NCBI GenBank assembly: GCA_963813075.1
Contig: CAWEXU010000017.1
Span: forward strand, 86,114-150,113
Length of the DNA: 64,000 bases
Reading direction: 5' to 3'
From: Methanotrichaceae archaeon
Lineage (GTDB): Archaea; Halobacteriota; Methanosarcinia; Methanotrichales; Methanotrichaceae
Each line of letters opens with the position of its first letter. The stretch's first letter is position 1. Of this stretch, positions 1 to 64,000 are shown piece by piece. The notes below the pieces were generated by a model. It made no database searches and was not told the DNA's origin. It saw only the letters and a list, made by a program, of their open reading frames with translations. The translations under genes were made by a program, and so were the position numbers.

Positions 1-978
1 ATGGAATTTATGCCGCATTGGAAGATCTACCAAGAAGCGGCAGACCGCGAAAAATATCATCAGGCGCAAGAACATGGATTCTGTCTCTTGCTTGCTCAAA
101 ACCACTGGACCACGGATATCCATACGAATTATGGACACAACGTTTATTAGCAGAACATATCAGGAATCATTGTTTGGATAATGGTTTTCCAGAATTATCA
201 AAGTTATCTCGTGGCACAGTCTCTAAAATACTTGGCGCGAGCAACGTTAAGCCCCATAAAATTTCGTCATACCTTGCTCCAATCGATCCCGAATTTGAGT
301 CAAAAAGCGTTGTTGTACTACATACCTATAAGCAGGTGGAATTGCTCCAACAGATGTCTAAAGAAAATAAGCCGCTCGATATGGTTATCATTTCATATGA
401 TGAGAAGCCGGGAATCCAAGCTATTGAAAATAAATATTTGGATTTAATGCCTGCATTAGGCAAATATGCCACGCTTTCCCGCGATTATGAATATATAAGG
501 CATGGCACAGTATCTCTGCTCGCAGGAATTGATCTTTTGACAGGCACAGTTCATTATAGGATATTCGATAGGCATAGAAGTAAGGAGTTCGTTGAATTCT
601 TAAAATGTGTCGATTCAGCCTATCCAAAAGATATAAAAATAATTATTATTCTCGACAATGTTAGTGTACATACCTCAAAGGAAACTAAGAGCTATCTCAA
701 AACAGTTCCGCAACGCTTTCATTTTGTCTTTACACCAAAACATGCCTCATGGCTAAATATAATCGAGAGCCTATTCAGCAAAATGACTCGAAGCATGCTG
801 AGGGGGATTCGTGTATCATCCAAAAAAGAGTTGAAGGATCGCATGAGTCAATACATAGACGACATGAATGAAACTCCAACAATATTTAAATGGAAGTACA
901 AAATGGATAAAATGGCGGGAGGGATTGTTGTCGATAAGGACGACGGGGTATTGATATGTTAATTAGGAACTGCTACAC
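1..978 (+). mobile_element. IS630-family insertion sequence, right part (transposase starts before the window, stop at 962)
   Basis: DDE transposase motifs (YDEKPGIQA, ILDNVSVH, TPKHASWLNIIE). Near-identical to the complete copy at 57281-58534. Right end GGAACTGCTACAC is followed by TA. Confidence 0.93.
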
Positions 979-2028
979 TAGTCCTAGAAGCGGAATGGAA
1001 AAGGAGGCGATATGGCCTTGATTTATCTTCCAAATTCCCGAAGTCGTCTTTGCTGCTTCTTCAATGGTATCTCGCATAGTTCTTGAATTCCACCAAGCTA
1101 CAAAAAACTCAGGAAGAATTATTCTAATGTCTAAAGGGACTCGAATAAATAGGTCAGGAAAAATAATACCAGGTAGTGTTTTTTCTACTATGCCAGCACG
1201 ACCGACCAAATCCTTGCTACCGTTTCCACGCACAATGAAAACATCCTTGTCCTTAACTAAATATTGAACGATCTCATTTTCATTAATTGGTATCGGCTTT
1301 GAGTCCAAACAATTAATCTTGCCGTTTCTTAGCGCAGACAACCTAAGACACTGGACCTGTGATTCAGCACTTGTGGTTTTTACTGATAATCCGTTTTTTA
1401 AATTCTTTCTTCCTACAAGCTCATCAATAGTAATGATTGAATTCTTTTTATAATTAAAAATGGACCTTGCTATTGATACAGAAAACGCATTAGTTTCCAC
1501 CATCGCTCGCCTTCGCAACTCTCGTGCCTCCTCGATCCGGGCGGCCAGTTCCTGGATGCGGGCCACTATGCGGCGCTGCTCGTCCAGTGGTGGATGTGGA
1601 ATCACATAGCTAAGAACATTCTCTGGGCGAATAGCAGCATAATTGGTCGATCCTTGGGCAGTAACTTGATCCTGGAACATTTTTGTCCGGATAAAGTAAT
1701 CCAGGAATCGACGATCTAAATATTCTTCGTCAAGTGTGAAAATGAAGTAATGACTGCTTACGATAGCCCCTTCCAAATTTTCAGGGACAATTCCAAATCC
1801 TCCAACTTTGGCATCAATCTCAGCGACCAGAAATTCGCCAGCATGACATACTTGCTGTTTCTTGGTCTTAATTTGCGAACCGTCTATCGAATCACGCAAA
1901 ACGATCCCTTGAGCGTGAAGCTGCACACGACAGCGCTTATAAGTTGAAAGATCATCGATTTGGATGAATTCTTTTCTATATCGTATCATATCACCTAGAG
2001 GAACATTATCCCATCTCTTTCCAGACAT
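973..2028 (-). pseudogene. hsdS: Type I R-M specificity subunit HsdS, 3'-truncated by IS630
   Basis: TRD1, central conserved helix (IPHPPLDEQRRIVARI), TRD2. The frame runs into the IS end right after 'FSIPLL', so the distal conserved helix is missing. Confidence 0.88.
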
Positions 2029-2068
2029 TATTCAATCCTCTAAATGATATACCTGCATTTCCACTGGA

Positions 2069-2093
2069 ATTTCGCAGAAATTGTCTGCGAAAT
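2069..2093. promoter_or_regulatory. Perfect 10-bp inverted repeat between hsdM and hsdS
   Basis: ATTTCGCAGA-aattg-TCTGCGAAAT. Confidence 0.5.
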
Positions 2094-2102
2094 CTTCCTC
2101 GA

Positions 2103-3650
2103 TCATCTCTTCTCCGCCAGCAGCTCTTTTATCTCGCCCATGATCTGCATGATCCTCTCTTCCTTGGCCAGAATCGACTCCACCAGCTCCTCAGGCGGCA
2201 GTTGCTCCAGGTCCTTCTTCCCGTTCGGATTCTTGATATCCAGGTTGTAGTTATTCCCGGCAATCTCCTCCGCCGGCACTCTCCAGGCCTGCTCGCCCTC
2301 GTTCCTCGACCTTCCACCAGGCCAGGCAGTCGGCAAACTCCTCGAACTGCATGGGCTTGGTCTTGGTGTAGTTCTTGCGGCCTTCGGGCAGGGCCAGCTC
2401 GTAGTACCAGACCTCTTTGGTCGGCCCGGATCGGTCGAAGAAGAGCAGGTTGGTGGGAATATTGGTGTAAGGCGCAAAGACGCCATTGGGCAGGCGCACA
2501 ATCGTATGCAGGTTGAACTCCTTCAGCAGCTCCTCTTTGATCCTTGCTGCCACTCCGTCCCCGAAGAGCATTCCATTGGGCACGACCACGCCCGCGCGCC
2601 CGGGCGCGGGCGTGCGACGCAGCTTGCGCATGATGAGCTGCAAGAACAGAAGCGTGGTCTCAGAGGTCTGCTTGTCATCCGGGAAATTTCCCAGGATTCC
2701 GCGCTCCTCCTCGCCGCCGAAAGGTGGATTGGTCAGGATCACATCCACCCGCTGCTGCATCGCCTATCTCCCGCAGCGGGAAGCGCAGGCTGTTTTCGGA
2801 ATCGATCTGCGGATAGTCTATGCCGTGCAAGAGCAGGTTCATCTGGCAGAGCATGTAGGGCAGCGGCTTGGCCTCGCCGCCCTTTATGCTGTCCTTCTGC
2901 AGCACCTCAAAGTCCTCCACCGTCTTGCACTGCTCGTACAGGTGCTTGTAGGACTCGACCAGAAATCCGCCTGTGCCGCAGGCCGGGTCCAGGATGGTCT
3001 CGCCCAGCCTTGGATCCGTCACCGCCACCATGAAGCGGATGACCGGACGGGGGGTGTAAAACTCGCCCGAGTCGCCCGCAGCGTCCCTCATCTCTTTGAG
3101 CATCGACTCGTAAAGGTGGCTTAGGGTGTGGATCTCCTCAGAGGAGCTGAAGTGGATGGCGTTGATCTTGTTTATCATATCCCGCAGCAGGTAGCCGCTG
3201 ATCATGCGGTTGACTGTGCCCCGGAAGATGGTGGCAATCACATCCCGTCCGGTCGCCTCCGTTCGCGCTCTGCAGACTGCGCAGGTAGGCGAAGAGCCCC
3301 TGGCCCTCCTGCCCATCGGGCCGCACTGCTTTGTCCTGGTTGATGAAGGCGATGAGAGCGTCTCCGGTGATGCCGTCCTCCTTCGCCGCCCAGTCCCGCC
3401 AGCGGTAAGGGGCCTCGATGGCTGGACGGAACCTCTCGCCCTTTAAAATTGCCTCTTGCTCCCTGATCTGCTCCATGTCGTCTATGAACTTGAGGAACAT
3501 CACCCAGACCAGCATGGGAAGGCGGTCCAGGTCTCCGGAGAGGCCCTTGTCCTTGCGCATGATATCCCGGCAGGACTTGACGATGCTGCCTAACTGCTGG
3601 GCGGTGGTGAGCTGAGCTTCAGAGGCTTTAGGTTTGCGCGTTCGGGCCAT
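2103..3650 (-). CDS. hsdM: Type I R-M N6-adenine methyltransferase HsdM (split over four frames in this sequence)
   Basis: Consecutive ORF pieces give GEFYTPRPVI, DPACGTGGFL, ILTNPPFGG, and the C-terminal NYNLDIKNP. About three indels. Confidence 0.9.
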
Positions 3651-3669
3651 GTTATTACTACTCCTATCA

Positions 3670-6013
3670 TCAAGCGGCGTACAGCAGCACTTGTAGCTGA
3701 TCCACCGCTTCCTTTAACCTTTCCGCTCCGCCAAAGATGCCAATTATCTCCCCCACGTTTCCATGCTCGGAAATGGGCGGCACCTTCAGCACCTCAGGCA
3801 TCTCGAACTGCGCCGTTCCATGCTCTGAGTACTTCTCCAAAAGCTCCTCCAAAATGACTCTGGCCTCCGGTCCGTACTGCCCGAAGAAGTCCGGCTTCTT
3901 GCGCCGGAGCTGCTCAGCCCGCTGCCTGCGTGTTTGCAGGGGCGCATTGAAGGCCAAATGGCAGAGCAGGTCAAAGGAATCGGCCTCCGGCTGCCCTGCC
4001 TCGCGAGCCAGGTTGGCAAAGTCAATGCCCCGCTCCTCCAGAGCGGCGACTATCTCCGCTCTCTGCTCCAGGTCGGCCCATTTCGCTCGCAGCTCGGATG
4101 CCGTAGGGTAGAGCGTTCTCACCTTCTCTGCAGCATAATCTGTGAACTTGATCACCCGCAGCTGCTTTCCATCCGGGTCCAGCTCGGAGACGTAGTGCGT
4201 GGCGATCTCAAAGTGGCCGCCGTCCACATAGTACTTGCGTGGGGCGTCCTCATCCGGCAATTCTTGATCCTGGCCGTCGCCCTCACCCTTTCCGCAACCG
4301 CCTCCGCTTCGCTTATGGCCATCGGTCTCAATCTCGATACCAATGCGGATCTCCATCAAAAGCCGGATCGGCAAACATCTGCGTGGCGCTGCCGGTGTAG
4401 TCCAGGATGGAAAAGAAGAGCTTGCCATAGTCGTCCCGCACTCGCGTCCCGCGGCCTATGATCTGCTTGAACTCGGTCATGGAGCCGATCACCCTCGCCA
4501 GGACGATGTTCTTGCAGGTAGGCGCATCCACTCCCGTGGAGAGCAGCTTGGAGGTTGTAAGGATCACAGGTGTCTTCGTCTCCAGCTCCTGAAACCTGCT
4601 CAAATGGCCAATCCCAATCTGTCCCTCGTCCGCCGTCACCCGGCAGACGTAATCAGAATTCTGGGCCACCAGATCGGCATTCAGATTGTTCAGAGCCCGG
4701 CGCATCTCATCCGCATGCTCCTGGTCCACGCAAAAGACGATGGTCTTGGCAAAGCGGTCAGTATTCCTCATGAACTCTGCCAGGTGGCGGGCAATGGCCT
4801 GCGTTCGAGCCCGCAAGGCAACGACGCGCTCGAAATCCTTGGTCTGATACTCGCCATCAGGAATCTCGTAGCCGAAGCGGTCTTTCTCTCCCTGGCTGGG
4901 CCTCCAGCCTGCTGCGTCAACGTCTGTGACAATGCGATGCACCCGGTACGGAGCCAGAAATCCGTCTTCAATTCCCTGCCGCAGGCTGTAGGTGTAAATG
5001 GGATCGCCAAAGTAGGCATAAGTGTCCCGGTTATCATCCCGCAGCGGCGTCGCCGTCATGCCCAACTGATAGGCGGGCTGGAAATACTCCAGGATCTCCC
5101 TCCAGTTGCTCTCGTCTCTGGCGCTCCCCCGGTGGCACTCGTCTACTATTATCAGATCGAAGAAGTCTGGCGCATACTCCCGGAATAGGCCCGGACGCCG
5201 CTCGTCTTTCGCCAGGGACTGATAGATGGCAAAGTACATCTCCCGGCTCTTGATCGCATCTCCGTTCTCTATCTTCCAACGTGCGTCTCCAAAGGGCGTG
5301 AAAGTCTTATCCTTCGGATCGTCGATGAGTATGTTTCTGTCCGCCAAATACAGAATTCTGGGCTTGCGCGGCTCACCGCGGGAATTCCACTTCGACTCCC
5401 AGAGCTTCCAGCAAATCTGAAATGCCACAAAGGTCTTGCCAGTGCCTGTTGCCATGGTTAGGAGGATGCGTTTCTTTCCCTCTACTATAGCCTCAATTGA
5501 CTTATTGATTGCGATCTCTTGATAGTAGCGGGCGTCTTTTCCCTGGGAGCGATAGTAAGGAGCAAGAAGGCGTTCTTTCTTCTGCGCATCCACAATTTTA
5601 TGCGCATCACAGTAGCGTGACCACAGCTCGCCGGGCGATGGAAACTCTGAAAGTAATCGTTCTATTCCTGTGAAGTAGTCAAACTCAATTATCCCATCCC
5701 CATTGGTGGCATAGGCAAATTTGAGCCCTAAAATTTCCGCATACTCCTTGGCCTGTTGCAGCCCGTCTCCAGGGTTCCTGTAAATCGGTTTGGCTTCGAC
5801 AACAGCAATCTTAAAGTCCCGAGTGAAGCGAAGCAGGTAATCGGCACGCTTCTTCTTTCGGCGCTTGGGCTTATCTCCAATCATTACGATTCGCCCGTCT
5901 GTGAAATTCTGCTGCTCGGTGAAAGAATGAGGCTCATTATCCCAGCCCGAATGGATCAGCCTGGGTACTACATACTTTCTGCAGGTATCAGCTTCATTCA
6001 ACAGGGATTCCAC
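3670..6013 (-). CDS. hsdR: Type I R-M restriction subunit HsdR, EcoAI/EcoEI-like (one frameshift near 4340)
   Basis: NEADTCRKYV N-terminus, VVEAK nuclease motif, MATGTGKT, DECHRG, QIIGRGTR. An EcoEI-R-like C-terminal domain is in the 3670-4428 frame. Confidence 0.92.
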
Positions 6014-6308
6014 TTGTCTCTACGCCTCCAAGACACTACTCTGATATTTGAAAGATCTTGAGATTGGTGAAATCCTATGGTATTTCAATCTATCAGTATT
6101 TATAGTAAGAGCCTTAAAAACTTTTAAAATTGATTCAATATCCATCAGGGAGGTGGCCACGTAAAGCAAGGAGTGGCAGGCGGGCAAGGTGGTGGACGCG
6201 ACCAGACCTGTGGAGAATTAGAGCTATGTGCTCGTACTGCAGGCAAGCACACAGTTCAGCCTGGCCCGCCTGGGGAATATTAGCCTTTTTATATTCCAGA
6301 ACCATCAA

Positions 6309-6412
6309 CGGCTTGCCACGATTGTATCCAAGCCTCCCCGGCGTTGAGGGGACCAGGGCATTAGCGCGGGAGGCCAGCAGGCCGACTCGCGGCGCCCACT
6401 GAAAAGCAGCTC
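6309..6412 (+). repeat. Diverged copy (A3) of structured repeat A, inverted relative to A1/A2
   Basis: CGCGGGAGGCC-agca-GGCCGACTCGCGG-CGCCCA aligns with the reverse complement of 47529-47683 and 48841-48994. Confidence 0.8.
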
Positions 6413-6713
6413 TTATGAATAAAAATCAAGCTCTAAATTCATTTCCCCAGACGCGAAGCAACCGAATGATCTCTCCCAGTCGGTCAATAACCACACGTCA
6501 TCTGCTCCATCACCGCCTGGGCCATCACAAGCTGCAGCTATCGCTTTTTACGATCCGTGCATGGGGGCAGCAGTTGTGGCCTCCTACAGAAAGGAGTGGC
6601 ATGCAGGACTGGTAGTGGATGTGGCCTTGCTGTAGAGCAAAATGCGTCATCAGATTGCAGAGCAATCGATGCGCAAGGTTTAGCCCAGTTGGATAATATT
6701 ATTCATTCTATGA

Positions 6714-7273
6714 CTAATCCCCTTTGCATATCGCCAGGGTCTCCGCCTTGACCTGCTCCATCTTCTTCTTGCCTACGAATACCTCCACCAGCTTCAAAGC
6801 GAACTCCATCGCCGTTCCCGGAGCGCGGCTGGTTATGATATTTCCGTCCACCACCACTCGATCACTGAGGAGAACTGGGCGCACGACTTCACCTCCTCCA
6901 CCCCCGAAGGGTGCACAGTGGCCTTCCGGCCCTGCAGGACTCCCGCCTTGATGAGGACCGATGGCGCTGCGCATATCGCCGCCACATACTTTTTCGCCTG
7001 ATTCATCTCCCGCGCCATCTTCAGTATCCTTTCATCCTTTCCCAGGTTGATGAAGCCGGGCGCACCTCCGGGAAGGACCATGCCGTCGAAATCCTGCTGG
7101 TGGATCCTGTCCAGGGTGGTATCAGGCTGCACCTTAACCCCATGCGCGCCCTCTACCAATCCCTCCTTCAGCCCTGCAGTCACCACATCTATTCCCGCCC
7201 GTCTCAGAATATCGATGACGTTCATGGCCTCGATCTCTTCGAAGCCATCTGCCAAGGGAACCAATATCTTCAT
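6714..7273 (-). CDS. DJ-1/ThiJ/PfpI family protein (frameshift near 6890)
   Basis: GFEEIEA, LPGG and AAICAAP nucleophile motif. The C-terminus ([23 protein letters not shown]) is in the adjacent frame. Confidence 0.88.
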
Positions 7274-7418
7274 GCCTTAATAGCCTCCTCAATCTGCAAT
7301 CAGTCTATTGGCATTGAAACCTTAAGTCTATTGCTATTGATGAAGAATAGCAAAATGGCAAAATTAGATCCAATCAAAACGCTAATCAATAAGGAATGCC
7401 TGTTTCACTGTTTGAATC

Positions 7419-7715
7419 ATGATTTGCAGACGCTGCGGAAATTGCTGCATTCATCTGGACATCTTCGTGGTCAATCCCCGGTCAATTCTTCCCGATGGAT
7501 GCCTGGATAGAAGTGATCCCGAGGCCATGATCCAAAAGCCCGGCGGGCAGATGTGCCCTCATCTCGCCTTTGTGGTTATGCCAGAGGGAGAGATAGCGTG
7601 CTGCACCATCCACCACCTGCCCTGCTACAGAGATACTCCCTGCGAAAAGTTCGAGCAGATCGGCCCCGAGGACTCCATATGTCTTCTGAGCAGCTACCTG
7701 AAGGAACAGAAATGA
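7419..7715 (+). CDS. YkgJ-like cysteine-cluster (Fe-S/Zn chelating) protein
   Basis: CRRCGNCC ... CPHL ... CTIH ... PC pattern. Confidence 0.75.
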   Translation: MICRRCGNCCIHLDIFVVNPRSILPDGCLDRSDPEAMIQKPGGQMCPHLAFVVMPEGEIACCTIHHLPCYRDTPCEKFEQIGPEDSICLLSSYLKEQK

Positions 7716-7764
7716 GTTTGGAATTCGTCTGGAATGTGTCTGCAATGTGTCAATAGAATGTGGC

Positions 7765-8256
7765 CTAACTTCCTTTTGCTTCCAGCCTCTCCGATGCCAT
7801 CAGAAATCCTATCGCCCTTTCCGCCAATGGGTACCTATTCACCAGAGCCTTGAACCTCTTGCCATGATTGGGCTCGATCAGGTGAGCAAGCTCGTGGACG
7901 ATCACATAGTCCTCCACCCACTGAGGGAGGCTTGCCAGCCGGTTGCTAATGCGAATGGTCCGGGCGGCACAGTTGCATGAGCCGCGACGGTGCTCCTGGC
8001 GAGAGGAATACTGAATGCTGTTCCAGGCTAAGCTTCCCTGAAAATACCTATTGTTCAGAGCCGCAGCCCTCTGGCTCAAATGAGTGTCGTCTTTGGGATA
8101 GACCCTCTTCTCAAGCCTGATCTGCAGCTTCTCTATGTGGACCTGAAGAGCGGCATCTGAGATTGAGGCCGGAGCTAAGACCTCCATCTTTCCCCCTACC
8201 ATCCGGGCCTGAATGGTCCTTTTCCGTCGCGCAGATCTCTTCACCACGATTTCCAT
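7765..8256 (-). CDS. YgjP/DUF45-like zinc metallopeptidase
   Basis: RGSC...IRIS...DYVIVHELAHL (HExxH)...NHG. Confidence 0.85.
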   Translation of the reverse strand: MEIVVKRSARRKRTIQARMVGGKMEVLAPASISDAALQVHIEKLQIRLEKRVYPKDDTHLSQRAAALNNRYFQGSLAWNSIQYSSRQEHRRGSCNCAARTIRISNRLASLPQWVEDYVIVHELAHLIEPNHGKRFKALVNRYPLAERAIGFLMASERLEAKGS

Positions 8257-8404
8257 AAAAGCTGGCCCCTCCTGAGCGATGATAGTATAGGGTGGTATTA
8301 ATAACTTTCTTTCTGAAGTTTATCATGAACTACAGAGGAAATAGTCATGATATATTATCGTATATCTTCAATAAGTTTTATCGACATATCTAAATCACTC
8401 TCAG

Positions 8405-8469
8405 CCAAACAAACCTCATCCTAACAAACCTCCTCCAACAAACCTTCGGGCCAACAAACCTCTGCCAAT
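8405..8469. repeat. Short tandem repeat, 4 x AACAAACCT, period about 15 nt
   Basis: ccaaacaaacctcat/cctaacaaacctcct/ccaacaaaccttcggg/ccaacaaacctctg in a divergent intergenic region. Confidence 0.75.
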
Positions 8470-8580
8470 AATCACAATTTTTTCCGGCCACCCGTAAAGG
8501 TCATTAACTATGAGACTATTTAAAAAATACATAAGTTTATATCGATATTAGCCTGAAATATACCGAGGGGGTTATCAATC

Positions 8581-10563
8581 TTGGGAACCGATGAGATCAA
8601 AGAGATACAAAGCAAGATCAAGGGAATGAGTCTCACCTGGGCGGCAGGAAAGACGGATGTCTCAGAACTGGCACCGGAGGAGAAGATGCGCTACCTTGGC
8701 CTGGTCATTCCGGAGGAAGAGAAGATGATGATCCAGCAGCTGGCGGAAAGGGATCGCACTCTGGCTGCCAGGGCCGGGGCAGCTTCCATATATCCCACTC
8801 AGTGGGACTGGAGGGACGTATCCGGCAACGACTGGACGACGCCGATCAGGGATCAGAAGCAGTGCGGCTCTTGTGTTGCCTTTGCCACTGTGGCGGCCAT
8901 TGAGGCCAATTTGGAGATCTTCAAGAGGGACCCGGCCCTCAATCCAGATCTCTCTGAGGCCGACCTCTTCTTCAGAGGCTGCGGCGACTGCTGCGGACGG
9001 GGCTGGTATTTCGCCCCTGCCCTGAGATTTGCCCAGTCCAGCGGAGTGCCGGACGAGGGATGCAATCCTTACCAGGGGGATAGTACCGGCAGCTGCACGG
9101 ACAGGGACAAAAGGGTGGTCAAGATAGAGAGCTACAAGACCATAACCAATAGCTCTCAGGCTAAGGAATGGCTCAGCCAGCGGGGTCCGCTCATCAGCGG
9201 ATTTAGCGTCTATGAGGACTTCTTCTATTATGAGAAAGGGGTCTACCAGAACGCATACGGCGGATTTATGGGCGACCATGCGGTATGCATCGTGGGCTTC
9301 GATGACGCCAAGGGCTGCTGGATCTGCAAGAACAGCTGGGGACAGGGCTGGGGGGAGAGCGGCTGGTTCAAGATCGCCTATGGTGAATGCGGAATGGGCG
9401 GCCAGTTCCCATTCTATGGCATCCAGTTCACGGCAGACGACGACCTGGTCATGCCCAGATCGGGAAGGGTGATTGTGCGTTTTACCGGCAGGAACACCCC
9501 ACTGGATAACGAGATCTGGCTGTACCGCCCTGAGGAGAAGCTGATCTTCCGGGCAGTGGACTCTGAAATGGGCAAGATCTACGATCTGGGGGTCTATCCA
9601 TCCGGGACCAGGCTCACATTCGCCCTGAAGACCTCGGATGGGCACGTCTACTACAGCGACCAGCTCTTAAACGACGACGTCTGCGACCATGTGAACAGGA
9701 CCAGCATAGGGACCTTCAAATGGCAACTGAATTGGGAGGACCTCTACGGCCTGGGAGAGAAGGACTACAACGATGTTATAATGGAGATTGAGATCTACAG
9801 CGCCACCACCGAGGACGTGGTTATGCCCAAAGAGGGGAGGGTCTTTGCCACCCTCAAAAGAAGGTATGCCGCCACGAAAGAGGAGTTCAGGCTGAGTTCC
9901 CCTGAGGACCGGCTGATCTTCACCCTGGACAGCCCCATGGGAAAGGCAGTGGACCTGGGAAAGTACCCCGAAGGGGCAAGGCTAACATTTGCCTTCAAGA
10001 CCCTGGAAGGCTACACCTTTTACACCGATCAGGTGAAAAACCCGGATTTTCTGAGCCATGTGAGAAAGCTTCCTACCGGATACAACAAGTGGGAGCTGCG
10101 CTGGGAGAAATCCTATGGCATGCGCTTCAAAAGCTACCGGGATCTCACGGCGGAGATAACGGTGGCCCCCATCGTCCGCGAGGATGTAGTTTTAGAGAAA
10201 GACAGCCATGTGGTGGCCAGGCTGGTCAGCAAGAACACTCCTCTTCACAACCAGTTCTGGCTCTATCTGCCGGAGAAGAAGCTGATCTTCGACTCCATCC
10301 AGGGGAACGTGGGCAAGAGCTTTGAGGTGGGAGACTATCCCGCAGGGACCAGGCTGGTCTTTGCCCTGCAGACCCAGGATGGTGCCTTCTTCTACACGGA
10401 CAGCGGCCTGAACGATGACGGCAAATCGCATGTCCTCAAGCTGAAGCTCGGATCGAGCAAATGCCAGCTTCGCTGGGAGGACCTATACGGGCTGAAGGAC
10501 ACTGACTACAACGACCTGGTGGTGGAGATCAAGATGGATCCGATGTTGGATCCAAAGCAATAG
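8581..10563 (+). CDS. C1A (papain-like) cysteine protease with three C-terminal ~123-aa repeats (DUF4114-like)
   Basis: WDWR, QKQCGSCVAFA, DHAVCIVG and KNSWG catalytic motifs. Repeats start at 9439, 9811 and 10180; repeats 1 and 3 end in WEDLYGLxxxDYND. Confidence 0.9.
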   Translation: MGTDEIKEIQSKIKGMSLTWAAGKTDVSELAPEEKMRYLGLVIPEEEKMMIQQLAERDRTLAARAGAASIYPTQWDWRDVSGNDWTTPIRDQKQCGSCVAFATVAAIEANLEIFKRDPALNPDLSEADLFFRGCGDCCGRGWYFAPALRFAQSSGVPDEGCNPYQGDSTGSCTDRDKRVVKIESYKTITNSSQAKEWLSQRGPLISGFSVYEDFFYYEKGVYQNAYGGFMGDHAVCIVGFDDAKGCWICKNSWGQGWGESGWFKIAYGECGMGGQFPFYGIQFTADDDLVMPRSGRVIVRFTGRNTPLDNEIWLYRPEEKLIFRAVDSEMGKIYDLGVYPSGTRLTFALKTSDGHVYYSDQLLNDDVCDHVNRTSIGTFKWQLNWEDLYGLGEKDYNDVIMEIEIYSATTEDVVMPKEGRVFATLKRRYAATKEEFRLSSPEDRLIFTLDSPMGKAVDLGKYPEGARLTFAFKTLEGYTFYTDQVKNPDFLSHVRKLPTGYNKWELRWEKSYGMRFKSYRDLTAEITVAPIVREDVVLEKDSHVVARLVSKNTPLHNQFWLYLPEKKLIFDSIQGNVGKSFEVGDYPAGTRLVFALQTQDGAFFYTDSGLNDDGKSHVLKLKLGSSKCQLRWEDLYGLKDTDYNDLVVEIKMDPMLDPKQ

Positions 10564-10595
10564 ATCCTGGAGACGGTGTCCGGGGCGAAAGATAT

Positions 10596-11075
10596 TCAGG
10601 AACAGGGCAGCCAGTCCACGCTGATCTCACCGGGCTGGCTGTCCGACCACAGCTGAATGAACTTCTCAATGGAGAATACCCCGGTCAGGTCCTCCACGCT
10701 GCGGCCGATGAGAGGGTGGCGGCCTTTGACGCTAACCGCTGGATCGACAGACTGCCAGGCGATATGGGCCTTGCCTATGACATTGGAGCTGATGCTGGCC
10801 TCCAGGCCCCCACCCGGCGATGCCGGATTGGATGAATTTGCAGAATTTGCATATGCTCCCGTTCGAACCTGGGTATTTCTATTCAGGTGCTCGACATCGG
10901 TGTAGGATTCGGTCATGACGGCACCGGTATCATAGTTTTTAATGGTGAGGATATCGTTCTGCCCACCACTTATCGCGGCCGGAGTATAGGCCAGGGGAAT
11001 CTCCCCCTGAATGCCGGGAACGGCCATTGCCGCAACCATGGCCGCAAAAACCAGACAAACCATTCTCTTCCACAC
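10596..11075 (-). CDS. Hypothetical secreted protein
   Basis: N-terminal basic plus hydrophobic signal peptide (MWKRMVCLVFAAMVAAMA). Confidence 0.7.
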   Translation of the reverse strand: MWKRMVCLVFAAMVAAMAVPGIQGEIPLAYTPAAISGGQNDILTIKNYDTGAVMTESYTDVEHLNRNTQVRTGAYANSANSSNPASPGGGLEASISSNVIGKAHIAWQSVDPAVSVKGRHPLIGRSVEDLTGVFSIEKFIQLWSDSQPGEISVDWLPCS

Positions 11076-11142
11076 TCATCGATCACCACTTCGATGATTG
11101 ACGTACTGACATTTCAAGTTATTGCTCCCCAACCTCGATCCA

Positions 11143-11854
11143 TCAGAGAGCAATCGATGCACCCTGGCTGCCGCCCAATTGAACAATCTTGTTCATGTCC
11201 TGAAGGGTGTAATTCCTGTTATTCTGAGCCTCCTCGTTATTGGGGTCAAGTAGCAGGGCTTTATCGAAGCGGACTAGGGCTTCCTGGTATCTTCCCAGCG
11301 CCCGCAGGACTACCCCCTCGTTATTCCAGCTCGGAGGATTCAAGGGATCAATGCTGGTGGCCAGTCTGTAAGACAGACCAGTGATCCGGAGTAGATCGCC
11401 TTTATCGCCCAGAGCCATACCCTTTCCATTCCAGGCTTCGAAATTGAAGAATTCAGACTCCAAGACCTGATCGAAAGAGGATGGCCTCATCATTTCTATT
11501 CAGGCCCTGGGAGAGGGCAAGCCCCTTCCAGTTAAGAGGCTCGACGTTCGTGGAGTCTATCGCAAGAGCCTGATCGAAACATGCTACAGCATCCACGAAG
11601 CGTGCCCAAGATTGCCAAGTGTACTATCCCTTGCGGTTCCAGAGGTTGACATTGACTGCGTCCAGCTCTAGCGCCTTATCATAGCTTCCTGCTGCCTCTT
11701 CTATGCTGCCGTTCAAGAATTGCTGATCTCCCAGGTTTGACCAGTATTCTGCGGTATATTCTGCGGTATATTCTCCCGCACCAGGCAGAATGCATGCCAT
11801 CGCCAGGACGGCTAATAATCCAATTGCGAGCTTCATGAAATGCTGTTTTTGCAC
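11143..11854 (-). CDS. Secreted tetratricopeptide-repeat protein (several indels)
   Basis: Signal-like N-terminus and TPR units (YDKALELD, FDQALAID, WNGKG, WNNEG...FDKAL) spread over shifted frames. Confidence 0.78.
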
Positions 11855-11945
11855 AGGGGATAGATATCTCTACCCCATCCCTCTGCTGAGATTGCCCAAA
11901 AGTTAATTAATTCCTCCCTCATAGCACCATGTAGAATAGCACCAT

Positions 11946-12494
11946 ATGGATCATAAATCAGCAATCAGCACAGATCAGCACCATATAGATAAAGTAGATA
12001 AAGGTCCGGGTTTGTCGACTGAATTCCCCGGCAGAGGAGTGGAGGAGGTTCTTGATTTGAAGAGATTCGATGTAATGCTGGAAAAGGACATATCCGGTTA
12101 TGAGGGTGAGTTCTCCGATCTTATTCACCAGGCTCCGGCTTTTTACAGAATGATGACCAGGCTGTTGGATGACAAGGATCTTCCCAGATCCATCTCGCCC
12201 CACATTATCGCCGCGATCGCATACTTCATTCTTCCCGAGGATATAATTCCCGAAGACAAGTTCGGCCCGGTGGGCTATGTTGATGATATCTATCTATGCG
12301 CCTTCGTTGCCAATGAGGTTGTGAAGGAATCCGGATCCTCAGATATCATAACCCGGAACTGGGATGGAAATAGACCGGTTATTGAACTGATAAATGAGAT
12401 TCTCGATCGCGAGAAAGAGCTTTTAGGCAATAAGAAAGAGCATATGATGCAGTATATAGGCTTCGATGAGATTCAGGGCTTTGACGAGATTTAG
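11946..12494 (+). CDS. DUF1232/YkvA family protein
   Basis: AIAYFILPEDIIPE...GYVDD motif. Confidence 0.8.
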   Translation: MDHKSAISTDQHHIDKVDKGPGLSTEFPGRGVEEVLDLKRFDVMLEKDISGYEGEFSDLIHQAPAFYRMMTRLLDDKDLPRSISPHIIAAIAYFILPEDIIPEDKFGPVGYVDDIYLCAFVANEVVKESGSSDIITRNWDGNRPVIELINEILDREKELLGNKKEHMMQYIGFDEIQGFDEI

Positions 12495-12563
12495 GGCTTT
12501 ATTAAGAGATCAATTGGATTAAGCTCCTTCAGCTTCAAGCTCTTCAGCTCAAGCTCCTTCGGA

Positions 12564-12896
12564 TCAGGCTCCTTTTTTATCCTGATCTCGTCTGGGTTTG
12601 TACGGGCGCCTCTTCTGTCCATTGCACGAGATACAGGTGGTGATCAGGACGCCATCGCACAGCCTGACCCGGGAGTTCTCTGGAGACAGGTAGCTGCCAC
12701 AGTGTCGGCAGTAGAGCCTCTTCAGGGGGCGGGGCATTCGGACCCTGGTGCGGGTGCTGATTCGTCGGGCGATTTCCACATATCTCCTGCTCCTCTCGGG
12801 ATGAATCCGGTGCGCCTCTTCCGCCAGAACAAAGAGCCTCTCCATACGCTGGAGTGCCAGATCTCTGGACTTATGGTTGTCCTTTCTCCTTCTCAC
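12564..12896 (-). CDS. rnp4: Ribonuclease P protein component 4 (Rpp21/Rpr2)
   Basis: ALQRMERLF...RRYVEIARRI...CRHC...CISC...RRPY zinc ribbon. Confidence 0.92.
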   Translation of the reverse strand: MRRRKDNHKSRDLALQRMERLFVLAEEAHRIHPERSRRYVEIARRISTRTRVRMPRPLKRLYCRHCGSYLSPENSRVRLCDGVLITTCISCNGQKRRPYKPRRDQDKKGA

Positions 12897-13023
12897 GGCC
12901 AGAGCTGGCGTGACCGGTCTATAAACCTATTTCGTCCTGATCTCCTGGAGGGACTCTTTGTCCGGAAGAGGAACTTTCAATAAAGATAACCTATTTCTAC
13001 ATTCAGTGATCACAACCAGTCCA

Positions 13024-13287
13024 ATGGCTGCCACATCACTCCCAATCAAGATCACCCCGGAGATGGAGGAGTACATCCGTGCCCGCTCGACAGATATGCG
13101 CGTCGCCACCACCTGCGAGGGCCCGCTGATCTTCTCCGTCAAGACCAGTCCACCCAAGCCCACCGATCACATCATCTCTGTGGGGGAGCGCAAGGTCTAC
13201 ATCTCTGCCGTCCAGGCACCTTATATCAAAACTATAGATGAGAGTATGCTGCCACGATGCGCTCTGGAAAAGAGGAAATGTTACTGA
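13024..13287 (+). CDS. Hypothetical protein
   Basis: Clean ORF with host-like codon usage. Loosely resembles small HesB-like proteins (ITPE...TCEGP...PPKPTD). Confidence 0.65.
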   Translation: MAATSLPIKITPEMEEYIRARSTDMRVATTCEGPLIFSVKTSPPKPTDHIISVGERKVYISAVQAPYIKTIDESMLPRCALEKRKCY

Positions 13288-13545
13288 AGTTCGTTTAAAG
13301 ATGCGATTGCCTCAGCCCGGATATAATCAGAATCATCCACCATACAACCAGGCTGATCAACACCATAAGAGATAGAGCGGCGTAGTCCATTATCGACATC
13401 TCCTGGATATTAATGGTCTTTTATGATGATATAGACGATTGTGATAAGTTCGCATCCAGGCGAGGTCGGCGAGGAATCGGGAATATCCAGATCTTGCCGC
13501 AAGCCGGCAAACCGAAACCATTAAGTCGCTGAGAGTGGGAATTAG

Positions 13546-13698
13546 ATGCATATGAAAAAAACCAGGTCGCCAATCTGGCTGGTACTGTTAGGGGCGATTA
13601 TGTTCCTCGCCCTCTTATGGCGCTGGATATTGCGAATGCCAGTAAAAAGAGATGAAGAGGACGACAGCCGAAACCGCAAAAACCGTCCTGTAGCATAG
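13546..13698 (+). CDS. Small single-pass membrane protein (50 aa), absent from the ORF track
   Basis: MHMKKTRSPIWLVLLGAIMFLALLWRWILRMPVKRDEEDDSRNRKNRPVA. Confidence 0.55.
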   Translation: MHMKKTRSPIWLVLLGAIMFLALLWRWILRMPVKRDEEDDSRNRKNRPVA

Positions 13699-13723
13699 GC
13701 TCCAATCTCTTTCAGGCCCAAAA

Positions 13724-14257
13724 TCAGCGGCCATCCAGCCATTCCTTTAGAGCGCGCATAGAGGCAGCGCGGTGAGAGATGCGATTTTTCTCTGCCAGCT
13801 CCATCTCCGCCAGGCTCCGGTCGCCCACATAGAATATGGGGTCGTATCCAAATCCCGAGCTTCCCCGGGCCTCAAAGCCGATCTGCCCCTCCACCATTCC
13901 CTGGAACATCTGAGGCTCAAGCCCAGGCTCAGAATACACCACTACCGATTTGAAGAAAGCCCTGCGATCGGAAAGGCCATCCATCAGCCGCAGTATTCCC
14001 TTGTTGCCGATGGTCTTCTGGACATAGGCGGAGTAGACGCCAGGAAAGCCATTTAGAGCATGGACGAATAGGCCCGCATCCTCCAGCATCGCCGGCCCCT
14101 CCAGACGGGCCATGATCTCGTTCATGCCATAGACGGCCACCTCTTCCAGAGTATCCGCCTGAATCTCAGTATAGCCCAGATCCCTCTGAACCAGATCATC
14201 GATCATGGCCCGGGCCTCCACATATTTTCCCTTGTTGCTGGTGATAAAGCTGATCAT
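13724..14257 (-). CDS. rdgB: Non-canonical purine NTP pyrophosphatase (RdgB/HAM1)
   Basis: ITSNKGK, EDAGL, GFPGVYS, FGYDPIF, KNRISHR. Confidence 0.95.
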   Translation of the reverse strand: MISFITSNKGKYVEARAMIDDLVQRDLGYTEIQADTLEEVAVYGMNEIMARLEGPAMLEDAGLFVHALNGFPGVYSAYVQKTIGNKGILRLMDGLSDRRAFFKSVVVYSEPGLEPQMFQGMVEGQIGFEARGSSGFGYDPIFYVGDRSLAEMELAEKNRISHRAASMRALKEWLDGR

Positions 14258-14296
14258 CTTATATCCCTACAATTCCTTCTCAATATACCTTAAAAA

Positions 14297-15112
14297 TTAA
14301 TCGGAATCGCTTTTTCTGGCCTCCACCTCCAGCCTCACCATCCCCACGTGAATATCCCCATTCTCGTCCGGAGGATGAAGCTGGACGTACCTCTCAACCA
14401 CTGAATAAATGAAATCCGACCTCAGCTCTTCTGGCACTCGTTCGATATAGGGCAGCCAGGTGCTCGTAATCCATGAGGACAGGCCCGTTCTGCCTTTTTG
14501 GACCATATCCTTCTCTAATAGCTCCACCCGGACCGTTTTCAGGCCGGATGCATCTAGCCAGGCCCGGTACTCCACCGGTCCGAAAAAGCCGTAGGGAAAT
14601 CCAAATCCTTCGAAGTAGGGGCGCCATCTATCCTCCGAGATCATCTCCCCGGCAATATCCAGCACGCTGGCGGCATTGCCCCTCCCCCCAAACTGCATAA
14701 AGACCCGTCCTCCCTTCCTCAGGCTCCGCCTGATCCCCGCCAGAACCGGCCTGTGATCCAGGACCCAGTGAAGAGCAGCGAAAGAGAGGACGAGATCAAA
14801 CTGGTTATGGTATTGCAGGTTTCGGGCATCACCGTGCTGGAAGTCGAGGTTTGGCCACTCTTCTGCCGGGAACCGGGACCGGGCAAAGCTCAGCATCTCC
14901 TGGGAGCTGTCAAGCCCTGCCACCGATCCTTTCGGTACGAGGCGCGATATCCGGGCGGTGATCTTGCCGTCTCCGCAGCCGATATCAAGTATCCTTTCGT
15001 CTCCCCTAATCGAGATCCTGGACAATAGCTCCTCTGCCCACATCTTCTGAGCAGACGAGCTCAGAGAATAGGTTTCGGGGTCCCATCGGTGCATCTTTAT
15101 GTCTTCTGCCAT
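14297..15112 (-). CDS. Class I SAM-dependent methyltransferase (trans-aconitate methyltransferase-like)
   Basis: ILDIGCGDG, FDLVLSFAALHW. Confidence 0.88.
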   Translation of the reverse strand: MAEDIKMHRWDPETYSLSSSAQKMWAEELLSRISIRGDERILDIGCGDGKITARISRLVPKGSVAGLDSSQEMLSFARSRFPAEEWPNLDFQHGDARNLQYHNQFDLVLSFAALHWVLDHRPVLAGIRRSLRKGGRVFMQFGGRGNAASVLDIAGEMISEDRWRPYFEGFGFPYGFFGPVEYRAWLDASGLKTVRVELLEKDMVQKGRTGLSSWITSTWLPYIERVPEELRSDFIYSVVERYVQLHPPDENGDIHVGMVRLEVEARKSDSD

Positions 15113-15305
15113 ACCTGATTATCCTGGCTTTTTTCTTTTATCGCAATTTAACAGTTGATCTTTAATTTTAATAAGCCTTTCCGATTTGGTCTTCTCTATC
15201 GAAATCTGCCGTCACGGCCCCCATCTCACCAATTCTCCCAAGGGGAACGTTTTTAGATAGCTAGCAATAGTCACAGAAGTGAATTTGCATTCTGGTGAGG
15301 ACGAA

Positions 15306-16547
15306 ATGGATCTGGGAGATAGAGTCTTGGTGGAGAGGAACGGCATCTCCTATGAGGGGGTTCTCATGCCGTCCCGCCGCGCTGACCACGTGGTCATAAA
15401 GCTGAAGAACGGCTACAACCTCGGCCTGAGGGCAAAGGAAAGCAACATCAAGCTGATAGAAAAGGGCCAGGAGATCAAATCCAGGCAACTGGACCGACCT
15501 CTCAAAGAAAAACCGGGCCTGCCCCAGGTGTCCATTCTCTCGACCGGCGGGACCATCGCCAGCAAGGTGGACTACCGGACGGGTGCCGTCACCAGCCAGT
15601 TCTCTGCCGGGGAGATCATATCCGCCATCCCCGAGCTGGAGGAGATCGCCAACTATCGGGCCCGGGTTATCTATCAGATCCTGAGCGAGAACATGCGTTC
15701 GGAGTACTGGACGGCCCTCGCGCGGGCGGTGGCCGAGGAGATCTCTGGAGGCGCAGAGGGGGTGATCATAACCCATGGCACTGACACCATGATGTACACC
15801 GCCGCCGCACTATCATTTATGCTGAGAACACCGGTCCCCGTGGTCCTGGTCGGCTCCCAGAGGAGCTCGGACCGTCCCAGCAGCGATGCCTCCATGAACG
15901 CCATCTGCGCGGCCACAGTTGCCACCAGCGACATTGCCGAAGTCTGCGTGGTCATGCACGGCACAACCAACGACGACTACTGCACCATCCACCGCGGAAC
16001 GAGGGTCCGCAAGATGCATACCTCTCGCAGAGATGCTTTCCAGACCATCAACCAGCCTGCACTGGGCAGGGTGGATTACCTCAAGAGAAAGGTCGAGACC
16101 CGCCTTCCCTACCGCCGCCGGGGCGAGGTGCAGATGGAGTTGAATGAGAGGCTTGAGCCCAGGTGCAGTCTGGTAAAGTACACTCCCGGATCCTCTCCCG
16201 AGATCCTGCATTACTACATTGACAAGGGCTATCGGGGAATCGTCGTGGAGGGAACGGGCCTGGGTCACGTTGCCTCTGACTGGATCGAGGGCATCGCCAG
16301 GGCAAAAGAGGAGAACATACCGGTGGTCATAACCTCACAGTGCCTGCGGGGCAGGATATGCGACCGGGTGTATGATACCGGTCGAGATATGCTCCAGGCC
16401 GGTGCAATAGAGGGCGGCGATATGCTGCCCGAGGTGGCCCTGGTCAAGCTGATGTGGGTGCTGGCCAATAATCCCGCGGAGGTCAGGTCAATGATGAAGA
16501 CCCCCCTGGCCGGCGAGATCTCCTTCTCCACACCGATCACCGTATAG
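15306..16547 (+). CDS. gatD: Glu-tRNA(Gln) amidotransferase subunit D
   Basis: [10 protein letters not shown]-domain; [33 protein letters not shown]. Confidence 0.96.
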
Positions 16548-16630
16548 TATCATAAGATCCCAAGCAAGGCCAAAACCTTATAAGCAAGGTGAATAGTGCA
16601 CCAACCTCAGGATTATTGGAGGAATTAGTT

Positions 16631-17146
16631 TTGACACGCAAGCCAGCAAGCATGTATAGAAGGCATGAACGTCCCTACACACGCAGAAAGTATATGGGAG
16701 GCGTTCCGGGAAGCAAAGTAGTTCACTATGACATGGGCAATCTCCAGGAGGACTATCCCCTGCAACTGACATTGGTGGTCATGGAGCCCTGCCAGATCAG
16801 GCACACCGCCCTGGAAGCGGCAAGAGTGGCGGCCCATCGATTTCTGCAGAAGCAGATGGGCAAGACCAACTACCACCTCAAGCTCAGGACATATCCCCAT
16901 CATGTAATTCGCGAGAACAAGCAGGCCACCGGCGCAGGTGCAGACCGTGTCTCCAGCGGCATGAGAATGGCATTCGGCAAGGCAGTAGGAACCGCAGCCA
17001 GAGTTGAAGCAGGCCAGAAGCTATTCACCCTGGGAATACCCCCTCAGTACCTCAATGATGCCAAGGAGGCGTTGACCAGGGCTGGACATAAGCTGCCGAC
17101 ACCCATTCAGATCATAGTGGAATCCGGTCAAGAGCTGATAAGGTAA
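16631..17146 (+). CDS. rpl10e: 50S ribosomal protein uL16 (L10e)
   Basis: [36 protein letters not shown]. Probable TTG start after GGAGG. Confidence 0.95.
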
Positions 17147-17151
17147 TCTGG

Positions 17152-17781
17152 ATGGACGACTATTTAGCGGGCCTGGATAGGGCCATGAAGAAGATGCCCG
17201 CCAACAGAGAGTCCAAGGAACGGTTTGTGATACCCTCGGCGAAGGTGTTCTATGAGGGCAAGACCACAGTCCTGGAGAACTTTGGGGCTATAGCTGACAC
17301 TCTGAATCGCGATCCGGAACATCTCATGAAATATCTTCTCCAGGAGATGGGCACAGCCGGAAAGATCGAGGGACAGCGGGGGATCTTTCAGGGAAAGTTT
17401 GGCGAGACCGCCATCGCCCGCCAGATAGAATCCTACTTCGAAGAGTATGTTGTCTGCACTGAGTGCAGGCTTCCAGATACTCATCTCATCAAAAGCGACC
17501 GTGTCCTGACACTCAAATGCGACGCTTGCGGTGCCCATAGGCCGGTGCGCAAGAGAAAGGCTACGGCTACGATTCAAAAGGACGTCATCGAAGAGGGCGA
17601 GACCTATGAGCTGCGCATTGAGTCTGTGGGCAATAAGGGCGACGGCATAGCCAAGGTCGATAAATATCTCATATTTGTGCCCAGCACAATTAAAGGAGAG
17701 ATCGTCCGGGCCAAGATTAAGAAGATCAGCGGAACCCTGGCCTTTGCCGAGGTTGTGGAGAGGAAAGGCAAGGTGGCCTAG
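17152..17781 (+). CDS. eif2b: Translation initiation factor aIF-2 beta with C-terminal TRAM domain
   Basis: CTECRLPDT...CDACGA zinc ribbon; GNKGDGIAK...IFVP TRAM domain. Confidence 0.93.
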
Positions 17782-18015
17782 ATGGAGGAGAAGATCATCC
17801 TCACCTTTACTGAGGAACACAAATATCTGCTGGAGTTTCTCCCTCCTTTGTTCTGGAGGGATTTTGCAGAAGGGTATGGTGGTCTTCCCTGGATCGAGAT
17901 CAGTGACGGGCGAACGGCAATAGTGGCTGAAAACTACTCTTACCTGCTGGACCTCCTGGTTCAGGCCAGGTTGTACCGCCTGAGCAGGCTGCCATCGGGC
18001 ACTCGGCTGAAGTAG
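17782..18015 (+). CDS. Hypothetical protein
   Basis: ATG immediately follows the eif2b stop, in operon position. Confidence 0.65.
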   Translation: MEEKIILTFTEEHKYLLEFLPPLFWRDFAEGYGGLPWIEISDGRTAIVAENYSYLLDLLVQARLYRLSRLPSGTRLK

Positions 18016-18055
18016 AATGGATTGAAGGCCACCAGATTTCAGGTCATCGGGAATT

Positions 18056-18796
18056 ATGTCTGGACCAGCGGCATCCTTGAGGGGATATCTCATTCGCGGC
18101 CTGCCGGTTATCCAAGAGGGGGACGATATTCCCAGATTCCTTAAATCCCTTTTTGAGTTCGAGGACGGAGATGTCCTCTGCCTTGCCAGCACCATTGTGG
18201 CCAAGTCAGAAGGCCGGATGAGGGAGCTGGGAGACTACCGACCTGGTAGCCATGCAATTGAGGTCGCAAGCAAATTGGGAAAAGACCCCCGGTTTGTGCA
18301 GGCGGTTTTTGATGAATCCAGCGATATACTGCTCGAACGGCCCTTTCTGCTCACGGTAACTCATTTTGGCCATATTGGGGTTAACGCCGGCATTGATCAG
18401 TCCAATGTGGGTGACGAAAAGATACTCCTGCTGCCAGAAGATCCCTCTGCAAGCGCCCAGAGGATTGTTGAGGCTCTGGGAAAGGATTGTGCTGTGATAA
18501 TCACCGATACCTGTGGCCGGCCTTTCCGTAATGGTGTTGCCGGGGTGGCGGTGGGCTGGTCGGGCATCGCCGCTTTGAAAGACTGGCGCGGTGAACTCGA
18601 TTTGCATGGAAGAGCACTCAGCATAACCCTGGAGGCAATAGTAGACGAGATTGCCGCCGCTGCTAACCTGTTGATGGGGGAGGCAGGGGATGGCACCCCG
18701 GCAGTGGTCTTCCGGGGGCTCAAATATCCTCGCTCTGGAGACGATCTCTTCCGGGCAAGGGAGACGGACATAATCCGGTCCCGATTGAATAGCTGA
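18056..18796 (+). CDS. cofE: Coenzyme F420-0:L-glutamate ligase
   Basis: GLPVIQEGDD, NAGIDQSN, ITDTCGRPFRNG, MGEAGDGTP. Confidence 0.94.
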   Translation: MSGPAASLRGYLIRGLPVIQEGDDIPRFLKSLFEFEDGDVLCLASTIVAKSEGRMRELGDYRPGSHAIEVASKLGKDPRFVQAVFDESSDILLERPFLLTVTHFGHIGVNAGIDQSNVGDEKILLLPEDPSASAQRIVEALGKDCAVIITDTCGRPFRNGVAGVAVGWSGIAALKDWRGELDLHGRALSITLEAIVDEIAAAANLLMGEAGDGTPAVVFRGLKYPRSGDDLFRARETDIIRSRLNS

Positions 18797-18823
18797 ATTC
18801 TATTGATCTGGTGATTGCATTCT

Positions 18824-19477
18824 ATGCTGCAATCGATTCAAGTGATAATTCCCTTCAAAGCCCGGGGGGGAAAGAGCAGGCTCTCCGGAGTTCTCAATCC
18901 CGCAGAGCGGAGGCTCTTTGCCTTTGCCATGCTCAGGGACGTCCTGGCTGCGGCCTCTGGCCTGGGAAGAGCGACCGTTCTCTCAGAGATGGATCCTGGC
19001 TCTGAAGAGGTGGGGTTGGATGCGGACATTCTGGAGTCGGAGCTGGAGCTGAACGATGCTCTGAACTCCTTGATATCACATCATGCCAGCCTGGGATGGC
19101 CATCGAATATCCTCATCATCATGGCCGATCTGGCTCTCTTGAGAGAGAAGGATGTAAGAGAGATGATTTGCTGCTCGGGAGATGTCGTTCTCTGTCCGGG
19201 ACGGGGAGGCGGGACGAATATGATCCTTATTCGCAGCCCGAAATTCCGGACCTGCTACCGGGGCCTGAGCTTTCCCCGGCATATTGCCTGCGCCCAAAAG
19301 ATCGGCCTGAATGTTTCTATATTCGAATCCTTTCGAGCAGGCTGCGATATAGACGAGCCAACTGATCTGGCTGAGGTGCTGCTGCATAGCGAGGGAGAAG
19401 CAAAATTGGCTCTAGAGAGGATGGGATTTGGTCTCTCTCAGAAAGGAAGGTCGATTCTGGAGCGCCGGTCCCTTTAG
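18824..19477 (+). CDS. cofC: 2-phospho-L-lactate guanylyltransferase
   Basis: IPFK...KSRLS, MADL, GGGTN, DIDEPTDL; follows cofE. Confidence 0.92.
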   Translation: MLQSIQVIIPFKARGGKSRLSGVLNPAERRLFAFAMLRDVLAAASGLGRATVLSEMDPGSEEVGLDADILESELELNDALNSLISHHASLGWPSNILIIMADLALLREKDVREMICCSGDVVLCPGRGGGTNMILIRSPKFRTCYRGLSFPRHIACAQKIGLNVSIFESFRAGCDIDEPTDLAEVLLHSEGEAKLALERMGFGLSQKGRSILERRSL

Positions 19478-19513
19478 GGCCATAATAAATTGAAAAAAGT
19501 TGAGCCTGAAACC

Positions 19514-19786
19514 TTAGATCTCGTCCAGCTTCTCAACTCCGATCTTCTTTACTTTTGGTTTCCAGATCTCGTTGGGCATCCATGCCGGCGCGCCCTTTGG
19601 CTTCTTTACCTGAACCCTCTCTCCCACAAATATGTGCACTTTCTTGGTTCCGCGCTCCCTGAGTCTTATATCTTTATGACCCCTATTGGCTGCTTTTAAA
19701 GCTGCTTGCCTGGGCTGCTTTCCTGTGAAAACTCCGATCTCATTGCCCTTCTTGTCCCTGAGGGCGAAATTTCTGGTCTCGGCCAT
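19514..19786 (-). CDS. Non-histone chromosomal protein MC1
   Basis: RNFALRD...GVFTGKQPRQAALKAANRG...RLRERGTKKVH. Confidence 0.95.
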   Translation of the reverse strand: MAETRNFALRDKKGNEIGVFTGKQPRQAALKAANRGHKDIRLRERGTKKVHIFVGERVQVKKPKGAPAWMPNEIWKPKVKKIGVEKLDEI

Positions 19787-20054
19787 CATATCCCTCCATT
19801 TTCCGACTATCAAAACTCTGACTGATTAACAGCTATGCACAATACCATTATATTAATTTTATCCAGATGGCATATGTGCATTCTTATTTTCCGGGATTTA
19901 AAAAATCAGGTTTTTGAGGCAAAATCCATATCTGTAAGTCTAATTTATCGAACTATGCCCTAAAACGAGTTTGCAGAGTCTATGATGCCTGATCAGAATG
20001 ATCGCGGCGGATATGGACCTCTTTTGCCCTGGCCCTGCCCGACTCCAATCATTC

Positions 20055-20789
20055 TTAAATTGTTTGTGCTCTTGTGATCCTCTCTTCGCCCACATGGGCG
20101 CGCACCAGAGCGGGCAGATCCCCCCATAGAGCCATCTTTTCTCCCCTGATCACAAGCGCGCCAATGACCCCCGGCCGGTCGACGGCAAGAAAGCACTGCT
20201 CTAAAGGTGCCGTTGCCTGCACGGCATTGCCCAGGGCAGTGGCGGAAGCATCTGCCAGCGCCAGGTCGTTTGATATGACCGTGGCCGCATCAGCACAGCC
20301 AAACGATATGGATGGTCCCACGCTCCCAGAGCTGGTGCAGATGCCAAGGGGATTGGTGCGGGCAGGGATCTCGAAGGCAAGGTCTCGAAGAGGAGACCGG
20401 CCGGCGTACACTCCCACCGTTACGGGGACATCGTTTAAGATGCAGATATCCCCCCCATTGTCAACAATGGCATAAGTCGCTCCGGCATCGATCATCGCCT
20501 GCACGGCAATTTCGGCAATGATGCCTGCGACACAGGCCATCGGGCCAACCCCAACCATAGCGCTGGATTCGATCATTCGCTCGATGATCGGTGGCGCACC
20601 GTTCGCTTGAAGGTCATAGGGCTCCAGGGTGATCATAAAAAAAGGATCCTTCTCGATGAAGTCCTCCAGATATCGGCGCTGCTCGGCAATTGACCTTTTG
20701 GCGGCATCTATATGCTCTCGCTTTCGAGCAAAGATGGTGACTGCAGTCTCTTTGAGTTGAAAATGCTCACGCAGGATCTCTGACATCAT
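20055..20789 (-). CDS. UPF0280 (ApbE-like) protein
   Basis: GVGPMACVAG, DNGGDI, GICTSSGSVGPSISFG, ADASATA. Confidence 0.88.
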   Translation of the reverse strand: MMSEILREHFQLKETAVTIFARKREHIDAAKRSIAEQRRYLEDFIEKDPFFMITLEPYDLQANGAPPIIERMIESSAMVGVGPMACVAGIIAEIAVQAMIDAGATYAIVDNGGDICILNDVPVTVGVYAGRSPLRDLAFEIPARTNPLGICTSSGSVGPSISFGCADAATVISNDLALADASATALGNAVQATAPLEQCFLAVDRPGVIGALVIRGEKMALWGDLPALVRAHVGEERITRAQTI

Positions 20790-22020
20790 CCTCTTCCGTC
20801 TTTTTGAGCCTGGCCACATCCTCGTCTCTGCCCCGCAGGCTCAAGACCAGTTCATCCTCATAGCTCACATCCAAAAGCTCACTGGTCCGGTAAAGACGGG
20901 AAAGCTGTGCAAAGCTCCGGGGGGTGTAAGGGAGCCGGATCTGATATTCCTTCAATTTTGGCAGGCGCTGATAGATGCATTCTTGAAGGCTTTTCAGACC
21001 CTGGCTGGAATGAGCGGAAACCATAACCGGATTTGGGACTAGGTCCCGGATGTCATCCATTTTAATCTGGGCTTCGAGTTCATTGAGCCTGTCCACCTTG
21101 TTCAGGACGGTGATCATGGGAGCCGTCACCTGGCAGTCCCAGAGGGCTTTGTGCGATGCTAAAAGCTTCTTTCTCAGCAGCTCTGGTGGATCGCTGATGT
21201 CTGCGACCAAAAGGACCAGATCTGCCTGAGCGATCTCGGAAAGGGTGGAATGGAAGGCCTTGATCAGGAAATGGGGCAGGTCATCGATGAACCCCACCGT
21301 ATCGGTGAGCAGCGCCCTGCGGCCATTGATCTCCAGAGCCCTGGTGGTGGGAGTGAGGGTGGTGAAAGGCTGATCCTGGGCATTGACCACCGAGCCGGTG
21401 AGAGCGTTGAGCAATGTGCTCTTGCCGGCATTGGTGTATCCAGCCAGGGCGATGAGGTCAAATCCCTGCTCTCTGCGCCTCTTTCTCCTCCCTTCGCTCA
21501 TCGCCTCCACCTCTTTCAGCTCAGCTCTGATCTTTGCCATCCTCCCCCGGATATCATGGTACATCGACTGCTCATAGGCTCCCGCCCCTCGAAAGCCCGG
21601 CTGCTCTCCCCGTTTTTTAATGGCGAGCTCGCTTTTAACCTGGGGGGCGTCATAGCTCAGACGGGCCAGCTCCACCTGAAGCTTGGCCTCCCTGGTGGAA
21701 GCGCGGGAGGCGAAGATCTCCAAAATGAGATTGAATCTGTCCAGCACCTGGGCGGGAAATTCGCTCCTGATGTTGAAGACCTGATTGGGGCTGAGGGGAT
21801 TGTAGAATATCAGCTTCTTTGGCTGCAAGCTCAGGGCCTCGGCTATCTTCCCTTTCCCGATCTGGAAACGATGATCCCTCCCCCGGCGCTGAGTGATCTC
21901 GGCAAGGACACTGTATCCCGCGGCTTCTGCCAGGCCCCGCAGCTCTTTCATCTTATAGGGGTCTTCAGGCCGGGCCGGGTTCTCCCTCAAGAGCAGAACT
22001 GCGGTCTTATCCCCATTCAT
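20767..22020 (-). CDS. hflX: GTPase HflX
   Basis: EAKLQVELA, GYTNAGKS, DTVGFI, NKVD. Confidence 0.95.
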   Translation of the reverse strand: MNGDKTAVLLLRENPARPEDPYKMKELRGLAEAAGYSVLAEITQRRGRDHRFQIGKGKIAEALSLQPKKLIFYNPLSPNQVFNIRSEFPAQVLDRFNLILEIFASRASTREAKLQVELARLSYDAPQVKSELAIKKRGEQPGFRGAGAYEQSMYHDIRGRMAKIRAELKEVEAMSEGRRKRRREQGFDLIALAGYTNAGKSTLLNALTGSVVNAQDQPFTTLTPTTRALEINGRRALLTDTVGFIDDLPHFLIKAFHSTLSEIAQADLVLLVADISDPPELLRKKLLASHKALWDCQVTAPMITVLNKVDRLNELEAQIKMDDIRDLVPNPVMVSAHSSQGLKSLQECIYQRLPKLKEYQIRLPYTPRSFAQLSRLYRTSELLDVSYEDELVLSLRGRDEDVARLKKTEEDDVRDPA

Positions 22021-22426
22021 CTATAGATTCCTCAAGTCTATCTGTGATAAGCCTTCGTCCGGCTAAAGAGATGTGATGGGCCAATTCTATTGCCGTCCTC
22101 TCTGCGATCGTCTCCGGATATTTGATATCCCTTCCCAGAATGCTTTTTGCCCTCCAGACCTCCACGTTATAAAAGTCGCCCTGTTCGGCTACAACAGTTC
22201 CCGTAAGGCCTGAGCATGTCTCGCTAATGAGATCGGAAATCAGATTGAGGTCCAGAGCTTCGGCGGTGCGGGGGACCAGCCTGACTGCATGAAACTTTTC
22301 TATAAAATTAGGAGATATCTGGGCGGAGACGGCAGCGCAGACCATCCTGTACCTGCCACGCACAGAATGACGGCCCGATATGTCAATCGCCACTATGTCT
22401 ATCCGTTCAACCCCTGAGAATGGCAT
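22007..22426 (-). CDS. DUF2209-like protein
   Basis: IVAIDISGRH...ERTAIELAHH. Confidence 0.7.
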   Translation of the reverse strand: MPFSGVERIDIVAIDISGRHSVRGRYRMVCAAVSAQISPNFIEKFHAVRLVPRTAEALDLNLISDLISETCSGLTGTVVAEQGDFYNVEVWRAKSILGRDIKYPETIAERTAIELAHHISLAGRRLITDRLEESIDEWG

Positions 22427-23042
22427 GGCGCAGGACGATATCCGTTGCCTCTTCTTCTGTCAGCCCCGCTCCAATGGCGATCTGAATTGCCCTCTTGCTG
22501 TCGATGAGGTCTTCAGGGGCATGGGCATCCGTGTCCACCACCATCTTTGCCCCGGCCTTGATCGCCATCTGCACCACATGGCCGTTGGTGATATTATGGC
22601 CGGAGCGGGAGGTTATCTCCAGACAGACATCGTTCTCCCTGGCCAACTCTGCCTCCTCCAGGGTAATGAATCCGGGATGAGCGAGGATATCCACTCCTGC
22701 CTCCAGAGCGGCGCGGTTGGTGCCCGGACGGACCGGCTCCACAGGAGACTCGCCGTGGACTACCACGATCTCCGCTCCCAGTTTGCGGGCCAGCTCTGCC
22801 AGCGGCGCTATCTTCTGAGGCGGCACATGGGTGAGCTCGACGCCTGGAAGAATCCTGATATCCAGAATGCCCTCCAGATATTTGGCCTTCAAGACGCAGC
22901 TTAAGATGTGCTCTATATTGGTGTAATCGGCATGATCGGTTATGCCGATGGCGGTATATCCCAGGACCTCTGCCCGGCGTACCAGCTCGCTGGGTATGAG
23001 TTCGCCATCGCTGAATGTTGTATGGGTATGCAGATCGATCAT
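22407..23042 (-). CDS. PHP-family phosphoesterase (histidinol-phosphatase-like)
   Basis: DLHTHT..SDG, ITDH, VHGE, LAHPG, DTDAH. Confidence 0.9.
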   Translation of the reverse strand: MIDLHTHTTFSDGELIPSELVRRAEVLGYTAIGITDHADYTNIEHILSCVLKAKYLEGILDIRILPGVELTHVPPQKIAPLAELARKLGAEIVVVHGESPVEPVRPGTNRAALEAGVDILAHPGFITLEEAELARENDVCLEITSRSGHNITNGHVVQMAIKAGAKMVVDTDAHAPEDLIDSKRAIQIAIGAGLTEEEATDIVLRHAILRG

Positions 23043-23090
23043 ATATATCTCGTTTAGCAAATATATTGTGTAGAGGCTATACTTGGCCGC

Positions 23091-23408
23091 TCAACTTCGC
23101 TTGCCATGAGCGGCCTGCTTTTTGTACTTCATCTTCAAAGATCCGGCGATCTTCTTCAATGTGGCGGACTTGGAGCCATTTTTCGCCACCAATATTCGAC
23201 CTGCTGCCTCCGGCCTGTGCCAGGTTTTGGGATGCTTTTTCTCCCGCTCGATCTCCGGCTTCAGGCCGGATTTGATCGATGCGGTGATGATCATATCCAG
23301 GTTGGGCTCAGTGACGGCATGCTCTCGTGGTACCATCCTGCCCTCCTGCCGGGAGCGAGCAGCATCAAAATATAGCGGCCAGATCACAATCTTGCTCTTG
23401 TCAGGCAT
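23091..23408 (-). CDS. srp19: Signal recognition particle protein SRP19/Sec65
   Basis: IWPLYFD..RSRQEGRMVP...KKHPKTW...GRILV. Confidence 0.9.
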   Translation of the reverse strand: MPDKSKIVIWPLYFDAARSRQEGRMVPREHAVTEPNLDMIITASIKSGLKPEIEREKKHPKTWHRPEAAGRILVAKNGSKSATLKKIAGSLKMKYKKQAAHGKRS

Positions 23409-23524
23409 ATACCCCTGCCTTGTATCACCTCATTAAAGAATCTTTGTCTCACAATCGCTCTGGCACGCAAGTCTTTTAGCCATGCTGAATGATACTATGG
23501 CAAATACAATAGTGGAGTTCGATC

Positions 23525-24433
23525 ATGAGTGAAGAGAGTTATCCCGTTGCCAATGTAAGAGGACAGGAGGTCCCCTACGACCCGGAGCAGCTCAGAAAGA
23601 TATCTGAACATCCCTGCTTCAGCGAGAAGGCCTGTCACTCTTTTGGCAGGATGCATCTGGCCGTGGCCCCCAAGTGCAATATCCAGTGCAAATACTGCAT
23701 CCGGGACTTCGATTGCGTCAATGAGTCCCGTCCTGGGGTCACCAGCGAGGTTTTAAAGCCCAAGGAGGCCCTGGAAAGGGTCGATCAGGTGCTGGAGAAG
23801 TACCACTACATCAAGGTGGTCGCTGTAGCAGGCCCTGGTGAGCCTCTGGCCAATGAGGAGACCTTCGAGACTCTGCGCCTGGTGGGTGAGAAGTATCCCA
23901 ACATCATTCTCTGCATCAGCACTAACGGGCTGCTACTGCCCGATAAGATCCAGGAGCTGGATCGGCTGGGGGTATGCAATATCACCGTCACCATGAATGC
24001 CATCGACCCCGAGATCGGCCAGCAGATCTACGACTATGTCAATTATGAGGGCAAGAGATATGAGGGCCTGGAGGCAGCGACCCTTTTACGCGATCAGCAG
24101 CTCAAGGGAATCGCTGAAGCAGTGAGGCTGAAGAAGATCGTCAAGGTCAACACCGTCCTCATCCCGGGGATAAACGATTCGCACGTCTTCGATATCGCTA
24201 ATAAGATCAAGTCCATGGGGGTGTTCATCCACAATGTCATGCCCCTCATCCCCCAGTACAAGTTCGCTCATATCAAACCCCCATCGCCGGAGGAGAAGAG
24301 AAAGATCCAGGAGGAGCTGGGGAAGATCATCAAACAGATGAAGCACTGCCGGCAGTGCCGCTCAGATGCCATCGGAAAGCTGGGATGCGATGTGCAGCAG
24401 GAGTTCGCAAGCAGGACGAATGAGCAGGCCTAA
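23525..24433 (+). CDS. nifB: NifB-like radical SAM protein (single domain, no NifX domain)
   Basis: HPC, RMHLAVAPKCNIQCKYC, NESRPG, AGPGEPL, CRQCRSDA. Confidence 0.9.
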   Translation: MSEESYPVANVRGQEVPYDPEQLRKISEHPCFSEKACHSFGRMHLAVAPKCNIQCKYCIRDFDCVNESRPGVTSEVLKPKEALERVDQVLEKYHYIKVVAVAGPGEPLANEETFETLRLVGEKYPNIILCISTNGLLLPDKIQELDRLGVCNITVTMNAIDPEIGQQIYDYVNYEGKRYEGLEAATLLRDQQLKGIAEAVRLKKIVKVNTVLIPGINDSHVFDIANKIKSMGVFIHNVMPLIPQYKFAHIKPPSPEEKRKIQEELGKIIKQMKHCRQCRSDAIGKLGCDVQQEFASRTNEQA

Positions 24434-24533
24434 AAAGGATCTTTGTCCGGGCGCATTGCTGCGCCCCACTGACATTTTATGATATCGTTTAAGATTATTA
24501 TAGAATTTGTAGATATGAATCTGTAGATTTGTA

Positions 24534-24740
24534 TTAATGCTTTAGCTTCTTTGTAGCACTGGAAATGCTCTTGGTGATGCCGGAGAGGATGCCCTTCCCG
24601 CCTGATTTGGAGCTAGCCTGCGCAGCGCTGGTCGAGCTGACATTCTTATCCCTCTTCTTGGAGATGGGATTGCCGTTCTTCATCTGATAGTTGCTGTTTC
24701 GATCCTGTGGACCCTTGCTCTTTTTCTTATCTTTTGCCAT
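24534..24740 (-). CDS. Small Lys/Ser-rich hypothetical protein
   Basis: GGTGG RBS-like motif before ATG; low-complexity basic sequence. Confidence 0.5.
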   Translation of the reverse strand: MAKDKKKSKGPQDRNSNYQMKNGNPISKKRDKNVSSTSAAQASSKSGGKGILSGITKSISSATKKLKH

Positions 24741-24864
24741 ATTAACCACCGCTTTGCTCTATGTCAAAATTGATATAGATTTCGGCTACAAGATGGCTGA
24801 ACTTGGCAATCTCTTTTATAAATAGCGACATGAAATACAGATCCATAATTGCGATCAGTAGCTG

Positions 24865-25878
24865 CTATCTGGTTGTTTTTTCTGTCGCTAATTCATTCAC
24901 AATAGCTTCAGTCTCTTCCCCAGCGTCAGTCTTCAGGGCCTTTTCATAGACCACATGGCCTGCTGCCACGTCCTGAATTCCCAGGCCGGTGGAATCGAAT
25001 ATGGTGATCTCTTCATCGCTGGTCCTCCCGGGCTTTTTCCCCGACAGGATCTCGCCGATCTGGCCGTAGATCTCCTCCGGGCGAAGGGACCCCTCTGAGA
25101 GGGGGACGTTGACCTCACCGGAATGGACGGCCTGAGCCAGGTCATCCACCACTACCGTGGCCCTCTTCAATAGAATTGACGGGAGCTCTTGCTTGCCTGG
25201 AGCGTCCGCCCCGATGGCATTGATATGTGTCCCCGGCCGGATCCATTCTTCGCTGATCACGGGACGGCGCGAGGGAGTGGTGGTAACCAGGATATCGCAT
25301 TCGCAGGCCTCTTTTGGCCCGGAGACGGTTATGCAGTGGCAATTCATGAGCCCCTGGACATCCTCCCTGAAAGACCTGGCCCGATCGGCAAAGCTGTCGA
25401 AGACTCTCACCTCTTCGATTGCGAATTGGCGGGAGAGGCCAGAAAGCTGGGTTCGCGCCTGCGCTCCCGCCCCGATCATCCCCACCACCCTTGAATCCTT
25501 TCTGGCCAGATAGCGGGCGGCTACCGCACCAGCCGCACCGGTGCGCATGCTGGTGAGATAGGTCGCACCCATAACCGCTAAAGGCTCGCCGGTCTGGGGA
25601 GAGTTGAGGATCAACAGGGCCATGACCGAGGGGAGCCCGATCTCCTGATTTCCGGGATGGACATTGACGATCTTCACCCCGGCCAGATCCTGCCCTTCAA
25701 GATATGCAGGCATGGTTCTGAGGTCGCCATTGTGACTGGAGAAGTAGAGGTATGATTTGGGTGGCATCTGAGTTTTTCCCATCCCGTGATCAAGAAAGGC
25801 CCTATGGACGGCCGCTATCGCATCATCTATGGTCAGGAGCGACCTTACTTCCTCCTCTGTTAGCCAGAGCACTTCCAT
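24865..25878 (-). CDS. ala: Alanine dehydrogenase (ornithine cyclodeaminase/mu-crystallin family)
   Basis: MPPKSY, DLRTMPAY, RTGAAGA, GAGAQA, FDSTGLGIQD. The true end may be about 24897 (one extra G). Confidence 0.88.
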   Translation of the reverse strand: MEVLWLTEEEVRSLLTIDDAIAAVHRAFLDHGMGKTQMPPKSYLYFSSHNGDLRTMPAYLEGQDLAGVKIVNVHPGNQEIGLPSVMALLILNSPQTGEPLAVMGATYLTSMRTGAAGAVAARYLARKDSRVVGMIGAGAQARTQLSGLSRQFAIEEVRVFDSFADRARSFREDVQGLMNCHCITVSGPKEACECDILVTTTPSRRPVISEEWIRPGTHINAIGADAPGKQELPSILLKRATVVVDDLAQAVHSGEVNVPLSEGSLRPEEIYGQIGEILSGKKPGRTSDEEITIFDSTGLGIQDVAAGHVVYEKALKTDAGEETEAIVNELATEKTTR

Positions 25879-25914
25879 GAAAAACACCCAATTGCTGGAT
25901 GGGGGGTAAAGGAG

Positions 25915-26010
25915 AAAAAGCCTTTGGCCAGTCGATGGGGAAAGACCGGGAGAGAAAAGGGGGGTTAGAGCCTTCGAGAGAAGGGATGAGGGGATATCAC
26001 CGGAGGCTCC
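25915..26010 (-). ncRNA. Candidate sRNA or structured leader upstream of ala
   Basis: TATA-like TTAAATA/TTTAAAATA upstream, two hairpins with C/U-rich loops, then a U-run. Confidence 0.4.
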
Positions 26011-26147
26011 AAGATATCACTTGTATTTTAAACTATTTAAGTTTAATTAATTGTGCAGCGATCGCATTATTCCTTTGAAATAATCATCGTGATAATAACG
26101 ATATTATCGATATTGTTGATAGTAATGGACCCATGCCAATAGGAGCC

Positions 26148-26651
26148 CTAATACACAGTCACCCTTTTTACGCCCTCGATCTCCTTGAGCAGAGTCACCA
26201 GCTCCCCTGGGATCTTGCCCTCGGTGATGATGGTGAGCTTTGGATTCTCCACAAAGTAAGGGTCGTCCGAGACCGCCTGGCGGATGGATAGGCCGTTTTT
26301 GGCCACTGTCCTGGCCACATCGCCTAAAAGTCCAGTCTTGGCGGCATTCACCGGCGTGATCTCAATTACCCCCAACCCCAGGATTGGTGCCACCTCTCCC
26401 AGATAGATCATGGAGCGCACATTTCTGAAGACCTTCCAGAGGACCTCGTCATCGCGAATGGCCTGGGCGGTGGTGTCGACCACCCTCCGGTCAACTTCCA
26501 GCTCCTTTGCGATCTGAGCATGAGGAATCTCGATCTGGCCCGATACCACCCGTGCCTGGTCATTGACCTGAAAGCCCCTCTGCAGGATGAGGCGGATTAC
26601 CTTCTCCTGCGCGGGGAACCTTTTGAACTTGTCTAAAATCTCCTGCCACAT
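26148..26651 (-). CDS. ACT-domain regulator of amino-acid metabolism (COG2150-like)
   Basis: FKRFPAQEKV, IAKELEVDRRVV HTH, C-terminal ACT domain (SIRQAVSDDP). Confidence 0.85.
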   Translation of the reverse strand: MWQEILDKFKRFPAQEKVIRLILQRGFQVNDQARVVSGQIEIPHAQIAKELEVDRRVVDTTAQAIRDDEVLWKVFRNVRSMIYLGEVAPILGLGVIEITPVNAAKTGLLGDVARTVAKNGLSIRQAVSDDPYFVENPKLTIITEGKIPGELVTLLKEIEGVKRVTVY

Positions 26652-26740
26652 GTGCCTCAAATTACATTTGACCTGAAAGTACAAAAGGGCTTCCTTGCCT
26701 TAAAGAGAACATCATGCCTTCCCGGAAAGCATCATGCCTT

Positions 26741-27842
26741 TCAGGAGAACATCATCCTGGGAGGCTGGCGGTACTCTTTTCTCGCCGCTGGTATGGTCTC
26801 TTCCATATGCTTTTGAGTTATATTGGACTCATCCATCAGGGCATGGTGCAGTGCCACCTTCAGCACCTTCTCCACCAGGTCCCGGCCGGAGAAGCCTTCC
26901 GTCTGCCGGGCGATCTCATTCAGGTCCACCTCCACCATCTCCAGGGGCAGGGTGGCGGCATTTTTCTCCAGGATCTGTAAGCGCTCATTTTTATCCGGCA
27001 GCTTGAACTCTATCTCCTCCTCAAAGCGGGAGCGGACGGAGGCGTCCAGGACCTCGATCTGATTGGTGGCGGCAATGGTACAGACTGCCCAGTCGGCTGG
27101 AGATCCCGTCCATCTCCGTCAGCAGGCTGTTGACCATCTCCGATACATCGCCCCTCAGGTCCTGATAGCGCCGGTCGAGGGCTATGGCGTCCAGCTCATC
27201 GATGAATATTATGCAGGGAGCCATCTCTTCCGCTTTCTCATAGAGGCTGTGGATCTGCCGGGCGCCCTCGCCCACAAACTCGCCGATCAGGCTGGTGGAC
27301 TTGATGGCCAGCATTGGCACATCCGCCTTAGCAGCCAGGGCTTTGGCGATCATGGTCTTTCCGGTGCCAGAGACGCCATAGAAGAGGATGTTGCGTGGAG
27401 CCCAGCGGCCGAACTTCTCCGGGTCCTGGAGGTAATTCTCGATTATCTTCACCTTGCGCTTGGCATTTTCCTGGCCAATGATGTCATTGAAGGATATGTC
27501 GTAGCTGACCTTCTTTTTGACTTCCGCCTTCTGCTCTACTTTGATGGTGGTCTGGAAGCCGACCACCGAATGCCTGGGGTAGGCCCGGATAACCTGAAAG
27601 GCATAATCCGGGTAGAGCCTGCGGTCGAAAAGATAGCATCCTGGATTCACTTCCTCACCGTACCACTGCTCCCGGGCGTACAGCTCGAAGAGCTTGGGAT
27701 CGGAGACCGATGGACACTCCTGAAAGATGCTTTTCAAGGGGTAGCCGGCTGGCCGCAAGAGGAGAAACTTGGCCCCTACTGCTTTTCCTCTCTCGGGCTT
27801 TGCTCCTTGAGGCTTGGTCTGGGTCTTCTGGATGGATCGCAC
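26741..27842 (-). CDS. AAA+ ATPase (COG1223-like), frameshifted near the 3' third
   Basis: YAREQW N-domain, GVSGTGKT Walker A, IFIDELD Walker B; GFSGRDL in the downstream frame. Confidence 0.88.
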
Positions 27843-28105
27843 AATGAGACCCTTGCTGGCGGAGATAGTTAAATCTATTGGCCTTTTGGCCTCGATGGCT
27901 GAATATCGCGGTAATTTGGCTCATCCTCTGGCAGCGGTCGAAGGTATTAGATCTCTGCTTTCGTATCTCTCCACCAGATCTTTTGTACCATATGTTTATA
28001 TCGTTGAATGACGAAGCAAGGTCGGGCAAAGTCCGGCCAATTGCGCCTTCCTCCTATGCTTTTCATCTTAGACTTTGCCCATCCCTCCCATTATGATATT
28101 TTATA

Positions 28106-28328
28106 GTTCCTCGCTGTTTCTTGTGGGTAATAGAATGGTCGAGTCCTCTGTGAGTTCTCCGTGCGCTTTGTGCCTCTGTGGTAGTAGTTCGTACACAGTG
28201 GTTATAACCAGTGGCGAGCGACGTTCCACCACAGAGATACAAAGTTCACAAAGTACGCACAGAGCGCCTAACCAAGAACTGGGAAACCATAGAAACCTCT
28301 GGTTAGCCACAGGAAATAGCGAAGAGCC
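28106..28328. mobile_element. Fold-back/MITE-like element with nested inverted repeats
   Basis: Outer IR 28106-28130/28303-28327 (20/25), inner 37-nt IR 28146-28182/28228-28264, central perfect palindrome TGGTTATAACCA. Confidence 0.65.
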
Positions 28329-28369
28329 AAAAAAGTTTTTGAGCTAAAATAGTAAGCCTTGCCAGCAGA

Positions 28370-28489
28370 TCACTGGCAAGTATCGAGAAGACCTTTTTTC
28401 TTTCCGCCCCTCTTGTCACCGGGCTTTATGGGCTCGACCTTTGCTTCATTCTCTTCTTTTTTCTCTTTATTTTCTTCATGATGTCCCAT
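28370..28489 (-). CDS. Small charged protein (39 aa), absent from the ORF track
   Basis: GGAGG RBS 7 nt before ATG; MGHHEENKEKKEENEAKVEPIKPGDKRGGKKKGLLDTCQ. Confidence 0.5.
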   Translation of the reverse strand: MGHHEENKEKKEENEAKVEPIKPGDKRGGKKKGLLDTCQ

Positions 28490-28686
28490 TTTGTCGCCTC
28501 CGTTATCTCTATTATCTATGGTATTGGAGCTGATCTCAAATATATCTTCCGGTAAGGGGGCCAGGTCCAGAGGAAAGATGATAAAAGGACCCCAAAAAGA
28601 AAAGGAATGTGGGATGAAGCGGAATTCATCCCTTCAATTTTAGCGATCGCATCCATTCAGGGATATCCCGCCCGAAGGATAGCGAT

Positions 28687-29847
28687 TCAGCCGCACTTAT
28701 TCTCAACGATGCAGGTGGGGTCCTCTGCCATCAGGTCGCCATTATAGTAGTAGGCCTTCTGCCGGCACCCTCCGCACAGCTCCCGGTAGTCGCAGCTTCC
28801 ACATGCTCCTTTGAGATTGGATTTATTTGTTCGCAGCGCCAGAAGCTCCGGGGTTGGATGGTCGATCCAGATGTCCTGGAAGGACCTCTCCCGGACATTG
28901 CCCACCACCACCTGGGGCATGAAGTGGCAGGGGTGGACATCTCCCTTATAGCTGATATTGGCCACTTTGGCCCCGGCGGAGCAGCCACCGGCATTGGTCA
29001 GGAGCCTTCGCACATAATCCTTTCTCGGATCGTCCTTCAAGATCTCGAGCAGATATGCCCCGTCCATGGGAGAATCGGTGGTCAGAATCTCGATGTTCTT
29101 ATCTTTCAGCTCCACTGCTGCCTCTGCCAGCAGGCGGATGACGCTGCGGCGCTGCTCAGAGCTTACATCCTTATCCGATATCCCCGCCCCCCGGCCGGTG
29201 GGAACCAGGTGGTAGAGACAGAAGCGGGGGATATTCTCTTCGATTGCCAGATTGAGGAGGGCGGGGACATCCTGCCAGTTGTCTTTTGTCAATGTGATCC
29301 TCAGGCCGGTCTTCAGGCCTGCATCCCTGGCGTTTCTCAATCCCTGCAGGGCACGGTCGAACGCTCCGGGGACGCCCCGGAAGTCGTCATGCCTGGCGGG
29401 GAGAACGGAGTCCAGGCTCACTCCCACATATCTGATGCCCGCCTCAGCCAAAAGCCCTGCCACTTCGGGTGTGATCAGGGTGCCGTTGGTGGATATCACC
29501 GTCCTCAATCCCGCCTTTTGGGCATGGAAGGCCAGAGGGAAGAAGTTGTGGCTCATCAGGGGTTCTCCACCGGTGAGAATGAGGATCGGTATCTTCATCC
29601 GGGCCAGGTCGTCCACCACGCGCACCCCTTCCTCAAGGCTGAGCTCGTCGTCCATCTTTTGGCTGGCATCCATATAGCAGTGCTTGCAGGCCAGGTTGCA
29701 GCGCCTGGTCAGATTCCACATCACCACCGGTTTTGTCTGGGCGGAGAAGCGGAGCAGGTCTGCCGGGACGTCCTGGCAGGACTCGGATTCTCGCAGGGCC
29801 TCCCATACTGTGGCCTGGTCGGCCAGGGCTTTGGAAAATATGATCAT
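28687..29847 (-). CDS. ahbC: Radical SAM/SPASM haem biosynthesis protein AhbC (NirJ1-like)
   Basis: LLRFS..KPVVMWNLTRRCNLACKHCY, SPASM cysteines, last gene of the tetrapyrrole operon. Confidence 0.8.
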   Translation of the reverse strand: MIIFSKALADQATVWEALRESESCQDVPADLLRFSAQTKPVVMWNLTRRCNLACKHCYMDASQKMDDELSLEEGVRVVDDLARMKIPILILTGGEPLMSHNFFPLAFHAQKAGLRTVISTNGTLITPEVAGLLAEAGIRYVGVSLDSVLPARHDDFRGVPGAFDRALQGLRNARDAGLKTGLRITLTKDNWQDVPALLNLAIEENIPRFCLYHLVPTGRGAGISDKDVSSEQRRSVIRLLAEAAVELKDKNIEILTTDSPMDGAYLLEILKDDPRKDYVRRLLTNAGGCSAGAKVANISYKGDVHPCHFMPQVVVGNVRERSFQDIWIDHPTPELLALRTNKSNLKGACGSCDYRELCGGCRQKAYYYNGDLMAEDPTCIVENKCG

Positions 29848-29854
29848 GTTTTTC

Positions 29855-31408
29855 TCATCGCTCCATTCTATCCATTGCCGTGCTTATGACATTGTGCTCC
29901 GGCTCGCCGGCCTTTCCTGACGCCTCATCTCCTCCGGGCCTGCCAGAAGATCTCTTTCTCCTGGCCAGAGCGGCGAGCATGGCCTCAAAGGTGAAGCTCT
30001 CCGGGATTACGTCCACCGCTACCCCCAGGCGGGATAGCTCCTCTGCCGTGGGCTTGCCGATGGCAGCTACGGTGGCCTTTTCAAGTGCTCTATGCAGCTC
30101 TTCTTCTCTTCCCAACTCGGTTGCCCTTTCCACCAGATTCCGAGCGGTTGAGGAGCTGGTGAAGGCAAATATGTCCACCTCGCCCGCCCGCTCTATCAGC
30201 CGGTCCAGGCGGGGATCGAATGAATTCACCACCCCATAAAGGGGAATGTCATCCACCAGGATCCCCGCTGCCCTCAGGCCATCGGAAAGGTACTGGCTCC
30301 CCTGGGCGCTGCGCAGAAATAGGATGCTCTTGAACCTCTTCTTGAGCATACGCTCCAGGCCCTCTGAGCTGTAGCTTTCCGGCATCTCTGACTCAAGGCC
30401 GTACTCGGTCAGAGCCTGCTTTGTCTTGGGACCGATGGAGACGATCTTTTTTCCCGCCAATGCTCCAGATATGGCTTTATCCTCTAAAGCGATATGCACC
30501 CCATTGGCGCTGGTGAAGGCCACGCAATCCGCGGCATCGATCCTATCGAGCAGATCAGTTGGCAGGGACTTTTTCTCCAGGGAGATGGCCGGAGCAGATA
30601 TTGGAGAAAATCCGTAACGCTCCGCCAGGGCTACCGACTCATCCTGCTGGCCCGCCGGCCTGAGGATGGCGATCTTCTCCTGGGCAAGGACTTCTGCCAG
30701 CCGGACAACATCTCCCACCACCAGAATGGCTGGAGACTCTACATTCTCTGTCCTCGCCCTCTCGGCAATATCCTCCAGGGTCCCCACGATCAGCCTCTGA
30801 TCCGGCCAGCCACCCTTCTCCACCATAGCCGCCGGGGTCTGGGGAGACTTTCCCGCCTGGACGAGCCTGCGGGTGTTCTCCTCCAGCCGGGAGACGCCCA
30901 TGAGAACAACCAGGGTCCCACTAAGCCTGGCAATCGCCTGCCAGTCGAGTGGCGAATCCTTTCCCGGCTCCTCATGGCCGGTGACGATGGTCAGGGCCGA
31001 AGCCACCTTTCTGTGGGTGACCGGAATTCCCGCCATCTCCGGGGCGGCGATGGCCGAGGTGACGCCGGGCACAACCTCAAATGGGATTGCTCTTTCCCGG
31101 CAGGCCATCGCCTCCTCTCCCCCTCTGCCGAAAAGGTAGGGGTCCCCGCCCTTCAGCCGGACCACGATCTTTCCCTCTTCTGCTTTGTCGACCAGCAGCT
31201 GGTTTATCTCCTCCTGCTTGAGCTTATGCCTCCCCGCGTTCTTGCCAACGTCGATCAGCTCTCCTGTCACCCCGTCCAGCATCCTGGGGTCTAGCAGCCG
31301 GTCGAAGAGGACAACATCTGCCTCCATGAGCCTCTTTTTTCCTTTGATCGTCAGGAGCTCCGGGTCTCCGGGTCCCGCTCCCACCAGATAAACCTTACCG
31401 ATTGCCAA
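29855..31408 (-). CDS. cobA-hemD: Uroporphyrinogen-III C-methyltransferase / uroporphyrinogen-III synthase fusion
   Basis: VGAGPGDPELLT, RLKGGDPYLFGRGGEE; HemD motifs FTSANGV, FTSSSTA. Confidence 0.93.
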   Translation of the reverse strand: MAIGKVYLVGAGPGDPELLTIKGKKRLMEADVVLFDRLLDPRMLDGVTGELIDVGKNAGRHKLKQEEINQLLVDKAEEGKIVVRLKGGDPYLFGRGGEEAMACRERAIPFEVVPGVTSAIAAPEMAGIPVTHRKVASALTIVTGHEEPGKDSPLDWQAIARLSGTLVVLMGVSRLEENTRRLVQAGKSPQTPAAMVEKGGWPDQRLIVGTLEDIAERARTENVESPAILVVGDVVRLAEVLAQEKIAILRPAGQQDESVALAERYGFSPISAPAISLEKKSLPTDLLDRIDAADCVAFTSANGVHIALEDKAISGALAGKKIVSIGPKTKQALTEYGLESEMPESYSSEGLERMLKKRFKSILFLRSAQGSQYLSDGLRAAGILVDDIPLYGVVNSFDPRLDRLIERAGEVDIFAFTSSSTARNLVERATELGREEELHRALEKATVAAIGKPTAEELSRLGVAVDVIPESFTFEAMLAALARRKRSSGRPGGDEASGKAGEPEHNVISTAMDRMER

Positions 31409-32318
31409 AAAACCTCACCGCCTCGTCCACCAGCTCTCTTCCTCCCATCCTCATCAGCCTCTCGCCCAAATCTCCTGCCAGTGCCAGATAATCCTCATTT
31501 AAAGAGATCCTCTCCTCCAGGCGGACGAACCTCTTGCCGTCCGGGGACAGGACCTCTGCCAGCACCCACGCCTCTTTGTTCTCTACCAGGGCATGAGCGG
31601 CCATGGGCACCACGCAGCCTCCGCCCACGGTCTCCATGATCTTTCGCTCGATCATGGTCTCAGTTCGGGTAAGAGAATCGTCCAGGGAACGGGAGCAGGC
31701 CTCAGCTTCTGATCCGGCTCTGGCGACCACAACTATCGTCCCCTGGTTGGCAGAGGGAACGAACCTATGCCGATCAAGCCTCAGATAATCGGGAGTGATG
31801 CCCATCCGCTCAAGGCCGGCCTCGGCCAGGACTATGGCATCGTAGTCTCCTCTCTTTAGCTTGCCCAGTCTGGTCTGCAGATTTCCCCGCAGGCTTGAAA
31901 TGTTCAGGTCGGGCCGGGCGCGGAGAAGCTGGGCCATCCGCCGCATGCTCGATGTCCCCACCTTTGCTCCCCGGTCCAGCTCCTCGATGCTCCCCACCGA
32001 ATCCTTCCGGCAGAGGAGGACGTCATAGGGAGAGTTGCGTTTCAGCACGGCGGAGACGATCAACTCCTCTGGCCTTTTGGTGGGCAGGTCTTTCATGCTG
32101 TGCACGGCAAGATCGATCTCTCCGGATAACATGCGCTCGTCTATCTCCGCCACGAAGACCCCAAAACCGGTGAGCTGATGGAGGGGCTTGTCTAAGAAGA
32201 CGTCCCCGCTGGTCTTCACCCTGCACAGCTGGGTCTGGATGCCCAGATTGTTCAGCTTTTCCTGGACGATCTCGGTCTGGCGCAGGGCCAGAGGGCTGCC
32301 CCTCGTACCTACGATCAA
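31395..32318 (-). CDS. hemC: Hydroxymethylbilane synthase
   Basis: [32 protein letters not shown]. Confidence 0.95.
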
Positions 32319-33583
32319 TTCTTCAGGCAGGAGCGGAACGCCTCCAGGGTGGTCTCAATCACATCTTGGGTGTGGCTTGCAGAAATGAAGTCCGTCTCGT
32401 ACTGGCTGGGAGTGAGGAAGATGCCTGAATCCAGCATCCTGCGGAAGAGCTCGATGTAGCCCTGTTTGTCGCACCTCAGGGCCTGTGCATAATTGTGAGG
32501 CTCCGGGCCGAAGAATATCTTGAACATGGAGGCGATGCCGACCACACTGTAGTTCAGCCTCTGGTCTTCTACTATCTCCGCCAGGCGCGACCTCATCATC
32601 TCTCCCGTCCGGTTGAGTTTGCTGAGGGTATCCTCCTTTTCCATGACATCAAGCGTTGCCAGGCCGGCAGCCAGGGAGACAGGGCTGCCATTGAATGTCC
32701 CCGCCTGGTAGATCGGCCCTCCAGGGGCCACCCGGTCCATCAGGTCAGCCCGGCCTCCGAAGACCCCGATGGGAAAGCCTCCGCCGATGATCTTTCCCAG
32801 AGTGGTCAGATCGGGCTTGATGCCAAAGAGCTCCTGCGCCCCGCCCAGGGATAGCCGAAAACCGGTTATGACCTCGTCGAAGATCAGCAGCACATCGTTC
32901 TTTGCAGTCAGCCGGCGCACCTCCTCTAAGTAGCCCTTCTCCGGCAGGACAGGTCCTACATTTCCCAGGACCGGCTCCATGATCAGGCCGGCGATCTGGC
33001 CTGAGAAACTCTCCAGGATATCCTCCAGGGCGGCCGGGTCGTTGTAGGGCACCTGGAGGGTGTTTTTGGCGGCATCCTTTGGGACCCCACTGGAGTCGGG
33101 AATGCCCAGCGTTGTGGCTCCTGAGCCCGCTTTCACCAGGACGCTGTCATGAGCGCCGTGAAATCCTCCCTCGATCTTGATGATCATGTCTTTGCCGGTG
33201 CTCCCCCGGGCCACGCGAATGGCGGCCATGGTGGCTTCAGTCCCGCTGCTCACAAAGCGCAGCCGCTCCATGCTGGGGTAGTGGCCGGATATCCTCCGGG
33301 CCAGCCTGACCTCCAGCTCGCTTGGGGTGCCGTAAAGCCAGCCCCGATCCATCTGATCCGCCACTGCTCCTCTTATGGCCGGATGGCGGTGGCCCAGGAT
33401 CATGGGGCCGTAAGCCAGACAGTAATCGATGAACCTGTTGCCGTCGCAGTCCCATAGATAGGGGCCCTCCGCCCGGGCGGTGTAGAAGGGATGGGGAGAG
33501 ATTGCGCGCACGGGGCTGGAGACCCCGCCTGGCATCAGTCTTCTCGCCTGGTCAAAGAGCCGGATGGAAGAATCAAAACGCAT
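32315..33583 (-). CDS. hemL: Glutamate-1-semialdehyde 2,1-aminomutase
   Basis: [35 protein letters not shown]. Confidence 0.96.
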
Positions 33584-33859
33584 CACAGGAAGGTTCTCTG
33601 TGAGCAGATTAATCAATCTTACGATAAAGGCGGATCTTGCCATTACCTCCACACAGGCCAGGAGCCACCCACTGGGGGGAGATGAGCGCTCTTACTATTA
33701 TTATTTACAAAAAGTATATATAATAGTAATTACAACTAAGACTATATTAGTATACTAAAAGGGTTATGGGACTAAAGAGAGGTCGTATAAGAGGGCATGC
33801 GGGCAGCATAGTTATAAAAAACAACAGAGATTAAATAAAGAGCAAAGGGATGGCACGAA

Positions 33860-35068
33860 TCAGTGATCTGCTGCCCGCCAGCCCAATTCTTCTACTTTTT
33901 TGATAATCATGCGCAAGGGCATGCCTGCCTCTTTTGCAATCCTTTTGCAGTCCTCGTACTCCGCTTTGACATTTATGAGGCTGCCGTCCATCCGGCTGAT
34001 CTTCACCGCGGCGCTATAAGCCACTCCCTCAAGATTCAGGTTTACAGTCTTCTCCTCCCTCTCCGCCACAAAACGGTGCAGGCTGGGAAAGACCCGCACC
34101 CCCAGAGACCCCGTCTCCCTGACGATTATTCCTGCCAGCCGGGACATATCCTCATGACGGGTCAATGCCCGGATGACGTTTCCGCTCCTCCCTTTCTTCA
34201 TCACCGCGGGGATGACGGAGACGTCCAGCGCTCCTTCATGCATTAGAAGTTCAATCAGATGGCCCAGCACCTCGCCGGTGACATCATCCACATTGGTCTC
34301 CAGCTGCACTACCCTCTCCCCATGATGATCCGAATCCCTTTCATCCGCCTTTGAGGGGGAGATGATCTTCGCCTTAATCCCTCGCAGCAGGTTGGGAACG
34401 GCCAGATCCCGACTGCCTGCGCCATATCCCACTCTCTGTGCCTGGATGAGGGGGAAGCGAGGGACGAACTCGTCCACCAGTGCCGCCAGCAGGGCCGCCC
34501 CGGTGGGGGTGAGAAGCTCATGGTCCACCGGCCCCCCCATCCAGGGAATATCATGAGCCCGCAGGATCTCCAGGGCTGCTGGCCCGGGAACGGGAAGGAG
34601 CCCATGAGCAGTTTCGACATATCCTCCTCCTACGGAGACGGGCCGGGATAAGATTCGATCCGCATTCAGGCTGACCGAGGCCTCACAGGATCCGGCTATA
34701 TCCGCGAGGGCATCCAGGGCACCGACCTCATGAAAATGGGCCTGGCTCTTGGGCACATCATGAACCCGGCTCTCCGCCTCCGCCAGAATATCCAGGGCGG
34801 CAAGGGCTCTTTTCAGTGCCTCGCCCTCAAGGCTTGAGCCCTGCAGGATGGATACCGCCTCCTCCAGGGAATGATACCTCCGGTCTGAGATCACCCGCGC
34901 CCTGGTGGCAGAGATATGCCCCTTCTCCTGCCGGAAGATCTCCAGGCCGCATCCCACTGACTCCACAGCCTTTCTGACCCGGTTTTCATCTGCTCCCAGG
35001 TCTAAGAGTGCGGCCAATATCATGTCTCCGGCTGCGCCGGCGCTGGGGTCGAAGAGAAGGGCGAACAT
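33860..35068 (-). CDS. larC: Nickel-pincer cofactor biosynthesis protein LarC
   Basis: GAAGDMIL, HFHEVGALD, ELLTPTG, ETNVDD, MKKGR. Confidence 0.92.
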   Translation of the reverse strand: MFALLFDPSAGAAGDMILAALLDLGADENRVRKAVESVGCGLEIFRQEKGHISATRARVISDRRYHSLEEAVSILQGSSLEGEALKRALAALDILAEAESRVHDVPKSQAHFHEVGALDALADIAGSCEASVSLNADRILSRPVSVGGGYVETAHGLLPVPGPAALEILRAHDIPWMGGPVDHELLTPTGAALLAALVDEFVPRFPLIQAQRVGYGAGSRDLAVPNLLRGIKAKIISPSKADERDSDHHGERVVQLETNVDDVTGEVLGHLIELLMHEGALDVSVIPAVMKKGRSGNVIRALTRHEDMSRLAGIIVRETGSLGVRVFPSLHRFVAEREEKTVNLNLEGVAYSAAVKISRMDGSLINVKAEYEDCKRIAKEAGMPLRMIIKKVEELGWRAADH

Positions 35069-35239
35069 ATTTGAGCAATCGCTCTGCCGATATATACAAA
35101 TTGGCAATTCCGCCAATGAAAAAAATGAAAACATTTATATCCTGGGACTGCGTCTGTGGCGAGCTTCAGATAGGTCAATTTGGGCTTCCTGGTCTCTTTT
35201 TCACCAATCAGAAAACCCGGAGCCTGAGGAGGATGCGGC

Positions 35240-36796
35240 ATGAAAGCGAGAATAGTCCTGGACATTATCGGCACTGTTCTGAATATCCTGGGCCTGCTAT
35301 TACTTCTTCCAGGGATGGTTGCAGCATTCTATCATGAGACAGATGGAGTTGTGGCTTTTGCTCTGACCTCCATGATCTCGATGTCGGCCGGCATAGTCCT
35401 GAAGCGACTGGGCGAGAAAGGGACAGTTGGCAATAAAGAGGCGTTCGCCGCCGTTACGTTTAGCTGGTTATTTGCCACGGTTTTTGGATCGCTTCCCTTC
35501 GTATTCCAGGGCCTGAGCCCAGTTGATGCTCTATTTGAATCAGTATCGGGCTTTTCCGCCACCGGGGCAACGATACTATCAGAATACAATTCCCTGGGCT
35601 ACTACATAGTTAATTCTACCCTGGCCGACAACAGCATGGCAATGCATCTGGCCGGCTTTTTGGCCAGGCTGACGGGAACCAGTGAGATTCTCCCGATAGT
35701 CGATCATACCTATTACGGCCTTCTCTTCTGGAGGTCATTCCAGCAGCTCATAGGCGGACTGGGAATAATTCTGTTGGTAGTCGCCGTGTTTCCGCAGCTG
35801 CGAGTCGCAGGTCTTCAGCTTTACCGGGCGGAAACCGTCGGGCCGACCAAGGACACAATCACACCTCGAGCGGTTCAAACTGCCAGAATACTTTGGAAAG
35901 TATATTTGCTCTTGAATGCAATAGAGATACTCTTGCTTTCGGCAGCGGGAATGCCCCTATATGATGCAGTGTGCACGGCATTCTCCACTCTGGCTACCGG
36001 CGGCTTTTCTCCTCAAGCTTCAAGCCTCGTCGCTTATAATAGTCCTCTAATAGAGGGAATAGTTGCTATTTTCATAATCCTGGGCATGTCCAGACTGACA
36101 CTGCACTACACGGTTCTGACCTCAGATCGCGGGGCTTGGTTTAAGGATGAAGAGGTCCGATTCATGATCTTGATCCTGGCGGTGACTGTTCTGATCCTCA
36201 TGTTCTTCGGCGGAATAGATGGCCCGCTGCAGGATCGCTTCCGGTTTGCATCCTTTCAGGCAGTCTCCTTCATGGGAACATGCGGCTTCGTAAACTCCAC
36301 AGATTATGATAAATGGTCAACGGCTGCCAAAGCGGCTTTGATCATATTAATGCTTATAGGAGGCTGCATCGGCTCGACCGCCGGAGGTATAAAGGTGGGA
36401 AGGCTGCTTGTGGATCTGAAACACGCCTACAATGAGCTCTTCCGCATGCTCCATCCCCATGCAGTCATCTCGGTAAAGCTAGGAGAGGTCAGTGTGAAAG
36501 AGGATATCCTTCAAACCATGCTCTTTTACTCTTTCTTCTACCTGGCAGTATGGTTAGCACTCACCCTGGCTCTGGCCATGGTCTCCGCAGGCGATCCGCG
36601 GGTAGATCTGCAAGTAGCAGCCTCAGGCATAGCATCTTGCATGGGTGGCGTGGGCCCGGGGTTCGGCATAATAACCTTCGACTGGTCCCAGATATCGGAA
36701 GCCGGAAAGATGATCGGCTTTTTCGCCATGTTCATCGGTCGGCTGGAGCTTATGCCAATATTCTTATTGCTTATTCCAGAATTATGGAGGGAATGA
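35240..36796 (+). CDS. trkH: TrkH-family potassium uptake membrane protein
   Basis: FESVSGFSATG, ATGGF, GSTAGGIK, GRLE; many TM segments. Confidence 0.92.
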   Translation: MKARIVLDIIGTVLNILGLLLLLPGMVAAFYHETDGVVAFALTSMISMSAGIVLKRLGEKGTVGNKEAFAAVTFSWLFATVFGSLPFVFQGLSPVDALFESVSGFSATGATILSEYNSLGYYIVNSTLADNSMAMHLAGFLARLTGTSEILPIVDHTYYGLLFWRSFQQLIGGLGIILLVVAVFPQLRVAGLQLYRAETVGPTKDTITPRAVQTARILWKVYLLLNAIEILLLSAAGMPLYDAVCTAFSTLATGGFSPQASSLVAYNSPLIEGIVAIFIILGMSRLTLHYTVLTSDRGAWFKDEEVRFMILILAVTVLILMFFGGIDGPLQDRFRFASFQAVSFMGTCGFVNSTDYDKWSTAAKAALIILMLIGGCIGSTAGGIKVGRLLVDLKHAYNELFRMLHPHAVISVKLGEVSVKEDILQTMLFYSFFYLAVWLALTLALAMVSAGDPRVDLQVAASGIASCMGGVGPGFGIITFDWSQISEAGKMIGFFAMFIGRLELMPIFLLLIPELWRE

Positions 36797-36797
36797 T

Positions 36798-38111
36798 ATG
36801 CGTATACTAATCACAGGTGCTGGCGAGGTGGGCTTTCTCATAGCCAGCGAGCTGCATGCCGACCATGATGTGACGGTCATAGACAAAGATCCCGATTCTT
36901 GTGCCCGGCTTCAGGACATGGATGTGAAGGTCCTGCAGGGGAATGCCGCCAACGCCCGGCTTCTCCAGGAGGCGGATATCACAAAGACGGATATCGTTGT
37001 GGCAGTGACCGGAAACGATGAGGTGAATGTGATAACCTGCATCATAGCCTCTCACCTGGGGGTGAGGCAGACCATCGCCAGGGTGAGCAATCCCGAGTAC
37101 ATCGATCAGCCAGTGCAGGATCGAAAGGAGATCGGCATATCCTATATGATCTGCCCGGAATTGACCATGGCTGAGGATATGGCAAGCTCATTATATTTTT
37201 CTTCCATGCTCATGAACCGGGACCTGGCCAATGGACTGGTCGAGCTGGTGGAGTTCAAGGTAACACCTGAGATGAACATCCAGGGGCCGGTGGAGAACAT
37301 AGTCCTTCCCAATAACTGCAACTTGATCGCCATAAACCGATCCGGCGAGATAACCTTACCGAAAAAGGGGGACATGATCAGATCAGATGACCACCTGATG
37401 CTGCTGTGCGACTCGAGGTCCCTTCCCGCCCTGGCCAGGTTGCTGCATGAGTCCAAGACCACTCATAAGGTGATGATTGTGGGCGGGGGGATGGTGGGCT
37501 TCTATCTGGCCAGCAGGCTGGAGAAGATGGGCATGGACGTCAAGCTCATTGAAAAGGATGCTGAACGCTGCGCAGAGATCGCAGATAAGCTCACGGGGAC
37601 AATGATACTGAACGGCGATGGCTCAGACTTATCCCTTCTTCAAGAGGAGGGAGCGGGGACGATGGATGTGGTCTATGCCGTAACTGGTCATGATGACAAG
37701 AACCTCTTATGCTCCCTCCTGGTAAAGCAGCTGGGGGCCAGGAAGATCCTCTCCCGGGTGAACAGGAACGTCTATATCAAGCTCTTCGAGATGGTGGGGG
37801 TGGACAGAGCGGTCAGCCCGGGGCAGGTTACTGCCGATGCCGTCCTCCAGAGGGTGATCGGCGGAGAAGAGGTGATCACCTTGAGCGATGAGAGGATGGA
37901 GCTGGTGGATTTCATCGCCAAGCCGGGAGCGAAAATCGTGGGCAAGTCGATATCCAAAGAGCTTCCCAAGAACTCTCTCGCCGGCATGGTCTTAAGAGAC
38001 GGCATGCCGATTGTCCCATATGAGGACTTCAAGGTGTCAGCCGGCGACCGGGTATTTGTGATGTCCATGCCCGATGCGGTCTCCAAGGTGAAAAAGCTCT
38101 TCGTGGTCTAA
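36798..38111 (+). CDS. trkA: Trk system NAD-binding subunit TrkA
   Basis: Two RCK-N/RCK-C pairs (GAGEVG, GGGMVG). Confidence 0.93.
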   Translation: MRILITGAGEVGFLIASELHADHDVTVIDKDPDSCARLQDMDVKVLQGNAANARLLQEADITKTDIVVAVTGNDEVNVITCIIASHLGVRQTIARVSNPEYIDQPVQDRKEIGISYMICPELTMAEDMASSLYFSSMLMNRDLANGLVELVEFKVTPEMNIQGPVENIVLPNNCNLIAINRSGEITLPKKGDMIRSDDHLMLLCDSRSLPALARLLHESKTTHKVMIVGGGMVGFYLASRLEKMGMDVKLIEKDAERCAEIADKLTGTMILNGDGSDLSLLQEEGAGTMDVVYAVTGHDDKNLLCSLLVKQLGARKILSRVNRNVYIKLFEMVGVDRAVSPGQVTADAVLQRVIGGEEVITLSDERMELVDFIAKPGAKIVGKSISKELPKNSLAGMVLRDGMPIVPYEDFKVSAGDRVFVMSMPDAVSKVKKLFVV

Positions 38112-38194
38112 TGAGCAGATCATTTTTATAGGAACAGCCGATAAGTGCCAGTTTCAGGAGGATGCCCTCCGCCATTTTGGTGCGGCATTGTTTG

Positions 38195-39764
38195 ATGAAA
38201 TTCAGGGTGTTTCTGCGGCTGCTTGCATCTCTGCTGAAGATACTGGCAGTCTTGCTCCTCGTTCCCGGTGCAGTAGCCGCCATCTATGCCGAGACGGGAG
38301 GGGTGATCGCCTTTGCTGCCACGTCCCTCTTCAGCCTGGCCACGGGAATAGCCTGGGAAAGCTGTCCTCAGAGGAAGAGCCGGGCTTGAAAGAGGCTTTT
38401 GCTCTGGTGGCACTGGGCTGGATAGGCGTCGCCTTCTTCGGAGCGCTTCCCTATTTCTTCCTGGGAATGAGCATGATCGATGGCCTCTTCGAGTCCATGT
38501 CCGCCTTGACCACCACCGGATCGTCCATTTTCACCGAGACTAATCAACTTGGCTACTGGACGATAAACCAGACCCTGGCCAACAATAGCCTGGTGGCGGA
38601 AATGCAGCACGAGCTGGTAAGGCTGACCGGCGACGCCCCCCTTCTCCGGATAAGAGGCCGCCCTGATGATACGATCATGGGACTGCTCTTCTGGAGGTCC
38701 TTTGCCCAGTGGTTGGGCGGGATGGGGATAATACTGCTGTTCGTGGCCATACTGCCCCGTCTGGGAGTGGCGGGACGGCAGCTTTATCGGGCAGAGGTTC
38801 CCGGCCCGGAGAAGGAATCCAGTTACTCCCAGGATCAAGCAGACCGCCAGGATGCTCTGGATGGTCTATATCCTCCTGACCTTCATGGAGATCGCCCTCC
38901 TCATCCTGGCCGGAATGCCCCTCTTCGACTCATTCTGCCATGCCTTCTCCTCCCTGGCCACAGGAGGCTTCTCGCCCCAGGGATTGAGCATTATGGCCTA
39001 TAATAGCTGGATCATCGATGCCATCATCACCTTATTCTGTTTCCTGGCCGGGGCCAACTTCGTCCTGCACTATAGAATGCTCGCCTCCGACCGGAAGGCT
39101 CTGATCAGTGACACAGAGTTCAAGCTGTACGCTTTGATCATCCTGGCAGCGACATTGGTCATCATCCTCTGGGGAGGACTGGAGGGGGACATCTTCCAGA
39201 AGATTCAGCTGGCGGGATTCCAGGTGGTCTCGATATTGACCACCACCGGCTTTGCCACCGCCGATTTCGATCAATGGACGGCAACTGCCAAGATCACTCT
39301 TCTCCTCCTCATGATCATAGGAGGCTGTGCCGGCTCCACCGCAGGAGCAATCAAGGTCGTTCGATTGATACTGATCTTTAAGAGCGCATACCGAGAGCTG
39401 ATTCGCACTCTTCATCCCAAAGCGGTCCTGAGCGTCCGGCTGGGAGAGATTGCCGTAAAAGAGGAGATTCTAAGGGCGAGCAACATCTTCGTCTCCATGT
39501 ACATCATCATCTTTGCCACAGCCTCCCTGCTCCTGGCCATCATCTGCTCTGGCGATCCGGGGATGGATATCCAGAGCGTCCTATCCGCAGTGGCGACAAC
39601 CCTGGGGAACGTGGGACCGGGATTTGGAGCAGTGGGGCCGATGTATAGCTTTGCTGATATCCATCCCGCCGGAAAGATGCTTCTCTTCTTATGCATGTGG
39701 ATCGGCCGGCTGGAAGTGGTGACCGCTTTAGTCCTATCTGGTGCCGGAGTTCTGGAAAAAGTGA
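38195..39764 (+). CDS. trkH: Second TrkH paralogue (about three indels)
   Basis: Pieces give FESMSALTTTG, ATGGFS, TTTGF, GNVGPG, GRLE and end PEFWKK-stop. Confidence 0.88.
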
Positions 39765-39809
39765 TTTGGATTGAGGTGATATTCAATCTAATCTTCATTA
39801 TCCTTTGCC

Positions 39810-39874
39810 TCAATCCTGTTCCATCAATCCTGTTCCATCAATCCTGTTCCATCAATCCTGTTCCATCAATCCTG
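39810..39874. repeat. 14-bp tandem repeat, 4.6 copies
   Basis: (TCAATCCTGTTCCA)4 TCAATCCTG; the last unit contains the stop codon of the debranching enzyme gene. Confidence 0.9.
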
Positions 39875-41731
39875 CAGCTCTTTGTAAGCCCTGAGGACCT
39901 CCCCCACTGACCAGGCCTGGGAGATGCATCCACCAGGATTTTGGGGCAGGTCGCCGTCGAAGACCTCGGGAATGGTCCCCATGCTGGCCGCCAGATCCAG
40001 GAGCGGCCTTAAAGCCTCCAATCCGCTCTCCAGGGTTTCCGGCAGACCGGCCGTTCACCGCCAGCAGAGCATCGATATAGGGTCCGATGAGCCAGGGCCA
40101 GACCGTCCCCTGATGATAGCTGCCGTCCCTTTCCCTGGCCCCTCCGGCATATCGGCCGGCATAACGGGGATCGCGGGGGGAGAGGGTCCTCAGGCCGAAG
40201 GGGGTGAGAAGCTCTCGAGCCACCACTTCCAGGATGCTCCTTCTCATCACATCCGGCAGGAGGTCTGGAACTATTGCCGCGAATATTTGATTGGGGCGGA
40301 TGGAGGCGTCCTCATGGTCTATCACATCAAAGAGGCAGCCATTCTCGCTGTTCCAGAATCGGAGGTAGCTTTTCTGGACCCTATCCTCAAGCTCTGGAAT
40401 CTTTGGGTCCAGGGGCATATTCAGGGCCCGGGCCAGGCTCTCCACCCTTTTCAGGGCAACGTACCAGAGGGCATTTATCTCGCAGCACTTCCCCATCCTG
40501 GGAGTGACCGGCCGGTCCTCCACTCTGGCGTCCATCCAGGTCAGAGCCGGCCCGGAGATGATCAGCCCATCCTCATCTGCGCCGAAGTCCTCCCATGATG
40601 TCGAGTATCTATCCACCACTTCCAAGAGCCTCGGCCAGAGCTCGGCCATAAACTCCCGGTCTCCTGAGGCATCGTAGTATCTTCCCGCGGCCTGAACGAA
40701 CCACAAAGAGGCGTCTACGGTGTTGTAGGACCGCGCTCCGAGGTCGTTAGGCAGAACCCCATCCTTCATCGCCCGGGCAAAGGACCTCAGGACGAGCCTT
40801 GCCTCTTCCAGGCGGCCGGTGGAGAGGAGCAGGCCCGGCAGGGCGATCATGGCGTCCCGGCCCCAGTCATCAAACCAGTGGTAGCCGGCGATGAGGCTTA
40901 AAGAGCTGCCTCTCTTGACCAGGAAGCTGTCTGCTGCCAGAGCCAAACCTCGAACCGGCGCATATAGCGAATTCAGCCGATCCCTCTCAATTTCCACCTC
41001 TCGCCTCCACTGGGGCAATGAGCGCCGCCAGGTGGAGGCGATGATGGCAAACTCCGCCTCCCCGGATACATCCAGCTCAAAGTAGCCGGGAGAGAAGAGG
41101 TTCTCCTTCCAGCCCAGGCCCCGGCGGCGCTCTTCCTCGTACTCGAAGTTGTAGTAGACCCTCTCCTGGGGAATATATCGGGCCAGGTCGGAGAAGATGG
41201 AGAAACGGGTTTGAGAGAGGATTGTCGGTTCCATTGCCCCAGGCATTCTGGTGCATGGGAGGAAGGTCGGAGGCGGCATGAAAGCTGCGGTCGTGGACCA
41301 GGGGGATGATGCGCAGCAATCCCTGGTAGCCCCGGACCTTGTAGCTGATGATGGTGCTGTTCTCATTGCGGACCGGTGAGATGGTCTTCTCCAGGGTTGT
41401 TCTGCCCATCTGATAGCAGAGCCGGGGGAAGGGATCGGTCCAAAACTCCGTCAGGTGAGTGAAACCCTGGGGATAGACTGCTCCCGGATACTGGTGATTG
41501 GCCAAACGGAATTCGCCCAGCTCCTCGTCCAGGCTTGATAGCAGCAGCCTGCGTTTCGGCTGGCGGCTCGGTGGCTGCCACCAGGAGGCCGTGATAGGCT
41601 CTGGTGTTGCTGCAGTTTGCGGTCGATGAGGCATAGCTGCCCAGGCCGTTGGCCACCAGCCACTCCCGGGATGTTCCAAGGGAATAGTCAGCCGGGCGGA
41701 AGGGTTGGCTTATCGTTTTGGTCATTAGCAT
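39866..41731 (-). CDS. Glycogen debranching enzyme (amylo-alpha-1,6-glucosidase), frameshifted
   Basis: [49 protein letters not shown]. Confidence 0.9.
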
Positions 41732-43206
41732 CACCCCCTCTGGCCAGCGAGGAGGCCACAGCTTTAAGGAGGCTCTTTCTCAGCCTCTCCCCTTTATAGC
41801 TCTGCATCCCGGCCAGTTCCTCTGCCAGGGCCCTGTCGCCCAGGCTCGTCTCCGCCCAGAGGGCGTAGTCGCCCTTGCGGTTGTGGTACTCCAAAGAGGG
41901 CAGGGGTATTTTGCCCAGGATGGCCTCCAGGCCCATCAGGGTCCAGGCAGCGTCGCCTGTGAACTCGTCTATGCCGGTGGCGAACCGGAATGGGGAATCG
42001 GCCAGATGGGTCTTTCTGGCCAGCCGGCCATGAAAGTCGCATAGAACGGAAAAGTAGGTTACTGCGGCATCATAAGCGGTGCCGTAAGGGCTGAAGTAGC
42101 TGTGCACCTCTCCCGGTCCGCCCCCATGGGTGAATATGTAGTAGAGGTGGTCGGATAGGCCCAGGGTCCTCCAGATCGCCAGGAGATCGGGGTCGCGGCT
42201 CTCTTTTGCCGGGGCCTCCAGCCTCTTCTGGTATATGAAGCAGGCGTGCTGGAGGGCATTTCCCAGCCAGCAGCTGGTATCCCTCTCCAGGTCCGCCCAG
42301 GAGACGTAACTTCTCTACCGAGAGCTCTCTTTCCGCGGGGATGGAGCTGGCAATCTCGCCGGGGGTGGCGAACCGCAGGTTCTGGTAGCGGAGGATCTGA
42401 TCGGGAAGAGCGCGGAGGAACTCGAAGATCCCGGTGTCAGTCCACTGGTGCTCGCCGAAGGTCTCATAGTCGCAGAAGATGTTTATGCACTTGCCCGGAG
42501 CATTTGCCAGCCAGGAGGCGTACTTGTCTGCGGTGAGGGGGTACTGTTCCCAGTTATGCGAGGAGAAGCGAAAGCCGATGTCGTCGGTGAGCTGGTAGTT
42601 TCGCAGGAGAAGAGAGATGCTGGTATTTGGCGGGCGGTAGACGAAGTTCGGGTCTGCAACCACTCCCTCGGTGAATATGGCTTTATAGCCCATCCTGTCT
42701 GCGATTTGCCCGATCTGGTCGTTGTAGATCAGCTCGGTGTTCTCAAAGGTTGTGGGGCGGAGGGCGAAGATATCCCAGATCAGCTCCCGGTGCATTTTGA
42801 TCTGTTCGATGTACTCCTGGGGTTCATCGTACAGGCTGGAGAGGCTGTGGTAGTAGGTCTGCTCCATGACCTCCACCTGGCCCGTCTGGACCAGGTCGAC
42901 GAAGGAGTCCAGCACATCCGGCCGGTATCTTTTGCATTCCTCCAGGAAGATTCCGGAAAAGCTGTAGGCCACTTTGAAGGGCCTGTCCGATCCCTCATAC
43001 TTTTTTATCCCCTCCAGGATGGCCCGGTTGGCAGGCAGATAGCATTTGTCTGATACCCGTTCGAAGATCCTGCGGTTTTCGGATTCATCGAAATAATATT
43101 TCCATAAATCAGGCACCACCTGCCGGTTCAGGTATCCGTCCCAGAAGAAGTTCTTCTTCAAACGGATTGGCTGGTGGACCTCAAAAGAGAGGGAGACGAG
43201 AGTCAT
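41688..43206 (-). CDS. GH57 glycoside hydrolase (alpha-amylase-like) with DUF5752-like C-terminal domain; frameshift near 42310
   Basis: FEVHQP, TYYHSL, ENTELIY, DYETFGEH; C-terminal PFRF...SLEYH...GDYALW. Confidence 0.88.
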
Positions 43207-43364
43207 ACTATCTCATCGGGCTGCAAATTATTTACATCCTTCGCATTAAATCCGCTCAGGGCAGGGCTGAAGTGTGCTGATTTATCGAGGTTTGCTGATT
43301 TATAGAGGTTTGAGCAGCTCCGAGGGAATCTATTAAATCTTTGAGGTGAGAACGGGATAATTAC

Positions 43365-44213
43365 ATGAAGGCTCAGAATGCAGAGAGGTACTATCTCGAC
43401 CTGGTATTTCCAGTATTTTTAATAATGTTGGCTGAGGTTCTGATATTCTACGGCAACTCCGAGGCAGCGATGCCCATTCATGCACTGAATCTGATCTTTC
43501 TCAGCCTATCATCGATATTCGTCAGCAACCGGACCTACCCCGCCCTGATGCTCCTGCCCCTCTTCAGGCTCCTCAATGTCGCGATGCCGGTCTTCTTCAA
43601 CCTGACCCTATACTCCTATGCGCTGGTCTATGCGCCCATGTTCATTCCCATCTATCTGATCTTGAAGGAGAAGTTCATAACCAGAGAGGAGGCGGGATTG
43701 ACCTTTGAACGGTTCTGGTTTTTCCTGCCGGTCGCTGTATCCATGGGCCTGGCCCTGGGTTGGGGGGAGTATCTGGTGCTCAGGCCTCAAATGCTGACCG
43801 TGGACAACGATCTCCAGCACATTATCATTCTGGTCCTGACCATGATCTTCTTTGTGGGGGTGGTGGAGGAGTTCGTCTTCAGGTCGTCTTTGCAGACGGT
43901 GCTGCAGGAGAGGATCGGCCTGACGGCAGGGCTGGTGCTGACGAGCATAATATTCGGATTCATGCATAGCGGCTACCACCTGCCCCTGGAGCTGCTCTAC
44001 GTCACACTGGCAGGCATGGCTTTTGGGCTGCTCTTCTGGTTCTCAAAGAGCCTGCCGGTAATTGCCCTGGCCCACGGGGTCACCAATATATCCCTGTTTC
44101 TGGTCGCCCCCCTTAACCAGGAGATGCTGCCCTATTTGATCATAGGCCCTCTATTCCTGTTCCTCTTTTATGCTTATGCCTTAAAGAGGATAAGAATGCA
44201 TATAAGCATTTGA
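43365..44213 (+). CDS. CPBP (CAAX protease / Abi) family intramembrane metalloprotease
   Basis: EEFVFR, FGFMH and HGVTN motifs; multi-TM. Confidence 0.92.
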   Translation: MKAQNAERYYLDLVFPVFLIMLAEVLIFYGNSEAAMPIHALNLIFLSLSSIFVSNRTYPALMLLPLFRLLNVAMPVFFNLTLYSYALVYAPMFIPIYLILKEKFITREEAGLTFERFWFFLPVAVSMGLALGWGEYLVLRPQMLTVDNDLQHIIILVLTMIFFVGVVEEFVFRSSLQTVLQERIGLTAGLVLTSIIFGFMHSGYHLPLELLYVTLAGMAFGLLFWFSKSLPVIALAHGVTNISLFLVAPLNQEMLPYLIIGPLFLFLFYAYALKRIRMHISI

Positions 44214-44307
44214 ATTGGTACTCGAATAGGTATTTGAAAAAACATTTGAATGGACAGTGGAAATTCGAATTAAAAGAAGTTGTTAAATGTGCAGCAGCCG
44301 AGTTTTT

Positions 44308-44622
44308 CTAGCTGCCTATGACCTCGATGACCTTATAGCTTACAATTAAGAAGAATGTTATGACCATGGGAGCAATGGCGATGTTCAGCACAGTGGACAG
44401 GCGCTTATGCCAGTGAGATGAGGCGGATAGTATCTCTGAGGCGCTCAGGAGAGCAATGAGGCATATGACGCTCACAACGCTTACGTCTGCGACCCCCACG
44501 GTGGCGAAGGTGCTGACCACTGAGGTGGTGCTCAGGGTGCTGGTAGTGCTCAATGTGCTCGTAGCGCTGGCTGCAGTGGCGCTCATGGTGCTGCTTACCG
44601 TACTCAACATTGATGAAAGCAT
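44308..44622 (-). CDS. Small membrane protein with Ser/Thr-rich N-terminus and two C-terminal hydrophobic helices
   Basis: First ~40 aa dominated by S/T (STLSTTSTLSTTS), then two hydrophobic segments. Confidence 0.75.
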   Translation of the reverse strand: MLSSMLSTVSSTMSATAASATSTLSTTSTLSTTSVVSTFATVGVADVSVVSVICLIALLSASEILSASSHWHKRLSTVLNIAIAPMVITFFLIVSYKVIEVIGS

Positions 44623-44898
44623 ATTTTACATCTCTCTGCATTGGTTTTGCTCTCGGTTTCCTACATCAATACTTCGCTTCGACTGTAAATCAGCATGGTT
44701 TCGTCGGTATTTATAGCTATCCCCTGGAAGGGGCCAAACTCTATCTAAAAAAACTCATTTGTATGCTGATATATTTTCTTCTAATGCCAATCCAGAAGTG
44801 TATATCTTCTGAAGACGGTCTCCCATATGTGCAAATTTTTTTGTATAGCGTGCCCATCGATTCGCCACTTTGCGCAAAGGATGCAAAGAAGCCTGCCA

Positions 44899-45159
44899 TC
44901 AAACCTTAAGCCCCTCCATCTGCTTATGGAGCCCTTCCAGGCGATCTCTCATATCCAGGCCTTTTTTCGTTGCCTTATAGATGCGGGGAGAGCCCTCAAT
45001 GCATTCCAATAGGCCGCTATTCATCAGAATGGAAAGATAATCCTTGATGATAACAAAGCTGGTATTGGTCCGATAGACTATTCTGGTTATGTTCTCCCCA
45101 TTCTCGCACATGCTGAGGATCTCCACAACGATCTGATCTTTGCTTCTGCGCGCCCTCAC
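44899..45159 (-). CDS. Winged helix-turn-helix transcriptional regulator
   Basis: RRSKDQI..EIL...ITRIVYRTN...YL..L...GLL...YKATKKG; GTG start after GGAGG. Confidence 0.85.
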   Translation of the reverse strand: MRARRSKDQIVVEILSMCENGENITRIVYRTNTSFVIIKDYLSILMNSGLLECIEGSPRIYKATKKGLDMRDRLEGLHKQMEGLKV

Positions 45160-45345
45160 TTTTATTCCTCCCAAAGAGCCTCAAAAAAGCTCCCCAAAGC
45201 AAGCAAATGCATTCCGAGCTACATCCTTAAAAATGTATCTTATTTTAGTTACTTATAATAATTTAATTTTAAATGTTCGCGAACAAAAGGAGAGAGACTT
45301 TTACTGCTCGCCACCCCCCACAGGCTTGCCGCCAGGAGAACGAGT

Positions 45346-45858
45346 TCAGGCAAAGCCGGTGCCCTTCTCCAGCCTCCGGAAAAGCCTTTTGATATCAGTC
45401 CAGATCCAGCTCCTTTTGAGATATACCAGGATGAGGATGTAGCAGAAGCCCAGCAATTCCGGGATGAGGATCCCCGGCTCCTCCAGGCCCATGAGAAGCA
45501 TCTGCAGGTAGCTGAATGTATCAAGATATGGGGCATCTGGAAATCCGCCCAGGAGAGGCCAGAGGAGGGTGACCGGAGAACTCCACATGGAGTCCAGGAT
45601 TAGATGCACAAATACCCCCCAGGTGAGGGAGGCCATTCTTTTGTCCCGCAGGCGAAAAGAGACGGCTGCCAGGATGAGCAGGAATAGAAGGGTGTGGGCG
45701 AATGTCCTTCCCATGCTAGGGCTCCCGAAGGCCAGCAGTCCAAGAGGCTTGTCTATGATATCGGGAAGCATGGACCCCAGGGCCAGGAAAAGCAAATCCA
45801 GCCGGTTGCTGAGGCGGGCGGTGGCCAGAGCTAGGCCCACATGGGCGAAGAGGAGCAT
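45346..45858 (-). CDS. YdjM-like membrane-bound metal-dependent hydrolase
   Basis: FAH...GSMLPDIIDK...FAHTL...HLILD. Confidence 0.85.
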   Translation of the reverse strand: MLLFAHVGLALATARLSNRLDLLFLALGSMLPDIIDKPLGLLAFGSPSMGRTFAHTLLFLLILAAVSFRLRDKRMASLTWGVFVHLILDSMWSSPVTLLWPLLGGFPDAPYLDTFSYLQMLLMGLEEPGILIPELLGFCYILILVYLKRSWIWTDIKRLFRRLEKGTGFA

Positions 45859-46040
45859 TGAGATGGAGTCCTTTTACTGGATATAAGAATATTTTGCATG
45901 CTCGTCCGGGCGAATTGCGACTGCTGATTCCCTGAAGCGGAAATTAGATTCTTTGCACCGCATTGTCTGTATTTGGATCCTGGTGAAATCCAACTTTTGA
46001 CAAGACAGGGATAAATAGAATCAGGCAAAAATGAGCTATC

Positions 46041-46397
46041 ATGAAAAGCGTTGAGCTATTCATAAAGGGAAAAAACGTACATAACATAGACTACAAATCA
46101 TTTCTCCTCCTAAAGGCATCGGAACAGGGCATACAGAAGATCAATGCATTCAACTCCTCAGAAAAAGCAGAGACGGTGGTTGTTCGCCTGCAGGGCGAGG
46201 ATGACATAGTAACCAAATATATCGATTTCCTTAAAACCAATTATCCAGATAAATTGGAGGTTGAAGGGATTATTGAACGAGAGTTCAATGGGCATGTAGT
46301 ATATGCCTCTGATTTCGCCCAGATTCTTCAGCTCGAGCTGATCACAAAAGCTGTATCTGCTATCAGCAATATCGAAAATAAGAAAGGTAGTATATAG
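46041..46397 (+). CDS. Divergent acylphosphatase-like protein
   Basis: IKGKNVHNIDYK aligns with the G.VQGVGFR loop but is degenerate. Confidence 0.6.
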   Translation: MKSVELFIKGKNVHNIDYKSFLLLKASEQGIQKINAFNSSEKAETVVVRLQGEDDIVTKYIDFLKTNYPDKLEVEGIIEREFNGHVVYASDFAQILQLELITKAVSAISNIENKKGSI

Positions 46398-46443
46398 TTT
46401 AAATTTTTTATTACTGAAGTATTATTATCCGGCTACGATTATT

Positions 46444-46574
46444 AACCACAGAGTCACAGAGTCCCAGAGACCTGTAATTTCTTCTCAATCCTGAAAACCC
46501 ACTGTGTAGTCCTGAAAACCCACCTAATTTTCCCCAGGATCGTCGTCCTCTGTGCGCTCTGTGGCTCTGTGGTT
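46444..46574. repeat. Palindromic CACAGAG-type repeat element
   Basis: Arms AACCACAGAGTCACAGAGTCCCAGAG and CTCTGTGCGCTCTGTGGCTCTGTGGTT; internal direct repeat TCCTGAAAACCCAC x2. Confidence 0.75.
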
Positions 46575-46675
46575 TTATTTAGGAAATTGCAGAGCTCATC
46601 CAGAAATGAATGGGTCTTGCAGATAAGATCATATACAAAGTCAAATACAAAAGATAGAGAGGGCAAGATCATTTG

Positions 46676-47257
46676 ATGAGGCTCACTGCGATTGTGTCCG
46701 GAAAGGTGCAGCAGGTCGGCTATAGAGCCAGGGTAATTGACATAGCCAATGGGTTTGGCATCAAGGGCATGATCGAGAACCTGTTGGATGGCCGGGTGAA
46801 GATAATCGCAGAGGGCGATCCTGAAAGGCTAAAATGGTTTGAGAGCGCCATAGATATTAAAAATACCCTGATCGATGTCTCATCCATAGAAAAAGAATAC
46901 TCTCCTGCCAGAAATGAATTTGATAATTTCGGTAAGCTGGTGGGCAAAGGCGAGACTGATGCCAGGTTGGACACGGCGGTAGGCTATCTGAAAGAGATCG
47001 CTTCTGGGATCAATAAAATGAATGATAACCTGGGAAGCAAGATGGACAAGATGCTCGAGAAGCAGGATCAGATGATCGAGAAGCAGGACCTGATGCTCGA
47101 TAAGCAGGATACTGTGATCGGCAAACAGGACGAACTTCTGTATGAGGTGAAGGATATAAACAGGAAGTTCGACAAGGTTCTTGAAAATGATATTATTCAG
47201 TTGAAGGATGATATGGCTGAGGTGAAAGCCGCTCTGAGGGCAAAAGGAATAATCTGA
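46676..47257 (+). CDS. Acylphosphatase domain fused to a C-terminal coiled coil
   Basis: GKVQQVGYR and ENLLDGRV; heptads MLEKQDQ/MIEKQDL/MLDKQDT/VIGKQDE. Confidence 0.85.
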   Translation: MRLTAIVSGKVQQVGYRARVIDIANGFGIKGMIENLLDGRVKIIAEGDPERLKWFESAIDIKNTLIDVSSIEKEYSPARNEFDNFGKLVGKGETDARLDTAVGYLKEIASGINKMNDNLGSKMDKMLEKQDQMIEKQDLMLDKQDTVIGKQDELLYEVKDINRKFDKVLENDIIQLKDDMAEVKAALRAKGII

Positions 47258-47337
47258 TAGAGTCTAGCTGTAACTCCAACCAGGTTCTCAACTTTATAAT
47301 GGATAAGCTCGCCAATATAAAAGCTAGGTGTGAGTTG

Positions 47338-47528
47338 ATGTCTGAATACATTTTGCCATCAAGATCGAAAAGCTGGAAGAGGGTGTTTATCTAGCTACAA
47401 GCGACACTCTGCAGGGTCTGGTCGCCCAAGGGCGGACGATAGCAGAGACTATGGAAATAGCTCAAGATGTGGCCAGGAACCTTATTGAATCATACATCGA
47501 ACATGGTGATCCATTGCCGTGTGAATAG
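47338..47528 (+). pseudogene. HicB-like antitoxin (1-nt frameshift near the start), absent from the ORF track
   Basis: Manual translation IKIEKLEEGVYLATSDTLQGLVAQGRTIAETMEIAQDVARNLIESYIEHGDPLP. Confidence 0.7.
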
Positions 47529-47683
47529 GACTATTCTCATTTCAAAGCCCCAGAGCGCCTTTTTATGGGCGCACCGCGAGTCGGCCTTCGGCCTCCCGCG
47601 ATCGAGTCTGGTCCACTCCAGGCCGTGGCGGCCCCCCTGACCCCGCGTCCGCGGGGGACAAACTATGCTGCATAAGCCGCCAG
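47529..47683. repeat. Structured repeat A, copy 1
   Basis: 47572-47683 matches 48883-48994 at 111/112 nt; multiple hairpins. Confidence 0.92.
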
Positions 47684-47705
47684 GAAAAAGAGGAAGAGAA
47701 GAGTA

Positions 47706-47829
47706 TGGGCAAAATTTTCGTGAATATACGGAGATCCGAACACGATAATGCCGGTTGGTTGTCCCATGATATTCGGCAGCATGCGACAATCCCAGGTAGG
47801 CCAGGTCTCTCCTGCAATTGAGGCAGGAG
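47706..47829. repeat. Repeat B, copy 1
   Basis: Core CCGAACACGATAATGC...TTGTCCCATGATATTCGGCAGCATGCGACAATCCCAGG.AGGCCAGGTCTCTCCTGC recurs at 48745-48825. Confidence 0.9.
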
Positions 47830-47944
47830 GGGCGATAGACATTAAGAATGCCTCACGAACTGAATTTAAACCCACAATTTTATTAAGGATAATATTTATC
47901 GTATTCTACCAGGTGAACGCAGCTCAGGAAGTGATTTTGCAGAT

Positions 47945-48199
47945 ATGTCGGATGTTATATTTAATATCAGGGTGGATGACTTCTTAGCTAGGAGAGTAAA
48001 GGATATCATCCGGCAAGGCTGTTTTAGAGATGAAGATGCTTTCTTCAGAGAAGCCATTAAAGAGATGGTAAGAATGCATGAACTAAGTGAGCTGGACAAG
48101 AGAATGGATGCATTTGCCCGAAAGGCCGCTGCCGACCAGCTCATGAGCTTTTCGGATGCTGTTTTAGCTGCGAGGGCAGAGGAGGATAATGAGCTATAG
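47945..48199 (+). CDS. Putative ribbon-helix-helix antitoxin
   Basis: Alternating N-terminal strand FNIRV then helices (FFREAIKEMV); overlaps the downstream PIN gene. Confidence 0.75.
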   Translation: MSDVIFNIRVDDFLARRVKDIIRQGCFRDEDAFFREAIKEMVRMHELSELDKRMDAFARKAAADQLMSFSDAVLAARAEEDNEL

Positions 48200-48659
48200 A
48201 CCAAGAGTCTGCCTGGATACCTCTGTTGTCGTAAAATGGTTTAAGATCGAAGAGAATAGCGAGAGTGCCATTGAGCTTAAGAGGCTGGCTGAAACATCTA
48301 GAATAAAATTAGCAATTTCGGCAATCGTCCTTTCAGAAACCACAAGAGGGCTTAAAAAAGCAGGCTGCAGTGATGACAGGCTTTATCAAGTGGTGGATAT
48401 GCTGGACTCGTTCATTAGCCTTTGTGGGATGGATGTAATCCCGGTCGACTGGTTAATAATCAAGTCCGCTCAAAGGCTAGTGATAGAGCATAATTTGTTC
48501 TCCGCTGATGCGATTCATTCTGCAACCGCTATTTTGGCCGATTCGGACTTTTTCATTTCAGGTGATGAACACCATTTTAAAGAAAGCCTCAAATCTTACT
48601 TCACCGATAAAAATGTGTGCCTTTTAAAGTTATCCGAAATTGATAGAATTTCATTTTGA
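48189..48659 (+). CDS. vapC: PIN-domain (VapC-like) toxin
   Basis: VCLDTSVVVKW...E...ADAIHSATA...ISGD. Confidence 0.88.
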   Translation: MSYRPRVCLDTSVVVKWFKIEENSESAIELKRLAETSRIKLAISAIVLSETTRGLKKAGCSDDRLYQVVDMLDSFISLCGMDVIPVDWLIIKSAQRLVIEHNLFSADAIHSATAILADSDFFISGDEHHFKESLKSYFTDKNVCLLKLSEIDRISF

Positions 48660-48715
48660 GCGCAACATAACTATCATGCCCATCATGAAAAAATAAGGTT
48701 CTTCGCTGTCTTCTT

Positions 48716-48835
48716 TGGGCAAATTCCGTGCATTTAAGGAACTCCCGAACACGATAATGCTAATTGGCTTGTCCCATGATATTCGGCAGCATGCGACAAT
48801 CCCAGGAAGGCCAGGTCTCTCCTGCTGAGGCGTGA
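48716..48835. repeat. Repeat B, copy 2
   Basis: Direct repeat of 47706-47829. Confidence 0.9.
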
Positions 48836-48840
48836 GTGAT

Positions 48841-48994
48841 GACTATTCTCGTATCAAGCCCCGGAACGCCTTTTTATGGGTACACCGCGAGTCGGCCTTC
48901 GGCCTCCCGCGATCGAGTCTGGTCCACTCCAGGCCGTGGCGGCCCCCCTGACCCCGCGTCCGCGGGGGACAAACTATGCTACATAAGCCGCCAG
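48841..48994. repeat. Structured repeat A, copy 2
   Basis: Direct repeat of 47529-47683. Confidence 0.92.
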
Positions 48995-49764
48995 CCGCAA
49001 TCGGGGTCACCCTGAATGGCAAATACTCCTATCCCGTTCATCCAACTGCGGCGAATAAGAGCATTGAGCTGAGATCTGTTGCAGAAGCAAAATTAGGATT
49101 ATTTGCAGCTTTTGCGGGGAAGGGGGGGCGCAGATATTGGTATTCGCTTGCTAAATCGGGAATGGCGAAGATTATATAGCCAGGGGGGCAGGGCAGGGAA
49201 AGCATAGATTCTAGAGCCAATAAAATTTGAAAGATCGCGAAGAAATATTTTTTTATAAATCAGTAAGTAATCATCAGAAATAGGAGCGACATATCAATAA
49301 TATTTATAGATTTTAAGAGATGAATTTGCCCAATTCGCGTGCGTATAGGGCAATATTGCATAGTGATTCGCCGCTTTTATTTCTATGCCAGTAGAGCTGG
49401 TAGATTCAAGCGAAAGTAAGAGGATAGTATGGGGTATTTGAATTCCAGAGGCAAGGCCGCATATCTGACCGAAATCTTTTTTAATGTTGCTTGAGTCCAT
49501 AGGTATCAATCATCTTCAGTAATTCAGTAGAGTTATGGGCTCAAGCTGGCTGATCAGATGCATAAAATGAAGGTGCTTCGCGACAATAGCCCTCCAGCAA
49601 GAGACCGCCCAAGAAAGATGATTGCCCAAAGCAGATCGCTGAATTGATGGATGGCTCCATCTCCAGGCATATCAGGATGGGGATGGCCTAATCCAGAGAT
49701 GATAAGAGGCGCGTCTGGCTATATAGCGAAGGCTATTTGATTTTAATCCGTTTCAAATCAGGAG

Positions 49765-50667
49765 TTGCTCATGTCCAGAATAACCGCTTTACTTCCCGCC
49801 TATAACGAGGAGACCTCCATCGGCAGCGTGGTCTTGTGCACCCGCAAGTATGCTGACCGGGTCATCGTAATAGACGACGGCAGCATTGACCGTACGGCAG
49901 AGGTAGCGGCCCTGGCAGGTGCAGAGGTCCTGCGTCATCCGCAGAACCGGGGAAAGGGGGCGGCACTGAAGACCGGCTTTGAATCCCTTAATGGGGATGA
50001 GGTGATTGTGACCATCGATACAGATGGACAGCATAATCCAGCAGACATCCCCAATATTATAGAGCCTATCCTGCAGGGAGAGGCTGACATGGTAAACGGT
50101 AGCCGGTACCTGAATGGCGACAAGAAGGACACACCCTTATATCGCCGGGTGGGGCAGAAGGTCCTGGACACCGCCACCAACCTGGAGGGCGGCCTCTCAA
50201 TAACCGACAGCCAGAGCGGGTTTAGGGCCTTCTCCGGGCAGGTAAAAGATATCTTCCGATTCCAACAGAACGGCCTGGCCATCGAAAGCGAGATGCTGGC
50301 CGATGCGGCTGCAGCCGGCCTGCAAATCCAAGAGGTGGAGATCAGCGGGCAATATGACAAGGATCTCTCAAGTAGGGAATTCTCAGGCGAAGACTCTGCC
50401 ATCCAGGGATCTGAGGTGCTTCCCAAGCTGCTGCACGATATGGAGATCAGAAGGCCGCTATACTATTTCACCATTCCAGGAATGGTGATGTGTGGAGCCG
50501 GGATAGGGATGGGAATTGAGCTAATGCCAGTCTTTGTCCAGGGAGGGAGCCTGCAGCATGGCCCTGCCCTTCTCATGGTGATGCTTATCCTGGTGGGATC
50601 ATTCCTATCTTTAATGGGAGTGATCCTGCATTCCCTCTCCAGGATCAGATATGCAGAGACGAGCTGA
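49765..50667 (+). CDS. GT2 glycosyltransferase (Dol-P-sugar synthase-like) with two C-terminal TM helices
   Basis: PAYNEE, IDDGSID, GKGAAL, DTDGQH, DSQSGFRA. Confidence 0.9.
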   Translation: MLMSRITALLPAYNEETSIGSVVLCTRKYADRVIVIDDGSIDRTAEVAALAGAEVLRHPQNRGKGAALKTGFESLNGDEVIVTIDTDGQHNPADIPNIIEPILQGEADMVNGSRYLNGDKKDTPLYRRVGQKVLDTATNLEGGLSITDSQSGFRAFSGQVKDIFRFQQNGLAIESEMLADAAAAGLQIQEVEISGQYDKDLSSREFSGEDSAIQGSEVLPKLLHDMEIRRPLYYFTIPGMVMCGAGIGMGIELMPVFVQGGSLQHGPALLMVMLILVGSFLSLMGVILHSLSRIRYAETS

Positions 50668-50823
50668 AGTAGAAAGAGCTTCATAGACTGGCCAGAATAT
50701 CGACCTGATCCGCTTCACCTGTTGAAAGGACCCATGTGCTTTTCCATTTGTTGCAAGGGCTAATCACTAATTATATTTTATATAAATTATATTTTTTAAA
50801 AAAAACTTTATGGGAGTGGTTTT

Positions 50824-52020
50824 GTGTTACTGTTCGCGCATCTTGGATTGACCATCGGCATCGTATACCTCCTGGCCAGGATCATGGGAGTGAGATTCAG
50901 CCAGAGGATGCTAGCGGTTACTGCAGTCGGTGCCCTTCTTCCGGATATTATAGACAAGTCCATTGGACAGATATTGTTTTATGATTATTTCTCTAATAAT
51001 AGAATATTTGCACATACTCTGATCTTCCTGGCAGTGCTCGGGATCATCAGCTATTATCTATACCATAAAGGCTACAAATGGGCTCCCATCCTGCCCGTCG
51101 CCTCAGCAGCTCACCTCCTGCTCGATGGCATGTGGAACAATGCCACAACATTCCTCTGGCCTGCATATGGTCTCGGATTTCAGAGGATGGACCTGAGCAA
51201 TTGGGCCTCAGACAACATAAATTCCCTGCTTCATAATCCCTATACCTATGTGCCCGAGATCCTGGGTCTGGCAATCCTTGTGGTCGCAGTCACAAAGCTC
51301 TCCATCAATCAGGGCAGCGCAGTCGGCCTAGGCAATGCCACTGCTTCGAAGAAGGACCCCCCGAAGGTGAGCCTGGTGGTTCCCACCATGAACGAGGCCA
51401 AGAACATCCCCCATGTCTTCTCTCAAATACCAGATCTGGTGGATGAGATCGTGGTGGTGGACAGCTCCACAGACAATACAGTGGACATGATCAGGAAGAT
51501 GAGGCCGGATGCCAGGATCTTCACCGAGAAGCCGATGGGCAAGGGAAATGCCCTCAAGAAGGGATTTGAGTACGCCACCGGGGACATAGTGGTGATGATA
51601 GACGCCGATGGCTCGATGGATCCCCATGAGATTCCTCAGATGGTCCAGCCGCTGATGAATGGATACGATGTGGTGAAAGGCTCCCGATTTCTGGGCGGCT
51701 CAGAGGACCTCTCGGCATTGAGGCGCTTTGGGAACTTCTGCTTTGTGAGCCTGGTGAACATCCTTTACGATACCGATTATACCGATCTGTGCTATGGATA
51801 CCGGGCTTTCAGGAAGAGCGCCCTGGACAGGCTGAAGTGCGTCTCCGATGGGTTCGATGTGGAGACCGAGCAGTCGATTATGATGAAGAAGCTGGATATG
51901 AAGGTCTGCGAGGTCCCCTCCTTTGAGAGAAACCGGATCTACGGCTCCAGCAACCTGAGGACCTTTTGTGATGGGAAGAAGATACTGATCCGGATACTGA
52001 GAGAGAAGGTGTCCAGATGA
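50824..52020 (+). CDS. Fusion of a YdjM-like membrane hydrolase and a GT2 (DPM1-like) glycosyltransferase
   Basis: N-half FAH/LPDIIDK/FAHTL/HLLLD; C-half PTMNEA, DADGS, DLCYGYRA; one continuous ORF with a linker. Confidence 0.85.
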   Translation: MLLFAHLGLTIGIVYLLARIMGVRFSQRMLAVTAVGALLPDIIDKSIGQILFYDYFSNNRIFAHTLIFLAVLGIISYYLYHKGYKWAPILPVASAAHLLLDGMWNNATTFLWPAYGLGFQRMDLSNWASDNINSLLHNPYTYVPEILGLAILVVAVTKLSINQGSAVGLGNATASKKDPPKVSLVVPTMNEAKNIPHVFSQIPDLVDEIVVVDSSTDNTVDMIRKMRPDARIFTEKPMGKGNALKKGFEYATGDIVVMIDADGSMDPHEIPQMVQPLMNGYDVVKGSRFLGGSEDLSALRRFGNFCFVSLVNILYDTDYTDLCYGYRAFRKSALDRLKCVSDGFDVETEQSIMMKKLDMKVCEVPSFERNRIYGSSNLRTFCDGKKILIRILREKVSR

Positions 52021-52916
52021 GGGCGACAGTGATAGTGTGCACTTACAGCATGGATCTTTTGCCAGACACCATAGCCTGCATAAATTCCTTGACAGAGCAG
52101 AGCTATGAGGACAGAGAGATACTGCTGGTGATGGACAGGAACGACAGACTGTATGAAGCGCTGAAAAGCTTCCTCCCTCCATCGGTGCAGATTGTGATCA
52201 ATGAGAAGCCAGGTCTGTCTGAAGCACGCAATACTGGTATTCGGCATGCTAAAGGCGATATTCTGGTATTCATCGATGATGATGCTGTTGCGGATAAGGA
52301 ATATCTGTCCAATCTGCTCAAGAATTACCAGGACAATGCGGTCATAGGAGTAGGGGGCAAGATCCTGCCCAAAGAGAAGCCGAACTACCCTGAGGAGCTG
52401 TACTGGATAGGCGGCTTCACCTATAAGGGATATCCAGAAGAGCGCTGCTCGGTGAGGAATGTTCACGGCTGCAATATGTCCTTCCGGAAAGAGGTGTTTG
52501 ATAGGGCAGGGCTGTTTGATACCAAGATGGGAAGGATCGGCAGAAAGCTGGTGACGGCAGAGGAGACAGAGTTCTCTGTGAGGGCGCTGGATGCCTTTCC
52601 GATGGGAGGATAGTCTATGATCCCTCAGCAGTTGTGTATCACAAGAATCATGAATACAGGCAGACGCTAAAGTATTTTGTCAAGAGAGGATTTCACGAAG
52701 GGCAATCCAAGGCAAATATCGAGAAGATGTACGACCGGAGAAAGTCTATCGACTGAGAACTCGTATCTGGGATATCTGCTGAAGAGGGCGATTCCCAGCA
52801 GAATTGGCTGCACATTGACTGGCAGGAATATCATGCCCAATTTGCAGGAGATCTTCGTATTATCGGCTGTTATCTCAAGCGTGGGGATGGGGTATATTTA
52901 CGGGAAGGCTAAATGA
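52017..52916 (+). CDS. GT2 glycosyltransferase (frameshifted 3' part)
   Basis: VIVCTY, GLSEARN, FIDDDA, GCNMSFR, EETEF. Confidence 0.85.
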
Positions 52917-53039
52917 TGACATTTAAAGATGGGAATCGATTCCAACAGAAATGAGCTTGCTATCCTTATTCGCGTTAAATCATGTTTTATTATTAGCCAA
53001 TTTTCAATCCAAATCTAGATTCCATGATGAGGTGATACT

Positions 53040-54038
53040 ATTCGACGTATTAAACTTGCAGTAATTGGATGTGGTGCGGTCGCTGAGATTTTTCATCTCC
53101 CCAATTTGCAGCGTATGCCAGAATTTGAGTTAAAATATCTAGTAGATGTCAGCGAAGCTCGAATTAATGATATAAAAAGGAGACTGAAGATCGACGGAAT
53201 TTCGGAGACTGACTATAAAAAGGTATTATCAAATGAAGAAGTAGATGCCGTTGCGATCTTAACTCCTCCCAAATTTCATCATGAAATGGTGATTGACGCA
53301 GCAGAGGCCGGAAAGCATGTATTCTGCGAGAAGCCTTTTGCAACTAATTCTAGTGAGGCTGAAGATATGGTTAATGCATGTGAAAAAAATGATGTTAAGC
53401 TCATGGTGGGATTTAACTTCAGATTTATTCCTCAGTTCAAGAAAATGAAAGAGCTAATTGATAAGGGCTTTTTCGGAACAATCGTTGGTGGTCATTCTAC
53501 CCTTTTTGCTAACGCCTTTATGTGGCCTAGCGTAAGTAAGTTTCAATATAAAAACAAAGAAGGAGGCGGAGCTTTATTCGAAATGGGAGCCCATCATATA
53601 GATCTAATGAATTGGTTCTACGGAGAAGCAAAAAGCGTAGTTGCACAGATATCCACCCTTACAAACAACTCAATCGATGATACCGCTTCTGTATATCTGC
53701 AGTATAAGAGTAATGCGAACTGTGCCGTTTATGTAGGATGGAATAAACTCAGCGTGAACACGACGACTATTATAGGCCTTGATGGATATGCAACTACTTT
53801 TGCAAATAAAAATGAGATCACTTATTATAGAAAGGATCTGGTTGGCCAAGCACCCATAAGAATAAAAGTTGATAAATCCTTATCGCCCTATCAGGAAGAG
53901 CTGAGACATTTCTATGAATGCATATCGCAGAACAAGAAGGCAATAACGACTGGTAATGAGATAATAAACTCCGTAAAGGTTGTCGAGAAAGCCTATGAAT
54001 CGAGTGAGCTTGGTACGCCTGTATCTTTAAGTGGTTAA
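53040..54038 (+). CDS. Gfo/Idh/MocA family NAD-dependent oxidoreductase
   Basis: In-frame upstream KLAVIGCG; CEKP, GGGALFEMGAHHID. The start appears to be ATT at 53040. Confidence 0.88.
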   Translation: MRRIKLAVIGCGAVAEIFHLPNLQRMPEFELKYLVDVSEARINDIKRRLKIDGISETDYKKVLSNEEVDAVAILTPPKFHHEMVIDAAEAGKHVFCEKPFATNSSEAEDMVNACEKNDVKLMVGFNFRFIPQFKKMKELIDKGFFGTIVGGHSTLFANAFMWPSVSKFQYKNKEGGGALFEMGAHHIDLMNWFYGEAKSVVAQISTLTNNSIDDTASVYLQYKSNANCAVYVGWNKLSVNTTTIIGLDGYATTFANKNEITYYRKDLVGQAPIRIKVDKSLSPYQEELRHFYECISQNKKAITTGNEIINSVKVVEKAYESSELGTPVSLSG

Positions 54039-54039
54039 A

Positions 54040-55109
54040 ATGACCGAGAAAGTAGTCGTTAGAAAGGTCGAAGAGATCTATGAGGATCTGAAAGAAGCAA
54101 TCGAGATGCTAGGTGGTTTTAGCGTCGTTGATGAAGATTTCATTATTATAAAGCCAAACCTCTGCGATTTCAGACCTTCGTGGGAGGGGGGCACGACTGA
54201 TCCCAAGATTGTTGAAGCATTTATAAAACTTATTCAAGAGAATGCAAATCCTCGGATTGCGATCGTTGAAAGCGATCATGCAGTGGCAAGTGCTGATCAG
54301 GAGTTCCAAAGGATGGGATATGAAAGATCTGGCGGAATCCCTCGGAGTAGAACTCGTCAACTTGAGCAAGGACAAAAGATATGATGTAGCTCTGGATGGG
54401 TATTTCTTTGAGACTCTAGAAGTTCCTGAAACTCTTCTAAAAGCAACAAAAATTGTATCAATAGCGAAGCTTAAGACACATGCCCAGCAGAAGATAACCT
54501 GCAACATGAAAAACTTGTTCGGATTTTTGCCACGGAAATCGAAGGCGAAATACCATATATTCATGAACGAGGTGCTAGCAGATTTAAGCGGGTTTTATAA
54601 GCCATCCTTATGCATAATTGATGGAATTGTTGGAATGGAGGGATTTGGACCATCAGATGGCGACAAAAAGGAACTCGGACTGATCATATGCGGAAAAAAT
54701 CCGGTATCATTCGGATTCCGTCGCTGCAAAGATTATGGGATTTGATCCAAATCGTATTCCAAATCTGAAATTTGCAGAAAAAGCGAAGATAGGATCGATT
54801 AAAGATGTGGACATAGATTCTGACATTAGTATTGATTCAATCGAAAGATTTAAATTTGTCCCACTATCTTCATATTTATCTTACAGATTTTCCTTCTGGA
54901 TAAGCAGAATAAGATTCAAGGTAAATAAAGGTATCAATGGCGTTTCTAGTTTTATATCTCAAATGGGTGTAGGTTTTGTCGTTCTTAGTAGGGGCTACCT
55001 ATTTATTCCTGACTTTGGTTTAATTTTGAGAAAAGATGCATATAGATACGCAAAGGGATTAATTATGCGAATGCTTTTGCTATTCAAATTAAAGTTGTTA
55101 CGGGTGTGA
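54040..55109 (+). CDS. DUF362-domain protein (two frameshifts)
   Basis: IKPNL, TTDP, KLKTH...MKNLFG, IIDGI.GMEG.GP. Confidence 0.8.
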
Positions 55110-55115
55110 GGTATC

Positions 55116-56120
55116 ATGAGTGGAAAAGTGGAAGTCTCGATAATTATTCCAACAAAGGATAGGCATAATAATCTCAAAGCATGCGTAGAAACCATAATCC
55201 AGTCGTATTCTTGTTATCCATATAAGGAACTTCTAGTAATAGACGGCAGTGAGGACCTATCTATTAGAGAAATGAACAAGAAGTTCATAGAAAAGGTGGG
55301 AGGTAGGTATTATTTTGAAACTAGAAGAGGAGTTTCTTTAGCTCGTAACACGGGTATAAGGAAATCTTCTGGGGAGATACTTGTATTTGCTGATGATGAC
55401 TTTATCGTCGATAAAAACTGGATTAATAAATTAATTGAAAATTATAAAGATACCGATGTGATGGGTTGTACAGGGCGCATGCTTACTTACAGAAATGACG
55501 AAATAAGCGAATTATACGAAAAATGCATGAGTTTTGATAGAGGCGAAGTGAAACGAATTTTCACAAAAAAAGATATCAGCATTTTAAAACTCCTAAAAAC
55601 GGTTACACTAATAGGAAGTAAACGTCTCTTTGAAAATACCCCGGTTCCCTGGGCTGTAGGTTACGGTTTTTATTCATTCAGGAGAAAAATTTTTGATGAT
55701 ATTGGATATTTCGACGAAAATTTAGGTCGTGGAACAACTTTTGTCGGAGGCGAAGATCCAGATATTTTCTATCGGATATTAAAACATAATTACAAAATGG
55801 TGTACGATCCAAATGCCATAATCTACCATAATCATCGACAAAAATATGAAGATATTTTAAAGGACGCTCATAATGGTGGAAAATTTATAAAAGCTATCAC
55901 AACTAAGTATATAATGGAAAAAGATGTTTATATGTTATTTATATTTTTTGGAGAATTCTTTCTATTGCTTTTCACGTTGCTTAATTCTCTATTTAAATCA
56001 GACGAAAATTTTAAAAAAATGATTGGAAACGAATTTAAAGGATTCTTGGAGGGACCTATATATAAAAATATAAATCAGAGGATTCCTAAAAACCTGGCTT
56101 TAAAACATCCTTATTCCTGA
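55116..56120 (+). CDS. GT2 glycosyltransferase
   Basis: IIIPTKDR, ARNTG, FADDD, GGED. The last ~14 codons read into an inverted-repeat element. Confidence 0.88.
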   Translation: MSGKVEVSIIIPTKDRHNNLKACVETIIQSYSCYPYKELLVIDGSEDLSIREMNKKFIEKVGGRYYFETRRGVSLARNTGIRKSSGEILVFADDDFIVDKNWINKLIENYKDTDVMGCTGRMLTYRNDEISELYEKCMSFDRGEVKRIFTKKDISILKLLKTVTLIGSKRLFENTPVPWAVGYGFYSFRRKIFDDIGYFDENLGRGTTFVGGEDPDIFYRILKHNYKMVYDPNAIIYHNHRQKYEDILKDAHNGGKFIKAITTKYIMEKDVYMLFIFFGEFFLLLFTLLNSLFKSDENFKKMIGNEFKGFLEGPIYKNINQRIPKNLALKHPYS

Positions 56121-57191
56121 GATCTGGTGTGTTGGTTAACTATTTAAACTAGTAAAATATAATAATTATAACATGACTTATGAGGATAAACGCGATTGGC
56201 CCGAATATAATGAGCACTTAGTTAGATGAGGCTGGTTTTACCTGAGCACCGATTTTGTGAAGAACTGGGATGATGAACTTAAAAAGATGAACAAGTCCAA
56301 GAATGGCCGTCCCTATCGCTATCCAGAGACGTTCATACAGTTTTGTGGTTTGACTGGTACACCTTCCTCATTTGCCATATCACCCGCTTGAAGGATTTTT
56401 GCAGGCATTGAGCGGATTTGTCCCGGGCTTAAAATCCGCTGACTATACAACCTTGTTGCAGAGAATCTCGAATTTAGAATTGAACATACCAATACCCGAT
56501 AACGATGTTGTTGTAGCGGTCGACTCGACTGGCATGAAGGTTACAAGCAGAGGAGACTGGATGAGAGAAAAGCATGGCATCGAACGCAAAGGTTGGATCA
56601 AGGTGCATGTCGCAGTTGATGTTGAGACGAGACGACCAATAACCTTTGAGATAATCGATGAGAGAACAACCGATCAAGAGATGGTAAAGCCACTACTAGA
56701 CGATGTCAAAGTAAAGGACGCCCTGATGGACGGAGCTTACGACAAAGAAGATGTATTCAAGTTCATGAAAGGAAAGGGCATGGAGATGCCCGGAATCAAG
56801 ATCAGAAAGAATGCCATCGTTAAAGCAGACACGGAAAGGGGGGAATTTGTTCTCGAATTCAAAAAGTATGGGTACGATGGCTGGAAAATCGTTCATGGCT
56901 ATGGTAGGAGGTGGGCTGCTGAAAGCGTCTTCTCTGCTATTAAGAGAATTTTTGGGGAGACTGTGAGGGCTACCTCTGTAGAAGGCATGTATTGCGAAGT
57001 ACGCCGAATGCTCGCATTTTATACTATAATTTTAGGCGTATAGCAGTTTGGTGAAGATTTCGAAAAAAATACGGAAAAACAAATTTATCTAAAAGAGATT
57101 ATCCAACAGCACCATAATGTTAAAATAACTTGAAAAAATAGCCGATCTCAAGAATAAAGATGTTTTAAAGCCGGGTTTTTAGGAATACTCT
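56077..57191. mobile_element. MITE-like element with 48-bp inverted repeats, interrupted by an IS5-family element
   Basis: 56077-56124 and the reverse complement of 57144-57191 match at 44/48. Confidence 0.7.
56126..57113 (+). mobile_element. IS5-family element with degenerate transposase (56173-57043)
   Basis: TIRs GGTG-TGTTGGTTAA / GGTGCTGTTGGATAA; RDWPEYN, DSTG, DGAYD, RWAAESVFS; premature TGA at 56226 plus a frameshift. Confidence 0.88.
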
Positions 57192-57280
57192 AAGATTATC
57201 CATTAAAAATTTCCCAATAACTTGATTTCCTAGAAAAACTTTAATTTGTAGTTAAATTACAAGATATCATTTATTTGCTA

Positions 57281-58534
57281 GTGCTTAGCTTCCAAAATAA
57301 CATAGCAATATTTTAATACCAGGACCCCAATCTGATATCATGCCATTTGTGAGTGCTCGCCCTGCTTTGCAGTTAACTGAAGAAGATCTTGAGTACGTTA
57401 ATAGAGCTAGTAAGTCAAGAACGCTACCGGAAAGTGCAGTTGAGCGTGCTAAGATCCTTCTTGAATACTATGAGCGCAAATCAATTTCGCAAATTGCGCG
57501 AGACTTAGGCACCAATAGGCCCAAAGTTGAGCGTACGATTGACAAGGCCTTTGCTTATGGAATTTATGCCGCATTGGAAGATCTACCAAGAAGCGGCAGA
57601 CCGCGAAAAATATCATCAGGCGCAAGAACATGGATTCTGTCTCTTGCTTGCTCAAAACCACTGGACCACGGATATCCATACGAATTATGGACACAACGTT
57701 TATTAGCAGAACATATCAGGAATCATTGTTTGGATAATGGTTTTCCAGAATTATCAAAGTTATCTCGTGGCACAGTCTCTAAAATACTTGGCGCGAGCAA
57801 TGTTAAGCCCCATAAAATTTCGTCATACCTTGCTCCAATCGATCCCGAATTTGAGTCAAAAAGCGTTGTTGTACTACATACCTATAAGCAGGTGGAATTG
57901 CTCCAACAGATGTCTAAAGAAAATAAGCCGCTCGATATGGTTATCATTTCATATGATGAGAAGCCGGGAATCCAAGCTATTGAAAATAAATATTTGGATT
58001 TAATGCCTGCATTAGGCAAATATGCCACGCTTTCCCGCGATTATGAATATATAAGGCATGGCACAGTATCTCTGCTCGCAGGAATTGATCTTTTGACAGG
58101 CACAGTTCATTATAGGATATTCGATAGGCATAGAAGTAAGGAGTTCGTTGAATTCTTAAAATGTGTCGATTCAGCCTATCCAAAAGATATAAAAATAATT
58201 ATTATTCTCGACAATGTTAGTGTACATACCTCAAAGGAAACTAAGAGCTATCTCAAAACAGTTCCGCAACGCTTTCATTTTTTCTTTACACCAAAACATG
58301 CCTCATGGCTAAATATAATCGAGAGCCTATTCAGCAAAATGACTGGAAGCATGCTGAGGGGGATTCGTGTATCATCCAAAAAAGAGTTGAAGGATCGCAT
58401 GAGTCAATACATAGACGACATGAATGAAACTCCAACAATATTTAAATGGAAGTACAAAATGGATAAAATGGCGGGAGGGATTGTTGTCGATAAGAACGAC
58501 GGGGTATTGATATGTTAATTAGGAACTGCTACAC
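57281..58534 (+). mobile_element. Complete IS630-family element
   Basis: Imperfect TIRs GTGCTTAGCTTCC / GGAACTGCTACAC, flanked by a duplicated TA within CTAG. Confidence 0.93.
57340..58518 (+). CDS. IS630-family transposase (intact, 392 aa)
   Basis: HTH plus DDE domain, single ORF. Confidence 0.93.
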   Translation: MPFVSARPALQLTEEDLEYVNRASKSRTLPESAVERAKILLEYYERKSISQIARDLGTNRPKVERTIDKAFAYGIYAALEDLPRSGRPRKISSGARTWILSLACSKPLDHGYPYELWTQRLLAEHIRNHCLDNGFPELSKLSRGTVSKILGASNVKPHKISSYLAPIDPEFESKSVVVLHTYKQVELLQQMSKENKPLDMVIISYDEKPGIQAIENKYLDLMPALGKYATLSRDYEYIRHGTVSLLAGIDLLTGTVHYRIFDRHRSKEFVEFLKCVDSAYPKDIKIIIILDNVSVHTSKETKSYLKTVPQRFHFFFTPKHASWLNIIESLFSKMTGSMLRGIRVSSKKELKDRMSQYIDDMNETPTIFKWKYKMDKMAGGIVVDKNDGVLIC

Positions 58535-58567
58535 TAGTTTCTAATGAAGGATTAGGGAGAGGGGTGC

Positions 58568-60264
58568 ATGATTAGTATGATTCAAAAATCCATACCAATA
58601 AGATTACATTCAAAGATAATCTGCATCATTATAAACTTATGTTTTATATTATTTTTGTATAATATCTTCCAAATAAAATGGGTTGTTATAGACATTAATG
58701 ATTTTTTGGGCTTAACATCGCATTTGACGATTTACTATTGGTTAGGCTTGTCAACAATTACTATATGTTCTATAATTATCTATCTAGATAATGAGCTTAA
58801 GGATACTGTTGTATTCATAGGTGCCCTATTTATAGTTGCTCTATTTTTATTTGGATTAGGCGTCTTCGCAGAGGAGAATGCTAGGTTTATTGTCTCGTAT
58901 TATCCTACGGCTGAAGTAAAAACCGTCTTGGAGACGCACCACATAGATACAATTTCGGTCTATCCTTTGATATCTTACCGAAGCTGGCCAGCATTCCACT
59001 TAATAACTGCTTCAATTTTATACCTAAGCGGAATTAGTCTCGACAATTTAATTAAATATATGCCTTTATTTTGGTCAACATGTGTTATTTTTGTTACATT
59101 CGCAATAGGTCGACGCATTAAGTTTTCTTTAAATGAGTCGTTCTTACTATCTTTCTTATTTATTTCGTCTTTTTGGTTGCCTCAGTATTATTATAGCCCA
59201 CAATCTTTCGCATTTATAATTTATATTATATTATTTATTTGTATATTTTCTCAAAAGAATATAAATTTCATAGGGCTATCTTTATTAACTTTTAGTTCAC
59301 TGGTGATTACTCACTTAGTAACATCTATTGTAGTAATTTTATCACTTTTTACCCAAGGGCTATGTAGAAATGGACTTAGCTATACTAAATTGATGTGTAA
59401 GATCAGATTCAACTATCGTATACTCCTATTCATTGCTATTTTTATTATATGGATTCTTTATCTGGCCCCACTTGTGTTTACAACTGGTATGTTAGAATTT
59501 AAAAATCAAGTAATGAATTTAGATTTGTTCTCAGAAAATATAAAATTTAGTGCAACTTCTAAAACGAAAGAATTATTAATATGTTTCGATTTTCATATTT
59601 TGGTATTTATGCTTTATGTGGATTTATTTCTAGTATTTTATTCTTAACACGAAAAGTGGACAAGAGACACGAACAGGTACTAATATTTTCTTACAAATGG
59701 TCGATTGGTGTTTTGTTTTTAATTTTATTGAAAATACGGATTTGAGCAATTTGAAAGGGTATACATGTTTTGTTTGAGTCCCAGTCATGTTGATTATTAT
59801 TTTATCTATTTCAGAAAAAAAATTATGATATTATTGATGGTTCTGTTTATTGCTTTGCACGTTCCTGCGCATTACGGAAGTGAAAGTTATGATATGGTAT
59901 ACACATCCAAAATTGAAGGTAGCAAGTTTTTTGGAATTCAAGTCGCTCCAGCTACCATTGAAAGAAATTATTGTTCTGGACACGGTGGTTTTTGTTTAGT
60001 GTCCTATTTTAATCACAATTTGGTTACAACACCAAGGGCAAATTTTGCAAATTTCAAAAAATATGATATAATCGAAATATTTAATAAATTCTCTCAGTTG
60101 CATTTATTATTGATGACAAACAATCTGATAATTATTATAAATACTACTATAACTATAATCCTACCCATTTATATTAGAAAATAAAACCAATCAAAATGAT
60201 CTGTATATAATATATGATCGTGGGATTAAATTTATTTATTAATAATGGGATTATAAGTCAATAA
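58568..60264 (+). CDS. Large polytopic membrane protein, DUF2206-like (possible GT-C/polymerase), frameshifted; end approximate
   Basis: More than 10 TM segments, Y.SWPAFH, YSPQS, ITH..TS motifs; located in a glycan cluster; very AT-rich. Confidence 0.6.
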
Positions 60265-60274
60265 GGTGAGAAAA

Positions 60275-61537
60275 ATGAAGAAAAATACTAATCACTACGG
60301 CGGGTAAGCTTCCGAACAGGGAGAGATGGCGATGGTATTAGCACTCATCTCTTCTTTAAAAAAACGTACCTAATATCTCTTTTTTACTATATTATCGAAA
60401 CGATTTGCGGTGGACCGCAAAAATTATAAAAAATATAACTTAACCTAAATGTAATTGAACAACATTGGATCAAAAAAAACAATTCAAATTTAAAGACACT
60501 TTTATTTGCAGGCCTTGAGACTTCTCGGACCTTCATTTACGGAATATTATGGAGAATGTTAAATAATTTGAACTTTGATTTGAAATCTCCCTATATAAAT
60601 GTGTTCCGGCAGCATAATCATTATAGAGCTTTAGGAGACTGCTTTACCGATGGATATGGTGCTATTCCGTATTTTTTTTTTATTTCCTCTAGTTATGGGT
60701 ATCCTGCTTAAAAAAGATGTTATCATCTATGCTCAATAGATACGGCCATTTGAGAGCAATATAATGAAACATATTGGCAAAATTATACTGAATCGGTGTA
60801 AATTAGTTACAATAAGGGAAGATATAACCAAAAATTATTTGGAGAAAATCGAATAAATGAGTTTTCTCTACAGCGGATTCTGCCTTTCTCTTGGACCCTA
60901 TGCCTCTCAAAAAAATAGATGGCGTTATCCTACACGACAGTAAACCTTTGATTGGAATATGTTTGCGTTGAATATCTGCATCGCTGCTCGAAACTGAATG
61001 GTAGCAAAACTGAGTACAACACTCGTGCGCAATTGTGATGGTGAAAGTTATTGATTATCTAACAGAACAATTAGATGCTAATGTTTTCTTATACCCCATG
61101 TTTATGATACTGTTGGAGGGCACGATGATGGTGCAATGAGTGAGTACTTATATACAAAAATCAAAGAATAAAAATAGAATTAAAAATTGATGAAGGGGAT
61201 TATTCTCCAGATATTCTAAAAGAGATAATTGGTACATTGCGATTTATTTATTGGATCTAGGATGCATTCAACTATGACTGCGGTATCAACATATGTTCCA
61301 ACAATAGCGATAGCTTATAGCCATGACACGAGGTGGAATTATTGGTACTCTGCTGTTGAACCAAGGAAGAATACGTTATAATATGAAAGATATGGAATAT
61401 GACAATATAGTATCTAAAATACATAGCGCTTGGAAAGATCGGAAAATGATTAAAACTGAGAAATTAAAATACCCGTTATGAAAGAAGAAATCCGCGCTTA
61501 ACGGCAAGCTAGTTAAAGAAATATTGTGTTTCTTAAA
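60275..61537 (+). pseudogene. Polysaccharide pyruvyl transferase (WcaK-like), heavily frameshifted; absent from the ORF track
   Basis: Manual translation: KILITT...NRGEMAM at the start; DLFIGSRMHSTMTAVSTYVPTIAIAYSH at about 61241-61324. Confidence 0.75.
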
Positions 61538-61549
61538 TCGTGGTAGTCA

Positions 61550-64000
61550 TGGACTGAACCTAATTGGACAAATAGTTAAGCAATGGTATTTAAGGCAACC
61601 TCCACTTCGAACTGAACCGGAGATCTGTCATTGAGAGCTGAATGCAGCCTATTATGGTTGTACACATTTTCAATAAAGTTGCATATGTTCCTGGATGCAT
61701 CTTCATCTGTCATCGGTTAAGGACATTTAGGACAAGTGTTATACAATATTGTCTTTTTGTACTTGGCATATTTTTAATTCATGTTTAGATATATATAGGA
61801 GCTGTGATCTAATTATCCCTCAAGAAGGGGTAGCAAATGGCAGCAGAACGCTCGTTAGCAGAGCAAAGTTTCATAGAGACGGATTTATGCACGATGTTCT
61901 CGCCGGACTTTTTGAGGAAAACTGCGGCAGAGACTGGTTTAATAAAGCGTGAACGTAAAATCGATGCGGTCATCATATTTTGGGTTTTAGTTCTGAGTTT
62001 CGGAGTCCGTCTTCAGAGATCGCTGGCTAGTTTGAAGCGAAGTTATGAAAAAGAAGCGAACGAAAACTAAGTGATAGTAGCTGGTATATGTGTTCTTCAT
62101 GGAATTGAATACCTTGCGCAAGAACAAAGTTATAATCTTGATAAGAAGTTATTTCAGTTTCGAGACGTTTTGATCCAAGATAGCACAATAATTCGACTTC
62201 ATTCAAGTCTAGCAAAGCTCTACCCAGCGGCCCGATCCAAAGGAGAAGCTACTGGCCTTAAGATTGCGGTTCTTGTCAGTGCAGTTGGAAACACCCCGAA
62301 AGCGTTGCTATACACAACGAACGTACCAATGAGCTAAAGACTATCAAAGTCGGCCCCATGGATAAAAGGGAAGATACTGCTCATTGATCTTGGTTTCTAT
62401 AAATATCAACTATTTGCCAGAATAGCTGAAACAGGAGGTTATTTAGTCACTCGATTAAAGGATAACTCAAATCCGCTTATTATAAAGGCAAATAGATCCT
62501 GGAGAGGTCAGAGTATAGATGTGTGCGGAGCATATCTACAAGATGTGTTACCCAAGCTCAAACGACAAATTTTGGATGTGGAGATTGAGGTTTCCTTTAA
62601 GCGCAGAGCATATAAAGGAGTAAAAAGACCCGATACACATCGATTCCGTCTTGTCGCTATCTATAATGATGAAGATGAAAAATATCATACATATATTACT
62701 AATATTAACTCAGATATTCTTGAGCCGGAGGATATCGGAAAGCTTTACGGAGCTAGATGGGATATCGAATTGATGTTTAAAGAGCTAAAGAGCAGGTATG
62801 CATTAGACGCCCTGGATACTAAAAATCCTTTGATAATTGAAGCTCTTATATGGGTTGCGATCTTAACACTTCTTGTTAGCAGGAGAACATATTTTAATGT
62901 TAGGAAAATTCATCCAGGAAAAAATATTGTAAGATTCACTCAACTTCGATGGAGCATTATCTTCGCGGAGAATGCAGATGATCAGCTGACTCTTATTCTA
63001 CGATATCTGGGAATAACGAGGACTTGGGAAACTCTAGCAGGTGTTTATGATAGTCAAGCCCTAGACCCCCATGTAAACCGTGAACGCTTTAGAGCTGAGT
63101 GGTGGGCTTAACCGATGACCAATGGATGCATCTTCAAATGTCTCATATTCATTGAGATATACCTCCCTCGACCTTTCAGTGTTTTTATAAAACTCTCCGC
63201 AAAAGCATTGTCATAAGGATTTCCTTTTCTCGACATGCTGATCTGGATGTCATACGCCTGGTGACAGTCTACATAATCTTGGACGCATACTCAACGCCTT
63301 GATCGGAATGTGAATAAGACCTAAAGGGACTTGCTTGGTACGGTTCTTCAGATGCCTTTGCCAGAGCACTCATGGCCAGATCGCTTCTTATGCTCCGGCT
63401 CAGCTCCCACCCAATGCACTTTCTGTGTAGAGATATAGGATAACCGCTGAAAAGCATATGCTCATGCTGCAGCTGGACATAAGTGATATCAGAAGCCCAT
63501 GCCTGGTTCAGTCCCGTGATTTCCCTGCCTTTTAGAAGGTTAGGATAAACGGGCAGACCATGAGTGGAATCGGTTGTTATCGGCTTGAACAACTTCCTAT
63601 CGCAAAGCAACTTCTCCTAGCGCATGAGCCTCAGCACGCGCTATGGTTGACCGCGTAGCCGCGATTTTGAAGTTCTGCTGTGATCCTCCTTTACCCGTGA
63701 TCAGGAAACTCCAAAGCTATCTCTTGAATCTGGTTAATCAATCTGAAGATTCGCTATTCTCCGCGGGGATCTCTTTAGGCCGTTCAACCATCGTCGTGAC
63801 CCGCTGCGACTCAAATCCAGCGCCAGGCAGGAGTGAGATATTGGCAACAGGAGGCCATCTGATTGAGCTTCCTGGATGATCATGTGTCGCCCCTCAACAT
63901 CGGCTTTAGTCTTCTCCTCCGGACCTTCTTCTGGGTCATGGCGAAGGCTTGGAACCGATTGGCGTCGGCCTGGCCCAGAAGTCTCACAAGCAGATCCGTG
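61550..64000 (-). mobile_element. Degenerate IS3-family element (runs past the window end), interrupted by IS4
   Basis: WASDITY, HSDQG, GNPYDNAFAESF.KT, and YN..RLHSAL..SP on the far side of the IS4; TG terminus at 61550; many stops and frameshifts. Confidence 0.85.
61704..63124 (+). mobile_element. IS4-family (ISH8-like) element with degenerate transposase (61837-63111)
   Basis: 18-bp TIRs CAT(CT/TG)GTCATCGGTTAAG; 10-bp target duplication GATGCATCTT; QDSTII, DLGFY, YGARWDIELMFKELK. Confidence 0.92.

Follow-up and report, generated by a model that had tools for sequence, protein, structure and literature searches.

The 64,000-nt stretch of Methanotrichaceae DNA analysed here (the window; contig CAWEXU010000017.1, positions 86,114 to 150,113) contains two direct copies of a hairpin-bearing repeat, A1 and A2, and a diverged inverted copy, A3. 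The initial annotation described a repeat of three copies with conserved stems and suggested either a non-coding RNA or a folded single-stranded DNA (ssDNA) site. The locus raises the question of what kind of element this is, on which strand it folds, and how it relates to the genes that it brackets. The repeat is not restricted to three copies: A1, A2 and A3 are three of 57 arms of an uncatalogued, dispersed and mosaic family of hairpin repeats in the host genome (G000). The explanation favoured here, to which we give about an even chance, is that the hairpin arms are an archaeal ssDNA recombination repeat resembling the bacterial REP/BIME repeats.

The repeat locus

A1 spans positions 47519 to 47683 and is read on the minus strand, the strand predicted to fold. 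It comprises a head that is T-rich on the plus strand (47555 to 47572), the region of an arm-to-arm crossover at another locus, followed by hairpin 1 (47575 to 47600, minus strand; CGCG stem, GA/GA internal loop, GGCC stem and C(GAA)G triloop), hairpin 2 (47613 to 47628, minus strand; a covarying 4-bp stem with a conserved 8-nt loop) and hairpin 3, the CCCCGCG/CGCGGGG stem of the tail (47641 to 47656, no strand assigned). The first and third of these hairpins had been annotated and are present. A2 (48832 to 48994, minus strand) is a direct repeat of A1 with hairpins at 48886-48911, 48924-48939 and 48952-48967. The two copies are 94.8% identical over 155 nt and, as annotated, share a 112-nt core with one mismatch (G/A at 47670). 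Their left ends had been placed at 47529 and 48841 and are moved to 47519, where likeness to a longer HicB gene of the related genome G005 stops, and to 48832, as derived from sequence joints at 48829-48832 in three of four metagenome runs. A3 (6264 to 6425, plus strand predicted to fold; hairpin 1 at 6365-6391, hairpin 2 at 6336-6351, motif M at 6264-6278) is indeed an inverted homologue and represents the commonest type in the host genome.

The arms lie among gene remnants and cargo. A HicB-like antitoxin relic (47338 to 47528, plus strand), labelled by its likeness to the G005 orthologue and by its neighbours and without a Pfam match, is frameshifted near its start and ends about 20 residues short of that orthologue, where A1 begins. 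The cargo proper (47945 to 48659, plus strand) encodes an 84-aa putative antitoxin without a Pfam match and a PIN-domain toxin. It is bracketed by A1/A2 and by the repeats B1 (47706 to 47824, minus strand), a decayed fragment of a ydjM-like gene (tblastn E 2.7e-7) outside the hairpin family, and B2 (48716 to 48831, minus strand), which is 86% identical to B1. Contigs from three of the four metagenome runs join 46575-46577 to 48829-48832 with 20-24 other letters between them, suggesting that the stretch up to A2 is missing from some strains; these joints have low depth, a short side of 30 nt where given, and a likeness set to 88. The corresponding island between the ydjM and glycosyltransferase genes carries no arm in five relatives.

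The left border of the stretch that some strains lack is a second, unrelated palindromic repeat, ACCACAGAG...CTCTGTGGT (46445 to 46573, no strand assigned), which also occurs at window positions 28174-28236 and is scattered through the orthologous island of relatives (L168, L169, L171, L173). GxxExxY (PF13366) genes are likewise found in that island in relatives, while the host genome has the repeat and no such gene; a pairing of the two is a possible lead. In G005 an IS200-type tnpA gene is interrupted by an insert of about 150 nt with a ACCACAGAG-type repeat (L210, about 1770-1925), which argues that this repeat is itself mobile. Other features of the window include acylphosphatase-like genes with low-complexity tails, in tandem copies in the island across the genus (window 46041-47257; L176, L177), and an exact repeat of at least 300 nt, probably an insertion sequence, at positions 1-962 and from 57557 onward, 57.6 kb apart.

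Copies, types and distribution

One profile search of the host genome returned 51 matches and three profiles together gave the 57 arms, which fall at 43 sites. Thirty-two combine hairpin 1 of type X with a W tail, as in A3, and three, among them A1 and A2, combine X with a Y tail; two are X2 with Y, two are X2 with W, and 18 are shorter or degenerate. A covariance-model survey, in which 27 candidates per genome were scored, detected the repeats in 31 of the 74 other genomes from the host's family, spread over four genera, and in none of 76 genomes of four other families; 7 of 34 genomes of the genus had no match. Of 59 genomes of the genus, 24 carry the exact hairpin 1 motif (copies range from 0 to 36 across the 59), and the reversed motif, used as a control, was never found in the same 59 genomes. 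The named records with this motif bear the titles Methanothrix, Methanosaeta, Methanotrichaceae or uncultured Methanosarcinales. Bacterial matches were single. Viral contigs and plasmids yielded one chance match within a gene and one weak match, and the 18-kb second replicon of G005 has no arm.

The initial annotation recognised no known family, and Rfam 15 likewise gave no match at gathering score in the window; in 4 loci there was one unrelated weak match, away from the arm. No description of the family was found in the literature, a search whose scope stopped short of subscription papers, ISfinder and the supplements of PMC9668308. The copies are old, with the closest strong pair 96% identical and a median identity of 79%. 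As the arms are related by descent, counts of arms overstate the number of independent events.

Arm architecture

An arm is about 90-160 nt long and holds two or three hairpins. It opens with a T-rich head, after which come hairpin 1 (X or X2), a linker, hairpin 2 and finally a W, Y or Z tail. When 73 of the 92 X rows, chosen for showing the hairpin 1 pattern and two or more pairs in hairpin 2, are aligned, 98.4% of the cells are paired, compared to 45-53% when the partners are slid; given this selection the invariance of hairpin 1 is partly circular, and kinship inflates the counts. The internal loop of hairpin 1 is fixed in 202 of 209 arms. Hairpin 2, conserved as CCAC-TCCAGGCC-GTGG, covaries through all four Watson-Crick types: one pair is CG in 33 rows, GC in 31, AU in 6 and UA in 2, and a second is CG in 58, GC in 8, UA in 4 and UG in 2. 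Template-switch correction of palindromes can also yield Watson-Crick covariation. Hairpin 3 of the Y tail has 344 of 350 cells in Watson-Crick pairs over 50 arms.

The annotated structure thus survives in part. Its central idea of single-strand structure gains from the covariation of hairpin 2 and from the strand-specific loops described below, while the detailed fold was largely wrong. The stem CUGG(6)CCAG is not conserved (49.8% of cells paired, a value reached by 477 of 500 shuffles), the stem said to close a junction occurs in two of 59 Y-tail arms, namely A1 and A2, and the GGCTTG/CAAGCC stem of A3, taken for its counterpart, belongs to a different tail type. Furthermore, single copies fold little better than shuffled sequences (z from -2.33 to +0.75).

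The arms mix hairpin 1 types and tails freely, which marks A1 and A2 as hybrids. The Z and Y arms of relatives pair up head to head at a distance of about 130 nt, and these doublets are also repeated in tandem. Such doublets are rare in the host genome (2 clear cases), where W arms instead build the dominant tandem units of 245 bp bounded by motif M; a TATA-like tract lies upstream of motif M in W-type units. Fragments of Mrr-type restriction genes recur along with motif M and an arm, which looks as though flanking DNA had been carried with them (L018, L213, L219). As annotated, no open reading frame is common to the copies. No sharp element end was seen, since the point at which upstream homology ends varies between 5 and 170 nt, with a wide shoulder at 15-55 nt, and homology breakpoints revealed no cut site.

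The folding strand

The initial annotation took the strand opposite A1 and A2 to be the structured one and based this on G-U pairs. The choice of strand is supported by the loops: hairpin 1 has a C(GNA)G loop on this strand in 142 of 209 arms and on the plus strand in none. The argument from wobbles does not hold for the family, as non-Watson-Crick wobbles are equally frequent on both strands (7 versus 7 in hairpin 1, 4 versus 3 in hairpin 2 and 3 versus 3 in hairpin 3; the tallies of hairpin 1 X2 and of the W tail and the first tally of hairpin 3 were left out as out of register), and wobble counts were rejected as a means of choosing the strand. A C(UUCG)G RNA tetraloop on the plus strand was likewise dismissed, being out of register with the A1 stem and not the common variant.

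Among perfect hairpin 1 triloops, 81 of 91 are GNA (GCA, GAA, GGA or GTA), and a GAAA loop occurs in one of 209. A second genus has a different inner stem with GCGAAGC in 10 of 12 matches and C(GCA)G in two, some of these being tandem or orthologous copies. According to the relevant part of PMC13037366, only GNA triplets form the DNA mini-hairpin, the RNA counterpart being far less stable, and C:G closure adds stability in the account given in PMC3201870; by these two papers the stability of GNA mini-hairpins is specific to DNA. Of the X arms, 141 of 195 have TAG or CAG directly 5' of hairpin 1 on the folded strand, and of the X2 arms 83 of 120 do; A1 and A2 have GAT at this position. A canonical GTAG, GTGG or CGTC tag 0-2 nt 5' of the hairpin is present in 15 of 195 arms on the folded strand and in none on the other. 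From the strand-specific C(GNA)G loops and the foot tag we infer that the arm around hairpin 1 is a folded ssDNA site read on one strand, a prediction made from sequence. As atypical hybrids without the tag, A1 and A2 themselves are probably passive direct repeats that bracket the antitoxin-PIN cassette.

Genomic clustering and cargo

In the host genome 28 of the 43 sites lie within 4 kb of another; 2000 random placements gave a mean of 4.8 and at most 15. Neighbouring arms point the same way in 28 of 32 pairs. The genes nearby include PIN, HicAB, ParE, MazF, TumE, HEPN, Mrr, GmrSD and cas genes as well as many ordinary ones; five of the nine PIN matches are within 3 kb of an arm, versus 6.7% of the genome. 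Across genomes the commonest neighbours are HicB-like (27), TPR (26) and HicA-like (9) genes, with labels assigned through members that were scanned. The arms have no fixed orientation to genes, apart from a mild excess between convergent genes (12 of 43 versus 147 of 950).

The cargo differs between genomes at the same junction. Five genomes have arms at the trpC-DUF460 junction: G068 holds five of them without any cargo, and the others carry cargo that differs. A HicAB cassette occurs at unrelated loci of G068 and G069, in both cases between arms, with 92% identity over 626 nt. In addition, the cargo of one array in G000 is found elsewhere in G005, where a T-tract join between two arms omits a TPR gene.

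Three of the five CRISPR arrays of the host genome with a visible trailer end in a W arm, and in these three the last repeat stops just before ATTGAAAC, which we take to be the Cas6 handle. Across genomes, a CRISPR repeat is found no more than 300 nt away from 21 of 452 arms (random stretches, 0.23% per strand); each of these arms is on the trailer side, with 17 oriented one way and 4 the other; A1 and A2 adjoin no CRISPR repeat. A trailer repeat that has lost its handle is ordinary, and we therefore read the CRISPR link as a preferred site with a carried flank, not as a CRISPR function. Collapsed arrays consisting of a leader, a single truncated CRISPR repeat and a W arm, without any spacer, were also observed (L016, L029, L218). 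At CRISPR trailers of three genomes, a gene for a family A DNA polymerase/3'-5' exonuclease adjoins the arm (L011, 7545-9420; L015, 18-1019; L215; L030).

The search for a mobilising enzyme

The initial annotation proposed to look for a linked recombinase, HUH transposase or reverse transcriptase at other copies. Such copies were found in numbers, and no linked enzyme was. No RAYT scored above the NF047646 cut-off in 105 genomes of the family, most of which are incomplete, and not a single Y1_Tnp match was obtained in G068, which is 98% complete and has 36 exact copies. Among 571 distinct proteins beside 527 arm matches, overlapping loci included, no mobilising enzyme recurs. The Y2_Tnp model was silent in all 105 genomes, and so was its control. 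No reverse transcriptase exceeded the cut-off in 5 genomes, and no arm was found at 14 DUF559 loci. Nearly all GIY-YIG matches are in UvrC-size frames, besides two or three shorter ones. An enzyme family that the tested models do not cover would be missed. A 1910-aa open frame of the host genome (contig C31, about 1578-5063; L297) has a weak reverse transcriptase match below the cut-off.

Several candidate parents were rejected, and none of the gene families examined follows the arms in its occurrence. Two arms lie near IS110 genes, but those elements sit within CRISPR arrays and have ends of their own; three IS110 copies are inserted directly after a CRISPR repeat end (L010, 7431-8918; L011, 5493-6980; G000 contig C7, 521-2005). 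Arms occur near 3 distinct Y1 loci among those fetched, but the IS200/IS605-type Y1 genes inspected carry different ends of their own and are absent from G068. A DUF1670 element lies once inside a doublet, again with its own ends, and arms are near 2 distinct loci of 30 fetched. This two-gene DUF1670 unit resembles an insertion element, with conserved ends in many genomes of the genus (L227, 5300-7230; L236-L261) and no enzyme class in Pfam. GxxExxY genes have arms at 2 of 12 loci and, as noted, are lacking in G000.

Another candidate would be a tyrosine recombinase acting in trans on attC-like folded-strand sites, with the clusters as integron-like cassette arrays that lack an integrase gene. 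We regard this as unlikely, even though the same-direction arms do flank toxin-antitoxin and restriction genes and an arm-arm crossover removed a TPR cassette from G005 relative to G000. In the portions of the integron literature used here, most attC bottom strands of mobile integrons end in a GAA loop as in A1 (PMC5027507), and archaeal cassette arrays without integrase exist (PMC9668308), in a paper whose main text names no Methanosarcin- or Methanotrich- taxa. However, no RYYYAAC...GTTRRRY pair spans any of the 57 arms, which are chains of short hairpins instead of one long hairpin, and inverted doublets are not attC-like. The cargo is mixed in its orientation to the arm (16 opposite and 7 same by heuristic gene calls), and tyrosine recombinase genes have no arm at the 14 loci tested, the one such gene in G000 lying far from any arm.

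Occupied, empty and conserved sites

Close species differ in the presence of arms. An arm unit of about 545 bp in G068 corresponds to a 4-bp gap at the same site in G063; the unit has an imperfect terminal direct repeat, which is absent from the empty site. At this one site compared in detail there is neither a terminal inverted repeat nor a target duplication, in accordance with the initial annotation. At a second site, G068 carries two arm sets with HicAB and G069 one doublet, and G063 has no arm.

One arm, by contrast, is retained in nine genomes between the same pair of convergent genes, a finding that speaks for a host role as strongly as for mobility. The core identity of its seven intact copies is 0.83-0.99 (mean of all nine, 0.83), versus 0.74 at four-fold sites of the adjacent gene. 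This conservation, the lack of an enzyme and of sharp ends, and the CCGAAGG sequence of the A1 loop, which in the account of PMC13037366 is the ssiA mini-hairpin near primase binding, would all suit a second alternative. In it the arms are host ssDNA signals, either primase/SSB-resistant mini-hairpins or sites of replication or repair restart, which no enzyme of their own mobilises and for which homologous recombination and gene conversion of the ordinary kind would be the only means of spreading and of shuffling cargo. We consider this, too, improbable, for recombination alone does not readily explain insertions at sites without a prior arm, the conserved foot tag or the 7 of 34 genus genomes without a match.

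Interpretation

For the REP/BIME-like repeat favoured here, one strand of the arm is predicted to fold as ssDNA, and a trans-acting enzyme, most likely of the HUH type, would cut and rejoin the folded arm, folding in vivo and protein recognition being presumed. Cargo would then move by strand transfer or by homologous recombination between arms, and the arms likely serve as a recombination site that shuffles toxin-antitoxin and CRISPR genes. This reading draws on the C(GNA)G loops, the YAG foot tag, the covariation of hairpin 2, the doublets, arrays and same-direction clusters, the filled and empty sites and the differing cargo. Counting against it are the lack of RAYT in the family and of Y1_Tnp in G068, the lack of a recurring enzyme and of sharp ends, the canonical tag in just 15 of 195 arms, the age of the copies and the site conserved in nine genomes.

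Of the two natures first proposed, the ssDNA site is favoured over the non-coding RNA, on account of GNA triloops with C:G closure, covariation confined to Watson-Crick pairs, the lack of a fixed orientation to genes, and polymorphism in both presence and cargo. That the arms are structured RNA, be it small RNAs, 3'-end or terminator structures or pre-crRNA trailers, is accordingly a poor prospect. In favour of RNA one could cite the T-tract ahead of the hairpins, the TATA-like tract before motif M, the convergent excess and the trailer-side position of the arms near CRISPR repeats; yet the loops are not GNRA tetraloops (the one GAAA in 209 aside), G-U pairs show no bias, the arms face either way to genes and CRISPR arrays (17 versus 4), and Rfam has no match. 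Six RNA runs share 0.07-0.16 of the region's words and carry no evidential weight, and a sigma-70 promoter/terminator scan, whose model does not cover archaeal signals, stayed at chance levels.

Least probable, and indeed very doubtful, is that the arms are inert relics of the ends of an extinct mobile element, with stems tidied by template switching and copies gathered in tolerant defence islands: old, degenerate and chimeric copies that fold little better than shuffles, and the missing enzyme, would be expected, but template switching does not choose the loop sequence of one strand, at one orthologous site the core has changed less than synonymous positions have, and filled and empty sites occur between close species.

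The REP/BIME-like reading can be carried a step further, to a tentative proposal that we would sooner doubt than accept. The host family may possess a cassette system of its own, an archaeal counterpart of integrons and BIMEs, in which a recombinase or nuclease of an undescribed class, neither IntI nor RAYT, would act at tagged ssDNA mini-hairpin sites and would capture, stack and relocate modules of toxin-antitoxin, restriction and CRISPR genes. Systems of the REP/BIME kind, with their HUH enzymes, have been described from bacteria. If the favoured reading is true, a family present in four methanogen genera marks the borders of defence cargo, points to an undescribed ssDNA-processing enzyme and offers a route for the turnover of defence genes in acetate-using methanogens. 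The 90-nt arm would be a ready bait for pull-down and cleavage assays.

Comparison with known systems

Several described systems share features with the arms, here compared from the parts of the cited papers that concern them. For the ends or miniatures of IS200/IS605 or IS91 elements, the Y1 elements inspected have other ends than these hairpins and no precise ends of the arms were seen; the IS200 subclass is the only one of the Y1 enzymes reported for Archaea in the relevant part of PMC6006769. Miniature elements of the terminal-inverted-repeat type do not agree with the one site compared, which lacks both hallmarks, and no Rfam 15 covariance model describes the repeat. The initiation signals of the phage G4 origin and ssiA (PMC13037366) likewise consist of clustered short hairpins with GCGAAGC or CCGAAGG mini-hairpins, whereas the arms occur in dozens of chromosomal copies and are missing from the second replicon of G005.

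The sites of integrons and of integrase-less cassette arrays (CALINs; PMC5027507, PMC9668308) resemble the arms in their strand-specific ssDNA hairpin, in a GAA-type loop and in same-direction sites around toxin-antitoxin and restriction genes. The arms, in contrast, are made of several short hairpins and lack R boxes and an AAC/GTT crossover pair. Their sites do lie in direct orientation, but the cassette genes are not uniformly oriented to the site, inverted doublets occur and no IntI-like gene adjoins. CGTC-tagged REP families without a linked transposase (PMC3733652) offer tagged palindromes, head-to-head dimers and conserved spacers; unlike these, the arms have a different tag, are longer, archaeal and multi-hairpin, and stand in cargo arrays.

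The closest likeness is to the REP/BIME repeats of Escherichia coli and the REPINs of Pseudomonas with their TnpA(REP)/RAYT enzymes (PMC3479197, PMC3116915, PMC6006769). Like these, the arms are many-copy, extragenic, imperfect hairpins with a fixed internal mismatch and a short 5'-foot tag ending in AG on one strand. They combine two arm types in inverted doublets and form tandem arrays of variable copy number, without terminal inverted repeats or target duplication. The arms differ in being archaeal, in their length and in having two or three hairpins, and their association with toxin-antitoxin cargo and with CRISPR trailers is strong. Their tag reads TAG or CAG, not the tetranucleotide GTAG that marks the foot of REP in PMC3479197, and no cognate TnpA(REP)/RAYT gene flanked by repeats was found in the 105 genomes. 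Because these last two features define REP, the arms are not filed as REP/BIME members, yet by this analysis it is REP/BIME that they appear to resemble most closely in the way they work.
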